64,000 bases of DNA. Origin: an uncultured Bacillota bacterium (GTDB lineage: Bacteria > Bacillota > Dethiobacteria > DTU022 > UBA8154). Positions 1-64,000 of the stretch are shown here, piece after piece. How positions within the stretch are numbered: the first letter of the stretch is position 1; every line of letters begins with the position of its first letter. Under the pieces are notes generated by a model. That model was not told the DNA's origin, ran no database searches, and worked only from the letters and a program-made list of their open reading frames with translations. The translations under genes and the position numbers were made by a program. The stretch covers positions 7,550-71,549 of the forward strand of contig CALJJZ010000002.1 in NCBI GenBank assembly GCA_937973635.1, in the 5' to 3' direction.

Positions 1-18
1 CTCTCCTCTTCAAGCAAT

Positions 19-897
19 TTATTTAATGAAAGACAATAAGGCTTCACGCAGGACTTTGGCCCCAAGCAAAGCCGTCACCGCTGCATGGTCATGGGGAGGA
101 CAGATTTCCACCAGGTCAAAGGCCACCACTTGCCCCCCCAGGGGCTCCAGCAGCCTGAAAGCCTGTAAGAGCTCGCCGGAGGTGATGCCGCCCGGTTCCG
201 GTGCGCTTACCCCCGGCGCAAAGGCCGGGTCCACCACATCTATATCCAGGGAGATATAAAGGGGCTTCTCCCCGAGCATGGGGATAATTTCCCTCAGCGC
301 CCCTTCAAGGACAAAGGGGAAAAAACGCCCCTTTTCCATTCCGGCCAGCTCTTCCCGGGCCGCGGAACGGACGCCGGCCTGGTAAAGGGTCACGCCGGGC
401 AGCCGTTGCAGGTGATAGGCCACCGCAGCATGGGAAAGGGTATTATCCAGATAGGAAGGGCGCAGATCGGCATGGGCATCCAGGTAAAGCACGTCCAGGG
501 AAGGAAAATGTTCCAGACAGCCCTGCACCGCCGCCAGGGTAACGGTGTGTTCGCCACCCAGCAAAAAAGGTTTTTTCCCGGCTCCCACGATGGCGCTTAC
601 CGCTTCGGCCGTAAGCTGCCGCGCCTTTTCCGTATTGCCGGGGGCGAGGACAAGGTCCCCCGCGTCATAAAAAGGGAGCTCCAGAAGCGTTTTCCCGCAA
701 TAAAGGCTGTATTCTTCCAGGTTGCGCGAAAGCAGCCGCACCGCGGCAGGTCCAAAACGGCTGCCGGGACGGAAGGAGCTGGTATCATCAAGGGGAACAC
801 CGAGGATCACCCCGCGCGCTGCCGCCAGGTCCCGGCCGGCCGCCAGAAAAACACCGGGGTTGTCCCGCAGGGGAAGTGTAAAGTCCATGGCCGCCAT
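19..897 (-). CDS. speB: Agmatinase / ureohydrolase family protein
   Basis: Arginase-family motifs GGEHTVT, DAHAD and SLDIDVVDP; directly downstream of speE. Confidence 0.9.
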   Translation of the reverse strand: MAAMDFTLPLRDNPGVFLAAGRDLAAARGVILGVPLDDTSSFRPGSRFGPAAVRLLSRNLEEYSLYCGKTLLELPFYDAGDLVLAPGNTEKARQLTAEAVSAIVGAGKKPFLLGGEHTVTLAAVQGCLEHFPSLDVLYLDAHADLRPSYLDNTLSHAAVAYHLQRLPGVTLYQAGVRSAAREELAGMEKGRFFPFVLEGALREIIPMLGEKPLYISLDIDVVDPAFAPGVSAPEPGGITSGELLQAFRLLEPLGGQVVAFDLVEICPPHDHAAVTALLGAKVLREALLSFIK

Positions 898-901
898 CCC
901 C

Positions 902-1774
902 TTACTTTTCGCTCAGGATCTTTTGGTGCTCCAGGCCCGGCTCCAGCTCCAGCAGCTCCCGCACAAAAGGAGGCAGGGCAAAGGCACTGCGGTGCATCTC
1001 CGGAGAGTAGTAGCGCAAACCGGCCGGCAGATAATCCCCTGCCGGTTCCAGGGGGCTGTACAGCTTCGTGGCCAGGGTAAAGCTCCAGAGGCCGCTGGGA
1101 TAGGTGGGCACAGGGCAGAGGTAAAGGAAAGCGCGGGGGAAAACGGCGCTGATCCGCCTATAGGAAGCCCGCAGCAGGTCCCTGTTATATAAGGGCGACT
1201 CGGTCTGGGCCACCAGCACACCGCCCTCTTTTAAAGACTGGAAGACCCCCTGGTAAAAGGGGAGGCCAAACAGCCCTTCCGCGATGGCCACAGGTTCGGT
1301 AGAATCCACTATCACCACATCAAAGGCGTCCTGGTGGGCGGCTATGTATTCCCCGCCGTCCCGGTAAATGATCTCCAGGCGGGCATCGTCAAGGGCGCAG
1401 CTGATTTCCGGTAAAAAGAGGCGCGCCGCCTCCACTACGCCGGCATCGATCTCCACCAGCGTAATCTTCTCCACCCCGGGGTAACGGCTGATCTCTCTTA
1501 CTACTCCGCCGTCGCCGCCGCCGATTACCAGCACGGACCGGGGGGCGGCGTGGGTGCGCATGGGGACATGGGCAATCATCTCATGATAGAAAAATTCATC
1601 GTTTACCGTGGTCTGGACCATACCGTCAAGGACAAGCATGCGGCCGCATTGCACCGTATCCAGGACGGCGATCTCCTGGAAGGCGGAGCGCTTGTAATAC
1701 AGCGTTTCTTTCACTTTCAGACTGAGCCCCAGCGCCGGGGTCTGCTTCTCCGTGTACCAAAGTTCCATCTCCAT
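902..1774 (-). CDS. speE: Polyamine aminopropyltransferase (spermidine synthase family)
   Basis: Motifs GRMLVLDG, YHEMIAH, VLVIGGGDGG and VIIVDSTEP. Confidence 0.95.
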   Translation of the reverse strand: MEMELWYTEKQTPALGLSLKVKETLYYKRSAFQEIAVLDTVQCGRMLVLDGMVQTTVNDEFFYHEMIAHVPMRTHAAPRSVLVIGGGDGGVVREISRYPGVEKITLVEIDAGVVEAARLFLPEISCALDDARLEIIYRDGGEYIAAHQDAFDVVIVDSTEPVAIAEGLFGLPFYQGVFQSLKEGGVLVAQTESPLYNRDLLRASYRRISAVFPRAFLYLCPVPTYPSGLWSFTLATKLYSPLEPAGDYLPAGLRYYSPEMHRSAFALPPFVRELLELEPGLEHQKILSEK

Positions 1775-1806
1775 TACCGTTTGATCATCTCCGTTTTTAT
1801 TAATAA

Positions 1807-2262
1807 TTACCAGAGGGCCACCGCGGCAAAAGCGGCACCGGCTTTTTCCACACGGTGCTCCACGCTTTTTACCTGGATTTTTACCAGTTCCCGCTCCCTG
1901 TTTTTAAAAGCCTCCTGCAGCATCTCTTCCACCTTGCGGCGCGCTTCCGCCGCGCTACAGGCCCCCGCATGTTCCATAATCACGCCGGACCCGTCCGGGG
2001 CAAACCCTATGCCTATGGCCGCGGCGATGAGCTCGCCCTGCTTTTCGCTGGTATAAGCGCCATAAGCCGTGGGCACAAAAGCCCCCACAGGGAAGGCTAT
2101 TTTTTCCGCTTCCCGGCAACCGTGAGGCATAATGCTGCTCAGCCTGACCAGATTAATATCCCCCACCCCGGCCTCAAGCAGGGCTTTATCGAAGGCGGTA
2201 AGGCCGTGCCGGCCCTCCGCCGTCGCGGCCACAATGATAAATTGTTGCGGTTTTGCTAACAT
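1807..2262 (-). CDS. pdaD: Pyruvoyl-dependent arginine decarboxylase
   Basis: AFDKALLEAGVGDINLVRLSSIMP carries the Ser-Ser self-cleavage site; 151 aa; polyamine operon context. Confidence 0.85.
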   Translation of the reverse strand: MLAKPQQFIIVAATAEGRHGLTAFDKALLEAGVGDINLVRLSSIMPHGCREAEKIAFPVGAFVPTAYGAYTSEKQGELIAAAIGIGFAPDGSGVIMEHAGACSAAEARRKVEEMLQEAFKNRERELVKIQVKSVEHRVEKAGAAFAAVALW

Positions 2263-2348
2263 GGGGCCACCCCTTTACTGGTTATATTATATATAATTAG
2301 GCTTTGGATAATGATGCTTCTTTTTTGACTCCGCTAATATTCCAGGAT

Positions 2349-2357
2349 ATTATAGCA
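2349..2357 (-). promoter_or_regulatory. Extended -10 (TG-C-TATAAT) sigma-A promoter for pdaD-speE-speB
   Basis: TGCTATAAT on the minus strand about 90 bp upstream of pdaD; the -35 is poor and lies inside an inverted repeat. Confidence 0.5.
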
Positions 2358-2433
2358 GATCCCCGCCCGTTAATAAACAACGACCATTAACAGCGGGGGC
2401 TTGCGTTTGCGCCGGGCTGACAAAGGACAATCG

Positions 2434-2458
2434 AAAAAGACCTCGCCTGCAAGGTCTT
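2434..2458 (-). terminator. Probable intrinsic terminator after the MBL hydrolase gene
   Basis: Minus strand AAGACCT-N8-AGGTCTT followed by TTT. Confidence 0.55.
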
Positions 2459-2480
2459 CTCCTGCTGTTGGATGCATAAC

Positions 2481-3098
2481 TTAAGTTAAAAAGGGATTAT
2501 AACGCCGTTCTTCGCCGATGGTTGTCGGAGGACCGTGTCCCGGGAAAACCTCCGTGGAATCGGGATAGACCAGCAGCTTCCGCCTGATACTCTGGAGCAG
2601 GGTTCCGTAGGAGCCGCCGGGCAGGTCGGTACGCCCGATGGACGAAGCAAAAAGGGTGTCTCCCGTAAAAAGGGCGCCCCCGATCTCCAGACAGATGCCG
2701 CCCGGCGAATGCCCCGGGGTTTCCAGCACCTTGATCCGCAGCTGTCCCAGCTTCAGCAGATCCCCTTCCTGGACAAAGCGATCCGGTTCCTTTACCCCTG
2801 CCTGACCCGTAAAAAGGGCCATGCTGGAAGAACGGCTGCGATAAAGGGGCAGATCGGCCCTGTGCCCCAGGAGGGGAGCCTGAAAGGCATGGCAGACGTC
2901 ATGGTTTGCGCCGATATGATCAAGGTGGGCATGGGTATTAATGACATAACGGACCTTTAAAGCCAGGCCCCGAGCTTTGCTCACGATGAGGGGCCCATCG
3001 CCCCCGGGGTCAATAATGACACTTTCCCTTGTTTGCGGGCAGGCCACCAGGTAACAGTTCGCCATAAAGGGGCCTACTTCCAGAACTTCCAGGAGCAA
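2481..3098 (-). CDS. MBL-fold metallo-hydrolase (glyoxalase II / YcbL-like)
   Basis: NTHAHLDH, TPGHSPG, LFTGDTLF and PGHGP motifs. Confidence 0.9.
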   Translation of the reverse strand: MLLEVLEVGPFMANCYLVACPQTRESVIIDPGGDGPLIVSKARGLALKVRYVINTHAHLDHIGANHDVCHAFQAPLLGHRADLPLYRSRSSSMALFTGQAGVKEPDRFVQEGDLLKLGQLRIKVLETPGHSPGGICLEIGGALFTGDTLFASSIGRTDLPGGSYGTLLQSIRRKLLVYPDSTEVFPGHGPPTTIGEERRYNPFLT

Positions 3099-3166
3099 AA
3101 CTGCCGTCCTCCTTCAGGTACCGGGGATAAGCTGCCTTTGCTTTCTCCGCCGGGCATAATAAGCAA

Positions 3167-3195
3167 ATAATACCCCATGCCGGAATCCCTGTCAA
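3167..3195 (-). promoter_or_regulatory. Sigma-A promoter for the MBL hydrolase
   Basis: TTGACA-N17-TATTAT on the minus strand. Confidence 0.75.
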
Positions 3196-3198
3196 TAG

Positions 3199-3759
3199 CT
3201 AGCAGGCCAGGTTGACCTGCAACTGGACGATAATTCCCTCCCTGCTTACGGCATGAAAAAGGAAATATTCTCCGTAGATAGCATAGCTAAAGACCCCGTT
3301 GTCTAGATGCCCCGGCTCACCGTACAGGGCATACAATTTTCCCAGCGTATCGCCCGTTTTTAACCCCCGGGGTGTAGCATAGAGGGGGTCGGTTACGGTA
3401 ATCAGGGCCACCTCGCCGTCCAGGAGCTCCACCACCGTGCCGTCAGCATAAACCAGCCGCTTTAAATATCCGTCGTGTTCCGTTAGCTCCTCCATGGGGG
3501 CAAAAGGCATGGCCCCTTTAACCTCCTCCAGGTCCATCCTCACCCGGAGCGGGCCGAGCTGCAGATCCGCCTCCGTCAGAGCTTCTCCCCCATAAGCCGG
3601 GGCGGTACACTCCTGCTGCGGCGGCAAGGCTTCGCCGGGGGCGCTTATTCTCTCCTCAGGCGCCGGCCGGGCAGGGGCCGGGGGCGAAGGGTCGGCTGCC
3701 CCCTTTTCCGGACTGGAGCAACCGCCCAGCAGACACAGGACATTAATTTCGGGACACAA
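3199..3759 (-). CDS. Hypothetical lipoprotein-like protein (start and signal peptide uncertain)
   Basis: Lipobox-like LLGGC, Pro-rich linker, and a C-terminal TPRGLKTGD..LYGEP domain of the type seen in Firmicute surface proteins; in-frame stops lie just upstream. Confidence 0.6.
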   Translation of the reverse strand: MCPEINVLCLLGGCSSPEKGAADPSPPAPARPAPEERISAPGEALPPQQECTAPAYGGEALTEADLQLGPLRVRMDLEEVKGAMPFAPMEELTEHDGYLKRLVYADGTVVELLDGEVALITVTDPLYATPRGLKTGDTLGKLYALYGEPGHLDNGVFSYAIYGEYFLFHAVSREGIIVQLQVNLAC

Positions 3760-3850
3760 TGAAAATTATTAATTCTACATGGCAAAGCATAGCTTAAAAA
3801 ATATCCTTCCAAAAGTATCTCCTTCCTTCCAGAGAACCCGGAGATGCCCT

Positions 3851-4024
3851 TTACATCCAGGGAATTATGTCCTTCTCCAACCTAAAGGTATTGTTATCTG
3901 AAAGTACTACTTTAAAGTCATATCTTGCGCCTATGGAATACCCGCAAAAATATACCGGCCTTCTATTTACTAGATATTTCGCTTTGCGTAGTCGGTCTTG
4001 CAGCCATGATTCAAATGCGCTCAT
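3851..4024 (-). other. 57-codon AT-rich ORF or gene fragment (MSAFESWLQDRLRKAKYLVNRRPVYF...)
   Basis: ATG at 4024, TAA at 3853-3851; no clear SD; below the ORF-track length cutoff; family not recognised. Confidence 0.25.
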
Positions 4025-4099
4025 ATGCTAAAAAGGCTTGAATGTTTCTTTTCTGACTTACCTGTTAAAAATTTATCGTCCAAGGGTTCACCTTAACGG

Positions 4100-4573
4100 T
4101 TATTTATGGTACGGTTCGCCCTGCATGAGCTTGAAGCAGCGGTAAAGTTGTTCCAGCAAGATCAGCCGAGCCAGGCGGTGGGGGAAGGTAAGCCGGGAGA
4201 GGGAGAGGTTGAGGTCGCTCCTTTCTTTGAGCCCGGGAGCCAGCCCCGAGGCCCCGCCGAGGACAAAGTCAAGGCGGGGGCAGGTGTGCCTGAGCTTTTC
4301 CAGGTACGCGGCCAGCTCTTCTGTGCTCAGCGTGCGCCCTTCAGGGGTAAGGACGATGCAATGGGCCTCCCGGCGCAAATATTTGTCGATCCTCTGCTCT
4401 TCCTCCTGGAGCAGGGCCGCCAGGGCAAAGGCGTCGCGGCCCGTTTCTTTCCCTTCCGCCAGCTCGATTGTCTCCAGGCGGGCGTACGCTTTAAGCCGCC
4501 GGCTATAATGCTCCACCGCCTGGCGATAAAAGCTCTCCTTGAGTTTACCCACGGCGATAATACGGATCTGAAT
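4100..4573 (-). CDS. rlmH: 23S rRNA (pseudouridine-1915-N3) methyltransferase RlmH, probable ATT start
   Basis: QIRIIAVGKLKE N-terminus, FVLGGASG, SLSRLTFPHRLARLILLEQLYR and GEPYHK C-terminus; SD GGGAGG lies 9 nt before ATT at 4573. Confidence 0.95.
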   Translation of the reverse strand: MQIRIIAVGKLKESFYRQAVEHYSRRLKAYARLETIELAEGKETGRDAFALAALLQEEEQRIDKYLRREAHCIVLTPEGRTLSTEELAAYLEKLRHTCPRLDFVLGGASGLAPGLKERSDLNLSLSRLTFPHRLARLILLEQLYRCFKLMQGEPYHK

Positions 4574-4650
4574 CTCCAGCCACCTCCCGGGTATATCTTC
4601 TGTCCGGCCTTAGCCTTGTCGTCTTTTTACCGCCCGGAGGCGGAGAGTTT

Positions 4651-6756
4651 TCAGCCCAGGATGATCCTTGCGTCCAGCGCCACCAGCTCCTCCCCCTTCG
4701 CCGCCAGGGGGTTGATCTCCATCTCCTTGATGGCGGGATTGGCTTCCAGGAGCTGCGCCAGGGCCGTCAGGCAATGCAGTAGCTGCTCCGTGTCCACGGC
4801 GGGGCCGCCCCTGGCCCCGGCCAGGATCTTGCTTATTTTTGTTTGTCCGAGCATCTCCAGGAGCTCCTCCCTGCCAAAGGGCGGCACGGCAAGAGCAACA
4901 TCCTCCCAGACCTCCGTATAAATGCCCCCTGCGCCAAAGGCAATAACGGGGCCAAACTGGAGGTCCCGTTTGCCGCCCAGGAGCAGCTCCGTTCCCCCTT
5001 TATGGTAGGCCTGGAGCAGAACGCCATCTATCTTGGCCCCGGGCTGTTTTAGCTCTATCTCCCTGAACATCTCCGCAAAGGCCGCCGCCAGCTGCGCAGC
5101 GTCCCTCAAGTCCAGCCGCACGCCGCCTACGTCCGCTTTATGGATGATATCGGGGCTCCATACCTTCATGGCCACAGGGTAACCCAATCTGGCGGCAAGG
5201 GCAAGGGCCCCGGCCAGGTCTGCCGCCGTCCCCCAGGGAGCTACGGGGATGCCGTAGGCTTCAAGGATGCTGAAGGCGTCGCCGGGGGGCAGCGGCCCCG
5301 CCTTTTGCCCCGCCAGGAGCTCCGCCACTTTTTTCTGGCCCGCCGGCAAAGGGAGCTCCAGGGGTTGATAAACTTTTTTCCGCAGCAGATGATGGTATTT
5401 GTACAGGGCCGCCAGGGCCCTGACGGCCCGGTCAATGGAATAAAAATACAAGACCCTGCTCTCCCTTTCAAATTCCCTGGCGTATTCCTGAAAGCGCTGC
5501 CCGTACGTCCAGGCCACTACCGGCTTCTCGGGATATTTGGCCGCAAGCTCTTTGATCAGCCCTGTGGCGTCCAGGAAGTCCCCTTCTTCGTCCAGAAACG
5601 AACCGGTAATACAGAGCACGGCGTCAACCTGGGGGTCTGCCAGCAAAGCCTCCAGGATCAGGCGGTAGGCTTGGTGATAGCCGTGGAACATGCCCGAGGG
5701 CCACATATCCACGGGGTTGCTGCAGTGCGCCCAGGCCGGGAAAAGGGGGCTGAGCCGTTCTACCGTCTCGCTGCTCATCCTGGCCACCTCCAGGCCGTAC
5801 TTAAAGCAGGCATCCACAGCGATGATGTTGGCCCCACCCGAGATGGAGATGACGCCCAGCCTGTTCCCCTTGATGCCATGAAATCTGCTGAAGGTCTTGC
5901 TGAAGTCGTACAGTTCTTCCACGTCACCCACGCGGATGAGGCCGCATTGCCTGAAGGCCGCTTCAAAAACCCTGTCTTCGCCGGAGAGGGCGCCCGTGTG
6001 CGTGCCGGCGGCCCTGGCTCCGGCGGGGCTGGCTCCTGTCTTATAGACAAGCACCGGCTTCAGGGCCGCCGCTTCCCGGGCCGCCTGCATGAATTTGCGC
6101 CCGTCCCGCAGGCTTTCCATGTGCAAAGCGATCACCTTCAGGCGGGGATCCCGCGCCAGGTGGAGCAGCAGATCGGAGAATTCCAGGTCCGTGGTATTGC
6201 CCGTATCGATTAAAAGGCCGATGCCCCCCGTTACCTGCGGCGCCCCCACCACGAAAACTCCGGACTGGCAGAGGACCCCCGTTTTGGCCGTGGGGTTCAT
6301 AAAGCGCATAAATGAAGTGCAAAAGCGGTTAAAATTATTCACAACGCCCAGGGTATTGGGCCCCAGGATCCTGACCCCGTATTCTACCGCCTTTTTCAGG
6401 ATCTCTTCTTGCATTAATTTACCCCTTTCGTCCCCATCAAAAAAACCTTGGGCGACGATGATCACTAGCCCCACCTTTTTGGCACAGCACTGGTCAAAAA
6501 GCTCAGGCACGGCGTCCCGGGGGGCGCAGATTACAGCAAGGTCTGGCGTTTCGGGCACTTCCAGCAAAGACCTGTAGACATGGTGTCCCAGGATCGTGCC
6601 TCCTTTGGGGTTTATGGCATAGATCTTGCCCTGGTAGCCCCATTCCAGCAGCACTTCCAGGGGGTTGTTGCTTCCTTTGCCCTGGCGACTGGTCACGCCC
6701 AGCAGCGCCACGGAAGCGGGAGCGGTCAATTTTGCATAATCCTGTTCAGGCAGCAT
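4651..6756 (-). CDS. Acetate/acyl-CoA ligase (ADP-forming) family, fused alpha-beta
   Basis: CoA-binding N-terminus, ILGPNTLG, phospho-His HTGAL and ATP-grasp part with HKADVGGV; start set at ATG 6756, 8 nt after GGAGG. Confidence 0.85.
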   Translation of the reverse strand: MLPEQDYAKLTAPASVALLGVTSRQGKGSNNPLEVLLEWGYQGKIYAINPKGGTILGHHVYRSLLEVPETPDLAVICAPRDAVPELFDQCCAKKVGLVIIVAQGFFDGDERGKLMQEEILKKAVEYGVRILGPNTLGVVNNFNRFCTSFMRFMNPTAKTGVLCQSGVFVVGAPQVTGGIGLLIDTGNTTDLEFSDLLLHLARDPRLKVIALHMESLRDGRKFMQAAREAAALKPVLVYKTGASPAGARAAGTHTGALSGEDRVFEAAFRQCGLIRVGDVEELYDFSKTFSRFHGIKGNRLGVISISGGANIIAVDACFKYGLEVARMSSETVERLSPLFPAWAHCSNPVDMWPSGMFHGYHQAYRLILEALLADPQVDAVLCITGSFLDEEGDFLDATGLIKELAAKYPEKPVVAWTYGQRFQEYAREFERESRVLYFYSIDRAVRALAALYKYHHLLRKKVYQPLELPLPAGQKKVAELLAGQKAGPLPPGDAFSILEAYGIPVAPWGTAADLAGALALAARLGYPVAMKVWSPDIIHKADVGGVRLDLRDAAQLAAAFAEMFREIELKQPGAKIDGVLLQAYHKGGTELLLGGKRDLQFGPVIAFGAGGIYTEVWEDVALAVPPFGREELLEMLGQTKISKILAGARGGPAVDTEQLLHCLTALAQLLEANPAIKEMEINPLAAKGEELVALDARIILG

Positions 6757-6806
6757 CAAGTCTTCCTCCTTCATTGCTCTGTCGCATATATTTCCCCACC
6801 ATGATT

Positions 6807-8438
6807 TTACTGCCCTTGCAGATGGCGGCCGGCATTATCATAGGTGATGGGTTCACCGACCAGAAAGTACCCCGGCTCCAGGTTGTGCCGGTAATAGGAA
6901 ATGGTAAAGTGCAGATGGGGCCCCGTGGAGAAGCCGGTAGAGCCTACGGTGCCTATTGTTTCGCCCCGGGCCACAAGCTGCCCCTCTGTCACGTAAAGCT
7001 CATGCAGGTGATAGTAAACGCTGAACAGCCCCTGCCCGTGGTCGATGACCACCGTATTGCCGGTAAGGATTAAATACATGGCCAGGGTAACACGGCCGCA
7101 GCCCGTGGCCAGGACCGGCGTCCCCGTGGGAGCGGCAATATCCAGACCCGAATGCCGGTAAGAGGTGGGCTCGTTGTTTACATAACGGGTCTCGCCGAAT
7201 TCAGTGGTAAGGCGCCCGGAAACGGGCAGGACAAAGGGCTCGCTGTAGTAGCGAGTGCTGGCGCTGTGCTCCCGGGCCCGGGGGAAGTAGCGGTTAAATT
7301 CTTCGTAAGCGGCCGCGTTGCGGGTTGACGCCACAATGCGGCTATCCACCTGCAGATGCTGGATATGGAAATCCCGGGGCAGCACTACCAGGGTGGTCTC
7401 CTGCAGGGGTTCCCCCGCCAAGCCATAGGAGAGCCGGTAGCTCCCCGGCGGCGTGCCGTAGTGGGTTGGCAGATAAGTGACATAGCCGTCTGCGTAGGGG
7501 AAGAGCTCAAAGCGGTGGTCAAGCTCCAGCTCAAAGACTGGCAGCGCCCCCCGGGGCAGATGTCTGGCGTAAAACGCCGCCAACTCACCCTGGACGATCG
7601 TCCCGGGCAGTTCAAAGAGCGGCGGCAGTTCCATAAACAGAGCAAAGGAAGCTTCGTAGCGGCCGCGATACGCCTGCCCTTCGTCTTCCCAGTAAAGGCT
7701 CAGATGGTAGTGATAGAGGCCGTTGTGATAATGGGGGGCGGGCAGTTCGGCTCCGCTGAAGGGCCCGGCAAACACCGTTTCGCCCCCGGGGCCCGTGACA
7801 GAAAGGTGGGCGCGCCCGGGCAGGGGCTCCGCCTTGAGGAGGAGCCGGTCCGCCGCAGGGTTAAATACCGGCCAGTCCGGCCCGGGGCCGGCTAAGGGGG
7901 GCAGCTCGCCCCCGTACCAGTTGCCGTCCCATTTAAGGTACTCCCACGTGCGCCGCTGCACCAGGGGGTCCAGCCTTTCCCCCCCGGCCAGGAGCAGTAC
8001 CTCGGGCATCTGCCCGTAGGGGTACAGATCCTTAAAAGCGTCATGGGTGTAAAAAAAAGCGGCATTCCGGGAACGTAGAAGGCGGCCTGCCGGCGCGCCC
8101 TTGAAGTAAACCTCCCTTCCGGAGGTAACATATACGGTATAATGGCGGGGGAAAAGGCTTCCGGGGCCCACAGTCAAAAGGTAAGTTGCCTGGAGATCAT
8201 CTGCAGGAAGCTCCTGCACCGCGACCCCTTTCAGGGCAGCCAGGAGCTCCCCCGCCGTCTCCCGATCAAGGTCATAAATTTCCCGGCTCTCCCCGGCCTG
8301 ATTTGTAACCGCAAACGCCGAAAGGGCGGCAGGAAAAGGGGGCGCCAAAAACAGGAATGCCAAAAGGAGGGCAGCGCCCCCCGGCAGGGCAGCCTTTAAG
8401 AGGAAACGGTATAAACGCCCCCGGCCCTTTTGCTTCAT
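6807..8438 (-). CDS. Secreted/membrane-anchored M23 family metallopeptidase
   Basis: N-terminal hydrophobic segment; C-terminal HSGLD and HLH (HxxxD, HxH) motifs. Confidence 0.85.
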   Translation of the reverse strand: MKQKGRGRLYRFLLKAALPGGAALLLAFLFLAPPFPAALSAFAVTNQAGESREIYDLDRETAGELLAALKGVAVQELPADDLQATYLLTVGPGSLFPRHYTVYVTSGREVYFKGAPAGRLLRSRNAAFFYTHDAFKDLYPYGQMPEVLLLAGGERLDPLVQRRTWEYLKWDGNWYGGELPPLAGPGPDWPVFNPAADRLLLKAEPLPGRAHLSVTGPGGETVFAGPFSGAELPAPHYHNGLYHYHLSLYWEDEGQAYRGRYEASFALFMELPPLFELPGTIVQGELAAFYARHLPRGALPVFELELDHRFELFPYADGYVTYLPTHYGTPPGSYRLSYGLAGEPLQETTLVVLPRDFHIQHLQVDSRIVASTRNAAAYEEFNRYFPRAREHSASTRYYSEPFVLPVSGRLTTEFGETRYVNNEPTSYRHSGLDIAAPTGTPVLATGCGRVTLAMYLILTGNTVVIDHGQGLFSVYYHLHELYVTEGQLVARGETIGTVGSTGFSTGPHLHFTISYYRHNLEPGYFLVGEPITYDNAGRHLQGQ

Positions 8439-9376
8439 CCCTTCTTACCCTCCCGGCAGGCTGCCTTTTCCGTCAGATACCTTAAGATGGCAGGGGTAAC
8501 AGCCGTAATACTCCCTTCCCCGGCCAGCAGCTCCACCAGTCGCTGCCGTTTTGGCCCCACCACCAGGGCCGGGACCGGGTTAAGGGTATGGGTTTTGGTG
8601 CTTAAGTCCTCCAGGTTGCCGTGGTCGCTGGTGAGCAGCAGCAGGTCATCGGCACCGAGGTTCTGGGCCAGCGCTCCCAGGAAGACGTCCAGCGTCGCCA
8701 CCGTCTCCGCGGCGAAGGCGCCGTTGCGGTTATGGCCGGCGATGTCAGTTAAAAAATATTCAAAGAGGGTAAAGGAGAAATGCCGGGCGATCCCGGCCAG
8801 CCTCAGCCCCGCCTCCTGGGGAGCAATGAGGGGCAGATCAAAGCCCAGGCGTTTTAAGACGACGTTGGTTATATCCATATAAACGGCTTCTCCCCGGCGC
8901 AGGTCGTCCAGGGAGCGGAAGGTCAGCCCCCCGTAGTAGGTGATCAGCGTAGAGCAGGAATAGTAACCCTGCAAACCGTCCTGCAGCGCGGCAAAGATAT
9001 CGGGGCGGTAAGCATTGGCAAAGGTCCCCTCCAGCAAACGGCGTTTCAGCTGCAGAAAGATGCCGTGTTCGGCCAGGATGCCGCGCAGCTGCCTGTTGGG
9101 GAAGCCGTTTAAGTGGCAGCCGATAATTTGGGCCGCGTTAAAGCCCGTAAAGAGGGCCGTCTGCCCGGTGGCGCTCTGGGGCAACCCCTCCAGCGCCAGG
9201 CCGGCGTCAAGGGCCAGCAGGGTGGCATGTTCGTAATCTTTCCCTGCCGCCTCCCGGGTCAGCTTGTTCCTCCCCAGCAAAGAGGAAAAAAATGGTGTAG
9301 CCGTGGTAAAAAAAGGATTTTTTTGTTCCTCTTCCCCCAGCCCTACACCATCAACAAAGACAAAAATAATGGACAT
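8435..9376 (-). CDS. Alkaline-phosphatase-superfamily metalloenzyme (iPGM/phosphopentomutase-like)
   Basis: FVDGVG, PQSATGQT, TDIAGH and TSDHGN metal-binding motifs; ATGA overlap with the M23 gene. Confidence 0.75.
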   Translation of the reverse strand: MSIIFVFVDGVGLGEEEQKNPFFTTATPFFSSLLGRNKLTREAAGKDYEHATLLALDAGLALEGLPQSATGQTALFTGFNAAQIIGCHLNGFPNRQLRGILAEHGIFLQLKRRLLEGTFANAYRPDIFAALQDGLQGYYSCSTLITYYGGLTFRSLDDLRRGEAVYMDITNVVLKRLGFDLPLIAPQEAGLRLAGIARHFSFTLFEYFLTDIAGHNRNGAFAAETVATLDVFLGALAQNLGADDLLLLTSDHGNLEDLSTKTHTLNPVPALVVGPKRQRLVELLAGEGSITAVTPAILRYLTEKAACREGKKG

Positions 9377-9394
9377 AATCTTTTTTCTCCTATG

Positions 9395-10579
9395 TCACTC
9401 CAGCCGTTCCGGCAGCTTGCCCAGGGTAACGGCAAGGATTAGCTCTTCGGCGCCCCGCATCAGGGTAAGGGTTATCTGCTGCCCTACCCTGGCCTGATAC
9501 AACAGCTCCTGAAAACGGCCACTGTCCCGGACCGGCTGGCCGTTTAGGGCGATAATTACATCCAGGGGAAGGAGCCCCGCCTGGTCAGCCGGGCCTCCTT
9601 TGATTACATCCCGGATGAGCACGCCTTCCTGCACAGAGAGGGCAAAGCGCTGGGCGTCCATGGGCGTAAGGGTGCTCAAGTAGATGCCCAGCCACGGCCG
9701 CTCCACCCTTCCGTGGGCGATAAGATCCCGCGTTATCTCTTTCACCGTATTGGAAGGAATGGCAAAACCCATGCCCTCCACCCCGGGAATTTTAATTTTG
9801 GCCGTATTGATCCCGATAACCTGCCCGTAGATATTGACCAGGGCGCCCCCGCTGTTGCCGTCATTAATGGCCGCATCGGTCTGGATGAAAGTAAATTTTT
9901 GCCCCTGGATGGTAATGGAACGCTCCCGGGCGCTGACCACACCCAGGGTAACTGTCTGCTGAAAATCCAGGCCCAGGGGGTTACCGATGGCAATGGCCGG
10001 CTCTCCCACCCGCAGGTAGTCCGAGTTTGCCAGCACGGCGGCCGGTAGCCCTCTCTTCTCCACCTTAAGCACGGCCAGGTCGGTGGGGGAATCGGCGCCC
10101 ACCACCCGGGCCGGCAGCTCCTCGCCTTCGCTCAAGGTAACGATCAGCTCCCGGGCATTTTCAATCACATGGTAATTGGTAACGATATACCCCTCGCTGT
10201 CGATAATCACGCCGGACCCGGTGGCCCGTTCCTGCAAGCTGCTGCGCCCCCAAAAATCAATGACCACCCCGAAGTTGCTGATGCCCACAACGGAGGGAGT
10301 GACTTCTTCCGCCGCCTTGACCACAGCCATATAGTAGGCGTGCACTTCCGGGGTTACCTCTAAAATCTGCCTGGGGCGGTTTTGTTCCAGGCCGGGCAAA
10401 GGGACGGCCCTATCGTTACTCTCTACCCCCTGGGGCAGGACGTTGCCGGCCAGGTAAAAGAAGAGCGTGGCCACCAGCAGGCCGCCTACCAGCAAGCCTA
10501 AAAATATGCCTTTCCAGAACTGTGTTCTCCGGGATGGTCCGGGAGAGGGCATCTCATAAAAATGGTGCATTTTCCTCAC
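9395..10579 (-). CDS. htrA: HtrA/DegP-family serine protease with PDZ domain
   Basis: TM segment, TNYHV, TDLAVL, TDAAINDGNSGG and a C-terminal PDZ. Confidence 0.9.
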   Translation of the reverse strand: MRKMHHFYEMPSPGPSRRTQFWKGIFLGLLVGGLLVATLFFYLAGNVLPQGVESNDRAVPLPGLEQNRPRQILEVTPEVHAYYMAVVKAAEEVTPSVVGISNFGVVIDFWGRSSLQERATGSGVIIDSEGYIVTNYHVIENARELIVTLSEGEELPARVVGADSPTDLAVLKVEKRGLPAAVLANSDYLRVGEPAIAIGNPLGLDFQQTVTLGVVSARERSITIQGQKFTFIQTDAAINDGNSGGALVNIYGQVIGINTAKIKIPGVEGMGFAIPSNTVKEITRDLIAHGRVERPWLGIYLSTLTPMDAQRFALSVQEGVLIRDVIKGGPADQAGLLPLDVIIALNGQPVRDSGRFQELLYQARVGQQITLTLMRGAEELILAVTLGKLPERLE

Positions 10580-11205
10580 CTCTGTTGAAAAATATGGCAG
10601 CTGTCGTTAAAAAGTTTTAAACGCCGTCTTCCCCCAAAGCTCCCCTGCAAAATAGTCAGGGAAGCGGGAGAAAGGGGAAAAGTCCAGCCCCGCCGCTTGT
10701 CATGGCCCAGAAAGTGTATGATCAGGGCCTGCAGGAACCTGCCGTGGCTTACAACCAGGACAGGATGTTTCATCCGCCCCTTTTGCTCCAGGGCCGCCAG
10801 CAGGCGGCAAAACCTGTCAACCCGCCGGAAAAGTTTATCCAGGCCCTCGGCACCGGGGATTTCCGCCTGGTGAAAATCCTCCTGCAGCTGTTGCAGCAGG
10901 GCCGGATAGCGCTCGCCGATCTCCCGCCTGGTTAAACCCTGGAGAACACCCCAGTTATATTCTTCCAGGAGCAGCGTATAAAGGGGCGGCGGCGCCTGCA
11001 CCGTCCGGGCCAGCAGTCTGGCCGTCTGGCGGGCGCGCAGGCTGCTGCTGCAGAAAATATAAGCGTACTTTTGCCCTTTTAAGCGCCCGGCCAGCAAAAG
11101 GGCTTCTTTCCTGCCTTCCGGGCCAAGGGGGAAAGGCAGAGTCCCCTGGAGCCTTCCTTCCAGGTTGGCCCTGGTCGTACCATGCCTTACCAGCCATAAT
11201 TCCAT
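10576..11205 (-). CDS. Histidine phosphatase family protein
   Basis: LVRHGTT, SSSLRARQTA and VVSHG motifs; 4-bp overlap with htrA. Confidence 0.85.
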   Translation of the reverse strand: MELWLVRHGTTRANLEGRLQGTLPFPLGPEGRKEALLLAGRLKGQKYAYIFCSSSLRARQTARLLARTVQAPPPLYTLLLEEYNWGVLQGLTRREIGERYPALLQQLQEDFHQAEIPGAEGLDKLFRRVDRFCRLLAALEQKGRMKHPVLVVSHGRFLQALIIHFLGHDKRRGWTFPLSPASLTILQGSFGGRRRLKLFNDSCHIFQQR

Positions 11206-11259
11206 TAAATTCGCCTTCTAATCCCGGGCTAAGAGCTATTTCCCCTTGATCCTACAAAA

Positions 11260-11275
11260 TATTTCCCGGGAAATA
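11260..11275. promoter_or_regulatory. Noc-binding site (NBS)
   Basis: TATTTCCCGGGAAATA, identical to the B. subtilis NBS consensus, inside a 20-bp palindrome at 11258-11277. Confidence 0.8.
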
Positions 11276-12544
11276 TTATTGCTGCCCTGTTTCCAGGCGC
11301 TGCACGCAGACCCCCACCTCTTGAAACCGCTCCTCGATCTTCTCATAACCCCTGTCAATATAGGCGATATTGTTGACAATTGTATCACCGGAGGCGATGA
11401 GGCCGGCAATAATAAAGGCTGCGCCGCCCCGCAGATCCATGGCCCGCAGGGGGGCGGAGGAGAGAGGCCGTCCCCCGTTGATAATGGCCGTCCGTCCCTC
11501 CAGGGTAATCATGGCGCCCATTTTGCGCAACTCGTCAATATGGCGAAAACGGCGTTCAAAGACATTTTCCGTAATCAGGCTGATCCCCGGTGCCTTCAGC
11601 AAAAGGACCATCATGTGCGGCTGCAGGTCTGTGGGAAAACCGGGGTAGGGAAAGGTCTTGACATCGCAGGCAGCAAGACCATTGCTGCCCCTGACGCCGA
11701 TATAATCGGGACCCAGCTCTACTTCGGCCCCCACTTCCTTGAGCTTGGCCGTAACCGGCTCCAGGTGCCTGGGGATCACATCGGCCACGATCAGCTCGCC
11801 GCCCGTGGCGGCGGCGGCGATCATAAACGTCCCCGCTTCAATGCGATCGGGAATGACGCTGTGCTCGGCGCCGTGCAGTTCCCGGACCCCCTGGATTTTG
11901 ATCACATCGGTGCCCGCCCCCCTGATCTGGGCCCCCATGGCATTGAGAAAATTGGCCACGTCCACGATCTCCGGTTCCCTGGCAGCGTTTTCGATCACCG
12001 TTCTTCCTTCCGCTTTCACCGCCGCCAGCATAATATTAATGGTGGCGCCCACACTGACCACGTCCAGGTAAATATGGGCGCCCTTCAGGGCTTTGGCCTT
12101 TACCTTCACCAGGCCATGCTCCACCTCCACCTCGGCCCCCATGGCTGTAAACCCCTTGATATGCTGGTCAATGGGTCGGGGGCCCAGATCACAGCCGCCC
12201 GGCATGGGGATCTCCACGCGCCCAAACCGCCCCAGCAGGCTGCCCATGAGGTAATACGAAGCGCGCAGCTTGTTCACCAGCGTTTCCGGAGGGATAAAGC
12301 TGTCCACGTTGGCTCCGTCAATGATGAGGCTGCGCCCACCCGCGAAGGAAACAACGGCACCCAGCGCCCTCATGATCTCCAGTAAAATATTAATATCGGT
12401 GATCCGCGGCAGGTTGTCAATCTTTACCTTTTCCTCGGTGAGCAGCGCCGCCGGCAAGAGGGCAACGGCTGAATTCTTTGCTCCGTTAATCGTGATCCTG
12501 CCTTTTACCGTTTGTTCCCCTTTGACTAAAAAATAAGCAGCCAA
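11276..12544 (-). CDS. murA: UDP-N-acetylglucosamine 1-carboxyvinyltransferase
   Basis: GAKNSA, LRASYY, PGGCDLGPRPID (active-site Cys) and PYPGFPTD; TTG start after GAGGAGG. Confidence 0.95.
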   Translation of the reverse strand: MAAYFLVKGEQTVKGRITINGAKNSAVALLPAALLTEEKVKIDNLPRITDINILLEIMRALGAVVSFAGGRSLIIDGANVDSFIPPETLVNKLRASYYLMGSLLGRFGRVEIPMPGGCDLGPRPIDQHIKGFTAMGAEVEVEHGLVKVKAKALKGAHIYLDVVSVGATINIMLAAVKAEGRTVIENAAREPEIVDVANFLNAMGAQIRGAGTDVIKIQGVRELHGAEHSVIPDRIEAGTFMIAAAATGGELIVADVIPRHLEPVTAKLKEVGAEVELGPDYIGVRGSNGLAACDVKTFPYPGFPTDLQPHMMVLLLKAPGISLITENVFERRFRHIDELRKMGAMITLEGRTAIINGGRPLSSAPLRAMDLRGGAAFIIAGLIASGDTIVNNIAYIDRGYEKIEERFQEVGVCVQRLETGQQ

Positions 12545-12592
12545 GCCTGAGCTTCCCTCCTCTATCTCCACCAAAGATAAAACCACGTTTTT

Positions 12593-13471
12593 TTAGTTTT
12601 CCAAGTACCCGGTAAAAGCATTAATATAATATATTTCTCCATTGCTCAGGCGAATCCTCCATACAGGGGCAATTTCCCAGCGCTGGGCATCGTACTCTTT
12701 ACTGTAATAACCCAGGCCAAAATCGATGATGGCTGCAGGAAATTCCTGCTTTGCCGTATATGCTTCCAGAAAACGCCACAACGCCGTAGCAGGGGGGATG
12801 ACCTCCCTCTGTTGTTCGGCAAAACCAAGGGGTTCCAAGCGGTAAAGGTCGATATCCCCGTCCGCCCCTTCTCGGTACGTAAACTGCAGATAACCGGCAT
12901 AAAGGGGAAACCCTTCATATTTTTGATAATAACGGAGGATCACCTCCTCGGGGGCTTCAACCTTATAATCATAAACGAAATCACGGAGAAAAGAAATCTC
13001 TTTCGCCATCTCTTCGGCCGCAACTCCGACTTTATCCCTGCTTAACCCCTGCAGAGCCCGCAGAAAAGATAAAGAACCTTCCCCCTTCATTTTAATTTCC
13101 CTCTCTCCCCAAGAATAGACAATGCCCTTGTGCTCATCTTCTTCTATAATATGGAATTCGCTTTCGGACCAGAGGGCTTCGTCTCCCTCCTGTCCCTGCA
13201 GAAACAGCCAGAAATCCCTGGCCACTTCCTCCAGCGCGGGCTGCCAGGGCATTACGACCAGGTGGGCGGCCCGTAGCCCGCCCCGGGGCAGGGACACCTC
13301 CAGGGAGAGGGAGGCTTCCTGCAGGGCGGTTTCCAGGCGGGAGACCTCTTCTCTCTGGCCGAACAGCCCCGGATTGCCGCTGCTTTCCTCCAGCCAGATC
13401 TGGTAGAGCAAAAAGAGGTTAAGGCAAAAAAATGCGGCGATAAGCACAGTTTTTGCCCTGGAGAAATCCAT
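12593..13471 (-). CDS. yycI: WalRK regulatory protein YycI (WalI)
   Basis: MDFSRAKTVLIAAFFCLNLFL N-terminal TM typical of YycI; last wal gene. Confidence 0.8.
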   Translation of the reverse strand: MDFSRAKTVLIAAFFCLNLFLLYQIWLEESSGNPGLFGQREEVSRLETALQEASLSLEVSLPRGGLRAAHLVVMPWQPALEEVARDFWLFLQGQEGDEALWSESEFHIIEEDEHKGIVYSWGEREIKMKGEGSLSFLRALQGLSRDKVGVAAEEMAKEISFLRDFVYDYKVEAPEEVILRYYQKYEGFPLYAGYLQFTYREGADGDIDLYRLEPLGFAEQQREVIPPATALWRFLEAYTAKQEFPAAIIDFGLGYYSKEYDAQRWEIAPVWRIRLSNGEIYYINAFTGYLEN

Positions 13472-13507
13472 GGCCAGCCTCCTTTTCCTTTGAAGCAGGA
13501 TTTTCCT

Positions 13508-15115
13508 TTACAGCGGCTTCAGGGTATACCAGTGCAGGTATACGGGGCCTGTTTCCGCATAATGGACCTTCCAGGCCGGAACAGCGATTAACCCTGCCCC
13601 CGGGCCGTTTCTAAGCAGCCGGTAAACGGGCTCCACGGCCAGGAGCGTAGCCTCTTCCCCGGCAAAGAGAGGGCGGTGCAGGGCAATAACCTGAAAGAGA
13701 GCATGGGTATAGGGGGCAAAAGGCAGGAACACTCCCCTGGCCTCTCCGGCGTAAAGATAAAAATTACGGCGGTAATAAGGCATACCTTTGTCATTAACCA
13801 GCATTTCGCAGCTGCTATCCGTCCGCAGCAGGGGCAGCCCATAAAAATAGCTGCGCCAGAAAAACCTGTAGCCGGCGCTGGTTTTCTCCCGTCTTTCCAG
13901 GAAGGTGCCGGCAGGCCAGCCGCCGTAGAGGCACTGGTTTTCCGCCGCCTGCAAGAGCGCGGAAGCGTAAGAGAGGCGGTTCGGGAAGACCTCCAGGCCC
14001 GGCGCCGTATATTCCAGGGCACCACCGGCATAAAGGCGCAGCCCTTTTTTCCCATCGGTATAATAGATGGCGCCGTCCCGTTCTTCAATACGTCTGGCCA
14101 TGGCCGGATCAAGGAAGAAAGCATGCACCAGGTCTTTGCGGGGCAGGGTCTCCTGAACGAGGGAGATCTCCCTCGCTTCCAGCTTCCCGGGGATATAGAG
14201 CGGCTGCGGCACCGTGATCTGCCATTGCTCCAACACGGGTGCTTCCGTTCCGGAACTCGGTTCCTCTGCGCCATTAAGCTCCAAAGGGGGGTCGCCTGCC
14301 CAGCCAGGTTCCCGGCTTTCCTCTTCGGCCCCGGGCTCCGCTGCCGCGGCGGCTTCCTCCCCACCCGGCGTCTCCTCTTCCCCTTCCTCCCCGCTTCCCT
14401 CCGTGGTCCCCTCCCCTGCGTCGGCTGCGGCCTCCTCTGCCTCCTGTGGCGCCTCCTCTGCCGTCAGGTGCAGAGAGACGGCTGTCTCGCCGCTGCCGTC
14501 AGGGAAAGAGACGATCTGCAGGACAAACTGCTCCGGCAATTTCTCCGCCCTAAGGTTCTGTTGATCCAAAAAGGGGGCAAGGGCTCCTTCCAAAAAATTT
14601 TCTTCCTCGGCCTGTAAACGATATAAGACTTTGTCTTCTCCCACCAGCAGGACATAATGCTCCTCTGCTCCCTTAAGGAGATAAACAGACGAAAGCTCCC
14701 CGGGGAAAGCCCTGCGCCCCCATAAAAAGCTCTCGGGCAGAGGAGGGTTAAAAACAAACTGCAGCGTAAATAATGCCGTTTCCGTTATCTTTGCCAGTTC
14801 CGTTTCTCCTAGCCGCTCCCCCAGCGCCACCGGCAGCTCCCGGCTCAAAAAACGGAAAGAGTCTTTCCAGACGGCCTCCAGCTCCCTTGTCCCCCGGCGA
14901 AAATAATAAATTTCCTGCGCACCCGCCCGCTCCAGGATTGCTTTTGCCGGCGGCAGCAGCAGTTCCGGGGGAGGAAGGGGCGTAAAATAGGCGTATTCAA
15001 AGCGGGGCAGCATCCCTTCTTCCAGGTAGGGGCTGCCAAACCAGATCAGATAGGTAAGGTAGATGCTAAGACCGATCAACCCTACAAGGAGGATCGTTTT
15101 AAAGCGCTCGATCAT
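13508..15115 (-). CDS. yycH: WalRK regulatory protein YycH (WalH) with a long acidic insertion
   Basis: MIERFKTILLVGLIGLSIYLTYLIW N-terminal TM; lies between walK and yycI; start moved to ATG 15115. Confidence 0.75.
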   Translation of the reverse strand: MIERFKTILLVGLIGLSIYLTYLIWFGSPYLEEGMLPRFEYAYFTPLPPPELLLPPAKAILERAGAQEIYYFRRGTRELEAVWKDSFRFLSRELPVALGERLGETELAKITETALFTLQFVFNPPLPESFLWGRRAFPGELSSVYLLKGAEEHYVLLVGEDKVLYRLQAEEENFLEGALAPFLDQQNLRAEKLPEQFVLQIVSFPDGSGETAVSLHLTAEEAPQEAEEAAADAGEGTTEGSGEEGEEETPGGEEAAAAAEPGAEEESREPGWAGDPPLELNGAEEPSSGTEAPVLEQWQITVPQPLYIPGKLEAREISLVQETLPRKDLVHAFFLDPAMARRIEERDGAIYYTDGKKGLRLYAGGALEYTAPGLEVFPNRLSYASALLQAAENQCLYGGWPAGTFLERREKTSAGYRFFWRSYFYGLPLLRTDSSCEMLVNDKGMPYYRRNFYLYAGEARGVFLPFAPYTHALFQVIALHRPLFAGEEATLLAVEPVYRLLRNGPGAGLIAVPAWKVHYAETGPVYLHWYTLKPL

Positions 15116-16949
15116 GCTTCTCTGCCCCCTCTTTTGCAGCTCGGCACTCTCCGTTTTTCTCCCCCGCCGTCTGTTGGAGCAAATAAACGGTGGCCTCCGT
15201 CCCCTCGCCGGGGCTGCTGCGCAGGACAATCTTCCCGCCGTGCCGCTCCACGATCTGCCGGGCAATGGCCAGCCCGAGGCCCGTCCCCCCCGAATCGCGG
15301 GAACGGGCCTTGTCCACGCGGTAAAACCGTTCAAAGACGCGCTCAAGTTCGTCCGAGGGGATCCCGATCCCCGTATCTTTAACGGTAATAAAGATAAACC
15401 CTTCTCCCTCCGAACCCGCCTTTACCGTCACTTCACCCCCGGCCGCCGTATATTTCAGGGCGTTGTCCAAGAGGATCAGCAGCAACTGGACGATCATATT
15501 CCGCTCCAGAGAAGCAAATAATTTCCGCGGGGAAAGGACCTTGCGCAGGCGCAGGCCGCGGGCCGCTCCCTCCGGCGCCACCTGTTCCAGCACTTCATCG
15601 AGCAAAGCATTTATCTCTGTCTCTTCCCTGACCAGGTGCTGGTCCGGGGAGTCAAGGCGCGAGAGGACAAGGAGGTCTTTCACCATTCTCACCATCCGGT
15701 CCGCTTCCTTATCCAGCACTTCAAGGAAGCGGGCCCTTACAGCGGGCCTTTCCTGGGCCCCGTTAAGCAGGGTCTCCAGGTAATTTTTAATCGTCGTCAG
15801 GGGCGTACGCAGCTCGTGTGAAACGTTGGCCACAAATTCCTGCTGCATACGTACATATTTCCTTTCCCTGGTGACGTCATGCAAAACCACAAGCGTCCCC
15901 TTTTGTTCTTCGTTGCCCTCGTAAGGGACGAAATAAACCTGCAGCGTCTGTTCCCGGGGAAAAGAAAGGTGGATCTCCCGGATTGCCGGAGTGGTGCAGA
16001 AAAGGAGCTGACGCAAAGCAAAAGGGGGAAAAAAACCGCCCAGAATAACCTCCCCGGGCAGCCCCAGCTCGCAGGGGCTGCCGCTCTGCTGCAGGAACTC
16101 CCGCGCCGCCGGATTCAGGTGGATGGCTTCCCCCCGGCTGTTAAAAGCAAGGATCCCGTCGTTCATATAATTTAAAATAGCTTCGACCTTATTTTTTTCC
16201 GCCGATATTTCCTGCAGCGTTGCCTGCAGGCGGGCAGCCAGGTAATTAAACATCTTCCCCAGCTCGCCGATCTCGTCCTCGGCGCGCACGGTAATCTGCT
16301 GGGAGAAATCCCCGCCGGCCAGCGCCGCCGCCCGGCGCGTTACTTCCCGGATGGGCCCGGTAATGGTCCGGGTCAGAAGAAACCCTATCACCATGGCTGT
16401 AGCCAGAACAACCAGCCAGCCGCTGAGGAGCATAATCTTGATCTCCCTTAAGGTGACATAGATATGCTCAAAGGAGCTGCGCAAAAAAACAACCCCTACG
16501 ACGACGGGCCCTTCTTTGACGGGCAAAGCCAGGTAATGATAGCGGCCGCCCGTCTGGGGATCCGCCCGTACCGTCTCCACGCGGTTCCCCGTCAAAGCCA
16601 GCAGGATGTCGTCCTGAATCACCCGCCCCCCCAGCAGGGTGGCGGAAAGCTGCCCCGAACCGCCCAGGAGGCGGCCGTGCCGGTCCAGGACGATAATCTC
16701 CGTGCCGGGGCTGCCTTCCCAAAAATCTGCCACCAGCCCCGTAATCTGTTCCGGTTGCTGCTCTTCGTCCAGCAGATAGCGGCGCAGAAAGCTGCCCAGC
16801 AGCTCGGCCTGGGAGTTCTGGCTGGCGGTAAAATTACGCAAATAATAATTTTCCAGCGATTTTACCAGGTAAACCCCGCCCAGCTGCATGGCAAAAAGGA
16901 TGAGCAAGGAGTAAACGATCACGATCTTCCCCTGCATCCCCATGCGCAT
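15099..16949 (-). CDS. walK: Sensor histidine kinase WalK (YycG)
   Basis: Two TMs, HAMP, PAS, FVANVSHELRTPLT H-box, and DTGIGI/FYRVDKARSR/GTGLGL ATPase motifs. Confidence 0.9.
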   Translation of the reverse strand: MRMGMQGKIVIVYSLLILFAMQLGGVYLVKSLENYYLRNFTASQNSQAELLGSFLRRYLLDEEQQPEQITGLVADFWEGSPGTEIIVLDRHGRLLGGSGQLSATLLGGRVIQDDILLALTGNRVETVRADPQTGGRYHYLALPVKEGPVVVGVVFLRSSFEHIYVTLREIKIMLLSGWLVVLATAMVIGFLLTRTITGPIREVTRRAAALAGGDFSQQITVRAEDEIGELGKMFNYLAARLQATLQEISAEKNKVEAILNYMNDGILAFNSRGEAIHLNPAAREFLQQSGSPCELGLPGEVILGGFFPPFALRQLLFCTTPAIREIHLSFPREQTLQVYFVPYEGNEEQKGTLVVLHDVTRERKYVRMQQEFVANVSHELRTPLTTIKNYLETLLNGAQERPAVRARFLEVLDKEADRMVRMVKDLLVLSRLDSPDQHLVREETEINALLDEVLEQVAPEGAARGLRLRKVLSPRKLFASLERNMIVQLLLILLDNALKYTAAGGEVTVKAGSEGEGFIFITVKDTGIGIPSDELERVFERFYRVDKARSRDSGGTGLGLAIARQIVERHGGKIVLRSSPGEGTEATVYLLQQTAGEKNGECRAAKEGAEKHDRAL

Positions 16950-16951
16950 TT

Positions 16952-17638
16952 TTAAGAAGGCCTCCTCAGATAATACCCCGCCCCCCGCCTGGTGCAGAGG
17001 TAGCGGGGGTTGCCGGGATCGTCCTCAATTTTTTCCCGCAGGCGCCGTACTGTTACGTCTACCGTACGCTCATCCCCAAAATAATCATAGCCCCAGACTT
17101 CCTGTAAAAGCTTTTCCCGGCTAAAGACATATCCGGCATGGCTCATGAGAAAAGCCAGCATTTTAAACTCCCGGTAGGTAAGCTCGATGACCCGTTCGCC
17201 CTTTTTACACTCCATCCTGGCGGAGTCAAGGGAGAGCTCGCCGCAGGAGAGCACAGCCGTATCTTTCTCCTGCATTTTTACCCGCCGTAAAGCCGCCCTG
17301 ACCCGGGCCAGCAGCTCGCGCATACTGAAAGGCTTGGTGACGTAATCATCGGCCCCGAGCTCCAGGCCGAGGACCTTGTCCACCTCTGTTTCCTTGGCCG
17401 TGAGCATAATGATGGGGACATCCATTTTCTCCCTGATTTTCCGGCAAAGGGTGAAGCCGTCGATGTACGGCAGCATGATATCGAGGAGGATGAGGTCCGG
17501 CTGCTCGCTAAAGGCAAGGCGCAGGGCTTCCTCCCCTTCATAGGCAAGAAGGACATGAAAACCCTCCTCTTCCAGGTTATACTGCAGTATTTCGGCGATT
17601 GGTTTTTCGTCGTCCACGACCAGGATTTTGGGCGCCAA
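16952..17638 (-). CDS. walR: Response regulator WalR (YycF)
   Basis: ILVVDDEKPIA, LLDIMLP and YVTKPFS; recognition helix RTVDVTVRRLREKIE matches B. subtilis WalR as I recall it; TTG start. Confidence 0.92.
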   Translation of the reverse strand: MAPKILVVDDEKPIAEILQYNLEEEGFHVLLAYEGEEALRLAFSEQPDLILLDIMLPYIDGFTLCRKIREKMDVPIIMLTAKETEVDKVLGLELGADDYVTKPFSMRELLARVRAALRRVKMQEKDTAVLSCGELSLDSARMECKKGERVIELTYREFKMLAFLMSHAGYVFSREKLLQEVWGYDYFGDERTVDVTVRRLREKIEDDPGNPRYLCTRRGAGYYLRRPS

Positions 17639-17786
17639 CCCTTTACCCCCCTTACCTTTTATATTCTTTTTGCCGGAGGAGATCTCCTGCCTCCTTCTTA
17701 CAGACAAAAAAAAGTGACCCAAAGGCCACTGTAAATAAAATATATTTTAAGAGGGGGTCAACTTGCTTTTACTTTAACAGGCAATT

Positions 17787-17825
17787 GTTACAGTATTATT
17801 ACAGAAATTTTATATTTTCATTACA
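17787..17825 (-). promoter_or_regulatory. Phased WalR-box array upstream of walR
   Basis: Minus strand TGTAAT-GAAAA-TATAAA-ATTTC-TGTAAT-AATAC-TGTAAC; the last pair is a perfect TGTWAH-N5-TGTWAH. Confidence 0.7.
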
Positions 17826-17875
17826 TCATCATCTTTTTTTGCAGCTACAGGGCGTACCTGCAGCCGTCGGGCTGC

Positions 17876-18466
17876 TCAACGCTTCCCGGCAATGTCCCGA
17901 CCCAGCTCCCTTGCCTGCTGCATCGCTTCCTTTTCTTTTAAAACGTCCCCCTCGTTTTCCACGCCCCGCACCAGCAGCTCGCCGGCATAGCGGAGGTTAA
18001 GGGCATCACAAAAGTAGCGCATGGTAAGGCGCGAACATTCAAAAAGGCGCTGTCCCCGGGTGGCGCCGGTGGCGATGAGGTAACCGTTGCCCGGCGGAGA
18101 AGGCTCTTTTTCCAGCCGGTATTTCCTTACCCACAGAGCCTGCGTACGGTCAATAAAGGCCTTGGCGATGGCGGAAAGGGCATAAAAATAGATGGGGGCC
18201 GCCAGAATTATATGCCCGGCCTCCTGCACAAGGGGCTCAAAGAGGCGCATATCGTCTTCCAGGACACAGCGGCCCGTCTCATCGCATCCCCCGCAACCCA
18301 GGCACGGACGGATATTGTATTTATAAATCTCCAGCTTTTTTACCCGGCACCCTCCCTCTGCTGCCGCCGCCAGCACCGTATCCAGCAGGATAGTGGAATT
18401 GGCCCTCTGACGCGGGCTGGCTGCCAGTCCCAGCACCATGTCCTGTTGTCGTAATTGTTGTAACAT
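17876..18466 (-). CDS. Flavodoxin-family / iron-sulfur flavoprotein (NADPH-dependent FMN reductase fold)
   Basis: ASPRQRANST FMN loop, CLGCGGCDETGRC Cys cluster and APIYF. Confidence 0.8.
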   Translation of the reverse strand: MLQQLRQQDMVLGLAASPRQRANSTILLDTVLAAAAEGGCRVKKLEIYKYNIRPCLGCGGCDETGRCVLEDDMRLFEPLVQEAGHIILAAPIYFYALSAIAKAFIDRTQALWVRKYRLEKEPSPPGNGYLIATGATRGQRLFECSRLTMRYFCDALNLRYAGELLVRGVENEGDVLKEKEAMQQARELGRDIAGKR

Positions 18467-18586
18467 TTTTCCTGCCTCCTAAAGCTTAAAAGATTTAAAA
18501 AGTTTTCCGCACCGGCCACGGGGACCTGTCCTTTCCCTCTTAAAGCCGGCAGATACAGCATAACACACGGGCTTAAAATATGGTAT

Positions 18587-18614
18587 AAAAAAAACAGCCG
18601 CAGCTGTTTTTTTT
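18587..18614. terminator. Bidirectional-type intrinsic terminator after the LysM/M23 gene
   Basis: AAAAAAAACAGC-CGCA-GCTGTTTTTTTT. Confidence 0.7.
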
Positions 18615-18653
18615 GGGGGAGTTATAAAACCCGGCTGAACGCCGCCGGGTGAC

Positions 18654-20087
18654 TTACGGCCTGAAATAATCCAGGGGGTTCTGGGTGGGCCCGTAAATGC
18701 CACCTTTACGGATCTCAAAATGGAGGTGGTTTGCCGTTGAGCGGCCGGTGGAGCCAACACGGGCGATCACCTCGCCCTGATTGACGGCCTGGCCTTCCCG
18801 CACCAGGTTTTCCGAATTATGGGCGTAGCGGGTATAATAGTGGCCGTGGTAGATAACCACTGAAAGGCCGTACCCCCCGTCCCTGCCTGCAAAGACGACC
18901 ACGCCGCTGTCCGCAGCCAGGATGGGCGTGCCCCGCGCTGCGGCAATATCAATACCTGCATGGAAACCGCCGCTGCGCCAGCCGTACGGGGAAGTAAGGC
19001 GCCCGCCGCCCTGGACGGGCCAGATAAAGCTCCCCGTCCCCCGGGAGGGGATGCTGGCCGTACCCCGGGCCACTGTCTGGGTGGAAGGCTCGCTGGTAAT
19101 GGTGCTGGAGACAATTTCCCTGGAAACCTCCTGACCGTTTTCCCGCACCACTTCATAGACCACTTCCTTGCTGCCAAAGACGCCCTTTTCCAGCACCTTT
19201 GTCTGGCCGCTCCACAGCGTGGCATCGGGCACATAAACGGTATCAAAAGGGATCCGTTCCGTCGTTGAAACCCGCTCCACCGTGATCACGTTGACCAGTG
19301 GCTCCGGCACAACCAGGCTGAGCTCATCGCCTACCTGTAAAAAATCGCCCTGCAGCTGGGGGTTTGCCTCCCGCAGTTCGTCAATGGAAAGGTTATACGC
19401 ATGGGCGATCTTCCAAAGGGAATCGCCCCGCGAAACAAGGTACGTCTCCCGCCGGTCCGTGCCCCGCAGCAGGATGGCCGCCGCCGTATCCGCATCCCGC
19501 AGCTCCTCGGGGTAACAGTAAAACGGGCGGGCTTCGATCTGCTCCAGGATACGCACTTCTTCCACCGAAACATTGTCCTTTTGCGGCACATAGGCGCTGG
19601 CTACCGTGGCAATAATTTTATCTATGTCCTCCTGGTCGGCCACAGGGACCACTTCCTTGCCCCCTACCGTAACCATGAGCGCTTCGACTTTATAGCGGAG
19701 GCTGTTGCGCAGCTGGGAGATAACCCTGGCGGGGTTTTCCTGGGCCCAGGGTCGATATACTTTCATATAATTGATCTCCACGCTGGCCTGGACCGGCCGC
19801 CCGTAATATAAAGAGGCTTCCTCCTGTAAAAATGACCGGATTTCCTCCAGCATCTCTTTATCAGCAAGAAGCCCCGCTTCGTACCCGTTAATATAGACGG
19901 CATATAACACGCCGCTCTTTTCTCCGGTCTCCTCTTTAGCCTCCGCGGCTACGGTCATCGCTCCGGTACAGCCGTCCTGCAAAAACCCCGGAACCACGCT
20001 TAAAACAACAGCCAGACAGAGCAAGCCATATAAAAAACCGTTGTGACGGCGGAAATGCAGGCAAAAGGAATTTATTTTTGGCAGCAT
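18654..20087 (-). CDS. LysM + G5 + M23 cell-wall endopeptidase
   Basis: YLVSRGDSLWKIAH LysM, G5-like segment, HAGID and HLHFE. Confidence 0.88.
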   Translation of the reverse strand: MLPKINSFCLHFRRHNGFLYGLLCLAVVLSVVPGFLQDGCTGAMTVAAEAKEETGEKSGVLYAVYINGYEAGLLADKEMLEEIRSFLQEEASLYYGRPVQASVEINYMKVYRPWAQENPARVISQLRNSLRYKVEALMVTVGGKEVVPVADQEDIDKIIATVASAYVPQKDNVSVEEVRILEQIEARPFYCYPEELRDADTAAAILLRGTDRRETYLVSRGDSLWKIAHAYNLSIDELREANPQLQGDFLQVGDELSLVVPEPLVNVITVERVSTTERIPFDTVYVPDATLWSGQTKVLEKGVFGSKEVVYEVVRENGQEVSREIVSSTITSEPSTQTVARGTASIPSRGTGSFIWPVQGGGRLTSPYGWRSGGFHAGIDIAAARGTPILAADSGVVVFAGRDGGYGLSVVIYHGHYYTRYAHNSENLVREGQAVNQGEVIARVGSTGRSTANHLHFEIRKGGIYGPTQNPLDYFRP

Positions 20088-20176
20088 TTTATACCTCCCG
20101 GTGTTAAGGTTAAAGTATGGTAATATTTATAATTGTATTAACTTTGTTAAAAAGCGTTAACATCTGCCTTGTTTTT

Positions 20177-20203
20177 ATTCGCCGGGACCGGGATAAATCC
20201 TGC
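20177..20203 (-). promoter_or_regulatory. Sigma-H-type promoter for the LysM/G5/M23 gene
   Basis: GCAGGA-N17-GAAT. Confidence 0.6.
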
Positions 20204-20275
20204 TAAAACACCCAAAGAATGAAAATTTTTTTTAATGCACCAAATTATGCCTATTTTTTGTTTTTGCCCCGCCCT

Positions 20276-21562
20276 TCAGGGCCGGACGAAGGTCTGGTCC
20301 CTGCGGGGTCCTACGGAAATTAAGGAAACGCGGGCGCCCGTTACTGCTTCCACACCCTGAAGATAGGCCAGCGCCGCCGCCGGCAGGTCGTTTATGCTTC
20401 TGGCCCCGGAAATATCTTCGCTCCACCCTGCATACTCTTGGTATACGGGAGTGCTCTGTTCCAGTATATGCAGGGCTGCAGGAAAATGCTCAATAACACT
20501 GCCGTCGGCCAGGCGATACGCCGTGGCAATTTTCAAGTCGCCCATACCGCTCAGCACATCAAAGAGGGTCAAGGCCAGGTGCTCCAAGCCGTTCAGGCGG
20601 CAGGCCTGCCTGAGGGCCACGCCGTCCAGCCAGCCGATCCGCCTGGGCCGGCCCGTGGTCGTCCCGAACTCCCTTCCCCGTTCGCGGATCTGTCCCGCCT
20701 TTGGGCCCTCTATCTCTGTAGGGAAGGGGCCGGCGCCAACCCGGGTAGAGTACGCCTTGGCCACACCCAGGACCGCCTTTACTTTCCCCGGGGGGATGCC
20801 GGTACCGCAAAAAATGCTGCCGGCAAGGGTGCTGGAGGAGGTAACATAGGGGTACGTGCCGTACTCCAGGTCCAGCATGGCACCTTGGGCCCCTTCAAAA
20901 AGGATTTTCGCCCCCTGGTGCAGGTAAGCGTCAAGCAGCAGGGACGTATCCGTAATATAGGGGAGCAGCCGGTCGGCCAGGGGCAGGTACGTTTCTTCGA
21001 TTTCCTGCATCTTTATGCCCGGATCATCGTAGTAGCGCTGAAAAAGCTCGTTTTTTTCCGCCAGTATCTCCCTGATCCTTTCCTTGACCCGTAACGGTTC
21101 CTTCAATTCCCCGGCCCGGATGCCGCGGCGCCCTATTTTATCCTGGTAGGCGGGCCCAATGCCCCGCAGAGTAGTGCCAATTTTGCTTCCGCCCCGCTTC
21201 TTTTCTTCCAGGGCGTCCTGTCTTAAATGGTAAGGCAGAATTAAATGGGCCCGGTCGCTGATGTAGAGGCGTTCGGGAGTGATCCCCCTCTCTTTCAGGT
21301 TGTCCAGCTCCTTTACCAGAACAGAGGGGTCCAGGACCATGCCGTTGCCCAGAATACAGGTTTTCTCCTGGTAAAGGATGCCGCAGGGAAGATGATGCAG
21401 CTTGTAGGTTTCGTTTCCTATGTTTACAGTATGGCCCGCATTGGGGCCACCCTGGTAACGCACCACCACATCGGCCTGTGCGGCCAGATAATCGGTGATC
21501 TTTCCCTTCCCTTCGTCTCCCCACTGGCAACCCACCACAGCCAGGGTGGTAAAATCCAACAT
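20276..21562 (-). CDS. purA: Adenylosuccinate synthetase
   Basis: QWGDEGKGK, GPNAGHT, FEGAQG and GTTTGRPRRIGW. Confidence 0.97.
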   Translation of the reverse strand: MLDFTTLAVVGCQWGDEGKGKITDYLAAQADVVVRYQGGPNAGHTVNIGNETYKLHHLPCGILYQEKTCILGNGMVLDPSVLVKELDNLKERGITPERLYISDRAHLILPYHLRQDALEEKKRGGSKIGTTLRGIGPAYQDKIGRRGIRAGELKEPLRVKERIREILAEKNELFQRYYDDPGIKMQEIEETYLPLADRLLPYITDTSLLLDAYLHQGAKILFEGAQGAMLDLEYGTYPYVTSSSTLAGSIFCGTGIPPGKVKAVLGVAKAYSTRVGAGPFPTEIEGPKAGQIRERGREFGTTTGRPRRIGWLDGVALRQACRLNGLEHLALTLFDVLSGMGDLKIATAYRLADGSVIEHFPAALHILEQSTPVYQEYAGWSEDISGARSINDLPAAALAYLQGVEAVTGARVSLISVGPRRDQTFVRP

Positions 21563-21608
21563 CAGCCATCACTCCCTTGTTCAGTTCAAAATACAGTCCA
21601 TCATTTTT

Positions 21609-23069
21609 TTAAGGAATTTTGCCCCTTTGTTTGCGGCCGTCGGAAGCAGTATGCCCGGAAGACGCGCTTCCCTCGCCCACGGGGGTGCCGGCCTCCAGAC
21701 GGCGGGCGACCTCTTCCGCGGCAAGGAGCCCGGAGGCGGAAGCCTGCACCAGGCCCCGCGTTACCCCGGCGCCGTCGCCCACGGCAAAAAGGTTGGGGAT
21801 CTCCGTTTCCAGGCAGGGAGTCAGCTTCAGGCGATAGGAATAAAATTTGACCTCCACGCCATAGAGCAGCGTATCCGGCGCATAGATGCCGGGAGCGAGC
21901 TTATCCAGGGCCACCAGCATCTCCAGGAGGGAGCAGAGGTAGCGGTAGGGCAAAACCAGGCTCAGATCGCCCGGCGTAGCTTCCCGCAGGGTGGGCCGGA
22001 CTTCTCCTTTGGCGATGCGCTCCGGGGTCGAGCGCCTTCCCGCCAGCAGGTCGCCCAGGCGTTGCAGCAGGACGCCGCCGCCCAGCATATTGGCCAAGCT
22101 GGCAATATAGCGTCCGTAGCGTACCGGTTCCTGGAAAGGTTCTGTAAAATTTTTGCTCACGAGCAGGGCAAAGTTGGTGTTGCCGCTCTGCCTTTCTTTT
22201 TCCCGGTAACTGTGGCCGTTGACTGTAACTACGCCCTCACAGTTTTCCAGCACCACTTCCCCGTGGGGGTTCATGCAAAAGGTGCGGACCCGGTCTTTAA
22301 AGGTAGGAGCCTGGTACAGCAGCTTCGATTCATAAACACTCTGCGTGATCCTTTCCAGTACCGGCGCTGGCACCTCCACCCTGACGCCGATATCCACAGG
22401 GTTATTGCTTACCGTCAGTCTGAGCCGGCGGGCTTCCTGGAGCAGCCAGAGGGCGCCTTCGCGCCCAGGGCCGCAGATAACATAGGGGGCGGTAAAAACC
22501 TCCCCGTTTTCCAGGCGGACGCCGGCAATACGGCCCTCCTCCAGCAAAAAATGCTGCACCGGGCTGCGGAAACGGCACTCTGCTTCCTCCTGCAGGAACC
22601 GGGCAAAGGAGCCAAGGACCTGCAGGCAGTTTTCTGTCCCCAGGTGGCGGATGGCCGCAGGCACCATCTCCAGGCCCACAGCCTGGGCCTCTTTGGAGAG
22701 GGCGCTGACGGCGGCGCTGTCCGTGCCATAGACGGCCTCGGGAGCGCCATAGGCACGGTAGATGCTGTCCACACAGGCGATTAAGGCTTCCGTCTTCTCC
22801 ACGCCTACATAATCGGGCAAGGTGCCGCCAAAACGGGAGGAAAGGGTCAGCTTGCCGTCACTGAAGGCCCCGGCCCCGCCCCAGCCGTTCATCACGGCGC
22901 AGGGCCGGCAGTGGAGACAGCGTCCGCCCCGTCCGGGGCAGCGCCGGCCCGGCAGAGCGTGCCCTTTTTCCAGCAGCAAAAGGTGGCGCCCTGCGCCGGC
23001 AAGGGCCAGAGCGGCAAAGATTCCAGCGGGCCCGGCCCCCACGATAATTACATCATATTCCCTGTGCAC
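21609..23069 (-). CDS. Uncharacterised NAD(P)/FAD-dependent oxidoreductase with N-terminal Cys cluster
   Basis: IIVGAGPAG, CPGRGGRCLHCRPC, GWGGAGAFSDGKL, FCMNP and LFAVGDGAG. Confidence 0.8.
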   Translation of the reverse strand: MHREYDVIIVGAGPAGIFAALALAGAGRHLLLLEKGHALPGRRCPGRGGRCLHCRPCAVMNGWGGAGAFSDGKLTLSSRFGGTLPDYVGVEKTEALIACVDSIYRAYGAPEAVYGTDSAAVSALSKEAQAVGLEMVPAAIRHLGTENCLQVLGSFARFLQEEAECRFRSPVQHFLLEEGRIAGVRLENGEVFTAPYVICGPGREGALWLLQEARRLRLTVSNNPVDIGVRVEVPAPVLERITQSVYESKLLYQAPTFKDRVRTFCMNPHGEVVLENCEGVVTVNGHSYREKERQSGNTNFALLVSKNFTEPFQEPVRYGRYIASLANMLGGGVLLQRLGDLLAGRRSTPERIAKGEVRPTLREATPGDLSLVLPYRYLCSLLEMLVALDKLAPGIYAPDTLLYGVEVKFYSYRLKLTPCLETEIPNLFAVGDGAGVTRGLVQASASGLLAAEEVARRLEAGTPVGEGSASSGHTASDGRKQRGKIP

Positions 23070-23096
23070 CCGGGATCATCCTTTTCCCTTCGGCAG

Positions 23097-24443
23097 TTAA
23101 ACCGCCGCCTCATGGTATCTGTCCACGTTCACAAACTTGTTGAAGTTGTCTTTAAAGTATAAATCTATTTTACCTGTGGGGCCGTTGCGCTGCTTGGCCA
23201 GGATTATCTCCGTAAGATTTTTTTTCTCCGTATCCTTCTGGTAATAATCTTCCCTGTAGATAAATATTACCAGATCTGCATTGGCTTCAATACCTCCCGA
23301 TTCCAGGAGGTCGCTCAAGATCGGGCGTTTGTCCGTGCGCTGCTCCACGGCCCGGCTGAGTTGGGAAAGGGCGACGACGGGGCAGTTCAGTTCCTTGGCC
23401 AGGGCTTTCAGGGAGCGGGAGATATAGGAGATCTCCTGCTGCCTGTTTTCCGTTTTTTCATTGCTGCGCATTAACTGCAGGTAGTCGATGAAAACGGCGG
23501 AGAGCCCCTTTTCCACCTTCAGGCGGCGCGCCCGCGCCCTGATCTCCATCACAGAGATAGCGCCCGAATCATCGATGTAAAAAGGGGCCTCGGAAAGGGG
23601 GCCCACCGCCTCCGTAATACGCGACCAGTGCTCCGAAGAGAGGAAGCCCTGGCGCAGCCTGTGGGCGTCGATCTCCGCATAGGAGCAGAGCAGGCGCTGG
23701 GCCAGCTGGTCCTGGGACATCTCCAGGCTAAAAAAAGCGATGGGCAGGCGGGCCTCCACGGCTATATGGCTGGCCATATTCAGGGCCAGAGTAGTCTTGC
23801 CCATGCCCGGCCTGGCGGCAATGATGATCAGATCTGACGGCTGCAGCCCGGAGGTAAGGTTGTCCAGGTCCAGAAAGCCGGTAGGGATGCCCGTGACGCC
23901 GCTTTTGCGTTCATAGAGCTTCTCCAGTTTTTCAAAACTCTGTTCCAGGGCCTGCTGCAGGTGGACGAAGCCCTTGCTCTCCCGGCTCCGCGCCACCTCA
24001 AAGATGGACTGCTCCGTTTCGTCAAGGAATTCTTCCACATTTTCGATATAGCCGTAGCTTTTGCTCACGATTTCCGTGGCTGTGCGGATGAGGCGGCGCA
24101 GCAGGGACTTCTCCTTGACAATGCCGGCATAATAGGCCGCATGGGCAGCCGTAGGCGTCATGCTGGCCAGGGAAGCAAGGTAGGCGGCACCACCCACCTG
24201 GGCCAGCAGGTTTTTGTTTTCCAGGACGGCGCAGACCGTAATCAAGTCCACAGGTTCACCCTTATTGGCAAGGCCGATTATCTCCTGATAAATATGCTGG
24301 TGCGCTTCGCGGTAAAAGTCGTCGGGGAGCAGGATCTCCCCCACCTCCAGCAGCGCTTCCCGGTCTATAAGGATAGAACCGAGCACCGACTGTTCCGCCT
24401 CAATATTTTGCGGCGGCAGGCGCTGGATAGTCTCACTCATCAT
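23097..24443 (-). CDS. dnaB: Replicative DNA helicase
   Basis: PPQNIEAEQSVLG, ARPGMGKT, IDYLQL, SGGIEANAD and KQRNGPTG. Confidence 0.97.
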   Translation of the reverse strand: MMSETIQRLPPQNIEAEQSVLGSILIDREALLEVGEILLPDDFYREAHQHIYQEIIGLANKGEPVDLITVCAVLENKNLLAQVGGAAYLASLASMTPTAAHAAYYAGIVKEKSLLRRLIRTATEIVSKSYGYIENVEEFLDETEQSIFEVARSRESKGFVHLQQALEQSFEKLEKLYERKSGVTGIPTGFLDLDNLTSGLQPSDLIIIAARPGMGKTTLALNMASHIAVEARLPIAFFSLEMSQDQLAQRLLCSYAEIDAHRLRQGFLSSEHWSRITEAVGPLSEAPFYIDDSGAISVMEIRARARRLKVEKGLSAVFIDYLQLMRSNEKTENRQQEISYISRSLKALAKELNCPVVALSQLSRAVEQRTDKRPILSDLLESGGIEANADLVIFIYREDYYQKDTEKKNLTEIILAKQRNGPTGKIDLYFKDNFNKFVNVDRYHEAAV

Positions 24444-26364
24444 TGTCACCCCCTGTCAGGACCACCTGCAGTAATTCTTCCACGTTATGCACATAGGTAA
24501 TCTCCAGATCTGCAATAGCCGGGGGCAGTTCCCCCTTGTTGCCGGCAGGCAAAAATACCCTTTTAATGCCTGCCACCCTGGCACCGTAAAGTTTTTCCGA
24601 CAAACCGCCCACCGGTTGGATGCGGCCCTGCAAAGAGAGCTCCCCGCTAATGGCCATATCCTGCCGCAGGGGTAGCTCCTTTACAGCGCTGTAAAGGGCC
24701 AAAAACAAGGCTGCCCCGGCGGAGGGGCCGTCCACATTGCCTCCTCCCACCACGTTGAAATGGAGATCATAATCGCCGAGCTCCAGCCCCGTTAATTTTT
24801 GCAGGACAGAGGTGGCATTAAAGACGGAGTCCCGGGCCATTTTCCCCGCAGCTTCGTTAAAACGGACCTTGCCCCGGCCGGGACTGGAAGCGGGGAAAGC
24901 CAGGGCCTCGATCTCCAGGACAGACCCCCGGTAAGCGGCGGCGGCAAGACCGAAAACTTTGCCCACCAGAGGCGTCTTGATCTCGGAGGGAGGCTTTAAA
25001 GGCGCCAGGCGATTGCTCAAGATCACTTCCCTGATGATTTCCGTGTCGATGACCACAAGCTGATCCTTATGCCCGGCGTTAAAAAGGGCCAGGCCGTAGG
25101 CGTCGGCCAACAGGTTTACGGCCTGTCTCCCTTCGCTTGTATAGCGGCAGATAAGCTCGGCGGCTCCCGGGTCTAGGCGCACCTCCAGCCTGGCCGCCGC
25201 CCTTTCCACGATCTGCCTGATACTGGCGGGCGAAAGGGGTTCAAAAAACACGGCACTGCAGCGGGAACGCAGGGCGTAAGAGAGCTCCTGCGGGGACCTG
25301 GTGGTAGCACCGATAAGCACAAAATCAGCCGGTGCCCCTTCAGTAAAAAGCTTCTTTATATACTTGGGCACCTGCGGATCGCTGGGATCATAATAAGCCG
25401 ATTCAAATCTAACCCGTTTGTCTTCCATCACTTTTAACAATTTATTTTGCAGCTGCAGGTCCATCTCCCCGATCTCGTCAATAAACAAAACTCCTCCATG
25501 GGCTTCCGTTACCAGCCCCGGCTTTGGTTCGGGGATACCCCCTTCGCTCAGATCCCGCCTAGCGCCCTGGTAGATGGGGTCATGGACGGAACCGATGAGG
25601 GGGTTGGTAACCTCCCGGGGGTCCCAGCGCAGGGTTGTAGCATCCACCTCCACAAAAGGGGCATGGGAGGCAAAAGGGGAACGGGGGAACTTTTTGGCCG
25701 CCTCCAGCGCCAGGCGTGCCGCGGCCGTCTTGCCTACACCGGGAGGCCCGTAGAGCAAAATATGCTGGGGAAAGGGCGAGACAAGGCGGGACATCAGGGC
25801 CCGCAGGCCCTGGTTCTGCCCCACAATCTCTTCCAGGGAAGCCGGCCGTAAAAATTCCATGGCAGAACGGCTAAGGCCCTGGGTCTGCATCTTCTCCAGC
25901 AAGGCATATTTTTTCAACGTCTGGGGGTTTTCGGGCCCCGCTTCTTCCTTTAGAAGCTGTTTTTTTACCTCCAGGATATAAGCATCGTGCCGCTCCTGCA
26001 GTTTATGGTTTATTTTCTGTTCCAGGGACTCTTCTATAGAACGACGGGCAAATAACTCTGCCGTTTTCTCCTCCAGTTCCTCCAAAATTAACGGTATCTC
26101 CCGTTCTTCGGGCACCGGCTGCAAAGTGGGGTCCTCCCAAACGATACGCCTGAGCCCCAGCACTTTTTTATCCAGCCGCCGGGAGCGAATTAAGGATAAG
26201 GCGTCCATCTTTATCGCTTTTAAAAGCAGCCGGTCCGCACCATAGAAATCCACCAGCAGTTTGTAGAAAACGCCGGCCTGCCGTTCCAGATTTTTTTTAT
26301 CCGGCCAGGCACCCTTGATATTTTGGGCTTTCTGTTGTTTTTTCAGGTTATCCGGTGTGGTCAT
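24433..26364 (-). CDS. lonC: Lon-family ATP-dependent protease (sporulation LonC type)
   Basis: GPPGVGKT, LFIDEIGE and catalytic DGPSAG; typical rplI-lonC-dnaB position. Confidence 0.85.
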   Translation of the reverse strand: MTTPDNLKKQQKAQNIKGAWPDKKNLERQAGVFYKLLVDFYGADRLLLKAIKMDALSLIRSRRLDKKVLGLRRIVWEDPTLQPVPEEREIPLILEELEEKTAELFARRSIEESLEQKINHKLQERHDAYILEVKKQLLKEEAGPENPQTLKKYALLEKMQTQGLSRSAMEFLRPASLEEIVGQNQGLRALMSRLVSPFPQHILLYGPPGVGKTAAARLALEAAKKFPRSPFASHAPFVEVDATTLRWDPREVTNPLIGSVHDPIYQGARRDLSEGGIPEPKPGLVTEAHGGVLFIDEIGEMDLQLQNKLLKVMEDKRVRFESAYYDPSDPQVPKYIKKLFTEGAPADFVLIGATTRSPQELSYALRSRCSAVFFEPLSPASIRQIVERAAARLEVRLDPGAAELICRYTSEGRQAVNLLADAYGLALFNAGHKDQLVVIDTEIIREVILSNRLAPLKPPSEIKTPLVGKVFGLAAAAYRGSVLEIEALAFPASSPGRGKVRFNEAAGKMARDSVFNATSVLQKLTGLELGDYDLHFNVVGGGNVDGPSAGAALFLALYSAVKELPLRQDMAISGELSLQGRIQPVGGLSEKLYGARVAGIKRVFLPAGNKGELPPAIADLEITYVHNVEELLQVVLTGGDNDE

Positions 26365-26415
26365 AGCAGGAAAAGACTGCCCGCCCGGGCAATCTTTGAG
26401 CCAACCCCTTCCCTG

Positions 26416-26862
26416 TTACTCCTTTTTCTCTACAATGATAGTTACGGGGGCAATGACACGGGGATGGAGCTTAACCTCCACGGTGTGGCGTCCCAGAGTT
26501 TTAATCGGCTCGGGCAGGGCTATTTTTTTGCGCTCAATGTTAATCCCCTTTGCCTGCAGGGCGGCGGCTATATCGGCACTCGTGACAGAACCGAAAAGGC
26601 GCCCCCCTTCGCCGGCAGCGACTTTGAGCAAAATATCCTGGCCTTCCAGTTTGCGGGCCTGCCGCAGCGCTTCCTCCTGCTCCTTCTCGGCGCGGCGGGC
26701 CCTGTTGGCCTCGCGCAGCTTCAGCTCCTGCACGCGCCCCGCCGATGCCTCCACGGCCAGGCCCCGGGGAATAAGGTAATTCCGGGCGTATCCGTCCGCT
26801 ACTTCTTTAATCTCGTCCTTTTTCCCGATCTTGGGGATATCTTTTTGCAGGATTACCTTCAT
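26416..26862 (-). CDS. rplI: 50S ribosomal protein L9
   Basis: MKVILQKD, GYARNYLIP and GRLFGSVT. Confidence 0.97.
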   Translation of the reverse strand: MKVILQKDIPKIGKKDEIKEVADGYARNYLIPRGLAVEASAGRVQELKLREANRARRAEKEQEEALRQARKLEGQDILLKVAAGEGGRLFGSVTSADIAAALQAKGINIERKKIALPEPIKTLGRHTVEVKLHPRVIAPVTIIVEKKE

Positions 26863-26902
26863 CCCGATCACTCCTTGCCTGGTCTTTCTCCCCTGCTAAC
26901 AA

Positions 26903-26929
26903 CTTCGACACCGCAAACATTTTTCCTGC
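26903..26929 (-). promoter_or_regulatory. Sigma-H-type promoter for rplI-lonC-dnaB
   Basis: GCAGGA-N17-GAAG with TGTCGAA (Spo0A-box-like) over the -10; lies just downstream of the rpsR terminator. Confidence 0.55.
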
Positions 26930-26942
26930 CCTAAAAGGGGGT

Positions 26943-26985
26943 AAAAAAAAGGCGGTATCTCCGCCCGGGTTACCGCCCCTTTTTT
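26943..26985 (-). terminator. Intrinsic terminator after rpsR
   Basis: GGCGGTA-N13-TACCGCC followed by T8 on the minus strand. Confidence 0.75.
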
Positions 26986-26989
26986 ATAA

Positions 26990-27217
26990 CTACTCTGCCG
27001 TATAGGGCAAAAGCGCTATCTGCCTGGCCCTTTTGATAGCCGTGGTCAGCTGCCTTTGATGTTTGGCGCAGTTGCCGGAAATGCGGCGCGGCAGGATCTT
27101 GCCCCGTTCCGTAATAAAGCGGCGCAGTTTATCGCTCTGTTTGTAATCGATCTGCTCTATTTTATCTACACAGAAATTACATACTTTCCTTTTGCCTTTT
27201 CTCTTCTCCTTACGCAT
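26990..27217 (-). CDS. rpsR: 30S ribosomal protein S18 (Zn-binding C+ form)
   Basis: [25 protein letters not shown]. Confidence 0.97.
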
Positions 27218-27258
27218 ATTAGCTCCCCTGTCTTAAATATAATCCTGCGGGAACGCAG

Positions 27259-27663
27259 CTAAAAAGGTACATCATCGTCCCCGATATCCAGTTCATCCAT
27301 GGGCGGGTGGTCGTAGCCGCTCCTCTCCTCCGCCGCGCTACGGCGGCTCTCCAGGAAAATAACATTGCGCGCCACCACTTCCGCCGCCGTGCGTTTGACC
27401 CCTTCCCTGTCCTCATAGGCACGGATCTGTAAGCGGCCTTCCACGGCCACCAGGCTCCCCTTGCCCAGGTAGCTGGCACAGTTCTCCGCTTGTTTTTCCC
27501 AGACAATGATACGGATAAAATCCGTCTCCTTCTCGCCCCTTTTATTATTGAAAGGGCGGTTCACAGCGAGGGTAAAGTTGGCCACCGCCGTCCCTTCCGT
27601 GGGAGTGTAACGCAACTCCGGCTCCCTTACCAGACGGCCAATTAAAATAACCTTGTTCAACAA
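27259..27663 (-). CDS. ssb: Single-stranded DNA-binding protein
   Basis: LNKVILIGRL, VEGRLQIR and DDDVPF tail; TTG start. Confidence 0.95.
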   Translation of the reverse strand: MLNKVILIGRLVREPELRYTPTEGTAVANFTLAVNRPFNNKRGEKETDFIRIIVWEKQAENCASYLGKGSLVAVEGRLQIRAYEDREGVKRTAAEVVARNVIFLESRRSAAEERSGYDHPPMDELDIGDDDVPF

Positions 27664-27737
27664 GCAAGGCACCACCCTTCCGCCGATTACGAAAAACACC
27701 GGCAAAATCAATAACGCCGGCTTTCCCGTCTGGCTGC

Positions 27738-28133
27738 TTATTCTTCAGTTGCTGCCGCTTCGGCAGCTTCGGCAACGGCGCCCGGGGCTTCTTTCTTTTC
27801 CTTTAACGCCTCTTCTTTTAATGCCGCTTCTTTCTTTTGCTCTGCGTCGAGCCTGACCACCATATAGCGCAGGTACCCTTCGCTGACCTTAAAAAAGTGC
27901 TCCAGCGCAGGCACTACGGCCGCCTCTGCCTGGACATGGAGCAGAACATAATAACCTTCCCTGTAGTCGTTAATCTCGTAGGCAAGTTTACGCTTGCCTA
28001 TCTTTTTCAACAGTTCAATCCGGCCGCCTTCTTTTTCCAGAGTCTCGCCGACCCTGGCAATAGCACCCTCCAGCTCTTCTCCTTCAAGATCCGGCTTGAC
28101 AATGTACATCACTTCATAAAGATTCACAATCAT
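27738..28133 (-). CDS. rpsF: 30S ribosomal protein S6 with Ala/Glu/Lys-rich tail
   Basis: YEVMYIVKP, RKLAYEI and YLRYMVVR. Confidence 0.95.
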   Translation of the reverse strand: MIVNLYEVMYIVKPDLEGEELEGAIARVGETLEKEGGRIELLKKIGKRKLAYEINDYREGYYVLLHVQAEAAVVPALEHFFKVSEGYLRYMVVRLDAEQKKEAALKEEALKEKKEAPGAVAEAAEAAATEE

Positions 28134-28180
28134 CTTCACCTCCCTTCGGACTAAACGGCCCCCACCGGGGGAGCAGGGAT
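28134..28180 (-). promoter_or_regulatory. S6:S18 ribosomal-protein leader RNA
   Basis: TGCTCCCCCGGTGGGGGCCGTTTAGTCCGAAGGGAGG closely resembles the B. subtilis rpsF leader as I recall it (hairpin, CCG, SD). Confidence 0.65.
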
Positions 28181-28192
28181 AATTCAGCCCTA

Positions 28193-28221
28193 ATCATAAC
28201 ACAAGGAATCAGCCAGATCAA
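28193..28221 (-). promoter_or_regulatory. Sigma-A promoter for rpsF-ssb-rpsR
   Basis: TTGATC-N17-TATGAT with the TG extension. Confidence 0.65.
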
Positions 28222-28311
28222 GGGCCGGCGCAATTTCTGCAGCGCCCTGCCACAGCTATCCCCTTTTGCTTTAAAAAATTAAAAAATAAATTTTTATCCG
28301 CCCCGCAACGG

Positions 28312-29430
28312 TCACTTTCTCGTTCCTCTGCCTGCACTGCGGAAAGCGGCGGGCGGGACGCCCTGCCGGTCTCTACCCTGAGGGGGATTGTTTTCCGTTT
28401 CTTCCTCTCTGAAATAGGCCAGGAGACTGCGGACAATACCCGCCAGCGGCGTAGAAAAGATCATCCCCAGGAAACCGGCCAGCTGCTGGCCTATGAGCAG
28501 GCAGACAATCACCGTTATAGGCCTAAGCCGCACCGCCCGCCCCAGCAATAAAGGGGAGAGGACGATGGCGTCGATGCTCTGCACGGTTACATAAATAGCG
28601 ATGATTACAAAGGGAGAAGGGGTATGGGGGGAAAAGCTTAACAGCAGGGCCGGAACGGCCGCGATATAGGGTCCGATATAGAGGATAATATTGAGCACGC
28701 CGGCCAGCACTCCCAGCAAGAGGGCATAGGGCACGCCAAAAATGGCCAGGATACTCCCGGTAAGGATACCCACCACAGTACAGCGAACGATATTACCCCG
28801 GATATAGCCGCCGAAATTTCTGTCCACAATACCCATAATCGCTTCCGCGTGTTCACGGTAAACGGCCGGTACAAGCCCGATCATGCCGCTGCGCACGCTT
28901 TTAAAATCATAAAGGAGATAAAAAACAATAAACAGCACAAAAAAGATGTCCACGGCGCTGGATACCATGGAGATGCTGATTAAGGCCACCTCGTCCACCA
29001 GCCGCGGGATATTGGAGGGAAAGTTGATAACGGACTCCAGGTGTTCCCGCTCCAGGCCGAAGGCCAGCAGATAATCCGTAAGTTCTTCCACATATTGCTG
29101 GATCTGCCTGGCATAATAGGGTATATCCCGGACGATCTCCTGGATCTCGTTCTGGACCACAGGGACAACGAGGCTCATGAGGGCGATCATGATCAGAAGG
29201 AAGAGGAAAAAAGTAAGGATCACCGCAGGGCCATGCCTAAGATGCAGTCTCGCCTCGCAGACCCCCACCATGGGATAAAGAACATAAACAATAAGCAGGC
29301 TGATCACCAGCAGCTTCAGCACCCAGGCGATCTGGACCGCAAACCAGACTAACAGCAGGAGCAGGGCGACAAAAAGAATAAGTTTATAGGAAACGTGCTT
29401 TGTAAGATCCGGCTTTGTAAGATCCGGCAT
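28312..29430 (-). CDS. AI-2E family transporter
   Basis: Multi-TM protein with YIGPYIA and LSPLLLGRAVRL; PDLTK duplicated at the N-terminus. Confidence 0.85.
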   Translation of the reverse strand: MPDLTKPDLTKHVSYKLILFVALLLLLVWFAVQIAWVLKLLVISLLIVYVLYPMVGVCEARLHLRHGPAVILTFFLFLLIMIALMSLVVPVVQNEIQEIVRDIPYYARQIQQYVEELTDYLLAFGLEREHLESVINFPSNIPRLVDEVALISISMVSSAVDIFFVLFIVFYLLYDFKSVRSGMIGLVPAVYREHAEAIMGIVDRNFGGYIRGNIVRCTVVGILTGSILAIFGVPYALLLGVLAGVLNIILYIGPYIAAVPALLLSFSPHTPSPFVIIAIYVTVQSIDAIVLSPLLLGRAVRLRPITVIVCLLIGQQLAGFLGMIFSTPLAGIVRSLLAYFREEETENNPPQGRDRQGVPPAAFRSAGRGTRK

Positions 29431-29552
29431 CGTTTGCTCCCTTCTCCTTTATCTTTATCCTTTTTCCCAGAAAATAACGCCTCCCGGCGCGGGGCCTCCA
29501 AGCCGGCAGCCTCCTTAAACTGTTATCTGCAGGGCCGGGGCTGTCCCTTTAT

Positions 29553-29753
29553 TTAAGGAGACTGCCCCTGGTTCTCCTCCTGGGCCAGGACCTCCCTGAC
29601 CCTGCGCTCAAAACGCTGCCGGGGCAAAAGGACACTGCGCCCGCATTTCAGGCATTTGATGCGGAAGTCCATGCCGATACGGATAATACGCCAGGTATCC
29701 CCGCCGCAGGGATGGCCTTTTTTCATCCTTACAATTTGCCCAATGGCATACAT
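29553..29753 (-). CDS. DUF951 family protein (YyzM-like)
   Basis: GQIVRMKKGHPCGGDTWRIIRIGMDFRIKCLKCGR. Confidence 0.85.
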   Translation of the reverse strand: MYAIGQIVRMKKGHPCGGDTWRIIRIGMDFRIKCLKCGRSVLLPRQRFERRVREVLAQEENQGQSP

Positions 29754-29819
29754 AAACCCAAACTCCCCGTCCACCCTGGAATATGCAGGCCCCGGCCCCA
29801 TATTCCAGGCCCGTTTCTT

Positions 29820-30470
29820 TTACTGTTTTCCCTGCAAATAGGCGGCAATGTCAGCAAAGACATCATCTATGGAGCGGGCTCCGTCCACGGCGTAGTAGAG
29901 GTTCTTGCGCTGGTAATACTCAATCAAAGGAAGAGTCTGTTTGCTGTAAACATCCAGGCGTTCTTTAACCGTCTCCACGGTATCATCGCTGCGCTGGTAC
30001 AGCTCGCCACTGCAGTGGTCGCAGATATTGCGCACCCGGGGAGGGTTAAATTTAATATGGTAGGTCGCACCGCAGTTGCGGCAGACCCGCCGTCCCGTCA
30101 GGCGGCTGAGCAGCTCCTCCGCTTCCACATCCACATTGATCACCACATCAATTTTTAATTGCAGGCTCTCCAGGACCTGCCCGAGGGCTTCCGCCTGTTC
30201 AACTGTCCGGGGGAAACCATCAAGGAGTACTCCTGCCGCGCAATCGGGCCGAGCCAGCCTTTCCCTGATCATCCCCACAACGATCTCATCGGGCACAAGG
30301 GCGCCCCGGTCCATATACTGTTTCGCTTGCAGACCCAGGGCCGTTTCTTCTTTCACTGCGTTGCGCAAAATATCGCCTGTAGAGATATGCAGCAGGTTAA
30401 ATTCCTTGGTAATCCGCTCCGCCTGTGTGCCCTTTCCTGCCCCCGGGGGGCCCATTAAGACTACCAACAT
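29820..30470 (-). CDS. adk: Adenylate kinase (Zn-LID type)
   Basis: GPPGAGKGTQA, HISTGD, LDGFPRT and LID CRNC...CDHC. Confidence 0.95.
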   Translation of the reverse strand: MLVVLMGPPGAGKGTQAERITKEFNLLHISTGDILRNAVKEETALGLQAKQYMDRGALVPDEIVVGMIRERLARPDCAAGVLLDGFPRTVEQAEALGQVLESLQLKIDVVINVDVEAEELLSRLTGRRVCRNCGATYHIKFNPPRVRNICDHCSGELYQRSDDTVETVKERLDVYSKQTLPLIEYYQRKNLYYAVDGARSIDDVFADIAAYLQGKQ

Positions 30471-30671
30471 TTTGGGGTTACCTCCTTCATCTTTATCCTT
30501 AAAATCCGCTGCAAAACTTAAACTGCATAAAAAAACCTTGTTTTAGTCCGTTATTTGCTGCGTACACATATTATCTTACGCCCTGTGCATACTTGATCAT
30601 ACGCACCAATTATAGCATAAGCCAAAGGCAGGGGGATAGAAGCTGCCTGCTCAAAAAAGGAGTCCTGGAAG

Positions 30672-31328
30672 ATGATACACAAAAAAAAACCTGGAAGCAC
30701 CGCTGTTTTAACCACCAACCCTCTGGAAGCGGCAGGGTTTGCCCGCTACGTCCATGGGCTGAGCACATTGTTCCGGCAACTTGAACCCCCTGTCCCTCCC
30801 CTGGTTATCCTCTGCATCGGCAGTGATCGCTCCACCGGCGATGCCCTGGGCCCCCTGGTCGGCAGCATGCTCACCCCTCTGCAGCGGGCCGATGCCGCCG
30901 TCTACGGCACCCTAGAAAACCCCGTCCACGCCCTGAACCTAGAACAAGTCCTTGTCTCCATCAGGGCAGAACACCACCGGCAGGCTATCCTGGCCATTGA
31001 TTCCTCCTTGGGAGCAAAGCACCATGTGGGTTGCCTGCAACTGGGCCTGGGCAGCCTCCGCCCGGGGGCCGCCGTGCAAAAAAAATTGCCGGCCGTCGGC
31101 GACCTTTTTATTACCGGAATCGTGGGCGTAGCGGGGTTTATGGAGTATATGGTTTTACAAAGCACCAGGCTTGGTCTGGTGCTGCCCCTGGCCCAACGCC
31201 TCAGCCTGGGGCTCAAACAGGCCCTTGCCCACGCCCGGCTCCCCGGAGATACTGTTTTCTACAGAGATAAGGAAAATTTTTCTTTAGACGGGCCCCTCTG
31301 CCCCCGGACAGAAACACACCCCTTTTAA
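30672..31328 (+). CDS. yyaC: Spore protease YyaC
   Basis: LCIGSDRSTGDALGP, IDSSLG and LQSTRL; divergent orientation near spo0J as in other spore-formers. Confidence 0.85.
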   Translation: MIHKKKPGSTAVLTTNPLEAAGFARYVHGLSTLFRQLEPPVPPLVILCIGSDRSTGDALGPLVGSMLTPLQRADAAVYGTLENPVHALNLEQVLVSIRAEHHRQAILAIDSSLGAKHHVGCLQLGLGSLRPGAAVQKKLPAVGDLFITGIVGVAGFMEYMVLQSTRLGLVLPLAQRLSLGLKQALAHARLPGDTVFYRDKENFSLDGPLCPRTETHPF

Positions 31329-31341
31329 AACAGCAGGCCCC

Positions 31342-31869
31342 TTATTTTTTTTTCCCCTGCCCCTTTTCCCCGGCCGCAATATTTAACCTGGCTCCCTTTT
31401 CCTTTTCCAGGGCGCTCTCTTTCTTTTTTTCCTCTTCCTCGGGGCTGCCGCCACCTTGTCCCTGGCTGCCCTCATGGGCAATAAGGGAGGGTTTAAATTC
31501 CTTTTTCCCCGCCCTTTTATCTTCGCGGAGCTTCATGACACATCTGCCGGTGAGGACCGCGCCGTCTTCCACTGTAAGGGAACCCACCTCCGCATCGCCG
31601 ATGAGCACGCCTGTGGCACGGATATCAAGCTTGCCCTCCGTCTTGATATTGCCCTCTATTCTTCCCGCCAGGATCGCATTGACGCAGGAAATGTTGGCCT
31701 GTACAAAGCCGTCTTCCCCAATAATCACATCGCTGCGGGAAAAAAGGTCACCCTTAAAACTGCCGTCAATACGGACACTCCCTTTGGAGGTCAGGTTCCC
31801 GCCAAGTACCGTCTCCTTCCCGATAATCGTCTCGATTTTCTGCGTGGTTGAAATTTTGTTTTTAAACAA
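31342..31869 (-). CDS. Bactofilin (polymer-forming cytoskeletal protein) with charged tail
   Basis: ETIIGKETVLGGNL...VRIDGSFKGD...IGEDGFVQANI beta-helix repeats. Confidence 0.88.
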   Translation of the reverse strand: MFKNKISTTQKIETIIGKETVLGGNLTSKGSVRIDGSFKGDLFSRSDVIIGEDGFVQANISCVNAILAGRIEGNIKTEGKLDIRATGVLIGDAEVGSLTVEDGAVLTGRCVMKLREDKRAGKKEFKPSLIAHEGSQGQGGGSPEEEEKKKESALEKEKGARLNIAAGEKGQGKKK

Positions 31870-31884
31870 AAGCTTCCACCTTTC

Positions 31885-32799
31885 TTAGGGCATATATTCC
31901 CTGGGGTTAACGGCAACCCCGTGCACATAGACAGTATAGTGGAGGTGCGGGCCGGTGCTCATTCCCGTATTGCCCACATAACCAACCAGCTGGCCTTTAT
32001 AGACCCTTTCGCCCCGGCTTACGGCAAAGCCGGAAAGATGGCCGTAAAGGGTCTGAAAGCCATAGCCATGGTCAATGATAATATGGTTCCCAATACCCCG
32101 GCGGTACACAGCCACCTCCACTTTACCGTCGGCGGTGGCATAGACAGGCGTGCCCCGGGGCGCGGCGATATCAATGCCGTCATGAAATTCCCCTCTGCCT
32201 GTAAAAGGCGAACGGCGGGGCCCAAACTCAGAGGTCACCCTCCCCCGCAGCGGCCAGATGGAGGGAGTGGAGGCAAACTCCCTTTGCTGCTCCAGAATAT
32301 CCTCCCTTAACTGCAGCATCTCTTCCGTACGTTGCAGCAGCGTCTCCTGCAGCAGGGTCAGGTTGCCCAAAGTCCTGTCTACAACCTGGTTACCGCCGCG
32401 CCCGGGCAGCACCGGCTGGACAGCCCTGGAATTCAAGGCGTATGCCGGCAATGTTTCTGTCTGCGCCGGAGAAGGAGGCAGATCCATCAGCCGACGTACT
32501 TCCTCCCCCAGGTGTTCCACCTCTTCCACCTTAAAGAGCAGCTCCTCCGTCATGCTGGCCAGAAGGTCGAGCTGTTCCCCCAGTATACGGTTTTCCGCCC
32601 GCAGCTTTTCCACCGCTGTGCTGTCCTCCTGCCCTTTTAAATGTGAATGTAAAGTCACATAAGCCAGCAGCAAAGAGACAACCAGGACTACACTGCAAAG
32701 CTGCAGCAGAAAAAGGGGGATACGTAAACTGAGCACCGCTTCTTCCGTATGGGGGATCACCATGATCGTAAAAAAACGGCCCTTATGCTTCATGCTCAT
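31885..32799 (-). CDS. Membrane-anchored coiled-coil M23 peptidase
   Basis: FTIMVIPH plus TM, coiled coil, TPSIWP, HDGID and HLHY. Confidence 0.88.
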   Translation of the reverse strand: MSMKHKGRFFTIMVIPHTEEAVLSLRIPLFLLQLCSVVLVVSLLLAYVTLHSHLKGQEDSTAVEKLRAENRILGEQLDLLASMTEELLFKVEEVEHLGEEVRRLMDLPPSPAQTETLPAYALNSRAVQPVLPGRGGNQVVDRTLGNLTLLQETLLQRTEEMLQLREDILEQQREFASTPSIWPLRGRVTSEFGPRRSPFTGRGEFHDGIDIAAPRGTPVYATADGKVEVAVYRRGIGNHIIIDHGYGFQTLYGHLSGFAVSRGERVYKGQLVGYVGNTGMSTGPHLHYTVYVHGVAVNPREYMP

Positions 32800-32851
32800 G
32801 CGGCTTCATAACTCCCGTTGAAAAACAATAGTCAAAAAAGGCTGTAAATAT

Positions 32852-32878
32852 ATTCTGCGAGTATTTAAAAATTCCTTC
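32852..32878 (-). promoter_or_regulatory. Sigma-H-type promoter for M23-bactofilin
   Basis: GAAGGA-N17-GAAT. Confidence 0.6.
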
Positions 32879-32973
32879 TTTAAAATGCAGGGAAAAATAC
32901 AGAAAAAACTTAAGCCGGAAAATTAACCCTTTCCCCCTACGCCTAGTCTGCCAACAAAGGGAAACCGGGGCAT

Positions 32974-32989
32974 TGTTTCACGTGAAACA
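32974..32989. promoter_or_regulatory. parS centromere site
   Basis: Perfect TGTTTCACGTGAAACA, 33 bp past the spo0J stop, central to a 34-bp palindrome. Confidence 0.92.
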
Positions 32990-33021
32990 ATGCCCCGGCC
33001 CTGCACCCCCCTTAATATCTT

Positions 33022-33897
33022 TCATGGTCTGAGTAGCAGAGCGCTCAGGCGCTCCAGATCCTCATCACCATAATAAAACAACTGGATACTGCCTTCCCGG
33101 CTGCTTTTGTTAATTTTAACCTTCGTCCCGTATTGCCGGCGCAGCTTCGCTGCCAGCTCCTCGAGCAAAAGCTCCCCCAGGTCTTCTTCTGTTTTATCCT
33201 CTGCCTGTTTCTTGGGCCTGTTTCGGTTGGCGTGCAGGGTCCGCACCAGGTTCTCCACCTGCCTGGCGTTTAATTGCCGGGAGATAATTTCTGCCGCCAC
33301 AGCCCGCTGCTCTTCCGGTCCTGTCAGCGCCAAAAGGGGCCTGGCCTGGCCGGGTGTAAGCAGGCCCTGCTCCAAATAACCCTGCACTTCCACATCAAGG
33401 GCAAGGAGTCGTAACCCGTTGGCAATGGCGGAACGGCTCTTTCCCAGTTTGGCCGCCAGTTCCTCCTGGGTAAGACCATATTCCTGGAGCAGCAGCTTCA
33501 AAGCATTTGCTTCTTCAATGGGGTTAAGATCCTGCCGCTGCAGGTTTTCAATTAAGGCTACGGCCATAACCTGCTCCGCAGGATAATCTTTGACCAGGGC
33601 GGGGATGGTCTTCAGCCCGGCCATGGCTGCGGCCCGCAGCCTGCGCTCGCCGGCGATGAGAATATAGAGATCGCCTCTTTTTTGCACGATTACCGGCTGG
33701 ATTACCCCGTATTGCAGCATCGTCTCCGCCATTTCCTTTAATTTCTGCTCGTCAAAGTCTTTACGCGGCTGGTTGGGGTTGGCCTTGATTTTTTCCAGGG
33801 GCAGCTCTACCGTGCCCGTTTCCTGCTCCAGCGGGGCAAAATTTTCCCCGCCCGGGAGGAAGGCGCCCAGTCCTTTACCCAATCCACGTTTGCTCAT
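33022..33897 (-). CDS. spo0J: ParB/Spo0J partition protein
   Basis: KRGLGKGL N-terminal Soj-activating peptide, NPNQPRK, GERRLRA and ENLQRQDL. Confidence 0.95.
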   Translation of the reverse strand: MSKRGLGKGLGAFLPGGENFAPLEQETGTVELPLEKIKANPNQPRKDFDEQKLKEMAETMLQYGVIQPVIVQKRGDLYILIAGERRLRAAAMAGLKTIPALVKDYPAEQVMAVALIENLQRQDLNPIEEANALKLLLQEYGLTQEELAAKLGKSRSAIANGLRLLALDVEVQGYLEQGLLTPGQARPLLALTGPEEQRAVAAEIISRQLNARQVENLVRTLHANRNRPKKQAEDKTEEDLGELLLEELAAKLRRQYGTKVKINKSSREGSIQLFYYGDEDLERLSALLLRP

Positions 33898-34661
33898 CTC
33901 TCCAGCACCTCCTCCGCCAGCTGTTTATAGAGCTCGGCCCCCTTGCTGCGCGGGTCATATTCCAAAATAGGCTCACCATGGCTCGGTGCCTCGCTTAACC
34001 TTACATTACGGGGGATCACGGCCTTAAATACCTTTGTGCCAAAATATTTTCTTACTTCTTCCGCCACCTGCTCCGACAGGTTTGTGCGTACATCGTACAT
34101 GGTCAAAAGGACACCCATAATTTTGAGGCCCTTATTTAAATATTTTCTGATGAGCTCTATGGTTTTTACCAGCTGGCCCAGGCCCTCCAGGGCATAATAT
34201 TCGCACTGAATGGGAATGAGCACCCCGTCTGCCGCGGTAAAGGCATTGACCGTGAGCAGGCTTAAAGAAGGGGGGCAATCTATAATAATATAGGCGTACT
34301 TTTCCCTTATTGGTTCCAGCAGCCTTTTCAGGCGGTGCTCCCGGGAAATGGTGGAAACCAGCTCAATCTCCGCCCCGGCAAGTTTGATCGTCGCCGGGAT
34401 GATCTGCAGGTTGGGCAGCCTGGTGTCATAAATTACTTGTTCCACCGGGATCTCGTTGATCAGGGCGTCATAGATACATTTTTTGATCGTCCCTTTATCG
34501 ATGCCGACCCCGCTCGTGGCGTTTCCCTGAGGATCGATATCCAGCAACAGCACCTTTTTGCCAAAAGATGCCAGATAAGCGCTCAAATTGACGGCGGTCG
34601 TTGTTTTCCCGACTCCCCCTTTTTGATTGGTGATGGCAATAACTCCCTGCAAGATCTTCAC
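33894..34661 (-). CDS. soj: ParA/Soj ATPase
   Basis: NQKGGVGKTT, DIDPQGNAT, IDCPPSL and IPRNVRLSEAPS. Confidence 0.95.
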   Translation of the reverse strand: MKILQGVIAITNQKGGVGKTTTAVNLSAYLASFGKKVLLLDIDPQGNATSGVGIDKGTIKKCIYDALINEIPVEQVIYDTRLPNLQIIPATIKLAGAEIELVSTISREHRLKRLLEPIREKYAYIIIDCPPSLSLLTVNAFTAADGVLIPIQCEYYALEGLGQLVKTIELIRKYLNKGLKIMGVLLTMYDVRTNLSEQVAEEVRKYFGTKVFKAVIPRNVRLSEAPSHGEPILEYDPRSKGAELYKQLAEEVLER

Positions 34662-34785
34662 CCCGTTATCTCCGATCCCTTTTTCTATGCCTGACCGGTT
34701 TCCTCTGCCCTGACCCAGCAATTTTCTTAAACGGAGTTTGCTGTCAGGGAAAAGAAAAAGCGCCCCCGCCCTTGCCTGCCGGCAC

Positions 34786-35631
34786 TTAACTCGTTTTCTG
34801 GGCCGCTTCCTTTTTAGGCAGGGTGATGCGTATTTCCCAGCTGTCTTCCTTTTCTATTTCTTTGATCTCCGGGTTTAAACCGGCCTGACGAATAACATGT
34901 ACCGCCTGGCGGATCGTATTTAAAAAGATGCGCAGATCCCTGATCACCACTTTACGGCGGTTCTTCTCTCCGCCCCTGGCTTCCGCCTGCTGGGCGAGGC
35001 TGCTGACCAGTTTTTCCGTTTCGTTTACATTGAGGTTTTGTTCCAGGATAAATTCTGCAACCCTGAGCTGCTGCTCGGGGCTATCCAGTTTTAAAAGGGC
35101 CCGGGCATGCCTTTCCGTTAATTTCCCTTCACTCAGGAGCTCTTTTACCGCCGCCGGCAACTTGAGTAAACGTATTTTATTGGCAATGGTGGATTGTTTT
35201 TTACCCAAACGCTGGGCCAGCACCTCCTGGGTAAGATTAAACTCCTCGATCAACCTTTTATAGCCCTGCGCTTCTTCAATAATATTTAGATTTTCCCGCT
35301 GCAAATTTTCGATCAGAGCCACGGCAGCAAGGGAACTCCCCTGGTAATCGCGGATAATCGCCGGTATCTCCTGCCATTGAAGCAATTTGCAGGCCATAAA
35401 ACGCCTCTCCCCAGCGACAATGCTGTAGCCTTCTTCCTCCCGCGTCACAATAATCGGTTGCAGTAAACCGTACGTTTTAATGGATTGGGCCAGTTCCTGG
35501 ATTTTTTCTTCATCAAAACTTTCCCGGGGCTGAAAACGGTTACTGCGAATCAGCGGCAGCGCGATCTTTTTTACCTCTTCCGCAGTCTCGAATTTCCGGT
35601 CATCATCCCGAAATTTGCCCCGCCAGTCCAT
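34786..35631 (-). CDS. noc: Nucleoid occlusion protein Noc (ParB-like)
   Basis: ParB fold (FQPR, GERRF, ENLQRENL); position between rsmG and soj; NBS present in the window. Confidence 0.88.
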   Translation of the reverse strand: MDWRGKFRDDDRKFETAEEVKKIALPLIRSNRFQPRESFDEEKIQELAQSIKTYGLLQPIIVTREEEGYSIVAGERRFMACKLLQWQEIPAIIRDYQGSSLAAVALIENLQRENLNIIEEAQGYKRLIEEFNLTQEVLAQRLGKKQSTIANKIRLLKLPAAVKELLSEGKLTERHARALLKLDSPEQQLRVAEFILEQNLNVNETEKLVSSLAQQAEARGGEKNRRKVVIRDLRIFLNTIRQAVHVIRQAGLNPEIKEIEKEDSWEIRITLPKKEAAQKTS

Positions 35632-35709
35632 CTTACCAATCTCCCGCCTTTTTTTTGATCATGGGCCGCACTTTCCGCCCCATTTCCCTTAACCCTGACC
35701 TCCCAAAAA

Positions 35710-35736
35710 ATTCGACAGCAAGCACACATTTCCTGC
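35710..35736 (-). promoter_or_regulatory. Sigma-H-type promoter for noc
   Basis: GCAGGA-N17-GAAT with an overlapping TGTCGAA. Confidence 0.65.
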
Positions 35737-35791
35737 TGGCTTTTGGCCTTACCGTTTTTTATTCTTATTTATGCGTGACTGGTCTGGAAAC

Positions 35792-36508
35792 TCAAGCATA
35801 AAAGGGCCTTTTTTGGGGTATGCCGGCCCGGCGGGGGAAACGTCCCTCCGTTTCCCCGACCTTCTCCAGGACGAGGATGGTCCGCTCCTTGCCCGCAGGG
35901 GGAAGGGTATAATTGATTCTTTCGCGCAACGTGCCGCCGCACAAAGCAATTATTTTTTCCGCCGCTGCTAGCTCCCCGGCCACAGCAGGGCCCTTAAAGG
36001 CCCAGAAAAAGCCGCCTTTTTGCAAAAGGGGCAGGGCAAGCTCGGCCAGGGTAACAAGGGGCGCCACAGCCCGCGCTATCACCCAGCCGTATTTTCCCCT
36101 GCCTGCGCCCCTGCCCCAATCCTCCGCCCTCAGGTGCAAACAAGAAATTTCCTTCAAGCCCAGTTTACGGATAACCGTTTCTAAAAAAGCTATTTTTTTC
36201 TGCGTCGCTTCCAGTAAATAAACCCGCAAAGAGGGGCAGAGTATTTTCAGCGGGATTCCTGGGAAACCCGCCCCGCTGCCCAGGTCCAGGAGTTCCGGGG
36301 AGGGACAGCCTCCTTGGCGCACCACGCCACTTAAGGAATCGCAGCAATGCTCATAGAGGAAAGGCTCTAAGCCGTCGATGCGGGTAAGGTTATATTTCTT
36401 GTTTTCCTCCTGCAAAATTTCCCAGTACCGTAAAAGCAGCCCGGCCTGTTCTCTATCCAGCCTGATCCCGCAGGCAGCGGCCCCGGCAATTATTTCTGTC
36501 AGCTGCAT
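35792..36508 (-). CDS. rsmG: 16S rRNA m7G527 methyltransferase
   Basis: KYNLTRI, LDLGSGAGFPGIP, ARAVA and RRAGIP. Confidence 0.95.
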   Translation of the reverse strand: MQLTEIIAGAAACGIRLDREQAGLLLRYWEILQEENKKYNLTRIDGLEPFLYEHCCDSLSGVVRQGGCPSPELLDLGSGAGFPGIPLKILCPSLRVYLLEATQKKIAFLETVIRKLGLKEISCLHLRAEDWGRGAGRGKYGWVIARAVAPLVTLAELALPLLQKGGFFWAFKGPAVAGELAAAEKIIALCGGTLRERINYTLPPAGKERTILVLEKVGETEGRFPRRAGIPQKRPFYA

Positions 36509-36530
36509 CTTCCCCCGCCACTTTCCTGCC

Positions 36531-37952
36531 TTATTTGCCGATACAAAAATTACGGAAGATCTCCTCCAGAAGATCAGCGGGAATTTCTTTACCCAGAAGG
36601 TTTTGTAATTTACTGTAGGCGTTTTCCAGGTCCACAGCCACAAGGTCCAGGGGCAGTCCGGCAGCAAGGGCCTCCAGCGCATCTTCCAGGCTGCCCACTA
36701 TCTCCTCCAGCAGTCCGGCCTGCCGCGCTGAGAGCACAAGGGCACTCTCCCCGCCCCCCACTTCGCCGGCGTTAACGATCTTTACAATTTCTTCCTCCAG
36801 GGTCTCCATCCCTTCCCCCGTAACCACCGATATTTTGATCAATTTATTTCCCGGAAATAATTTTTTCACCTCGGCAGGGGCGACCTTGTCCCCCAGATCG
36901 AGCTTATTGCCAAGGATAAGCACCTTTTGCCTGCTCACCTCCGGGAGGCTACTGTAAATCCAGAGGTCCTCCCTATCGATACCGCTGGAAAGGTCAAGCA
37001 TAAAAAGGATCAGATCTGCATCAGCAATGGCCCGCCGGGCATAATCCATACCAATTTTTTCCACAGCATCACCCCCGGCGCGCAGGCCTGCCGTATCCAT
37101 CAGGCACAGGGGTATGCCCTTTAAGTTAACATAATCGGTGAGCAGATCCCGGGTTGTCCCCGGCACAGGCGTGACAATGGCCCGGTCTTCATTTAAGAGG
37201 TAATTATATAACGACGACTTACCCACATTTGGTTTTCCGGCAATAACTGTCTTTAGCCCCTCCTGCAGGATACGTCCCTGTGCACTGCGCCGCTGCAGCA
37301 AGACGGCCTGATCCTTAATTTTTTCTACCCTTTTCCAGATCTCCTGGTAATCTTCTCCCGCCACATCCTCCAGGGGAAAATCAGCTTGGGCCTCAATGAG
37401 GGCGCGCAGCCGGAAAATTTCTCCGGCCATCTTCTCCATCTCCCGGGAAAGGGACCCTTTTAGCCCCTGTAGAGAGGAGTACAGCCCCCTTTCCGACCTG
37501 GCGTTGACCAAGGAAAGGACGCTTTCAGCCTGTACCAGATCAATGCGCCCGTGTATAAAAGCCCGCTTGGTAAACTCTCCCGCTTCTGCCAGACGCGCCC
37601 CCAGCTGCAGCAAGAGTTTAAGGATTTTGGCCAGGGGGACAGGACCCCCGTGGGCGTTAATCTCCACTACGTCTTCCCGCGTATAAGTATGGGGGGCCGG
37701 CATAAAGCTGACCAGGACTTCGTCTATCTCCTTTCCTTCCAGATCCACAATATAACCGTAATAAAGGCGCCGCGGCTGCAAATCTTCGTCTTTCTGCAAA
37801 CCCCGGGAAGGCTTTGTTTTTTTCCCGCCCCGCACAAAAACACGGCGCGCCAGCTCAAAAGATCTGCTGCCGCTTAAGCGGATAATGCCAATACCTCCCT
37901 GCCCCGGCGGCGTGGAGACAGCTACAATCGTATCGTGCTCAGGCAACGACAT
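36531..37952 (-). CDS. mnmE: tRNA modification GTPase MnmE
   Basis: DTIVAVSTPPG, GKPNVGKSS, PGTTRD, DTAG, NKLD and FCIGK C-terminus. Confidence 0.96.
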   Translation of the reverse strand: MSLPEHDTIVAVSTPPGQGGIGIIRLSGSRSFELARRVFVRGGKKTKPSRGLQKDEDLQPRRLYYGYIVDLEGKEIDEVLVSFMPAPHTYTREDVVEINAHGGPVPLAKILKLLLQLGARLAEAGEFTKRAFIHGRIDLVQAESVLSLVNARSERGLYSSLQGLKGSLSREMEKMAGEIFRLRALIEAQADFPLEDVAGEDYQEIWKRVEKIKDQAVLLQRRSAQGRILQEGLKTVIAGKPNVGKSSLYNYLLNEDRAIVTPVPGTTRDLLTDYVNLKGIPLCLMDTAGLRAGGDAVEKIGMDYARRAIADADLILFMLDLSSGIDREDLWIYSSLPEVSRQKVLILGNKLDLGDKVAPAEVKKLFPGNKLIKISVVTGEGMETLEEEIVKIVNAGEVGGGESALVLSARQAGLLEEIVGSLEDALEALAAGLPLDLVAVDLENAYSKLQNLLGKEIPADLLEEIFRNFCIGK

Positions 37953-37955
37953 CTC

Positions 37956-38015
37956 TAAAATACTCCCGTCATAAATACTCCCAGAATAAATTTAAACTGC
38001 ATAAATTTAAGCTGC
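37956..38015. repeat. Four 15-bp tandem units upstream of mnmE
   Basis: TAAAATACTCCCGTC / ATAAATACTCCCAGA / ATAAATTTAAACTGC / ATAAATTTAAGCTGC. Confidence 0.8.
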
Positions 38016-38040
38016 GGCCACCTTTGCCCTTTGCCGCTAC

Positions 38041-38080
38041 AAAAAAACCGCACCCGCTCCCTTCAGGAACGATGCGGCTT
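38041..38080 (-). terminator. Intrinsic terminator after jag
   Basis: Imperfect GC hairpin CCGCA...TGCGG followed by T7 on the minus strand. Confidence 0.6.
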
Positions 38081-38095
38081 TCTCCTGCTGCCACC

Positions 38096-38722
38096 TTAAT
38101 TTTGACGCGGCACAATGACGACTTTGCGATACGGCTCTTCACCTTTGCTGTATGTATCCACGTCTTTATTGTTTTTAAGCGCCAGATGGATAATCCGCCG
38201 CTCCTGGGGGCTCATGGGTTCCAGGACAACTTCTTTGTTTGTGCGTCTGGCCTTGCTGGCCATATTAGCAGCTAGCTGCTCCAGGCTCTTTTCCCGGCGC
38301 ACTCTGTAATGCTCCACGTCCAGCAATACCCGCCTTTTTTGATCATAAAAATTCCTGCTCAGGATGACGTTGCACAGGTACTGCAGGGCGTTTAAGGTGT
38401 TACCCCTTTTTCCGATTAAAATACCTAAATTCCTTCCATAAATCTCCGCATATAAGAGCCCCTCCGCCTCTTTAACGGCAACTTCTCCTTCCAGGCCCAT
38501 CAACTGCAGTATTTCTTCCAGAAAACTTTTTAGCAGTACCGCCGGCTCCTTGAGGACAGTCAGCCTTACCCTGGCCGGCTTCTGGGAAATTATTTTAAAA
38601 AGCCCCGCTGACGCTTCACTCAGGACCTCAACCTTAACATTATTCTTCCTTACGCCCAGCTGCCCTATACCCTCCTGCAGGGCTTCCTCCACGCTTTTCG
38701 CTGTAATCTCTATGGACCTCAT
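38096..38722 (-). CDS. jag: RNA-binding protein Jag/EloR (KhpB)
   Basis: Jag_N, KH (LIGKRGNTLNALQYL) and R3H (ERRIIH) domains. Confidence 0.92.
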   Translation of the reverse strand: MRSIEITAKSVEEALQEGIGQLGVRKNNVKVEVLSEASAGLFKIISQKPARVRLTVLKEPAVLLKSFLEEILQLMGLEGEVAVKEAEGLLYAEIYGRNLGILIGKRGNTLNALQYLCNVILSRNFYDQKRRVLLDVEHYRVRREKSLEQLAANMASKARRTNKEVVLEPMSPQERRIIHLALKNNKDVDTYSKGEEPYRKVVIVPRQN

Positions 38723-39606
38723 CTGCCCTTAAACGCCCCTTTCTTTTTTCCCTTTGGCTTTTTATGCTTTTTTCTGTGAGCACCTTGGAGCGCGTTTATG
38801 TCTCTGACGGCAGTTTTTTTAGTTCCCGGCGTTTTCTGTACAGCTTTCGTTTTTTTGTTTGTCGCCTGTTTGCTTTTTTCACTTTCCTTTTCTTCCCCGA
38901 GATCCTGCTCGCCCTTTTTTGCTTCTTTACCTTCCCCGGCCTCCGCTTTTGTCCCTCTGTCCTTTTCCAGCTCTTTGATCAGAAAATGGTTACCCACGGA
39001 AAAAATAGAATTGGTCGTCCAGTAAAGGACCAGGCCCGCCGGAAAACTTACGCTGATAATCAAAATCATCACCGGAAACACATAAAGCATGACCTTCTGT
39101 TTAGGATCGGTAAGCAGCAAGCGCTGATGCAAAAAGGTGGCGGCGGCAGAAACAAGGGGCAGAATATAATAGGGGTTGATAAAAGCAAACATACCGGCAG
39201 CTTCCGTTGCTGAGAGCTGCAGATCCAGGCCCAGAAAAAAGGTGTCCTCAATCAGGGCCGTCCCTTCGCGCAGCAATTGGAAGACGGCAATGATAATCGG
39301 CAGCTGCACAAGGAGGGGCAAACAGCCGCCCAGGGGGTTGATCTTGTGCTCCCGCATATATTCCATCGTGGCCATGTTGTATTTTTCTTTGTCGTGCTTG
39401 TATTTTTCCTGCAGCTTTTTCAGTTCCGGCTGCAACTGCTGCAGCCTTTTGGAGGCGCTGATCTGTTTTCTGGTCAGCGGGAAGGTGATGATATTTACCA
39501 GGAGAGAGAGGAGAATAATAGCCAGACCGTAATTTCCCGTTTTTTCAAAGAAAAAAACGAGTATCTTGCCGATATAATCCACCAGAGGCCCCAAAATTTG
39601 CTCCAT
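38719..39606 (-). CDS. yidC: Membrane protein insertase YidC/SpoIIIJ with Lys-rich tail
   Basis: NYGLAII, INPLGGCLPLLVQLPI and LVLYW. Confidence 0.92.
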   Translation of the reverse strand: MEQILGPLVDYIGKILVFFFEKTGNYGLAIILLSLLVNIITFPLTRKQISASKRLQQLQPELKKLQEKYKHDKEKYNMATMEYMREHKINPLGGCLPLLVQLPIIIAVFQLLREGTALIEDTFFLGLDLQLSATEAAGMFAFINPYYILPLVSAAATFLHQRLLLTDPKQKVMLYVFPVMILIISVSFPAGLVLYWTTNSIFSVGNHFLIKELEKDRGTKAEAGEGKEAKKGEQDLGEEKESEKSKQATNKKTKAVQKTPGTKKTAVRDINALQGAHRKKHKKPKGKKKGAFKGR

Positions 39607-39641
39607 GCAGATCCTCCTTCGCTGACGCTGCTCACTATCAT

Positions 39642-39857
39642 TTACTGCCGGGGAACGGGGTCATAGCCCCCCGGATGAAAAGGATGGCACCTGCCTATCC
39701 TTTTAAGGGTAAGGAAAATACCCTTTAAAACGCCGAAAGTTTGCACCGCTTCAGCACAATAAGCCGAACACGTAGGGTAAAAACGGCACCTGGCCGGTAG
39801 CAGGGGCGATATTGCCCGGCGGTAAAATTTAACCATCCCTAAAATTAGACCCTTCAT
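39642..39857 (-). CDS. yidD: Membrane protein insertion efficiency factor YidD
   Basis: [10 protein letters not shown]...[14 protein letters not shown]. Confidence 0.92.
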
Positions 39858-40189
39858 TCCATTATTTTACCCCTTTTAAACAATCTAGCCAACTCCGCCA
39901 GCATATCGCCAAACTTTACAGCAGCTGCACCCCGGCGCACCACAACAACGATATCATACCCATTTTGCATTTTATCTTTTAAACGGGTAAAGGCTTCTTT
40001 AATTATTCTTTTTAACCTGTGTCTGACAACGCTTTTGCCAACCTTTTTGCTGATGGAGACACCCAGCCTGTTGTGGCCGTATTCGTTCTTACGGTAGAAA
40101 ATGACAATATTGCCGGCAGCCCGCGCTTTACCCTCCTGATATACCCTTTTAAATTCGTAATTTTTTCTCAGCCTTTCTTCTCGTTTCAT
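39854..40189 (-). CDS. rnpA: Ribonuclease P protein component
   Basis: [29 protein letters not shown] (RNR motif). Confidence 0.92.
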
Positions 40190-40221
40190 CAACGGGCAGA
40201 CCTGTTCTTTTTATTTTTTTT

Positions 40222-40356
40222 TCAAGCGGTGAGCCTGCGGCGCATCTTTCTTCTCCTTCTTTTGAGGACCAGTTTACCTCCCGGCGTGCTCATCCTCTTT
40301 CTAAAACCATGCACCCTTTTTCTTTTTATTTTTTTGGGCTGGTACGTACGCTTCAC
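40222..40356 (-). CDS. rpmH: 50S ribosomal protein L34 (not in ORF track)
   Basis: Translated by hand from GTG: [44 protein letters not shown], 44 aa. Confidence 0.97.
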
Positions 40357-40411
40357 CTTAATCCCTCTTTCTGTGAAATCTTAATCATCTTGCATTAAAA
40401 CCATGAAATTA

Positions 40412-40441
40412 ATTATAACTTATGGCTTAAAATGGTGTCAA
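40412..40441 (-). promoter_or_regulatory. Sigma-A promoter for rpmH
   Basis: TTGACA-N18-TATAAT. Confidence 0.75.
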
Positions 40442-40461
40442 TTAAATCCCCTGACTATTTT

Positions 40462-40658
40462 TTATGCACAGGAAAAGTAAACAAAATTAAAGCATATAAA
40501 GGCCAATTCTCGGTAAAGGCGGTTTTTCCACAACCAGGCGTTGATTGCATAATTAAAATAATTTTGCTATTATATCTTTACAAAAGATGCCTCTGCTAAC
40601 AAAAAAGGGGGCACTTTTCCACATTTATTGTTTATAACTCCTTTCTTTTTGTGGATAT
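40462..40658. promoter_or_regulatory. oriC left part: DnaA boxes upstream of dnaA
   Basis: TTATGCACA (40462), TTTTCCACA (40524, 40615), TGTGGATAT (40650); AT-rich. Confidence 0.8.
40545..40573 (+). promoter_or_regulatory. Sigma-A promoter for dnaA
   Basis: TTGCAT-N17-TATTAT with the TG extension, flanked by DnaA boxes. Confidence 0.7.
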
Positions 40659-40684
40659 CCCTTTTTTTTGGAGGTTGGCATTAA

Positions 40685-42055
40685 ATGAGCGAGTATTTAT
40701 CCAACATCTGGCGTGCTGTCCTCGTAGAAATGGAAAACCACCTCAGTAAGCCCAGCATCGAAACATGGTTAAAAAACACCAGACCCGTATCCCTGCAGGA
40801 AAACACTTTTATCGTGGAAGTCCCTAATGATTTTACAAGAAACTGGTTAAAAAACCATTACTACAGCGAACTCACCAGTTCATTGCAGAAAGTAATTAAT
40901 GCAAATTGCGACATACATTTTGTGGTCAAACAGGATGCGCTTTTCAACCGGCAGGCCGATAACAGGCCGAGCCAGGAGGTAAACAGGGAAGAGGACTATA
41001 AAAATACCCGCAAGGACTTTTCCAGCGTCTGTAAATGGCTCAACCCCAAATACACCTTCGATAGCTTTGTCATCGGCAGCAACAACCGCTTTGCCCAGGC
41101 CGCATGCCTGGCTGTAGCGGAAACGCCCTCCCACGCCTACAACCCCCTTTTTATTTACGGCGGTGTCGGCCTGGGCAAGACACACCTGCTCCATGCCATC
41201 GGGCACTATGTCTTCTCCCATAATATCAGTCAGAATGTGGTTTATCTCTCTTCAGAAAAATTTACCAACCAGTTTATCAACGCCATCCGCGACAACAAAA
41301 CAGTGGATTTTCGTAACAAATACCGCAATATAGACGTCTTATTAATCGACGATATCCAGTTTCTGGCCGGCAAGGAACAAACCCAAGAGGAATTTTTTCA
41401 CACCTTTAATGCCCTGCACGAAAACAACAAACAAATTGTTATCTCCAGCGACAGGCCGCCCAAAGAGATCATCAAACTGGAAGACCGGCTCCGTTCACGT
41501 TTTGAATGGGGCCTCATTACAGACATACAGCCGCCGGATCTGGAGACGCGCATCGCCATTCTGCGCAAAAAAAGCCAAAACGAAGGTATTTACATACCTG
41601 ACGAGATCCTTACCTTTATCGCCCAAAAAATTGAAACAAACATAAGGGAACTTGAAGGGGCCCTGGTGCGCATTATCGCTTACGCTTCCCTGGAGGACAG
41701 GCAGATCAGCCTGGAATTTGCCACAGAGGCGTTAAAGGACCTCCTCAGTAAAAACAAAAAAAACAATATTACCAATGAGCATATTATCAACGCCACCGCT
41801 TCATACTTTAAAATCTCCCCGCAGGATCTCAAATCAAGGCGCAGGCCGCAAAATATCGCCCTGCCCCGCCAGATTGCCATGTATCTCTGCCGTGAGATCA
41901 CCGATTGCTCCCTGTTAAAAATCGGGGAAGATTTCGGCGGCAAGGACCATTCCACAGTTATCCACGCACACCGCAAAATCTCCAGCGACCTTGCGCAAAA
42001 CGAAGAACTGTCGCAAACGGTCAAAGAAATTAAAAATTTGATCTACAGTATTTAG
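40685..42055 (+). CDS. dnaA: Chromosomal replication initiator DnaA
   Basis: LNPKYTFDSFV, YGGVGLGKTHL, LLIDDIQF and domain IV FGGKDHSTV. Confidence 0.98.
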   Translation: MSEYLSNIWRAVLVEMENHLSKPSIETWLKNTRPVSLQENTFIVEVPNDFTRNWLKNHYYSELTSSLQKVINANCDIHFVVKQDALFNRQADNRPSQEVNREEDYKNTRKDFSSVCKWLNPKYTFDSFVIGSNNRFAQAACLAVAETPSHAYNPLFIYGGVGLGKTHLLHAIGHYVFSHNISQNVVYLSSEKFTNQFINAIRDNKTVDFRNKYRNIDVLLIDDIQFLAGKEQTQEEFFHTFNALHENNKQIVISSDRPPKEIIKLEDRLRSRFEWGLITDIQPPDLETRIAILRKKSQNEGIYIPDEILTFIAQKIETNIRELEGALVRIIAYASLEDRQISLEFATEALKDLLSKNKKNNITNEHIINATASYFKISPQDLKSRRRPQNIALPRQIAMYLCREITDCSLLKIGEDFGGKDHSTVIHAHRKISSDLAQNEELSQTVKEIKNLIYSI

Positions 42056-42321
42056 CCCTTGACCTATCACCACCGATTTATCAACACCATTTGTGAAATT
42101 GGAGCGGATAACAGAGCCTTTAGTGTGGAAAAATTACTCTCGCCGCCGCCCTTTAACCTGTAAACCGTTTTTATCGACACCTTACCCACAGGAAAAACCA
42201 CCGGCCCTGTTTATACAGGCGGCGCTAAAAAACAAGTTTTGTCATCATTTTTCACATATTAACAGGGTTTAAAAATACTGCCTTTTTAAAATAAAGATAA
42301 AGATTATTTTAATAATATGGG
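42056..42321. promoter_or_regulatory. oriC right part: DnaA boxes and AT-rich unwinding element between dnaA and dnaN
   Basis: TTATCAACA (42078), TGTGGAAAA (42124), TTATCGACA (42171), TTACCCACA (42182), TTTTTCACA (42248), then an AT-rich tract; gene orientation flips here. Confidence 0.8.
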
Positions 42322-43485
42322 GTGAATAATTTGCTTATCCATTGTCACCAGGATACCCTTTTAAGGTGCCTTCAAGTTGTGGAAAAGGCCATACCTTCCC
42401 GAACCACCATGCCTATCCTTAAAGGAGTACTGCTACACGCGGAAAATGGTGCCCTGCAGCTGGTCTCCCATAACCTGGAGTTATCTGTGCAGGCCCGCTA
42501 TGACCAGGCAGAGATTGAAGCAGAGGGGAAAATTGTTTTACCGGAAAAAATTGTGGAGATTATACGCCAGTTTGAAAGCGGTACCACGGTGACAATAAAA
42601 GTCCAGGAAGACGGGCTGCGCGCTGAGATAACCAGCGGCAGCGCTGTTTTTGTTTTATACGGCATGGATGCCGCGGAGTATCCCCGTTATACCGTGGCCG
42701 AGGAATGGAGCGCATGGGAAAAAATCGAGTTTTCTGCCGCCGCTTTTAAAGAGCTGTTTAAAAAAATCATTATTGCCGTCTCCCATGATGAGGCCAGACC
42801 TCTTTTCAGGGCCGTCCATCTGCGTCTGGAAAAGAGCGGAAAGCTGACCGCCGTGGCTACAGACACGTATCGCCTGGCCAGGGTGCAGCAGTTTTACAGG
42901 GAGGAAAGGAGGGCTAAAGATCTGGATTTTCTGGTGCCCGGACGCACCCTCGCGGAAATTTTAAAGGTTGTGGAGGAAAACCCGGAGGAAAAAGTCGTCT
43001 GTTATTTTCAAGAAAACGAAATTATTTTTTGTTACCGCGAGTTTAGCTTTACCAGCCGTTTGTTGGAAGGCAAGTATCCTGATGTAAGCGGCGTATTTCC
43101 GGCGGAGTTCAAAACCGCAATCAAGGTTAACAAAGAAAAACTGGAAAAGCTGTTAAGGCGGGCTATACTGCTGGCCTCCGGGCAGAACCATGTGATCATC
43201 CTGAATATATATGGGGATATTTTACATGTAAGTGCCGGCAGTGAAAGCGGCAAAATGGATGAGGAGCTGGTGCTCGAGGAGAAAGAAGGGGAGGATCTGG
43301 AGGAGATACTGCTCAATGCCCGCTACTTTATGGAACCTCTCCCCGTTATTGACGACGAAATATTACATATCTACTTCCACGGCCCCTTGGGCCCATGTAT
43401 TTTTTCCCATGATATGGTCAAAGTTGAAGGCAAAGAAACCTATGCCTATCTGGTCTTGCCCATCAAGACGGATAGAAGAGCCTAA
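42322..43485 (+). CDS. dnaN: DNA polymerase III beta sliding clamp
   Basis: RTTMPILKG, AVATDTYRLA, SRLLEGKYPD, LNARY and LVLPIK. Confidence 0.92.
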   Translation: MNNLLIHCHQDTLLRCLQVVEKAIPSRTTMPILKGVLLHAENGALQLVSHNLELSVQARYDQAEIEAEGKIVLPEKIVEIIRQFESGTTVTIKVQEDGLRAEITSGSAVFVLYGMDAAEYPRYTVAEEWSAWEKIEFSAAAFKELFKKIIIAVSHDEARPLFRAVHLRLEKSGKLTAVATDTYRLARVQQFYREERRAKDLDFLVPGRTLAEILKVVEENPEEKVVCYFQENEIIFCYREFSFTSRLLEGKYPDVSGVFPAEFKTAIKVNKEKLEKLLRRAILLASGQNHVIILNIYGDILHVSAGSESGKMDEELVLEEKEGEDLEEILLNARYFMEPLPVIDDEILHIYFHGPLGPCIFSHDMVKVEGKETYAYLVLPIKTDRRA

Positions 43486-43520
43486 AGCTTGTTTCCTCAA
43501 GGGAAAGGAGTTTTATCTCT

Positions 43521-44666
43521 TTGTTGCTCCGGGAAATTCGCCTGCAGAACTTTCGCAATTATGAAAAGGCCGAGCTTTGCTTTAAACCGGGCCTGACTTT
43601 AATCCGGGGGGCTAACGGGCAGGGCAAGAGCAATTTACTGGAGGCTATATACTCTCTCTGTTTTGCCGGCTCATTCCGGCAGGTGCGGGACGAAGAGATG
43701 GTCCGCTTCGGCAGTTCTTTTTATTATCTTTGCGGCAACCTCCTCAGTAATGAGCTCTCCTATCAGATGGAGGTGGGCTATGCTGCTCTCCAGAAAAGGA
43801 AAGTGGTCAAGGTAAACGGTAATATAGAAAAAAGAGGAAAATTTAACCGGGTTTTTCCCGTTGTTTTTTTTGTACCGGAGGACCTGGAAATTGTGCGCCG
43901 CGGCCCGGAAGAGCGCAGGCGCTTCCTTGACCGGGAGCTCTGTCAGCTCAGCTCTGCTTATGCCGCGGACCTGAACGCTTACAGACGGGCCCTTTTACAA
44001 AAAAACCGTCTGCTCCGGGAGCAGCGGCACAGCCCTGCCCTGCGGGAACTTCTGTCTCCCTGGAACAGACAGTTAGTCAAGTATGGCAGCCGGATTATTG
44101 CTTACCGCAACCAGATAATTCAAAGATGGGCCGAAAAAGCAGGGCAGAATTACAGGGTCCTTTTCCGCTACGGACATAAGCTGGAGATTATTTACCACTG
44201 CAGCCTGGCTTACGGCAGGTTGGGCGGAGAACCGGCCGCCGATGCCGCGCAGCTGGCCGAGCTTATGTCCCGGGAGATCAAAGCCAGGGAAAGTGAAGAA
44301 AGGGCCAGAGGGTATGCCCTGGTGGGGCCGCACCGGGATGACCTGTTTTTTTTCCTTGACCGGAGGGAGGCCAGAAAATTTGCTTCCCACGGCCAGCAGC
44401 GCGGCATCGTCATCGCCTTAAAGGCTGCCCAGGTCCAATATTACGGAGAAACCATGGAAAAACCCCTTTTTATGATCGATGATATTTTTTCCGAGCTGGA
44501 CGAAGAACGGCGCCGCCAGTGTTTGCTGCTTTTTGAGGCGGCGGCCCAGGTTTTGATGACCGTAACGGGTGAAAACAAGGAGACGGAGCTTTACCTGCCC
44601 GGGAGAGAAGCAGCTTCTTTGTATATTGTGCAGAGCGGCACAGTCAAGGAGGCGAAATTAAATTGA
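43521..44666 (+). CDS. recF: DNA replication/repair protein RecF
   Basis: NFRNY, GANGQGKSNLLEA, GPHRDDL, ASHGQQR and IDDIFSELD. Confidence 0.93.
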   Translation: MLLREIRLQNFRNYEKAELCFKPGLTLIRGANGQGKSNLLEAIYSLCFAGSFRQVRDEEMVRFGSSFYYLCGNLLSNELSYQMEVGYAALQKRKVVKVNGNIEKRGKFNRVFPVVFFVPEDLEIVRRGPEERRRFLDRELCQLSSAYAADLNAYRRALLQKNRLLREQRHSPALRELLSPWNRQLVKYGSRIIAYRNQIIQRWAEKAGQNYRVLFRYGHKLEIIYHCSLAYGRLGGEPAADAAQLAELMSREIKARESEERARGYALVGPHRDDLFFFLDRREARKFASHGQQRGIVIALKAAQVQYYGETMEKPLFMIDDIFSELDEERRRQCLLLFEAAAQVLMTVTGENKETELYLPGREAASLYIVQSGTVKEAKLN

Positions 44667-45283
44667 TTAAAGCCGGTTCCCTGGTTAAGGATTTTTTTGC
44701 CAGGAGAAACCTGTCTCCGGGATCTTCGGAAAAGGAAGTTTTGGATTATACAGGTATCTGGGAGAGCATTGTGGGCGAAAATATTGGCAGGAATACCCGT
44801 CCCCTTTCCTTAAAAGGCGGGGTTCTTTATGTGGAAGTGGCAGACAGCGTCTGGCTCTATGAACTGACCCTTTTAAAGAGCAAAATTATCGGGGACTTTA
44901 ATGCTGCGGCCGGGGAAAAGGTCCTTTTGGAGATCGTTTTTCGCAACATGGGCATCGCCCTGCAGGGAAAGCAGGAGGGCGGGAGAAGTGCGCCCGGCCC
45001 GGCACCACCCCAGGGCGGGTCCGCACAGGGGAAAAAAGAGCAAAAACTAGCTTTGCGGGCAAAGGAAAAAACAGAGATCGCCAGGCTGACCAGGCACCTT
45101 TCCGAGCCGCTGCGGCCGGGTATGGAGCGCCTGCTCTGCAGCTTTTTTTTATTTGAACTGTGGAAAAAAGAGCAGGGAGCCGGCGTTTGCCCCCGCTGCC
45201 GCGCCAGGTTTTTTGCCGGGGCCGCCGGAGAGCAGCTGTGTCCCTTTTGTACCCGGGAACAGAAAAAGAGGGATTTTATTTAA
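44663..45283 (+). CDS. DUF721 / DciA-like protein with C-terminal Zn ribbon
   Basis: WESIVGENIGRNTRPLSLKGGVLYVEVADSVW core; CPRC...CPFC; recF-gyrB position. Confidence 0.7.
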   Translation: MIKAGSLVKDFFARRNLSPGSSEKEVLDYTGIWESIVGENIGRNTRPLSLKGGVLYVEVADSVWLYELTLLKSKIIGDFNAAAGEKVLLEIVFRNMGIALQGKQEGGRSAPGPAPPQGGSAQGKKEQKLALRAKEKTEIARLTRHLSEPLRPGMERLLCSFFLFELWKKEQGAGVCPRCRARFFAGAAGEQLCPFCTREQKKRDFI

Positions 45284-45307
45284 ATGCTGCTGTCATCTCT
45301 GATCTTA

Positions 45308-45316
45308 TGATATAAT
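45308..45316 (+). promoter_or_regulatory. Extended -10 promoter for remB-gyrB-gyrA
   Basis: TG-A-TATAAT 44 bp upstream of remB. Confidence 0.5.
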
Positions 45317-45360
45317 TTATGCCTGGGAAAACGTTATATAAAGTATAAAGGAGGCAACCC

Positions 45361-47540
<2,180 letters not shown>

Positions 47541-47599
47541 AGCCTAAAAGGTTTTAACGTTTGCTTCTGAAAAACTGTAAGTGAGGTTTTAGCTGAACA

Positions 47600-50080
47600 A
47601 TGAAACTGGAAAAAGAAAAAATTATCCCCGTCCACCTGGATCAGGAAGTTAAAAATTCTTTTCTGGATTACGCCATGAGCGTCATTGTAAGCCGTGCCCT
47701 GCCCGATGTAAGGGACGGCTTAAAACCTGTGCACCGGCGCATCCTTTATGCCCTCATGGATATGGGTATGACCCCGGATAAACCCCATAAAAAATCGGCC
47801 CGCCTTGTGGGGGAGGTCCTGGGTAAATACCATCCCCATGGCGATCAGGCTGTTTATGAAGCCATGGTGCGCCTGGCGCAGCCTTTTTCCACCCGTTACC
47901 CCCTGGTGGACGGTCACGGCAATTTTGGCTCCATGGACGGAGACGCGGCGGCGGCCATGCGTTATACGGAAGCGCGCCTTTCGCCCCTGGCTCTGGAGCT
48001 GCTGCGGGACTTGGACAAAGAGACCGTGGACTTCCGCCTGAACTTCGACGAAAGCCTGGAGGAACCCGTAGTGTTGCCGGCCCGTTTCCCCAACCTGCTG
48101 GTAAACGGCTCTGCAGGGATCGCCGTGGGTATGGCCACAAGCATACCTCCCCATAACCTTACGGAGGTCATCAGCGCCCTGGAGCTGCTCATCGCCGACC
48201 CCTCCGCTTCCGACGATAGATTGCTGGAGCTGGTGAAAGGGCCCGATTTTCCCACCGGCGGCATTATCCTGGGGACAAAGGGGATCCGTGAAGCCTACCT
48301 GACGGGCCGGGGCAGCATCCAGGTGCGGGGCAAAACCCAGATCGAGACGGGCCAGGACGGGCGGCAGAAGCTCCTCATTACGGAGGTGCCCTACCAGCAG
48401 AACAAAGCCAAGCTGATCGAAAAGATCGCCGAGCTGGTAAGGGATAAAAAAATAGAAGGCATCAGCGAACTGCGCGACGAGTCGGACCGCAGCGGCGTGC
48501 GTATTGTAGTGGAGATACGCCGCGGCCACCAGGCGGAGATTGTTTTAAATCAGCTCTTTAAATATACGCCGCTGCAGCAAAGCTTCAGCATTATCATGCT
48601 CGCCCTGGTTGACGGCAGTCCCAGGATCCTCAGCCTGCGGGAGCTCCTTAACGCTTATCTGGCGCACCAGCAGGAAGTGGTGACCAGGCGTTCCCGCTAC
48701 CTTTTAAACCGCGCCCTGGAACGGGCGCACCTGCTGGAGGGGCTGCGTATCGCTCTGGATAACCTGGACGAGGTGATCGCCACGATCAGGAGCTCTGCCG
48801 ACGTTAAAGAGGCGCGGCAAAGGCTGATGGACGATTTCTCTTTAAGCGAAAAACAGGCCCAGGCCATCCTGGAGATGCGGCTGCAGCGGCTGACCGCCCT
48901 GGAAAGGCAAAAACTGGAAGAAGAATACCGCGCCCTCATGGAGGAGATCGCCTATTTGCGCGCCCTCCTTGCCGATACGTCCCTGGTGATGCAGGAAGTC
49001 AGGCGGGAACTGCAAGAGATCAAAGCAAAGTATGGGGACGCGCGGCTGACCAAAATAGTGGTCCATGAAGCGGAGATCGAGCTGGAAGACTTGATCCGCG
49101 AAGAAAAAGTGGTCATTACCCATACGCATCAGGGTTATATCAAACGCCTGCCTCTGGATACGTACCGCAGCCAGCACCGGGGCGGACGGGGCATTGTGGC
49201 CCATTCCATGCGAGAAAAAGATTTTATTGAGCACCTTTTTGTCTGTTCCACCAAAGATCTGCTTTTCTGTTTCAGCAACATGGGCAGAGTCTATCCTCTG
49301 AAAGTCTACGAGATCCCGGAAAGCGGCCGCACGGCCCGGGGTACGGCCATTGTTAACCTGCTCCCCCTGGAGGAGGCGGAATATATTACGGCTGTTTTCC
49401 CCTACGTGGAGCACCAGGAGGGGGATTGCATCATCATGGCCACGCAGCAGGGCTTTGTGAAAAAAAGTCTGCTGCAGGAATATGTTTCGGCCCGGCGTAC
49501 GGGTCTGATCGCCCTGGGTCTGAACCCAGGTGACCAGCTCATTGCCGTGCGCTACCTGTGCTGTGGTGAGGAGACAACAGAGGAAGAGGAGGGACCAGGG
49601 GCAGGGGAAGAGACGGACGTGCTCATGGCTACGGCCAGCGGTTTGTTGATCCGCTTTGCCGGCAGCCAGCTCAGGTCCATGGGCCGCACGGCCCGGGGCG
49701 TAAGAGGGATCAACCTTTCCCCGGGAGACCGGGTGGTAAATATGAACCTCCTGCCGCCCCATCCCGCAGACAGAATGGCCCTGCTCCTGGTAACGGAAAA
49801 GGGGTTTGGCAAGATTACCCACTTAAACGAATTCCGCTGCCAGCACCGGGGTGGAAAGGGGATCCTGGCCCTTAAGGTCAGCCCCCAGGTCGGCGAGCTG
49901 GTCAGTTTTGCCTTGGTCCAGAAGAAGGACGAATTTATTATTGTTACAGCCCGGGGGCTGGTGATCCGGGAAAAGGTGGCGCCTATTCCGGTACAGGGCC
50001 GCTACGCCCGGGGCGTAACCCTGATTAAGCTTTCCCCCGACGATAAAGTTGTGAACCTGGCGATCCTGCCGCGCAGTTAA
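47600..50080 (+). CDS. gyrA: DNA gyrase subunit A
   Basis: [21 protein letters not shown] and GyrA-box QHRGGRG. Confidence 0.98.
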
Positions 50081-50101
50081 ATCCCGACAAGGAGGAAAAA
50101 G

Positions 50102-51490
50102 TTGAGATATTCCCGCAGTATTCAGCCGGTTCTGGTGGTGCTCCTGCTAGTTTTGATTTTGGCCGCCTTTATCCTTGATTGGACGAGGCCCCGGACGCAG
50201 CCGGTGGAGGCCCTGCCCCCGCCGCCCCGCAGCACCGATATGGCCGTCATCGGCGCCACCACGGCCGCTTTGCTCACAGCCCTGCAGGGGGCGCAAAACG
50301 GCGCCCAGGTTTACCTTTTTCCCCAGGGGGCCGAGCTGGGTGAAGATGCCGCGTTTTTGCTGGCCGAGGGGCTGGCCGCGGCCGGGACGCCGCCGCAGCG
50401 GGAGCTGGCCGCCGCTTCCCCCCCTGAGGAAGCAGCAGAGCCCTTTTCCCCGGCGGACCTGGGAAGGTTGCTGCGGGAATGGGGTGGCAACCTCCATGAT
50501 CCGGCCCTGCTGTCGGCCTTTATCCAGTTTGTTCCCCGCCTCTATCCTCTCCTGGAGAGCACCGGCATATCCTTTACGTATATTCCCGACCCTGACCGTT
50601 CGTATCTCCACCTCCCCCCTGCGGGGGCAGACCCCGCTGCCTATCAGCAGCACCTGAAGCTGAAGGTGATGCAGGCCGGCGTGATTATCAGCAACGACCG
50701 GGTAAAAGAGCTGCTTTTTTCCCCGCAAGGGGAGATAAAGGGCTTGCTGCTGCTCAATAGCTGGGGCAGGGAAGAGGTCCTCCGCCTGCGTTCCGTAGTG
50801 CTTGCCGACGGGGGTTACAGCGGCAACCTTTTGCGCTGGCATCCCTACCTGCCGTACAACAACCTGGTTCCTTACCGTACCGGGCAGGAGGGGTGGGGGC
50901 TGAGCCTTGCCGCAGAACTGGGCATGGATGTGCTCCAGACCGGTTTTTACCGCCGCCGTGTGCTCCTCTTTGACCCTTCCGGGGAGAAAAGCTGTCTGCT
51001 GCTGTCCGGCCCCTGGGAGCAGTCTTACCTCTTTAACAACAGGGGGCAGCTGCTGGCCTGGTATGCCGCAGACACGCAGGAGATCTTTAATTTTATCCAT
51101 GCCTCGCCTCCCGGCGCCGTCTATCTCCTGGCTGCGCCGGAGAGTATCCCGGCTGTGTGCGCGCCTTTTTTCCGCAGTTTTGCAGACCGGGAGGCCCTAG
51201 CGGAGTTTTGCGGCGGTGCCTTGCCGCCTTTTCCCCCGCCTTTTGCGGCCACGGAACCCCATGCTGTGGCCCCGGTCAGAGTGGGCGTTGATTATACCCC
51301 CGACGGCCTGGCCATCACTCCCCGCGGCGAGGTGAAGCGCAACGGTATGGCGGTGCCGGGGCTTTATGCCGCAGGGGAAATATGCGGCGGCCTGCACGGC
51401 GCCGTGGTGCTCCCGGGCATGCCCCTCAGCGAAACCCTCTTCCTTGCGGCCGTAGCCGGGGAGGCGGCAGCGCACCACGCCTGGAAATAG
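50102..51490 (+). CDS. Membrane-anchored flavocytochrome-c/fumarate-reductase-like protein with degenerate motifs
   Basis: N-terminal TM; VIGATTAA, VVLADGGYSGN and GLYAAGEICGGLHG echo the Fcc/FrdA fold. Confidence 0.6.
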   Translation: MRYSRSIQPVLVVLLLVLILAAFILDWTRPRTQPVEALPPPPRSTDMAVIGATTAALLTALQGAQNGAQVYLFPQGAELGEDAAFLLAEGLAAAGTPPQRELAAASPPEEAAEPFSPADLGRLLREWGGNLHDPALLSAFIQFVPRLYPLLESTGISFTYIPDPDRSYLHLPPAGADPAAYQQHLKLKVMQAGVIISNDRVKELLFSPQGEIKGLLLLNSWGREEVLRLRSVVLADGGYSGNLLRWHPYLPYNNLVPYRTGQEGWGLSLAAELGMDVLQTGFYRRRVLLFDPSGEKSCLLLSGPWEQSYLFNNRGQLLAWYAADTQEIFNFIHASPPGAVYLLAAPESIPAVCAPFFRSFADREALAEFCGGALPPFPPPFAATEPHAVAPVRVGVDYTPDGLAITPRGEVKRNGMAVPGLYAAGEICGGLHGAVVLPGMPLSETLFLAAVAGEAAAHHAWK

Positions 51491-51586
51491 GGGCGGCGTA
51501 GGCGGCCGAGCCGCAGGCCCCCTAGACATAGCATAAAATTTTTTTCTGCCGCCTCCTGTGTCTTCCCAAAGGAGCCGCGTTACCAT

Positions 51587-51628
51587 ATAATAATAGCTAG
51601 CGGCAAAATAATAATAGCTAGCGGCAAA
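51587..51628. repeat. Perfect 21-bp tandem duplication
   Basis: ATAATAATAGCTAGCGGCAAA x2. Confidence 0.9.
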
Positions 51629-51660
51629 AAAACGCTCATTATTTTTAAGGAGACGAAGCG

Positions 51661-53193
51661 ATGGCACATAAAATGAAAGTAGGCATTACGGACACCACCC
51701 TGCGCGATGCGCACCAATCCCTCATGGCCACACGTTTGCGTAGCGAACATATAATGCCCATCATCTCCCAGATCGACGAGGTCGGTTATCATTCCCTGGA
51801 GGTCTGGGGCGGGGCCACCTTTGATACTTGCCTGCGCTTTTTGGATGAAGACCCGTGGGAGCGCCTGATCAGGATGCGGGAGCTGGCGCCCCGCACCCCT
51901 TTGCAGATGCTCCTGCGCGGCCAGAACCTGGTAGGCTACCGCCACTATCCCGACGATGTGGTTGACGCTTTTGTGAGGCTTGCCGTGAAAAACGGCATTA
52001 AGATTATGCGTATCTTTGACGCCCTTAACGACACGCGCAATATGCAAAGGGCCATGCAGGCGGCAAAGGAAGCAGGGGCCCACGTGCAGGGAACTCTCAG
52101 CTATACCCTCAGCCCCCTGCATAACATTGATTATTTTGTCAACCTGGCCCTGGAGCTAGAAAAGATGGGCGCAGATTCCATCGCCATTAAGGATATGGCC
52201 GGCCTGCTGACCCCCTATGATACCTATACACTGGTGCAGCGCCTGAAAGAAAAGATCAAGCTGCCGGTGCAGCTCCACTCCCATTTTACCAGCGGCCTTG
52301 CTTTCATGGCCTATCTCAAGGGCATAGAAGCAGGCTGTGACGTGGTGGATACGGCGATCTCCTCCCTTTCCCTGGGTTCTTCCCAACCGGCCACGGAAAG
52401 TATGGTTGCGGCCCTGCGGGGCACGCCTTACGATACGGGGCTGGACCTGGAGCAACTCAGCCCCATCGCCGAGTATTTCAAAGAGGTACGCAAGCATTAC
52501 CAGATTCCCACAGAGATCGTCATGGGCGTAGATACGGCCGTCCTGAGCTACCAGATCCCCGGGGGCATGATCTCCAACCTTGCTTCCCAGCTGGAGGCCC
52601 AAGGCGCCGTCCACCTTCTGCCCCGGGTGCTGGAAGAGGTGCCCCGTGTCCGGGCCGAGATGGGCTATCCGCCCCTGGTTACCCCCTCCAGCCAGATCGT
52701 GGGGGCCCAGGCGGTGATCAACGTCATCAGCGGCGAGCGCTACAAGATCATCTCTACGGAAGTGAAGAACTACCTGCGCGGCCTTTATGGCCGGCCCCCC
52801 GGGGAAGTTGACCCGGACCTGCTGGCCAAAGTAATCGGCAATGAGACGCCGTACCAGGGCCGGCCGGCGGACCTGCTCGAGCCCGGGCTGGAAAAGGGAC
52901 GGGAGGAGCTGGGCAAGTATATGGAAAAAGAAGAGGATCTCCTCTCCTATATCCTCTTTCCCCAGCAGGCCCTGGCTTTTTTCCAGCGCCGCCGCGGCGA
53001 GACGGCGTCCACGGCGGCGGCTCCCGCCGCCGAACATAAAAAAGAGGCCCCCGCCCCTGACGGCCAAAAGGGAGCTCCTGCTCCGGTACGCCCGGCGGCG
53101 GCAGAGCCCAAACTGGACCAGCTTTACACGGTGGACGGAGAGCTTTTGGCCTGTGATGATGAAGCGGCTTGCTTTATCTACCCTTCGGCCTGA
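51661..53193 (+). CDS. Carboxyltransferase of the oxaloacetate decarboxylase alpha / pyruvate carboxylase B family, no biotin domain
   Basis: LRDAHQSL, EVWGGATFD, IKDMAG, YQIPGGM and PPLVTPSSQ; no AMKM biotinylation motif. Confidence 0.85.
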   Translation: MAHKMKVGITDTTLRDAHQSLMATRLRSEHIMPIISQIDEVGYHSLEVWGGATFDTCLRFLDEDPWERLIRMRELAPRTPLQMLLRGQNLVGYRHYPDDVVDAFVRLAVKNGIKIMRIFDALNDTRNMQRAMQAAKEAGAHVQGTLSYTLSPLHNIDYFVNLALELEKMGADSIAIKDMAGLLTPYDTYTLVQRLKEKIKLPVQLHSHFTSGLAFMAYLKGIEAGCDVVDTAISSLSLGSSQPATESMVAALRGTPYDTGLDLEQLSPIAEYFKEVRKHYQIPTEIVMGVDTAVLSYQIPGGMISNLASQLEAQGAVHLLPRVLEEVPRVRAEMGYPPLVTPSSQIVGAQAVINVISGERYKIISTEVKNYLRGLYGRPPGEVDPDLLAKVIGNETPYQGRPADLLEPGLEKGREELGKYMEKEEDLLSYILFPQQALAFFQRRRGETASTAAAPAAEHKKEAPAPDGQKGAPAPVRPAAAEPKLDQLYTVDGELLACDDEAACFIYPSA

Positions 53194-53207
53194 AAAGTAT
53201 TTTTTAT

Positions 53208-53236
53208 TTGACATCGCCGGGGGCTACGGCTATAAT
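53208..53236 (+). promoter_or_regulatory. Consensus sigma-A promoter for the ilv-leu leader
   Basis: TTGACA-N17-TATAAT. Confidence 0.9.
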
Positions 53237-53251
53237 TAAAAACAATTAACC

Positions 53252-53497
53252 TAACGATGACGGGGCTGGGGCCGGGCCCACCCTCCTTAAGGACCGGTGG
53301 TGCTGAGAACCCGGCCAGAGAGGCGCCCAAGGTTGTCACCCCGGAGTTCCTCCCTGCAAATGTGTGTTACGTAGGGGCGGACGGTATACCCGTTAACGTA
53401 GAGCTTAGCAGCCTGAGGCGGCCTTGAAAAAGGCAGGAAGGGTGGTACCGCGGAGACAACTCCTTCGTCCCTTGGAAAAGGGCGGAGGATTTTTTTT
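53252..53497 (+). ncRNA. T-box riboswitch with terminator
   Basis: T-box AAGGGTGGTACCGCGG (53438-53453), CCGTTA stem IIA/B motif, antiterminator partner TTCGTCCCTT, and terminator hairpin plus T8 at 53461-53497. Confidence 0.9.
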
Positions 53498-53572
53498 AAT
53501 GGACCAAATCTCAGCGTGAGCGCAAAGGGAGGTGAAGCCCGGTTCCTCCTTGCCAAAGGGGCCGGGCGGCAA

Positions 53573-54451
53573 ATGGGTTTATTGATCTATCTGGACGGTG
53601 CTTTCATCCCCCGGGAAGAGGCCAGGGTCTCTGTTTTTGACCATGGCTACCTCTACGGCGACGGGGTTTTTGAAGGTATCCGGGCCTATGACGGCCGGGT
53701 TTTCAAACTGGAGGAACACCTGGAAAGGCTCTATGACGGCGCCCACCATATTATGCTCCAGGTCCCCTTAAACAGGCGGGAGCTGGCAGCGGCCACGCTG
53801 GAGACGTTGCGCCGTAACGGGCTTCAAGATGCATATATCCGCATTGTCGTCTCCCGGGGGGTGGGGGACCTGGGTCTGGACCCGCGCAAATGTCCCCGCG
53901 CCACCGTGGTAATTATTGCCGACAAGATCTCCCTTTTCCCTCAGGAATACTACGAAAAGGGGCTGGCCGTGGTCACGGCGGCGACGCGGCAGCGCTGCAG
54001 CGACACCATAGAACCGCGGATTAAATCCCTGAATTACCTGAACAATATCCTGGTGAAAATTGAGGCCGTCCAGGCCGGCGTGATGGAAGCGATCATGCTC
54101 AACACCCAGGGTTACGTCGTGGAAGGTTCCGGCTCCAATGTTTTTATCGTCAACAAAAAAGGGGAGCTCATTACTCCCCCTACATACCTGGGCATCCTGG
54201 AAGGCATTACCCGCAACACGGTGATGGAGCTGGCCCTGGCAGCGGGCCTGCCGGTTCGGGAAGATATCTTTACCCGCCATGATCTCTATACGGCCCGGGA
54301 ATGTTTCCTGACGGGGACGGCCGCGGAATTGATCCCCGTTATCTCCGTGGATCGCCGTACCATCGGTGCGGGGATCCCCGGTGACCTTACACGCAGGCTG
54401 ATGGAACGTTTCCACACCTATGTGCGCAGTACAGGCATCCCCTATGCATAA
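53573..54451 (+). CDS. ilvE: Branched-chain amino acid aminotransferase
   Basis: YGDGVFEGIR, KSLNYLN, EGSGSN, LEGITR and FLTGTAAE. Confidence 0.93.
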   Translation: MGLLIYLDGAFIPREEARVSVFDHGYLYGDGVFEGIRAYDGRVFKLEEHLERLYDGAHHIMLQVPLNRRELAAATLETLRRNGLQDAYIRIVVSRGVGDLGLDPRKCPRATVVIIADKISLFPQEYYEKGLAVVTAATRQRCSDTIEPRIKSLNYLNNILVKIEAVQAGVMEAIMLNTQGYVVEGSGSNVFIVNKKGELITPPTYLGILEGITRNTVMELALAAGLPVREDIFTRHDLYTARECFLTGTAAELIPVISVDRRTIGAGIPGDLTRRLMERFHTYVRSTGIPYA

Positions 54452-54487
54452 AAAAACCGGCACAGCTGGGAGGAGGAAAAAAGCAAG

Positions 54488-56173
54488 ATGCGCAGTGATC
54501 TCGTTAAAAAGGGCTTAGAGAGGGCTCCCCACCGCTCCCTATTTTATGCCATGGGTTATGATGCGGTGGAGTTGGAGAAGCCCCTCATCGGTATTGTCAA
54601 TTCGTTTAATGAAGTTGTACCCGGGCATGTACACCTAGACCGCATCGCTGCCGCGGTGAAGGCCGGCGTCTATGCTGCCGGCGGCCTCCCCGTGGAGTTT
54701 AACACTATCGCTGTCTGCGACGGCATCGCCATGGGGCACCCGGGGATGAAATTTTCCCTGGCCAGCCGTGAGCTGATTGCCGACAGCGTTGAGGTCATGG
54801 CCATGGCCCACGGCTTTGACGCCCTGGTTTTTATTCCCAATTGTGATAAGGTTATCCCGGGTATGCTCATGGCCGCGGCGCGCCTGGACCTGCCCTCCAT
54901 CTTTATCAGCGGCGGACCTATGCTGGCGGGAGAATTTGCCGGCCGGGCCGTGGATCTCAGCAGTGTTTTTGAAGCGGTGGGGGCAGTCAAAGCCGGCCGC
55001 CTGGATGAAACAGCCCTGGAGCGCCTAGAGCAGGCCGCCTGCCCCGGCTGCGGCTCCTGCGCCGGCATGTTTACGGCCAATTCCATGAACTGCCTTTGCG
55101 AAGCCCTGGGTATGGCTCTGCCCGGCAACGGCACCATACCGGCCGTGGACGCGCGGCGCCTACGCCTGGCCCGGGCCGCCGGCCGGCAGATCCTGGAGCT
55201 GTGGAAAAGGGACCTGCGGCCTTCCCGCATTATGACTGCTGCCGCCTTTCGCAACGCTCTGGCTGTGGATATGGCCATGGGCTGTTCTACTAATACGATC
55301 CTCCACCTGCCGGCCGTGGCCCATGAGCTGCAGATCGGCTGGGAGCTCGGGGAGATAAACACGATCAGCGAAAAGACGCCCCAACTTTGCCTGCTCAGCC
55401 CGGCGGGCCCAGACCGCATCGCCGATCTGGACCGGGCCGGCGGTATCTCCGCTGTGCTCAAGGAGCTGCAGCGGGGCGGACTCATCGACGACGGGCAGCT
55501 CAGTGTGACAGGGCAAACCTTCAGGCAGAACCTTGCAGGTGCCTCTGGGCCCGATGGCAAAGTAATCCGCACCCTGGAGGACCCTTTTAGGCCTCAGGGG
55601 GGGCTTGCCGTCCTTTTCGGCAACCTGGCGCCGGACGGGGCTGTGGTCAAACAGGGCGCCGTGGCGCCAGAGATGTTAAAGAGCCGCCTGCGGGCGCGCG
55701 TCTTTGAGAACGAAGAAGCGGCGGTGGAGGCCGTGCTGGCAGGGAAAATTGTCCCCGGCGATGCCCTGGTGATCCGCTATGAAGGCCCCAAAGGCGGGCC
55801 GGGGATGCGGGAGATGCTTTCTCCCACTGCTGCCGTAGCTGGCATGGGCCTGGACAAAGAGGTAGGCCTGATCACCGACGGGCGCTTTTCCGGGGCCACC
55901 CGGGGCGCTTCCATCGGCCATGTCTGCCCTGAAGCCATGGAGGGCGGTCCCATTGCCTTGGTCCAGGACGGCGACATCATCGCCATAGATATTCTGGAGC
56001 GCCGCCTGGAGCTCCAGGTCGCGCCGGAAGAGCTGGCGCGGCGCCGGGAGAACCTGGTTTTACCGCCCTTAAAGGCCAGGGGGGGCTACCTTTTGCGTTA
56101 TGCTTCCCAGGTTACCGCCGCCTGGAGCGGCGCCGTGCTGCGGGTACCGCCGGAAGGAGGGGAGCGGCGTTGA
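54488..56173 (+). CDS. ilvD: Dihydroxy-acid dehydratase
   Basis: [36 protein letters not shown] and TDGRFSG. Confidence 0.96.
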
Positions 56174-57849
56174 GACTGAACGGGGCCCAGATGGTCCTGC
56201 GCTGTCTGGAAGCTGAAGGAGTCGAGGTAGTCTTCGGTTATCCCGGCGGGGCCGTCCTTACTCTTTATGACGAGATCTATAAAAAAGGGCTGCGCCATAT
56301 CCTGACCCGCCATGAACAGGGCGCGGCCCATGCCGCCGACGGCTATGCCCGGGCTTCGGGCAAAACCGGGGTCGTCATTGCCACCTCCGGCCCTGGCGCC
56401 ACCAACTTAGTGACGGGGATCGCCAACGCCTATATGGACTCCATCCCTCTAGTGGCCATTACGGGCCAGGTAGCCAGGCCAGGCATCGGCACCGATGCCT
56501 TTCAGGAAGCGGACATTACGGGTATTACCCTGCCCATTACCAAGCATAATTACCTCGTAACCAAGCTGGAGGAGCTGCCGCGCATCTTTAAAGAAGCCTT
56601 TCATATTGCCGGGACAGGGCGCAAGGGCCCGGTTTTGATCGACCTGCCCAAGGACGTGCAGATAGAGGAAGGGGATTTTGCCTACCCGCAGCGGGTGGAG
56701 CTCTCCACATACCGCCCCGTGTACGAGGGCCATGCCGGCCAGATCAGCAGAGCGGCCACCGCCATCCGCAAGGCCAAAAAGCCTGTTATCTACAGTGGCG
56801 GTGGTGTGGTCAGCTCCGGCGCCAGTGCCGAGCTCCTGGAATTTTCAAAATATACGGGTATCCCCGTAACTACTACCCTTACAGGCTTGGGCAGCATCCC
56901 CTCCGCCTATACCTACTACCTGGGGATGCCGGGTATGCACGGCACCTATGCCGCCAACCATGCCCTCAGCAACGCGGACCTGATCATCGCTGTAGGTGCC
57001 CGCTTTGACGACCGGGTTACGGGCAAGGTCGATGCCTTTGCCGTCCATGCCCAGGTCATCCACATCGATATTGACCCGGCGGAAATAGGCAAAAACGTGG
57101 CGGCGGCCATCCCCATTGTAGGCGATGTAAAGCTTGTGCTGCAGGAGCTGCTGAAGAAAGCAAAGCCGCCGGAGATTGAAGAGTGGCAAAACCAGGTGCT
57201 CGCCTGGAAAAAGGAGCGCCCCTTACGTTTTCACCAGCCGCCTGGAGGGCCCGTCAAGCCCCAGTTCGTCATCAGCGAGCTCTACCGCCTCACAGGGGGC
57301 GACGCCATCGTTACCACCGATGTGGGACAGCACCAGATGTGGGCGGCCCAGTATTACCCCCTGGAGAAGCCCCGGACCTTTATCAGCTCCGGAGGGCTGG
57401 GAACAATGGGCTTCGGCTTCCCCGCCGCCATTGGTGCCCAGGTGGCCTTCCCCGGCCGTACGGTGCTCTGTATCGCCGGCGACGGCAGCTTCCAGATGAA
57501 CTCCCAGGAGCTGGCCACAGCGGTTTGCCATAAGCTGCCGGTAAAAGTAGCCATTATCAATAACCAGTACCTGGGCATGGTCCGCCAGTGGCAGGAATTT
57601 TTCTACGGCGGCCGCTATGCCCATAGCTGTCTGGCTGGCAGCCCCGATTTTGTCAAGCTGGCCGAAGCCTACGGCGCTGCGGGGATGCGTGCTAGCACCG
57701 TGGAGGAAGTGCCACGGGTCATTGCGGCGGCCCTAGAGACGGAGGGCCCTGTGGTCATGGACTTCCATGTTGACCCGCAGGAGAACGTGCTGCCCATGGT
57801 GGCGCCCAATACCTCCATCGTGGAGATGATCGGGGGAGATGCTTTGTGA
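56170..57849 (+). CDS. ilvB: Acetolactate synthase large subunit
   Basis: [26 protein letters not shown] and ThDP motif GDGSFQMN...NN. Confidence 0.96.
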
Positions 57850-58346
57850 AAAGGGTTTTAGCCATTTTGGTAGAAGATCGCCCCGGGGTCCTGACCAGGG
57901 TGTCGGGCCTTTTCAGCCGGCGCGGCTACAATATCCAGAATATTGCCGTGGGCCGCACCATCGAGCCGGGGATTTCGCGCATGACGGTGACCGTCGATGC
58001 GGACCGTGTTACGGTAGAGCAGATCGTCAAGCAGTTGAACAAGCTGGTCAACGTGCTCAAAGTCAGCGATTTAACGGAAGAATCTTCCGTGGGCCGGGAG
58101 CTGATGTTGATTAAAGTCAAGGCCGAGCCGGAAAAGCGCGGCGATATCCAGCAGCTGGTGGCCACTTTCCGCGCCAAAATTATCGATGTTTCTCCCGATT
58201 CCATGATTGTGGAGGTAACGGGCGACGAGAACAAACTGCAGGCTTTTATGCTCATGATGCAGGAATTTGGCATCAAGGAGATCGCCGCCACTGGCAATGT
58301 GGCCCTCCTGCGCGGCGGACGCACAACGCGGGAGGCGCGGAACTGA
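57846..58346 (+). CDS. ilvN: Acetolactate synthase small regulatory subunit
   Basis: ACT domain VEDRPGVLTRVSGLFSRRGYNI; RELMLIKV. Confidence 0.95.
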   Translation: MKRVLAILVEDRPGVLTRVSGLFSRRGYNIQNIAVGRTIEPGISRMTVTVDADRVTVEQIVKQLNKLVNVLKVSDLTEESSVGRELMLIKVKAEPEKRGDIQQLVATFRAKIIDVSPDSMIVEVTGDENKLQAFMLMMQEFGIKEIAATGNVALLRGGRTTREARN

Positions 58347-58389
58347 AAGGTGCCAATAAATAAAGAGAGGAAGACAGGAGGAACTACGC

Positions 58390-59661
58390 ATGGGGCAAAC
58401 TATGGCCGAAAAACTGCTGGCCCGGGCTGCCGGCAAGAAAGAAGTTGCACCCGGGGAGCTGATCAACGCAAAAATAGACCTGGCCCTGGGAAATGATATT
58501 ACGGCGCCGGTGGCAATTAAAGAATTTGCCCGTATCGGCGTGGAAAAGGTTTTTGACCCGGAGCGGATCGCCCTCATCCCCGACCACTTTACGCCCAACA
58601 AAGATATCGCGGCGGCTGAACAGGTAAAACTGATGCGAGAGTTTGCCCGCCGCTATGGTATTGTTCACTATTACGAGGTGGGCCGCATGGGCGTGGAACA
58701 CGCCCTTTTGCCCGAGCTGGGCCTGGTGCTGCCGGGAGAGGTGATTATCGGCGCCGATTCCCATACCTGCACCTACGGCGCCCTGGGGGCCTTTGCCACG
58801 GGGGTAGGCAGCACGGACCTGGCGGCGGCCATGGCCACAGGCGAGCTGTGGTTTAAAGTACCGCCCACCATCCGCCTTGTTTTTACAGGAGAGCTACCGC
58901 CTCTGCTAGGCGGCAAAGACCTGATCCTTTATGCCATCGGCCGGCTGGGCGTGGACGGGGCCCGTTACGCCGCCCTGGAATTTACAGGGCCGGCCATTTT
59001 AGCCCTGGAGATGGACGGCCGTTTTACCATGAGCAATATGGCTATTGAAGCCGGAGCCAAAGCGGGGCTTATCGCCCCCGACGCCAAAACCGAGGCGTAT
59101 TTGCAAGGGCGGGCGCGGCGGCCCTATACTGTCCTCAGGGGTGATGCCGATGCCCCGGTGCTGGCGGAGCACTACATCGACGTGAGCACCCTGGAACCAC
59201 AGGTGGCGGCCCCCTTCAGCCCGGCCAATGTCCACCCCGTTTCCAGCCTGGCCGGTACAGTCCTAGACCAGGTTGTGATCGGTTCCTGCACCAACGGGCG
59301 CCTGGACGACCTGCGCGAGGCGGCGGCCATCTTAAAGGGGCGCCGCGTCCATCCCCGCGTGCGGCTGCTCGTCATCCCCGCGACCCAGGCCGTTTACCGG
59401 CAAGCCCTGAAGGAGGGCCTGCTGGAGATTTTTATTGCTGCCGAGGCGGCGGTAAGCACTCCCACCTGCGGGCCTTGCCTGGGCGGGCATATGGGCATCC
59501 TGGCGGAGGGGGAAGTGGCCCTGGCCACCACAAACCGGAATTTTGTAGGGCGCATGGGCCATCCCGGCAGCAAGGTATACCTTTCCAACCCTGCTGTGGC
59601 TGCGGCATCGGCCGTGGCGGGGGCAATCATACACCCCAAAGAACTAGGGGAGGTGAAATAA
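58390..59661 (+). CDS. leuC: 3-isopropylmalate dehydratase large subunit (LeuC group 2 / HacA-DmdA-like)
   Basis: GNDITAP, PDHF, GADSHTC, IGSCTNGR, CGPCLG and TTNRNF. Confidence 0.88.
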   Translation: MGQTMAEKLLARAAGKKEVAPGELINAKIDLALGNDITAPVAIKEFARIGVEKVFDPERIALIPDHFTPNKDIAAAEQVKLMREFARRYGIVHYYEVGRMGVEHALLPELGLVLPGEVIIGADSHTCTYGALGAFATGVGSTDLAAAMATGELWFKVPPTIRLVFTGELPPLLGGKDLILYAIGRLGVDGARYAALEFTGPAILALEMDGRFTMSNMAIEAGAKAGLIAPDAKTEAYLQGRARRPYTVLRGDADAPVLAEHYIDVSTLEPQVAAPFSPANVHPVSSLAGTVLDQVVIGSCTNGRLDDLREAAAILKGRRVHPRVRLLVIPATQAVYRQALKEGLLEIFIAAEAAVSTPTCGPCLGGHMGILAEGEVALATTNRNFVGRMGHPGSKVYLSNPAVAAASAVAGAIIHPKELGEVK

Positions 59662-60162
59662 ATGGCCGTTTTTTCGGGCAAAATATGGAAGTTCGGCGAC
59701 GACGTGGATACAGACGCCATCATCCCTGCCCGTTACCTGAATACCAGCGACCCGGCGGAGCTGGCCCGGCACTGTATGGAAGATGCGGATCCCACCTTCA
59801 GCGCAAAGCTTTCTCCCGGGGATATCATCGTCGCCGGGAAAAATTTTGGCTGCGGCAGCTCTCGGGAGCACGCCCCCATCGCCATTAAGGCGGCGGGGAT
59901 CGCCTGCGTCATTGCCGAGAGCTTCGCCCGTATCTTCTACCGCAACGCCATTAATATCGGCCTGCCCATCCTGGAAGCGGCAGAGGCGAGCCGCTGCCTG
60001 GCTGAAGGAGACAGGGTGGAGGTGGACCTGGAAAAAGGGGAGATCCGGCACCTGGAAAAGGGCGAAGTGTACCGGGCCGTGCCCTTCCCTCCCTTTATGC
60101 AGGAGCTCATCGCCGCCGGCGGGCTGATTAATTATGTGCGCCAAAAAGTAAAGGCAACTTAA
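59662..60162 (+). CDS. leuD: 3-isopropylmalate dehydratase small subunit
   Basis: [24 protein letters not shown] and [13 protein letters not shown]. Confidence 0.88.
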
Positions 60163-60269
60163 CTATTTTATGTTAAAATAAAGCGTTAACCATGATCCTG
60201 GATTTTATGTATATTTTATGTAGCTTTAGCGTACCTTTAAACCTTTAAAAGGTTGCAGGAGGTGAGAAC

Positions 60270-60407
60270 ATGTCCGTCTGGCAATGTCCCGTCTGCGGCT
60301 TTGAAAAAGAAGCCCGCTGCAAGCCCCAGAAATGCCCCCAGTGCGACGATAAAAGGAATTTCCAGAAAAGAGCGGGAGAAGAGAAAAAACAAAAGCCTTC
60401 CCCCTGA
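60270..60407 (+). CDS. RCKP-type rubredoxin-like small protein (not in ORF track)
   Basis: Translated by hand: MSVWQCPVCGFEKEARCKPQKCPQCDDKRNFQK..., 45 aa; SD GGAGG lies 7 nt upstream. Confidence 0.85.
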   Translation: MSVWQCPVCGFEKEARCKPQKCPQCDDKRNFQKRAGEEKKQKPSP

Positions 60408-60580
60408 AAAGCTCAAGGTTTTGTCCCGGGGCGCAGTCTCATCCCCGGCGCCCGGAAAGTTGAAGCTGACGAAGACGAGGGAAAAAAGCGGTTACCGGGT
60501 TTTGCGGCGTACCGGTTCCCGGTTTTCCGACTTTTAACTAAGGAGGTGCACGCCTGGCCCGTCCCACGGGAGGCCAGGCC

Positions 60581-62674
60581 ATGATGAAAGCTTACGCTAC
60601 AGAAAAGATACGCAATGTTGCGCTCATCTCGCATGGGGGGGCGGGGAAAACATCCCTGGCCGAAGCGCTCCTTTTTACTGCGGGGGCGATTAACCGCCTG
60701 GGCAAGGTGGAAGCGGGCAACACCACCACTGATTTTGATGCCGACGAGATCAAGCGGCAGATTACCATCAGTACGTCTCTGGCCCCCCTGGAGTGGAAAG
60801 AGACCAAGATCAACCTCATGGATACGCCCGGCTATTTTGACTTTATCGGGGAGGTGCTCTCCGCCCTGCGTGTGGCCGACAGCGCCGTGGTTACCGTCTG
60901 CGCCGTCTCCGGCGTAGAGGTGGGGACGGAGAAGGTATGGAGCTACGCCGACCAGTTCAGCCTACCCCGCCTGGTTTTTATTAACAAGATGAACAGGGAA
61001 AACGCTAATTTCAGCGCCGTGATGGAGCAGCTGCGCCAGTTTTTCGGGCTCCACGTCTTCCCCTTGCAAATACCCATCGGCCAGGAAGATTCTTTCCGCG
61101 GCGTGGTGGACCTGGTGAAGATGAAAGCCATGCTCTTCCAGGAGGACGGCCTTAGCTTTAAAGAGGCGGAGATCCCCGACGAGCTCCTTGAGCGGGCTAC
61201 GGAATTGCGGGAGCAGCTGGTGGAAGCGGCTGCCGAAGCCGACGACGCGCTCATGGAGAAATACCTGGAAGAGGAAACCTTGAGCGAAACGGAAATCCAG
61301 ACGGCCCTGCGCAGGGGCACCTTGGAGGGGAAAATTGTGCCTGTGCTCTGCGGCGCGGCTACCTTAAACATAGGTATGCAGCCCCTCCTCGACCTCATGG
61401 CCACAGCCCTGCCTTCGCCGGCAGACCGTCCCGCTGCTGTGGGTCTTCTTCCCGGCAAGGAAGGGGAAACCACGGAGAGGAAAGCCGCGGTGGAGGAACC
61501 TTTCTCTGCCCTTGTGTTTAAAACCCAGGCGGACCCCTATGTGGGGCGGATCAACTATATGCGCGTCTATTCCGGCCTGCTCAACGCCGATTCCCAGGTT
61601 TACAACGTGAACAAGGATAAAATGGAGCGCATTGGCAACCTTTTCTATATGCGCGGCAAAACCCAGCTTTTAACGTCCCAGCTCGTTGCCGGGGATATCG
61701 GCGCCGTGGCGAAACTGGCCGTGACCGGAACAGGCGATACCCTGGCGGATAAAAACCATCCGCTCCTTTACCCGGCAGTGGAGTTTCCTTCCCCGGTGAT
61801 CTCCTTCTCCCTGGAGCCCAAAACACGGGGGGACGAAGATAAAGTGAGCGCCGGCCTGGCCCGTTTTATTGAAGAGGATCCCACCTTCCGTGTGGAGCGC
61901 AATACGGAGACAAAACAGCTCATCGCTTCAGGCATGGGCGATATGCACCTCGACGTGATTGTGGAGCGGCTGGCCAAGAAATTTGGCGTGGAAGTAACCC
62001 TCAAGACGCCCCGTGTCCCTTACAAGGAGACGATCCGCCGCGGTGCCAAAAAAGAAGGGAAGTACAAGAAACAAAGCGGCGGCCGCGGCCAGTACGGCCA
62101 TGTCTTCCTCGAAGTCAACCCCCTGCCCCGGGGCGAAGGCTTTGTCTTTGAAGATAAGATTGTGGGCGGCGTGGTGCCCCGGCAATATATACCGGCCACG
62201 GAAAAAGGAGTTGTGGAAGCCATGGAAGAAGGCTCCCTGGCCGGCTATCCCATGGTGGATATGCGTGTGACCCTTTACGACGGTTCCTACCACACTGTGG
62301 ACTCCTCGGAGATGGCCTTTAAGATCGCGGCGGCTATGGCCCTGCGGGGCGCGGTGGAGCAAGCCGACCCGATCCTGCTGGAGCCGATTATGAACGTGGA
62401 GGTTACGGTACCAGAGAACTACATGGGCGATATCATGGGCGACCTGAACAGCCGTCGCGGCCGGATCCAGGGCATGGTCCCCGGACAGGGCCTGCAGACC
62501 ATTAAAGCCCAGGTCCCCATGGCCGAGATGTTCAACTACGCCATTGACCTGCGCTCCATGACCCAGGGGCGGGCCTTTTTCAGCATGACCTTCTCCCACT
62601 ATGAAGAGATGCCCCACCAGGAGATGGAAAAAGTGATCGCTGCGGCCAAAGCGGAGAAAAAAGAAGAAAAATAA
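60581..62674 (+). CDS. fusA2: Elongation factor G-like protein (EF-G2 type)
   Basis: SHGGAGKTSL, KRQITI (not RGITI), DTPG, NKMN, YKKQSGGRGQYG and MTQGRA; not in the str operon. Confidence 0.88.
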   Translation: MMKAYATEKIRNVALISHGGAGKTSLAEALLFTAGAINRLGKVEAGNTTTDFDADEIKRQITISTSLAPLEWKETKINLMDTPGYFDFIGEVLSALRVADSAVVTVCAVSGVEVGTEKVWSYADQFSLPRLVFINKMNRENANFSAVMEQLRQFFGLHVFPLQIPIGQEDSFRGVVDLVKMKAMLFQEDGLSFKEAEIPDELLERATELREQLVEAAAEADDALMEKYLEEETLSETEIQTALRRGTLEGKIVPVLCGAATLNIGMQPLLDLMATALPSPADRPAAVGLLPGKEGETTERKAAVEEPFSALVFKTQADPYVGRINYMRVYSGLLNADSQVYNVNKDKMERIGNLFYMRGKTQLLTSQLVAGDIGAVAKLAVTGTGDTLADKNHPLLYPAVEFPSPVISFSLEPKTRGDEDKVSAGLARFIEEDPTFRVERNTETKQLIASGMGDMHLDVIVERLAKKFGVEVTLKTPRVPYKETIRRGAKKEGKYKKQSGGRGQYGHVFLEVNPLPRGEGFVFEDKIVGGVVPRQYIPATEKGVVEAMEEGSLAGYPMVDMRVTLYDGSYHTVDSSEMAFKIAAAMALRGAVEQADPILLEPIMNVEVTVPENYMGDIMGDLNSRRGRIQGMVPGQGLQTIKAQVPMAEMFNYAIDLRSMTQGRAFFSMTFSHYEEMPHQEMEKVIAAAKAEKKEEK

Positions 62675-62806
62675 CAGGCCCGGCCTAAAAGATTTCCTTT
62701 GCGCATAGAAATAAAATAAGGCAACAAAAACAAAACAAAACAAAGCAAAAAGCGAGCACTGCAGGTAGATCCGGCAGGCTGACCCTGGTGAAGGAGTGGG
62801 AAAGCA

Positions 62807-63946
62807 TTGCAGCATCAGCCCGACAAGCTCAACGTGGCTGTATTTTTTGGCGGGCGTTCAGCCGAACACGACGTCTCCCTTGTCTCCGCCGCGGCGGTGA
62901 TGGGTGCCCTGGACCGCGACAAATACCGGGTTATCCCTGTGGGTATTACCAGGGAAGGGCGCTGGCTGGCCGGCGGCGACCCCCTCGAAGCCCTGCGCTC
63001 CGGCAGGATCCCGGGGGACTGCAGCACTGCGACTATCCTGGCCGACCCCCTTGAGCCCGGCCTGCTTCTCCTGCAGGGGACAAAGGGGCGCTACAGGGGG
63101 GATTTTATCCCTGTGGACGTCGTTTTCCCCGTACTGCACGGCCCCTTTGGCGAAGATGGGACGCTGCAGGGGCTGCTGGAGCTAGCGGGCCTGCCCTATG
63201 TGGGCGCCGGCGTCCTCGGTTCGGCGGCCTCCATGGATAAAGTGATCATGAAAATCCTTTTCCGGCAGCACGGTCTGCCGGTGGGGGATTTTCTTTCTTT
63301 CTCCGCCGGCGCCTGGGCAAAGGATGCTCCCGCTTTATGCCGGCGCATCGAAGCAGAACTGGGCTACCCCTGTTTTGTCAAACCGGCCAACATGGGCTCC
63401 AGTGTCGGCATCAGCAAAGCCCGGAACCGGCAGGAGCTCATTGCCGGCGTAAACGAGGCCCTGCGTTATGATCGCAAAGTGCTGGCCGAGGCCTTTATCC
63501 CCGGTCGGGAGGTGGAACTAAGCGTGCTGGGCGACGAGGAAGAAGCGGTGGCCTCGCCCCCGGGGGAAATTATTCCCTGTAATGAATTTTACGACTACCA
63601 GGCCAAGTACCATGACCCCCGTTCACGCCTTTTAATCCCCGCGCCGCTGCCCCGACGGGTGACGCTGCGGCTGCAGGAGCTGGCCGTCAGGGCCTTTCAC
63701 GCCGTGGAATGCTGCGGTATGGGGCGTGTGGACCTCTTTTACCAGGAAGAGACGGAGACGATTTTCTTAAACGAGATTAATACCATTCCTGGCTTTACCA
63801 GCATCAGCATGTACCCCAAGCTCTGGGAGGCGGGGGGGCTCCCCTTCCCCGGCCTCCTGGACCGGCTGATCTCCCTGGCCCGGGAAAGGGGAGCCAGGCG
63901 GCGGAGCCTGAGCCTGGATCCTGGTTGCCGGCAGGGGGCAGATTAA
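62807..63946 (+). CDS. ddl: D-alanine--D-alanine ligase
   Basis: GGRSAEHDVS, LHGPFGEDG, KPANMGSSVG, FYDYQAKY and NEINTIPG. Confidence 0.95.
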   Translation: MQHQPDKLNVAVFFGGRSAEHDVSLVSAAAVMGALDRDKYRVIPVGITREGRWLAGGDPLEALRSGRIPGDCSTATILADPLEPGLLLLQGTKGRYRGDFIPVDVVFPVLHGPFGEDGTLQGLLELAGLPYVGAGVLGSAASMDKVIMKILFRQHGLPVGDFLSFSAGAWAKDAPALCRRIEAELGYPCFVKPANMGSSVGISKARNRQELIAGVNEALRYDRKVLAEAFIPGREVELSVLGDEEEAVASPPGEIIPCNEFYDYQAKYHDPRSRLLIPAPLPRRVTLRLQELAVRAFHAVECCGMGRVDLFYQEETETIFLNEINTIPGFTSISMYPKLWEAGGLPFPGLLDRLISLARERGARRRSLSLDPGCRQGAD

Positions 63947-64000
63947 TATTTTTATTTTCCCTTAGATCAGTTATAATAAAGGGCATAAAGTTGATTGAGC

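Follow-up and report, generated by a model that had tools for sequence, protein, structure and literature searches.

The array of four half-sites upstream of walR, on the minus strand of the 64-kb stretch of DNA analysed here (the window), is best explained as the activator site of a sigma-A promoter that has no -35 element and drives a stand-alone small RNA of ~58 nt, which would terminate before walR. We assign this reading a probability of roughly 0.6. We propose that the 11-bp-phased repeats would be occupied by a pair of OmpR-family regulator dimers, most likely of phosphorylated WalR, and that the proximal pair of half-sites, ending 10 bp before the -10 hexamer, would thereby substitute for the -35. 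Transcription would begin just before AGUUGACCCCCUCUU and run to a strong intrinsic terminator ahead of walR, and the unpaired C-rich 5' segment of the product may then pair in trans with target mRNAs at their G-rich ribosome-binding sites. The walRK genes themselves would be transcribed from a sigma-H-like promoter located between this terminator and walR. The original prediction had taken the same boxes as a sign of possible walRK autoregulation; the array is real, its promoter is indeed devoid of a -35, and a true walR operon does lie downstream, but the box promoter appears not to be that of walR.

The array extends from 17825 to 17787 on the minus strand, at ~-61 to -23 from the predicted transcription start. 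It reads, in the very letters first reported, TGTAAT-N5-TATAAA-N5-TGTAAT-N5-TGTAAC, with half-sites at 17825-17820 (TGTAAT), 17814-17809 (TATAAA, degenerate), 17803-17798 (TGTAAT) and 17792-17787 (TGTAAC), separated from distal to proximal by gaaaa, atttc and aatac. The description of one perfect full box is likewise borne out, in that the proximal pair is an exact TGTWAH-N5-TGTWAH, while the distal pair includes one degenerate half-site. This box, TGTAATAATACTGTAAC at 17803-17787, is the sole exact match to the consensus in the 64-kb window, where shuffled sequences lead one to expect 0.09 matches and 9 of 100 shuffles contained at least one; 13 exact matches are present genome-wide (2.56-Mb genome, 52% G+C). 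By itself, the match count is suggestive; it is conservation that makes the array solid. Conservation across relatives, which the original prediction had named as a check, was found in ~100 related promoters. Among 100 non-identical ones there is essentially no variation in the two proximal half-sites; the columns of the distal TGTAAy half-site are T94 G89 T92 A82 A94; the second site is degenerate (aAnAAy) in these relatives, as it is in the window. Judged by this conservation, the boxes are a genuine, selected array of the kind recognised by OmpR-family regulators, with the WalR consensus, and they constitute a predicted site for two response-regulator dimers, of which WalR is the most likely source.

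The promoter core consists of a -10 element held at a rigid distance from these boxes. The sigma-A hexamer begins exactly 10 nt after the last half-site in 100 of the 100 promoters, and its columns at this fixed offset are T95 A100 T74 A89 A78 T100. In the window, conserved columns and the alignment identify it as the extended element TGtTAAAGT (17779-17771, minus strand), composed of TG at 17779-17778, a T, and the hexamer TAAAGT at 17776-17771; such a TGn extension occurs in 16 of the 100 promoters only. At a spacing of 16-18 nt, the best match to TTGACA reaches at most 2/6 in 94 of the 100 promoters, and no -35 was found at the window locus. The poor -35 noted in the original prediction is consistent with this, but the -10 that it had proposed, TAAAAT at 17749-17744, is misplaced: the true conserved -10 is the TAAAGT described above. 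The TAAAAT hexamer is not kept in other copies, which have TTTTTATATAT, and its location within the invariant, predictedly transcribed 5' segment, downstream of the conserved -10, argues that it is not a promoter element. Two further candidates were considered and rejected. TTGACC at 17761-17756, taken as a -35, is not followed by a -10 at 16-18 nt and is part of the invariant 5' end of the RNA. An ECF-type promoter of the form TGTAAC-N17-CGAC, a pattern known from B. subtilis SigX, was discarded on inspection of the sequence, as neither CGAC nor CGTC occurs at the needed spacing.

Beyond the -10 lies the predicted small RNA, 5'-(A)AGUUGACCCCCUCUUAAAAUAUAUUUUAUUUACAGUGGCCUUUGGGUCACUUUUUUUU-3', of ~58 nt (17764-17706, minus strand), which is delimited by conservation, folds and a covariance model. 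Conservation sets in sharply 7-9 nt past the -10, in the alignment as well as in the promoter columns, and the start is placed at a conserved purine or A at 17764-17762. Its invariant 5' segment, AGTTGACCCCCTCTT (17763-17749), is C-rich and predicted to be single-stranded, and all 20 of the 20 regions upstream of walR that a protein search had retrieved, independently of the DNA motif, carry it unchanged; the core of this segment, GACCCCCTCTT or UGACCCCCUCUU, is retained in other families of the phylum. The 3' end is formed by an intrinsic terminator (17730-17706) made up of a hairpin (17730-17713), with the 7-bp stem AGTGGCC/GGTCACT and a TTTG loop, and a run of 8 T (17713-17706). When the regions upstream of the best walR match were aligned for 30 related genomes, chosen by protein similarity, ~20 genomes from three families displayed a common order of elements, namely the boxes, 10 variable nt, TAnnnT, 7-9 variable nt and AGTTGACCCCCTCTT, followed by an A/T-rich stretch, a hairpin whose sequence has changed but whose pairing is kept, and a T-run. 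Minimum free energy (MFE) folds of 99 copies gave ~30 unpaired 5' nt, a hairpin of 7-12 bp and terminal U's in nearly all full-length copies. This architecture is corroborated by RNAalifold (91 sequences), in which all 9 of 9 pairs carry compensatory double changes; at one hairpin pair, for instance, 45 sequences have A-U and 43 have G-C.

A search of Rfam 15, including its csRNA and RsaE models, returned nothing meaningful at E<=10 for the window region and nothing at E<=0.1 for five homologous loci. Coding alternatives were also discarded. The short ORF TTG ACC CCC TCT TAA, within the conserved segment, has no Shine-Dalgarno sequence and its stop is not kept elsewhere; a plus-strand mini-ORF that follows the Shine-Dalgarno-like sequence AAGAGGGGGT comprises 4 codons, with a flank that is not conserved. 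As far as conservation and folding can tell, the boxes, the -10, the RNA and the terminator are a self-contained gene for a predicted RNA of ~58 nt. It shares with the csRNA genes a repeat placed 10 nt from the -10 with no -35, and a short terminator-closed unit that is independent of the flanking genes.

This independence is apparent from the distribution of the element. The covariance model R1 detects the window copy with E=3.3e-12, a rough value obtained with a quick calibration, as are the other E-values of the model; it matches 139 of 149 Dethiobacteria genomes and 59 of 60 genera, with 1-5 copies per genome and one copy in the source genome. When 251 genomes sampled from the phylum were searched, families f48, f58, f84, f106, f29 and f26 also gave full-length matches. 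A pattern scan for AGTTGACCCCCTCTT-N0-5-TATA, in one genome per species, yielded at least 119 loci; among the matches listed, nearly all belong to Dethiobacteria MAGs, many of them labelled 'Syntrophomonadaceae' or 'Bacillota', and 109 of the 119 have the boxes upstream. Since the scan selected the exact 15-mer, its invariance within this set is given by construction, and unbiased support for it is provided by the protein-anchored alignment and the covariance-model matches.

The genomic contexts, derived from simple ORF calls, are varied. Among the matches listed, walR is the next gene downstream in 23-25 loci, about a quarter of the copies, and the upstream neighbour of these walR-linked copies is usually a gene for a LysM-G5-M23 peptidase. 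A birA-like gene is next downstream in 37 of the listed loci, beside a divergent sigma-54 activator gene, a glutamate dehydrogenase gene or valS, and several other listed copies (cluster 5 and others) are convergent with the 3' end of a neighbour on the opposite strand. Several genomes hold two or more copies on different contigs. A walR-linked copy is present in the described species Dethiobacter alkaliphilus (locus L044). In families f48 and f84, the promoter reads TGTTAC-N5-tTTAAc-N5-TGTAAT-N5-TGTAAC, followed after ~10 nt by a TATAAT-like -10 hexamer, and the RNA gene lies directly upstream of a WalR-type regulator with the helix RTVDVTIRRLREK(I/L)E. Boxes and RNA are found linked to walR in families f1, f2, f4, f48 and f84, and the identical architecture in f48 and f84 suggests that this linkage is old. 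From this spread across families it can be surmised that the RNA gene first stood beside walR and moved to the birA and other positions later.

These contexts bear on the idea of a cis-acting leader or attenuator, in which conditional termination would control the downstream walR or birA-like gene. In the two largest contexts (23 walR and 37 birA-like loci among the matches listed), the gene that follows is in every case co-directional and 50-250 nt away, as would be expected of a leader. Against this stand the several copies that converge on the 3' end of the next gene, the unrelated functions of walR and the birA-like genes, and the walR promoter motif that is present past the terminator. 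Moreover, most MFE folds show no pairing of the 5' 30 nt, and a conserved antiterminator pairing was not seen in them. The candidate antiterminator, in which UGACCC of the seed would pair with GGGUCA of the 3' arm of the hairpin in the window, was rejected because this pairing is lost in copies where the hairpin sequence differs. We consider a leader or attenuator very unlikely.

Another alternative to a small RNA gene is that WalR bound at the boxes activates or otherwise controls walRK, the conserved segment being a mere 5' leader of the walR mRNA. The operon itself is not in doubt. The walR gene (17651-16952, minus strand) has a GGGGGG Shine-Dalgarno sequence at 17651-17646 and a TTG start at 17638-17636, and its product of 228 aa scores 330 bits against the NCBIfam YycF model, below the cut-off of 340 and yet the top score among the regulators of the genome. 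It is followed, between 16949 and 12593 on the same strand, by walK (16949-15099), a yycH-like gene ending at 13508 and a yycI-like gene (13471-12593). The walK product (616 aa) matches NCBIfam WalK with 501 bits and contains the Pfam domains Cache_WalK, HAMP, HisKA and HATPase_c; the YycH-like match is weak at 22.5 bits, and the YycI-like match reaches 45.5 bits. Beyond the yycI-like gene lies murA, and on the other side of walR are a gene with an FMN-reductase fold, the LysM-G5-M23 peptidase gene and purA, all genes around the locus being on the minus strand. By homology and synteny, this is a genuine walR-walK-yycH-yycI operon in its usual purA neighbourhood.

The distance from the boxes to walR, which follows on the same strand, is 150-190 nt, and this position, together with the linkage to walR recurring in the five families named above, speaks for autoregulation. 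The walR-linked terminators also have somewhat weaker stems, with a mean of -11.9 vs -14.7 kcal/mol, so that some read-through is conceivable. On the other hand, T-tails are best in precisely these copies, and the opposing strengths of stem and T-tail decide nothing on read-through. What weighs against the box promoter as the source of the walR mRNA is the covarying hairpin with 8 T's that lies between the boxes and walR, the presence of the identical promoter, RNA and terminator mostly at non-walR loci among the matches listed, some of them convergent with their neighbour, and the existence of a separate promoter motif for walR. With the terminator in between, read-through would be the only means of coupling the boxes to walRK transcription.

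The putative walR promoter is of the sigma-H type, with AGGA at 17688-17685, an 18-nt spacer and GAAT at 17666-17663 (17688-17663, minus strand), and it was recognised by alignment and enrichment. It conforms to the sigma-H motif, AGGA and GAAT with a spacer of 17-18 nt (PMC12456013). A conserved block, GCAGGAGtTT...aaCGAATta, precedes the walR ribosome-binding site also in genomes where the RNA gene sits elsewhere, so walR keeps AGGA-N17-18-GAAT with or without an RNA gene upstream. The motif was found upstream of walR in 13 of 30 genomes under a strict definition and in 23 of 30 under a relaxed one, against a background of 2.7% of the genes of the source genome. The same sigma-H-like motif also precedes the LysM-G5-M23 gene (AGGA at 20201-20198, GAAT at 20180-20177), in place of a WalR box. 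As far as motif and alignment indicate, walR is served by a conserved sigma-H-like promoter of its own, located past the terminator; walRK would consequently have no need of the box promoter. The wal operons tested to date are, moreover, reported not to be autoregulated (PMC9210968). Taken together, these observations make autoregulation through the boxes improbable, and the reading of a small RNA gene that ends before walR is preferred.

The identity of the regulator that acts on this RNA gene is a distinct issue. The statement that the WalR recognition helix is that of Bacillus proved accurate, the helix RTVDVTVRRLREKIE being identical to that of B. subtilis YycF (PDB 2d1v), and the best PDB matches of the DNA-binding domain of the walR product are VicR/YycF/WalR structures. 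Across the order the helix is near-invariant, with V/I changes and a few single substitutions, which parallels the near-invariance of the boxes. The consensus that the boxes match exactly is one defined by experiment, and the RNA gene adjoins walR in at least five families. We hold WalR to be the probable binder, an assignment that draws on the motif, the helix and synteny, and on the rejection of both the PhoP-like regulators and the closest paralogue.

According to the competing view, a different member of the OmpR family binds the boxes, whether PhoP/PhoB-like or a paralogue such as that encoded at C2:75898-76584, and the RNA belongs to the regulon of that protein. Direct repeats placed 10 bp before a -10 are generic in the OmpR family (PhoB, CiaR), and at least six further OmpR-type regulators are encoded in the source genome, PhoP-like ones at C71:13237 and C40:19879 among them. 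The stretch CTGTAAT-N4-CTGTAAC of the array is also similar to the E. coli pho box. In addition, the same box is absent before classical WalR targets in the source genome: none of the 13 genome-wide matches is a convincing TGTAAY-N5-TGTAAY before a gene for a wall hydrolase or wall metabolism, which leaves a WalR regulon with this motif uncorroborated by any other convincing site in that genome. Several observations nevertheless argue against a different regulator. The paralogues have other recognition helices, RTVDVHIR[HY] or more divergent ones. In the WalR helix and in the boxes alike, hardly any variation is seen. Two of the other OmpR-type regulators sit in pst clusters, and the Pho boxes of the genome are TTAAC(A) repeats in 11-bp phase that read towards a confirmed pstS; these are Pho boxes of the B. 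subtilis type. They differ from TGTAAY in sequence and orientation, and PhoP was rejected as the binder on these grounds. The closest paralogue, C2:75898 (54% identity), was rejected because it is not co-conserved: it has no evident orthologue in five f48/f84 genomes where the boxes and the RNA adjoin WalR, and its best match in those five genomes is the RNA-adjacent WalR itself. Co-variation of helix and boxes was uninformative, since family f5, whose WalR helix carries a T to M change, keeps the same boxes and no co-variation was seen. A regulator other than WalR is, in our judgement, unlikely, although it deserves to be taken more seriously than either the autoregulation or the leader.

If WalR is the binder, the direction of its effect has to be considered. 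Activation by WalR in S. aureus is associated with sites located upstream of the -35, and repression with sites that lie between the -35 and -10 or downstream of them (PMC10746227). By this rule, the position of the boxes would allow WalR to repress the promoter. The promoter is, however, devoid of a -35 and mostly of TGn, and yet has a near-perfect -10 rigidly set 10 nt from the repeat. This geometry is shared with CiaR at the csRNA genes and with PhoB at pho promoters, and it leads us to favour activation, which we regard as about twice as plausible as repression.

The function of the RNA is suggested by its 5' end. The sequence GACCCCCUCUU is complementary to Shine-Dalgarno regions of the AAGAGGGGGUC type, for which candidate sites are present in the source genome, and the 5' segment is presumed to be a base-pairing seed of anti-Shine-Dalgarno character. 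Duplex scoring and a search for extended seed complements, both genome-wide, gave a handful of sites that overlap a Shine-Dalgarno sequence, among them C15:53847, C29:26065 and C64:293, and no functional theme was found in them. The duplex of the RNA with the walR ribosome-binding site ranks 24 of 2466 in the source genome, at -20.9 kcal/mol; as a conserved feedback target, this site was rejected, its median percentile being only 0.26 across 30 walR orthologues. No conserved target emerged from the duplex scoring in the source genome or from the walR site across the 30 orthologues.

WalRK, a candidate drug target, is alone among two-component systems in being essential across Firmicutes. To our knowledge, the WalR regulon has so far been described almost wholly as protein-coding genes of wall metabolism, and we know of no WalR-activated sRNA described in model Firmicutes. 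As the promoter of a small RNA, the boxes suggest that a two-component regulon has a branch acting through small RNA, and do not indicate that walRK simply controls itself. It can be hypothesised, at what we see as even odds, that WalRK possesses a post-transcriptional arm, consisting of an ancient WalR-activated sRNA, ancestrally located beside walR, with the invariant anti-Shine-Dalgarno seed GACCCCCUCUU. The 15-nt seed is invariant across dozens of genera. Should this hypothesis be correct, part of the WalR output in some lineages would pass through RNA-RNA regulation, and a WalR counterpart of the CiaR csRNAs would exist in nearly all Dethiobacteria and several other Bacillota lineages. 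The element adds an RNA family that is missing from Rfam, and it calls for caution where autoregulation is deduced from motifs, as a site before a regulator gene may serve an unannotated RNA gene in between.

Comparison with known systems places the element among response-regulator-dependent promoters and anti-Shine-Dalgarno RNAs. In E. coli, the pho boxes bound by PhoB are 11-bp direct repeats that end 10 bp before the -10 and replace the -35, with class II activation via sigma region 4. The 11-bp periodicity and the 10-bp distance are those of the array described here, whereas neither regulator nor signal nor products are shared, and the Pho boxes of the source genome are TTAAC repeats. RoxS/RsaE, which is under the control of the OmpR-family regulator ResD/SrrA, and FsrA, both from Bacillales, resemble the predicted RNA in presenting C-rich unpaired motifs to G-rich ribosome-binding sites, in trans, as is proposed here. 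They differ in that the RNA described here is much shorter, with one 5' seed, other promoter boxes and no match to their Rfam models. Relative to the sites of the WalR regulon in B. subtilis and S. aureus, the proximal pair is exact, the repeats have the same orientation, there is no difference in the recognition helix, and walRK-yycHI is adjacent; the known targets of that regulon, on the other hand, are mainly cell-wall hydrolase and envelope genes, and our literature search on WalR found no WalR-activated sRNA. Furthermore, the activating sites of S. aureus WalR lie upstream of the -35 (PMC10746227), whereas the site described here replaces it.

The closest precedent is provided by the CiaR-dependent csRNAs of streptococci. 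Their genes share with the unit described here an OmpR-family hexamer direct repeat with a 5-nt spacer, located 10 nt before the -10 and standing in for the -35, and their products are likewise short non-coding RNAs with intrinsic terminators and an unpaired stretch complementary to the Shine-Dalgarno sequence, which in our case is predicted. Both occur in several copies per genome at varied loci, with a regulator helix and a repeat that are conserved in the group. These csRNAs were reportedly described by Halfmann and colleagues in 2007. At their promoters, TTTAAG-N5-TTTAAG is followed after ten nt by TATAAT, and CiaR activates the synthesis of sRNAs (Marx et al, 2010; PMC3091779). The differences concern the repeat, TGTAAY vs TTTAAG, with four phased sites vs two, and the RNA, which is shorter here (~58 nt), has one hairpin, at its 3' end, and a seed at its 5' terminus, and has no sequence or Rfam relationship with the csRNAs. 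They also concern the hosts, here Dethiobacteria and some other Bacillota, and the location of the RNA gene, which here often adjoins the regulator gene upstream. Response-regulator-dependent sRNAs with anti-Shine-Dalgarno seeds are thus known already, and what is new in the element described here is its WalR-type boxes and its linkage to walR.

The gene for a LysM-G5-M23 peptidase (20087-18654, minus strand) is preceded on the same strand by a sigma-H-like motif at 20177-20201, which reads GCAGGATTT-N-CGAAT and comprises AGGA (20201-20198) and GAAT (20180-20177) separated by a 17-nt spacer. Since the same sigma-H-like motif is found before walR, it can be proposed that walRK and this wall hydrolase may be linked by a common sigma factor rather than by a WalR box.

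The heptamer TGTAACA, present at 17787-17793 of the window and in many related promoters, is nearly self-complementary (reverse complement TGTTACA), so that in promoters with two TGTAAC half-sites the opposite strand also scores as TGTWAH-N5-TGTWAH, and sites can be double-counted or mis-oriented in motif scans. Other repeats occur elsewhere in the genome, outside the window. On contig C71 (11230-11430), a confirmed pstS is preceded by TTAAC(A/C/T), repeated five or six times with an 11-bp period; the repeats are oriented towards the gene and end ~9 nt before a TATAAT, a textbook example of a Pho-box array of the Gram-positive type. Another pst cluster, accompanied by a regulator of its own, is located on contig C40. 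The same contig has two paralogous promoter regions (17248-17275 and 27401-27417) with a common TGTTAA-N5-TGTTAA(-N5-TGTTAA), that is TTAACA on the gene strand, followed downstream by TTTCAG-N17-TATAAT. The genes behind this pair encode a bactofilin-like membrane protein and a phytoene-desaturase-like FAD oxidoreductase, and a PhoP-like two-component system adjoins them.

The predicted small-RNA gene upstream of walR also occurs in variant forms among the relatives. Genome G003 has five copies of the gene and G011 four. A divergent second copy in another relative (L182, G028:C9:56605-56668) retains four good boxes, TGTTAC, TGTAAC, TGTAAT and TGTAAT, but its seed, the presumed base-pairing segment at the 5' end of the RNA, is altered to AGTTAACCCCACTTTC; it may represent an sRNA paralogue whose range of targets has shifted. 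At locus L007 / L077 (G005:C87), the walR match contains an in-frame TAA, and the small-RNA gene upstream is separated from walR by ~830 nt that include an additional ORF; an insertion could explain this, as could an error in assembly or sequencing. In family f29, whose genomes G294 and G169 measure 6.8-7.3 Mb, related RNAs (L165 and L169, respectively) consist of AUGACCCCCUUUU plus a terminator. Their genes are not adjacent to walR, and TGTAAT-N5-TGTAAT is placed ~33 nt upstream of the -10, compared with the usual 10 nt. Here the same two modules take a class I-like arrangement.

In the 3' part of the wal operon, the yycH-like ORF as listed (13508-15346, 612 aa) runs ~250 nt into the 3' end of walK (15099-16949), and the real start of the gene is therefore probably near 15100. 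Its product matches Pfam YycH weakly, with 22.5 bits, under the 27-bit cut-off. Directly after yycI lies murA (12586-11276), at the position occupied in Bacillus by walJ and htrC.

Follow-up and report, generated by a model that had tools for sequence, protein, structure and literature searches.

A hairpin that shortens the path between a Shine-Dalgarno (SD) sequence and a distant start codon was described in phage T4 (Gold, 1988; Nivinskas et al., 1999; Malys and Nivinskas, 2009, all as reviewed in PMC3014915 and PMC7297116). Upon folding, the SD-AUG distance decreases from 22 to 5 nt at gene 38 and from 27 to 11 nt at gene 25 (PMC3014915, PMC7297116). Efficient initiation was shown by mutations and probing to depend on the structure in between (PMC3014915), stem-stabilising mutations in gene 25 raise or maintain translation, and such sites have been termed noncontiguous or split (PMC7297116). 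In the literature that we found, experimental proof of a split ribosome binding site (RBS) is essentially limited to these two T4 genes, and we found no paper describing a split site on a cellular gene of Bacillota.

The name 'split ribosome binding site' was also given to E. coli thrS (Sacerdot et al., 1998, as described in PMC3936740). In the initiation regions (TIR) of thrS and rpmE, as presented in PMC3936740 and PMC7297116, the ribosome tolerates a long stable hairpin in its binding region without melting it, a likeness to the ilvE leader as we interpret it below. Unlike in ilvE, the SD of thrS, rpmE and rpsA is placed by these accounts at a normal distance from the AUG (PMC3936740, PMC7297116, PMC1805508), and the hairpin of thrS and rpmE is described there as lying between the SD region and a single-stranded enhancer or standby segment further upstream, and as serving also as the operator of an autoregulatory protein. 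Leader RNA can also act on access to the SD, as in the translational T-boxes of actinobacterial ileS and in SD-sequestering riboswitches, the class that an earlier note on the ilvE leader studied here had in mind. The ilvE leader differs from these: its T-box comes with a terminator of the classical kind, including a U-run, past which the SD is found unpaired, and no conserved sequestering helix was seen. Lastly, STAB-SD mRNAs, such as that of Bacillus thuringiensis cryIIIA, possess in addition a functional RBS next to the gene. They share with ilvE a strong SD-like sequence far 5' of the start codon in a Bacillota leader.

The ilvE locus and its probable T-box

We analyzed a 64-kb stretch (64,000 nt) of a contig from an uncultured Bacillota bacterium, hereafter the window. 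Between positions 51661 and 62674 of the forward strand, the gene order is pycB-like, ilvE (preceded by a probable T-box), ilvD, ilvB, ilvN, leuC, leuD, fusA2 and ddl (features in Table 1). The order from the pycB-like gene to ddl was conserved in two related loci (L165 and L166), and a third one (L167) had the same order plus an extra Iso_dh (leuB-like) gene between leuD and fusA2. The Pfam domain Aminotran_4 was annotated on the IlvE orthologues. Positions 53200 to 53800 were identical in contigs from two independent metagenome runs, which excludes an assembly artefact in the leader; a run search found the leader sequence in DNA metagenomes only.

The T-box model RF00230 aligned with the ilvE leader over its whole length (positions 1-219 of 219) with 57.6 bits, under the gathering score of 93, and an E-value of 4.9e-12. 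Read from this model alignment, the specifier is probably GUC (Val), located in GGUUGUCACCCC. The T-box of the ilvE-ilvD-ilvBN-leuCD operon would carry a valine specifier and not one for Leu or Ile. The same GTC-A specifier was found in the orthologues whose upstream sequence reaches it, except L007 (GUA, Val) and L082 (GCC). All 17 ilvE leaders compared below have the T-box motif, in a variant form in L007, and terminators equivalent to that of the window are present in the relatives. The terminator of the window was not listed by a simple pattern scan for terminators. An unconserved stretch of about 29-30 nt separates it from the SD of ilvE.

Table 1. Coordinates of the leader features in the window
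Feature	Position	Strand	Basis or remark
Sigma-70-type promoter TTGACA-17-TATAAT	53208-53236	+	12/12 matches; 12 nt 5' of the T-box match
T-box leader	53248-53475	+	Full-length RF00230 covariance-model match, under the gathering score
T-box sequence GGGTGGTACCGCGG	53440-53453	+	
T-box intrinsic terminator, stem UCCUUCGUCCC/GGGCGGAGGA then U8	53461-53497	+	Read from the sequence
SD sequence GGGAGGTGA of ilvE	53527-53535	+	
Spacer hairpin, 5' arm GCCCGGUUCCU	53537-53547	+	
Spacer hairpin, loop CCUUGCCAA, 9 nt	53548-53556	+	
Spacer hairpin, 3' arm AGGGGCCGGGC	53557-53567	+	
ilvE CDS, branched-chain amino acid aminotransferase, 292 aa	53573-54451	+	ATG 53573
fusA2 (EF-G paralogue) leader: AAGGAGGTG, hairpin 60552-60579, CATG, ATG 60584	60540-60586	+	
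lonC-like gene after rplI: SD-like AGGGAAGGGG 26414-26405, terminator-like hairpin 26397-26371, 6 nt, ATG 26364	26362-26414	-	

A hairpin within the SD-ATG spacer of ilvE

The only good SD for ilvE in the window is GGGAGGTGA, of which eight nucleotides, GGAGGUGA, are complementary to the canonical 3' end of 16S rRNA. It stands 40 nt from the ATG, and a 31-nt hairpin (53537-53567) lies within this gap, followed by GGCAA before the start codon. Within 18 nt of the ATG, the strongest SD-like pairing is that of AAAGGGG, at only −7.0 kcal/mol, and this segment belongs to the hairpin's 3' arm. Where an SD can be recognised, most other genes of the window have pairings of −10 to −19 kcal/mol. The earlier note had placed a strong SD upstream and none next to the ATG, with coordinates that proved correct. 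It had also drawn GCCCGG (53537-42) paired with CCGGGC (53562-67) around an inner CCTT/AAGG stem. In place of these two stems, RNAfold gave a single continuous 11-bp stem with a 9-nt loop. In this fold, 4 + 5 = 9 nt stay unpaired from GGAGG to the ATG, in agreement with the 9 nt or so that the note had estimated after looping out. As the helix base has a width of its own, the true SD-ATG distance would exceed these 9 nt and fall among the longer working distances.

The predicted energy of the hairpin was −22.3 kcal/mol in a 61-nt context and −19.4 kcal/mol for the hairpin alone, with a mean unpaired probability of 0.95 for the SD in its local context. With a context of 102 nt (53499-53600), the GGGA part of the SD could pair with an upstream UCUC and had unpaired probabilities of 0.18-0.63. 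On the same 102 nt, we compared the minimum-energy fold with the one that the earlier note had proposed as its alternative, in which CCUCCUU (53545-51) pairs with AGGGAGG and hides the SD. This anti-SD segment takes in the upper end of the 5' arm and the first nucleotides of the loop, and the fold that it forms has an energy of −25.5 kcal/mol vs. −33.9 kcal/mol for the minimum-energy fold.

On a single sequence, the stability of the ilvE hairpin was not better than that of dinucleotide shuffles (z of −0.28 and +0.19), with a G+C-rich composition, and hence the test had to be comparative. No RNA family matched the hairpin region, even at E-values up to 10. Two other roles were considered and rejected: a second terminator or attenuator, as there is no U-run 3' of the hairpin and the terminator scan listed none there, and a leader peptide starting at TTG 53550 or at the GTG internal to the SD, neither of which has an SD at a working distance or is conserved.

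Comparison of ilvE leaders across the clade

We compared 17 distinct ilvE leaders from Dethiobacteria-type genomes and metagenomes, namely the window, L001 to L011, L081, L082, L084, L087 and L166, the last one added later. The orthologous loci are mostly labelled Dethiobacter or Dethiobacteria. At every locus whose IlvE is 71-83% identical to that of the window, we observed the same layout: the T-box and its terminator come first, then an A+T-rich stretch that varies, then GGAGGTGA and a hairpin, which a short tail connects to the start codon. No start-adjacent SD was conserved in these orthologous leaders. In the outgroup ilvE loci, where IlvE identity is at most 68%, an ordinary SD precedes the start by a few bases. 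In the IlvE tree, the hairpin carriers form one clade (support 100/99, one change), for which a single origin suffices.

When folded singly, 16 of 16 leaders had a hairpin beginning 3-5 nt 3' of GGAGG, and L166 did likewise. The SD positions G3, G4, A5, G6, G7 and G9 were invariant among the 16 leaders. The hairpins of the 17 leaders vary in sequence, in length (29-41 nt) and in energy (−10.8 to −21.1 kcal/mol), with a linear SD-to-start distance of 37-52 nt. The unpaired remainder of this distance was 6-13 nt, with a median of 8; the ilvE leader of the window has 9. For comparison, the SD-start spacing of the window's ordinary genes is mostly 5-11 nt, with one at 2 nt. The linkers flanking the stem measure 3-5 nt in most ilvE leaders, and the stem-to-start part reaches up to 9 nt. 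Two leaders, L010 and L087, have lost the ATG and start at a GTG or TTG two codons downstream, with 12 unpaired nt. The size of the hairpin thus drifts and the unpaired spacing is conserved, as one would expect from selection on the distance after folding rather than on the size or sequence of the hairpin. The mean unpaired probability of the SD was at least 0.9 in 11 of the 17 leaders (range 0.42-0.99).

Covariation among the orthologous leaders, which the earlier note had named as a check, was present. RNAalifold recovered the stem from an unguided MAFFT alignment, with 7 of the 11 pairs supported by compensatory changes. In a model-fitted alignment, which leans towards the structure and with which the independent MAFFT/RNAalifold result agrees, 89.8% of the cells pair vs. 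81.0% in shuffles and 33-60% in slid registers, and the covariation score was 0.49 vs. 0.30 in shuffles; for both measures, none of 500 shuffles reached the observed value. The stems contain G-U pairs, which fit RNA on the sense strand only. A palindromic DNA operator is contradicted by these G-U pairs and by the covariation. The evidence for a hairpin beyond chance comes from the 17 orthologous leaders. Their covariation indicates that the stem is selected; it does not give the reason for this selection, and a bound factor would leave the same signal.

The comparison also fixes the start codon. Initiation at GTG 53516, in frame in the window and raised by the earlier note as what would count against its interpretation, is excluded by five orthologues (L005, L006, L007, L009 and L010) that have in-frame stops and no in-frame start before the ATG, and the ilvE start is thus ATG 53573. 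The spacer lengths across the leaders are not multiples of three, which also argues against an upstream start. As for the anti-SD segment, a spacer CCUCC was found in the window and in L009 only, and in L009 it is part of an inner stem of the hairpin.

The same layout at fusA2 and possibly at a lonC-like gene

A search with the ilvE covariance model gave a weak match (E-value of 0.009) at the leader of fusA2. We gathered the fusA2 leaders of the window and of seven orthologous loci, and in all eight AAGGAGGTG is followed, after 4-7 nt, by a hairpin of 28-47 nt, from which 4-5 nt (12 in one leader) lead to the ATG. The energies of the hairpins range from −14.5 to −26.8 kcal/mol, and the base CCTGG...C[AC]AGG is found in 7 of the 8 leaders. 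This layout is drawn from single-sequence folds, as hairpins of unequal length aligned too poorly in MAFFT for a covariation count. A fusA2 outgroup (68% identity) has an ordinary SD (AAGGAGG, 8 nt, ATG). The homologous start of fusA2 is the second ATG (60584), and a proximal GGGAGG (60567-72) is buried in the hairpin. The leaders of ilvE and fusA2 approach a common format, GGAGGUG-N3-RYCYGG...CCRGRY-N4-5-AUG. Since fusA2 has no T-box, the SD-hairpin-ATG arrangement is independent of it.

On the other strand, a lonC-like gene has no proximal SD in the window, and its leader may be a third split RBS that doubles as the terminator of rplI. In the orthologues L168 to L171, an SD-like GGAAAGGAGG precedes a hairpin that has a U-run, and the ATG comes 6-13 nt later. 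This case is weaker, because the SD-like run of the window can itself pair.

The ilvE covariance model revealed no further copies, either in the 64-kb window or in those fetched loci that were searched with it, and a pattern scan of about 60 kb of related contigs likewise found none. A high-copy palindromic repeat family was also considered and found unconvincing, with 34 matches vs. 16 expected (about two-fold), mostly in coding sequence. A separate observation concerns the MAG contig JAGVAS010000014.1, which has tandem copies of GGAATGTCCCCGAT in both its ilvE leader (L002, about 2370-2440) and its fusA2 leader (L163, about 890-960); this tandem repeat is absent from the other relatives. Overall, ilvE and fusA2, with the lonC-like gene as a weaker third, raise the tentative possibility that hairpin-bridged RBSs are a recurrent, lineage-specific design of the initiation region in Dethiobacteria. 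If true, this recurrence would point to a portable RBS-plus-hairpin cassette, or to a trait of the ribosome or of a factor in this lineage that favours a structured spacer.

A probable split RBS bridged by the hairpin

These observations suggest that ilvE is probably translated from a noncontiguous (split) RBS, bridged by the spacer hairpin. By every criterion applicable at the sequence level, the putative ilvE site belongs with the type of T4 genes 38 and 25. Sites of this type have an SD more than about 20 nt from the start and no usable proximal one (40 nt here; 37-52 nt in the 17 leaders), a stable hairpin confined to the spacer with SD and AUG outside the stem, a folded spacing of about 5-13 nt (6-13 nt here) and a structure conserved by compensatory change (7 of 11 pairs; 0 of 500 shuffles), all of which were found at ilvE. 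As in the T4 genes, the SD is linearly too far away, the hairpin is contained wholly in the spacer and folding would restore the distance (from 40 to 9 nt); the hairpin is likewise kept in one clade and absent from more distant relatives. Unlike the phage genes, ilvE is chromosomal and belongs to a housekeeping biosynthetic operon behind a T-box, its stem is longer (10-15 bp), and its layout recurs in the same lineage at fusA2 and possibly at a third gene.

In the mechanism that we propose, read-through of the valine T-box terminator would yield an mRNA exposing the single-stranded SD GGGAGGUGA (53527-35), 40 nt 5' of the AUG, and the intervening 31 nt (53537-67) would fold at once into a stable hairpin. 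The 30S subunit would then bind the 8 exposed nucleotides of the SD without melting the hairpin, which would remain folded beside the mRNA track. Some 9 unpaired nt, 4 before and 5 after the stem, would link the SD:anti-SD helix to the AUG in the P-site, which is a normal working distance. By analogy with the T4 precedent, initiation would proceed with the hairpin folded, and the hairpin would be required for the translation of ilvE. Without its pairing, the sole SD would be too far from the start codon, hence the selection that keeps it. The device would be constitutive and not a switch, setting the geometry and probably the efficiency of initiation, and the regulation by valine supply would be exerted by the T-box at the level of transcription.

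Alternative explanations for the hairpin

A trans-acting regulator, either a protein or a small RNA, could bind the hairpin of both ilvE and fusA2, an explanation with which the split geometry may also hold. The similar stem base at two unrelated genes (GGAGGUG-N3-RYCYGG...CCRGRY) and the match of the ilvE covariance model to fusA2 are what such a site could produce. However, the loops and upper stems are conserved neither in sequence nor in length, the letters of the stem base covary (C-G to U-A at two positions), the hairpin region corresponds to no known RNA family, and no candidate regulator gene is evident beside the operon. We thus regard a regulator site as unlikely.

It is quite improbable, in our opinion, that the upstream SD acts as a standby site or stabiliser of the cryIIIA STAB-SD type, with an inhibitory hairpin that must melt and a folded geometry that is not used. 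Stabilisers resembling an SD are established at 5' ends in Bacillus, and the window does have the weak AAAGGGG, 11 nt 5' of the ilvE ATG. However, a separate RBS at the gene, as in the STAB-SD mRNAs, was seen neither in the window nor in the relatives, and the orthologues have no conserved proximal SD. The geometry of the linkers is conserved as well: they remain at 3-5 nt in most leaders despite the drift in hairpin length, which a stabiliser would not require. Moreover, with stems of −11 to −21 kcal/mol at 3-5 nt (up to 9 nt) 5' of the start, initiation would be blocked if it required their melting.

The SD-hairpin could also be a portable cassette or the relic of a palindromic insertion that entered the SD-AUG spacer once in the ancestor of the clade, a frozen accident without added function, preserved since then solely because translation would be lost without the pairing. 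This proposal concerns the origin of the element and is compatible with a split RBS. The one origin on the IlvE tree and the similar stem base at ilvE and fusA2 are in its favour. Still, the absence of more copies from the window, the searched loci and the related contigs, and the enrichment of such palindromes by only about two-fold, mostly in coding sequence, make it very improbable as an account of the hairpin.

There remains the earlier note's own interpretation, which joined two proposals. The structure-assisted RBS has gained from the comparison, with compensatory changes across the clade, an unpaired SD and a folded spacing like that of ordinary genes. We give hardly any credence to the second proposal, a two-state translational switch behind the T-box in which the anti-SD pairing would alternate with the bridging hairpin: the 7-bp complementarity does exist in the window, and transcription reaches the anti-SD segment ahead of the 3' arm, so that a brief co-transcriptional fold could form, but the hairpin fold is favoured over it by 8.4 kcal/mol, CCUCC is lacking from the spacer in 15 of the 17 leaders, and fusA2 has the same architecture without a T-box. 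Neither a conserved anti-SD nor two folds of comparable energy, as expected of an SD-sequestering switch, were found at ilvE, and neither a second state that is conserved nor a trigger that could shift the balance is apparent.

Significance and gene annotation

With a split RBS as the preferred explanation, ilvE would be a cellular, chromosomal example of such a site, documented by natural covariation across a class-level bacterial clade and with a parallel case at a second gene. Bacterial ribosomes would then routinely accommodate hairpins of 29-47 nt inside the SD-AUG spacer. Should the recurrence across genes turn out to be a lineage trait, the significance would be greater. Regulation of the ilv operon would also follow a simpler logic than previously proposed: a valine T-box and, downstream of it, a structured RBS that acts constitutively.

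A hairpin-bridged SD matters for annotation too, as gene callers place the starts too far upstream, apparently by seeking a start near the distal SD. Indeed, public gene calls extend ilvE to 306 aa in L166 (3086-4006) and 308 aa in L167 (1504-2430), for an expected length of 292 aa. The fusA2 gene of L163 (1001-3115) was called at 704 aa and is demonstrably over-extended, about 695 aa being expected, and further fusA2 homologues are listed at 704-715 aa vs. the same 695 aa or so.
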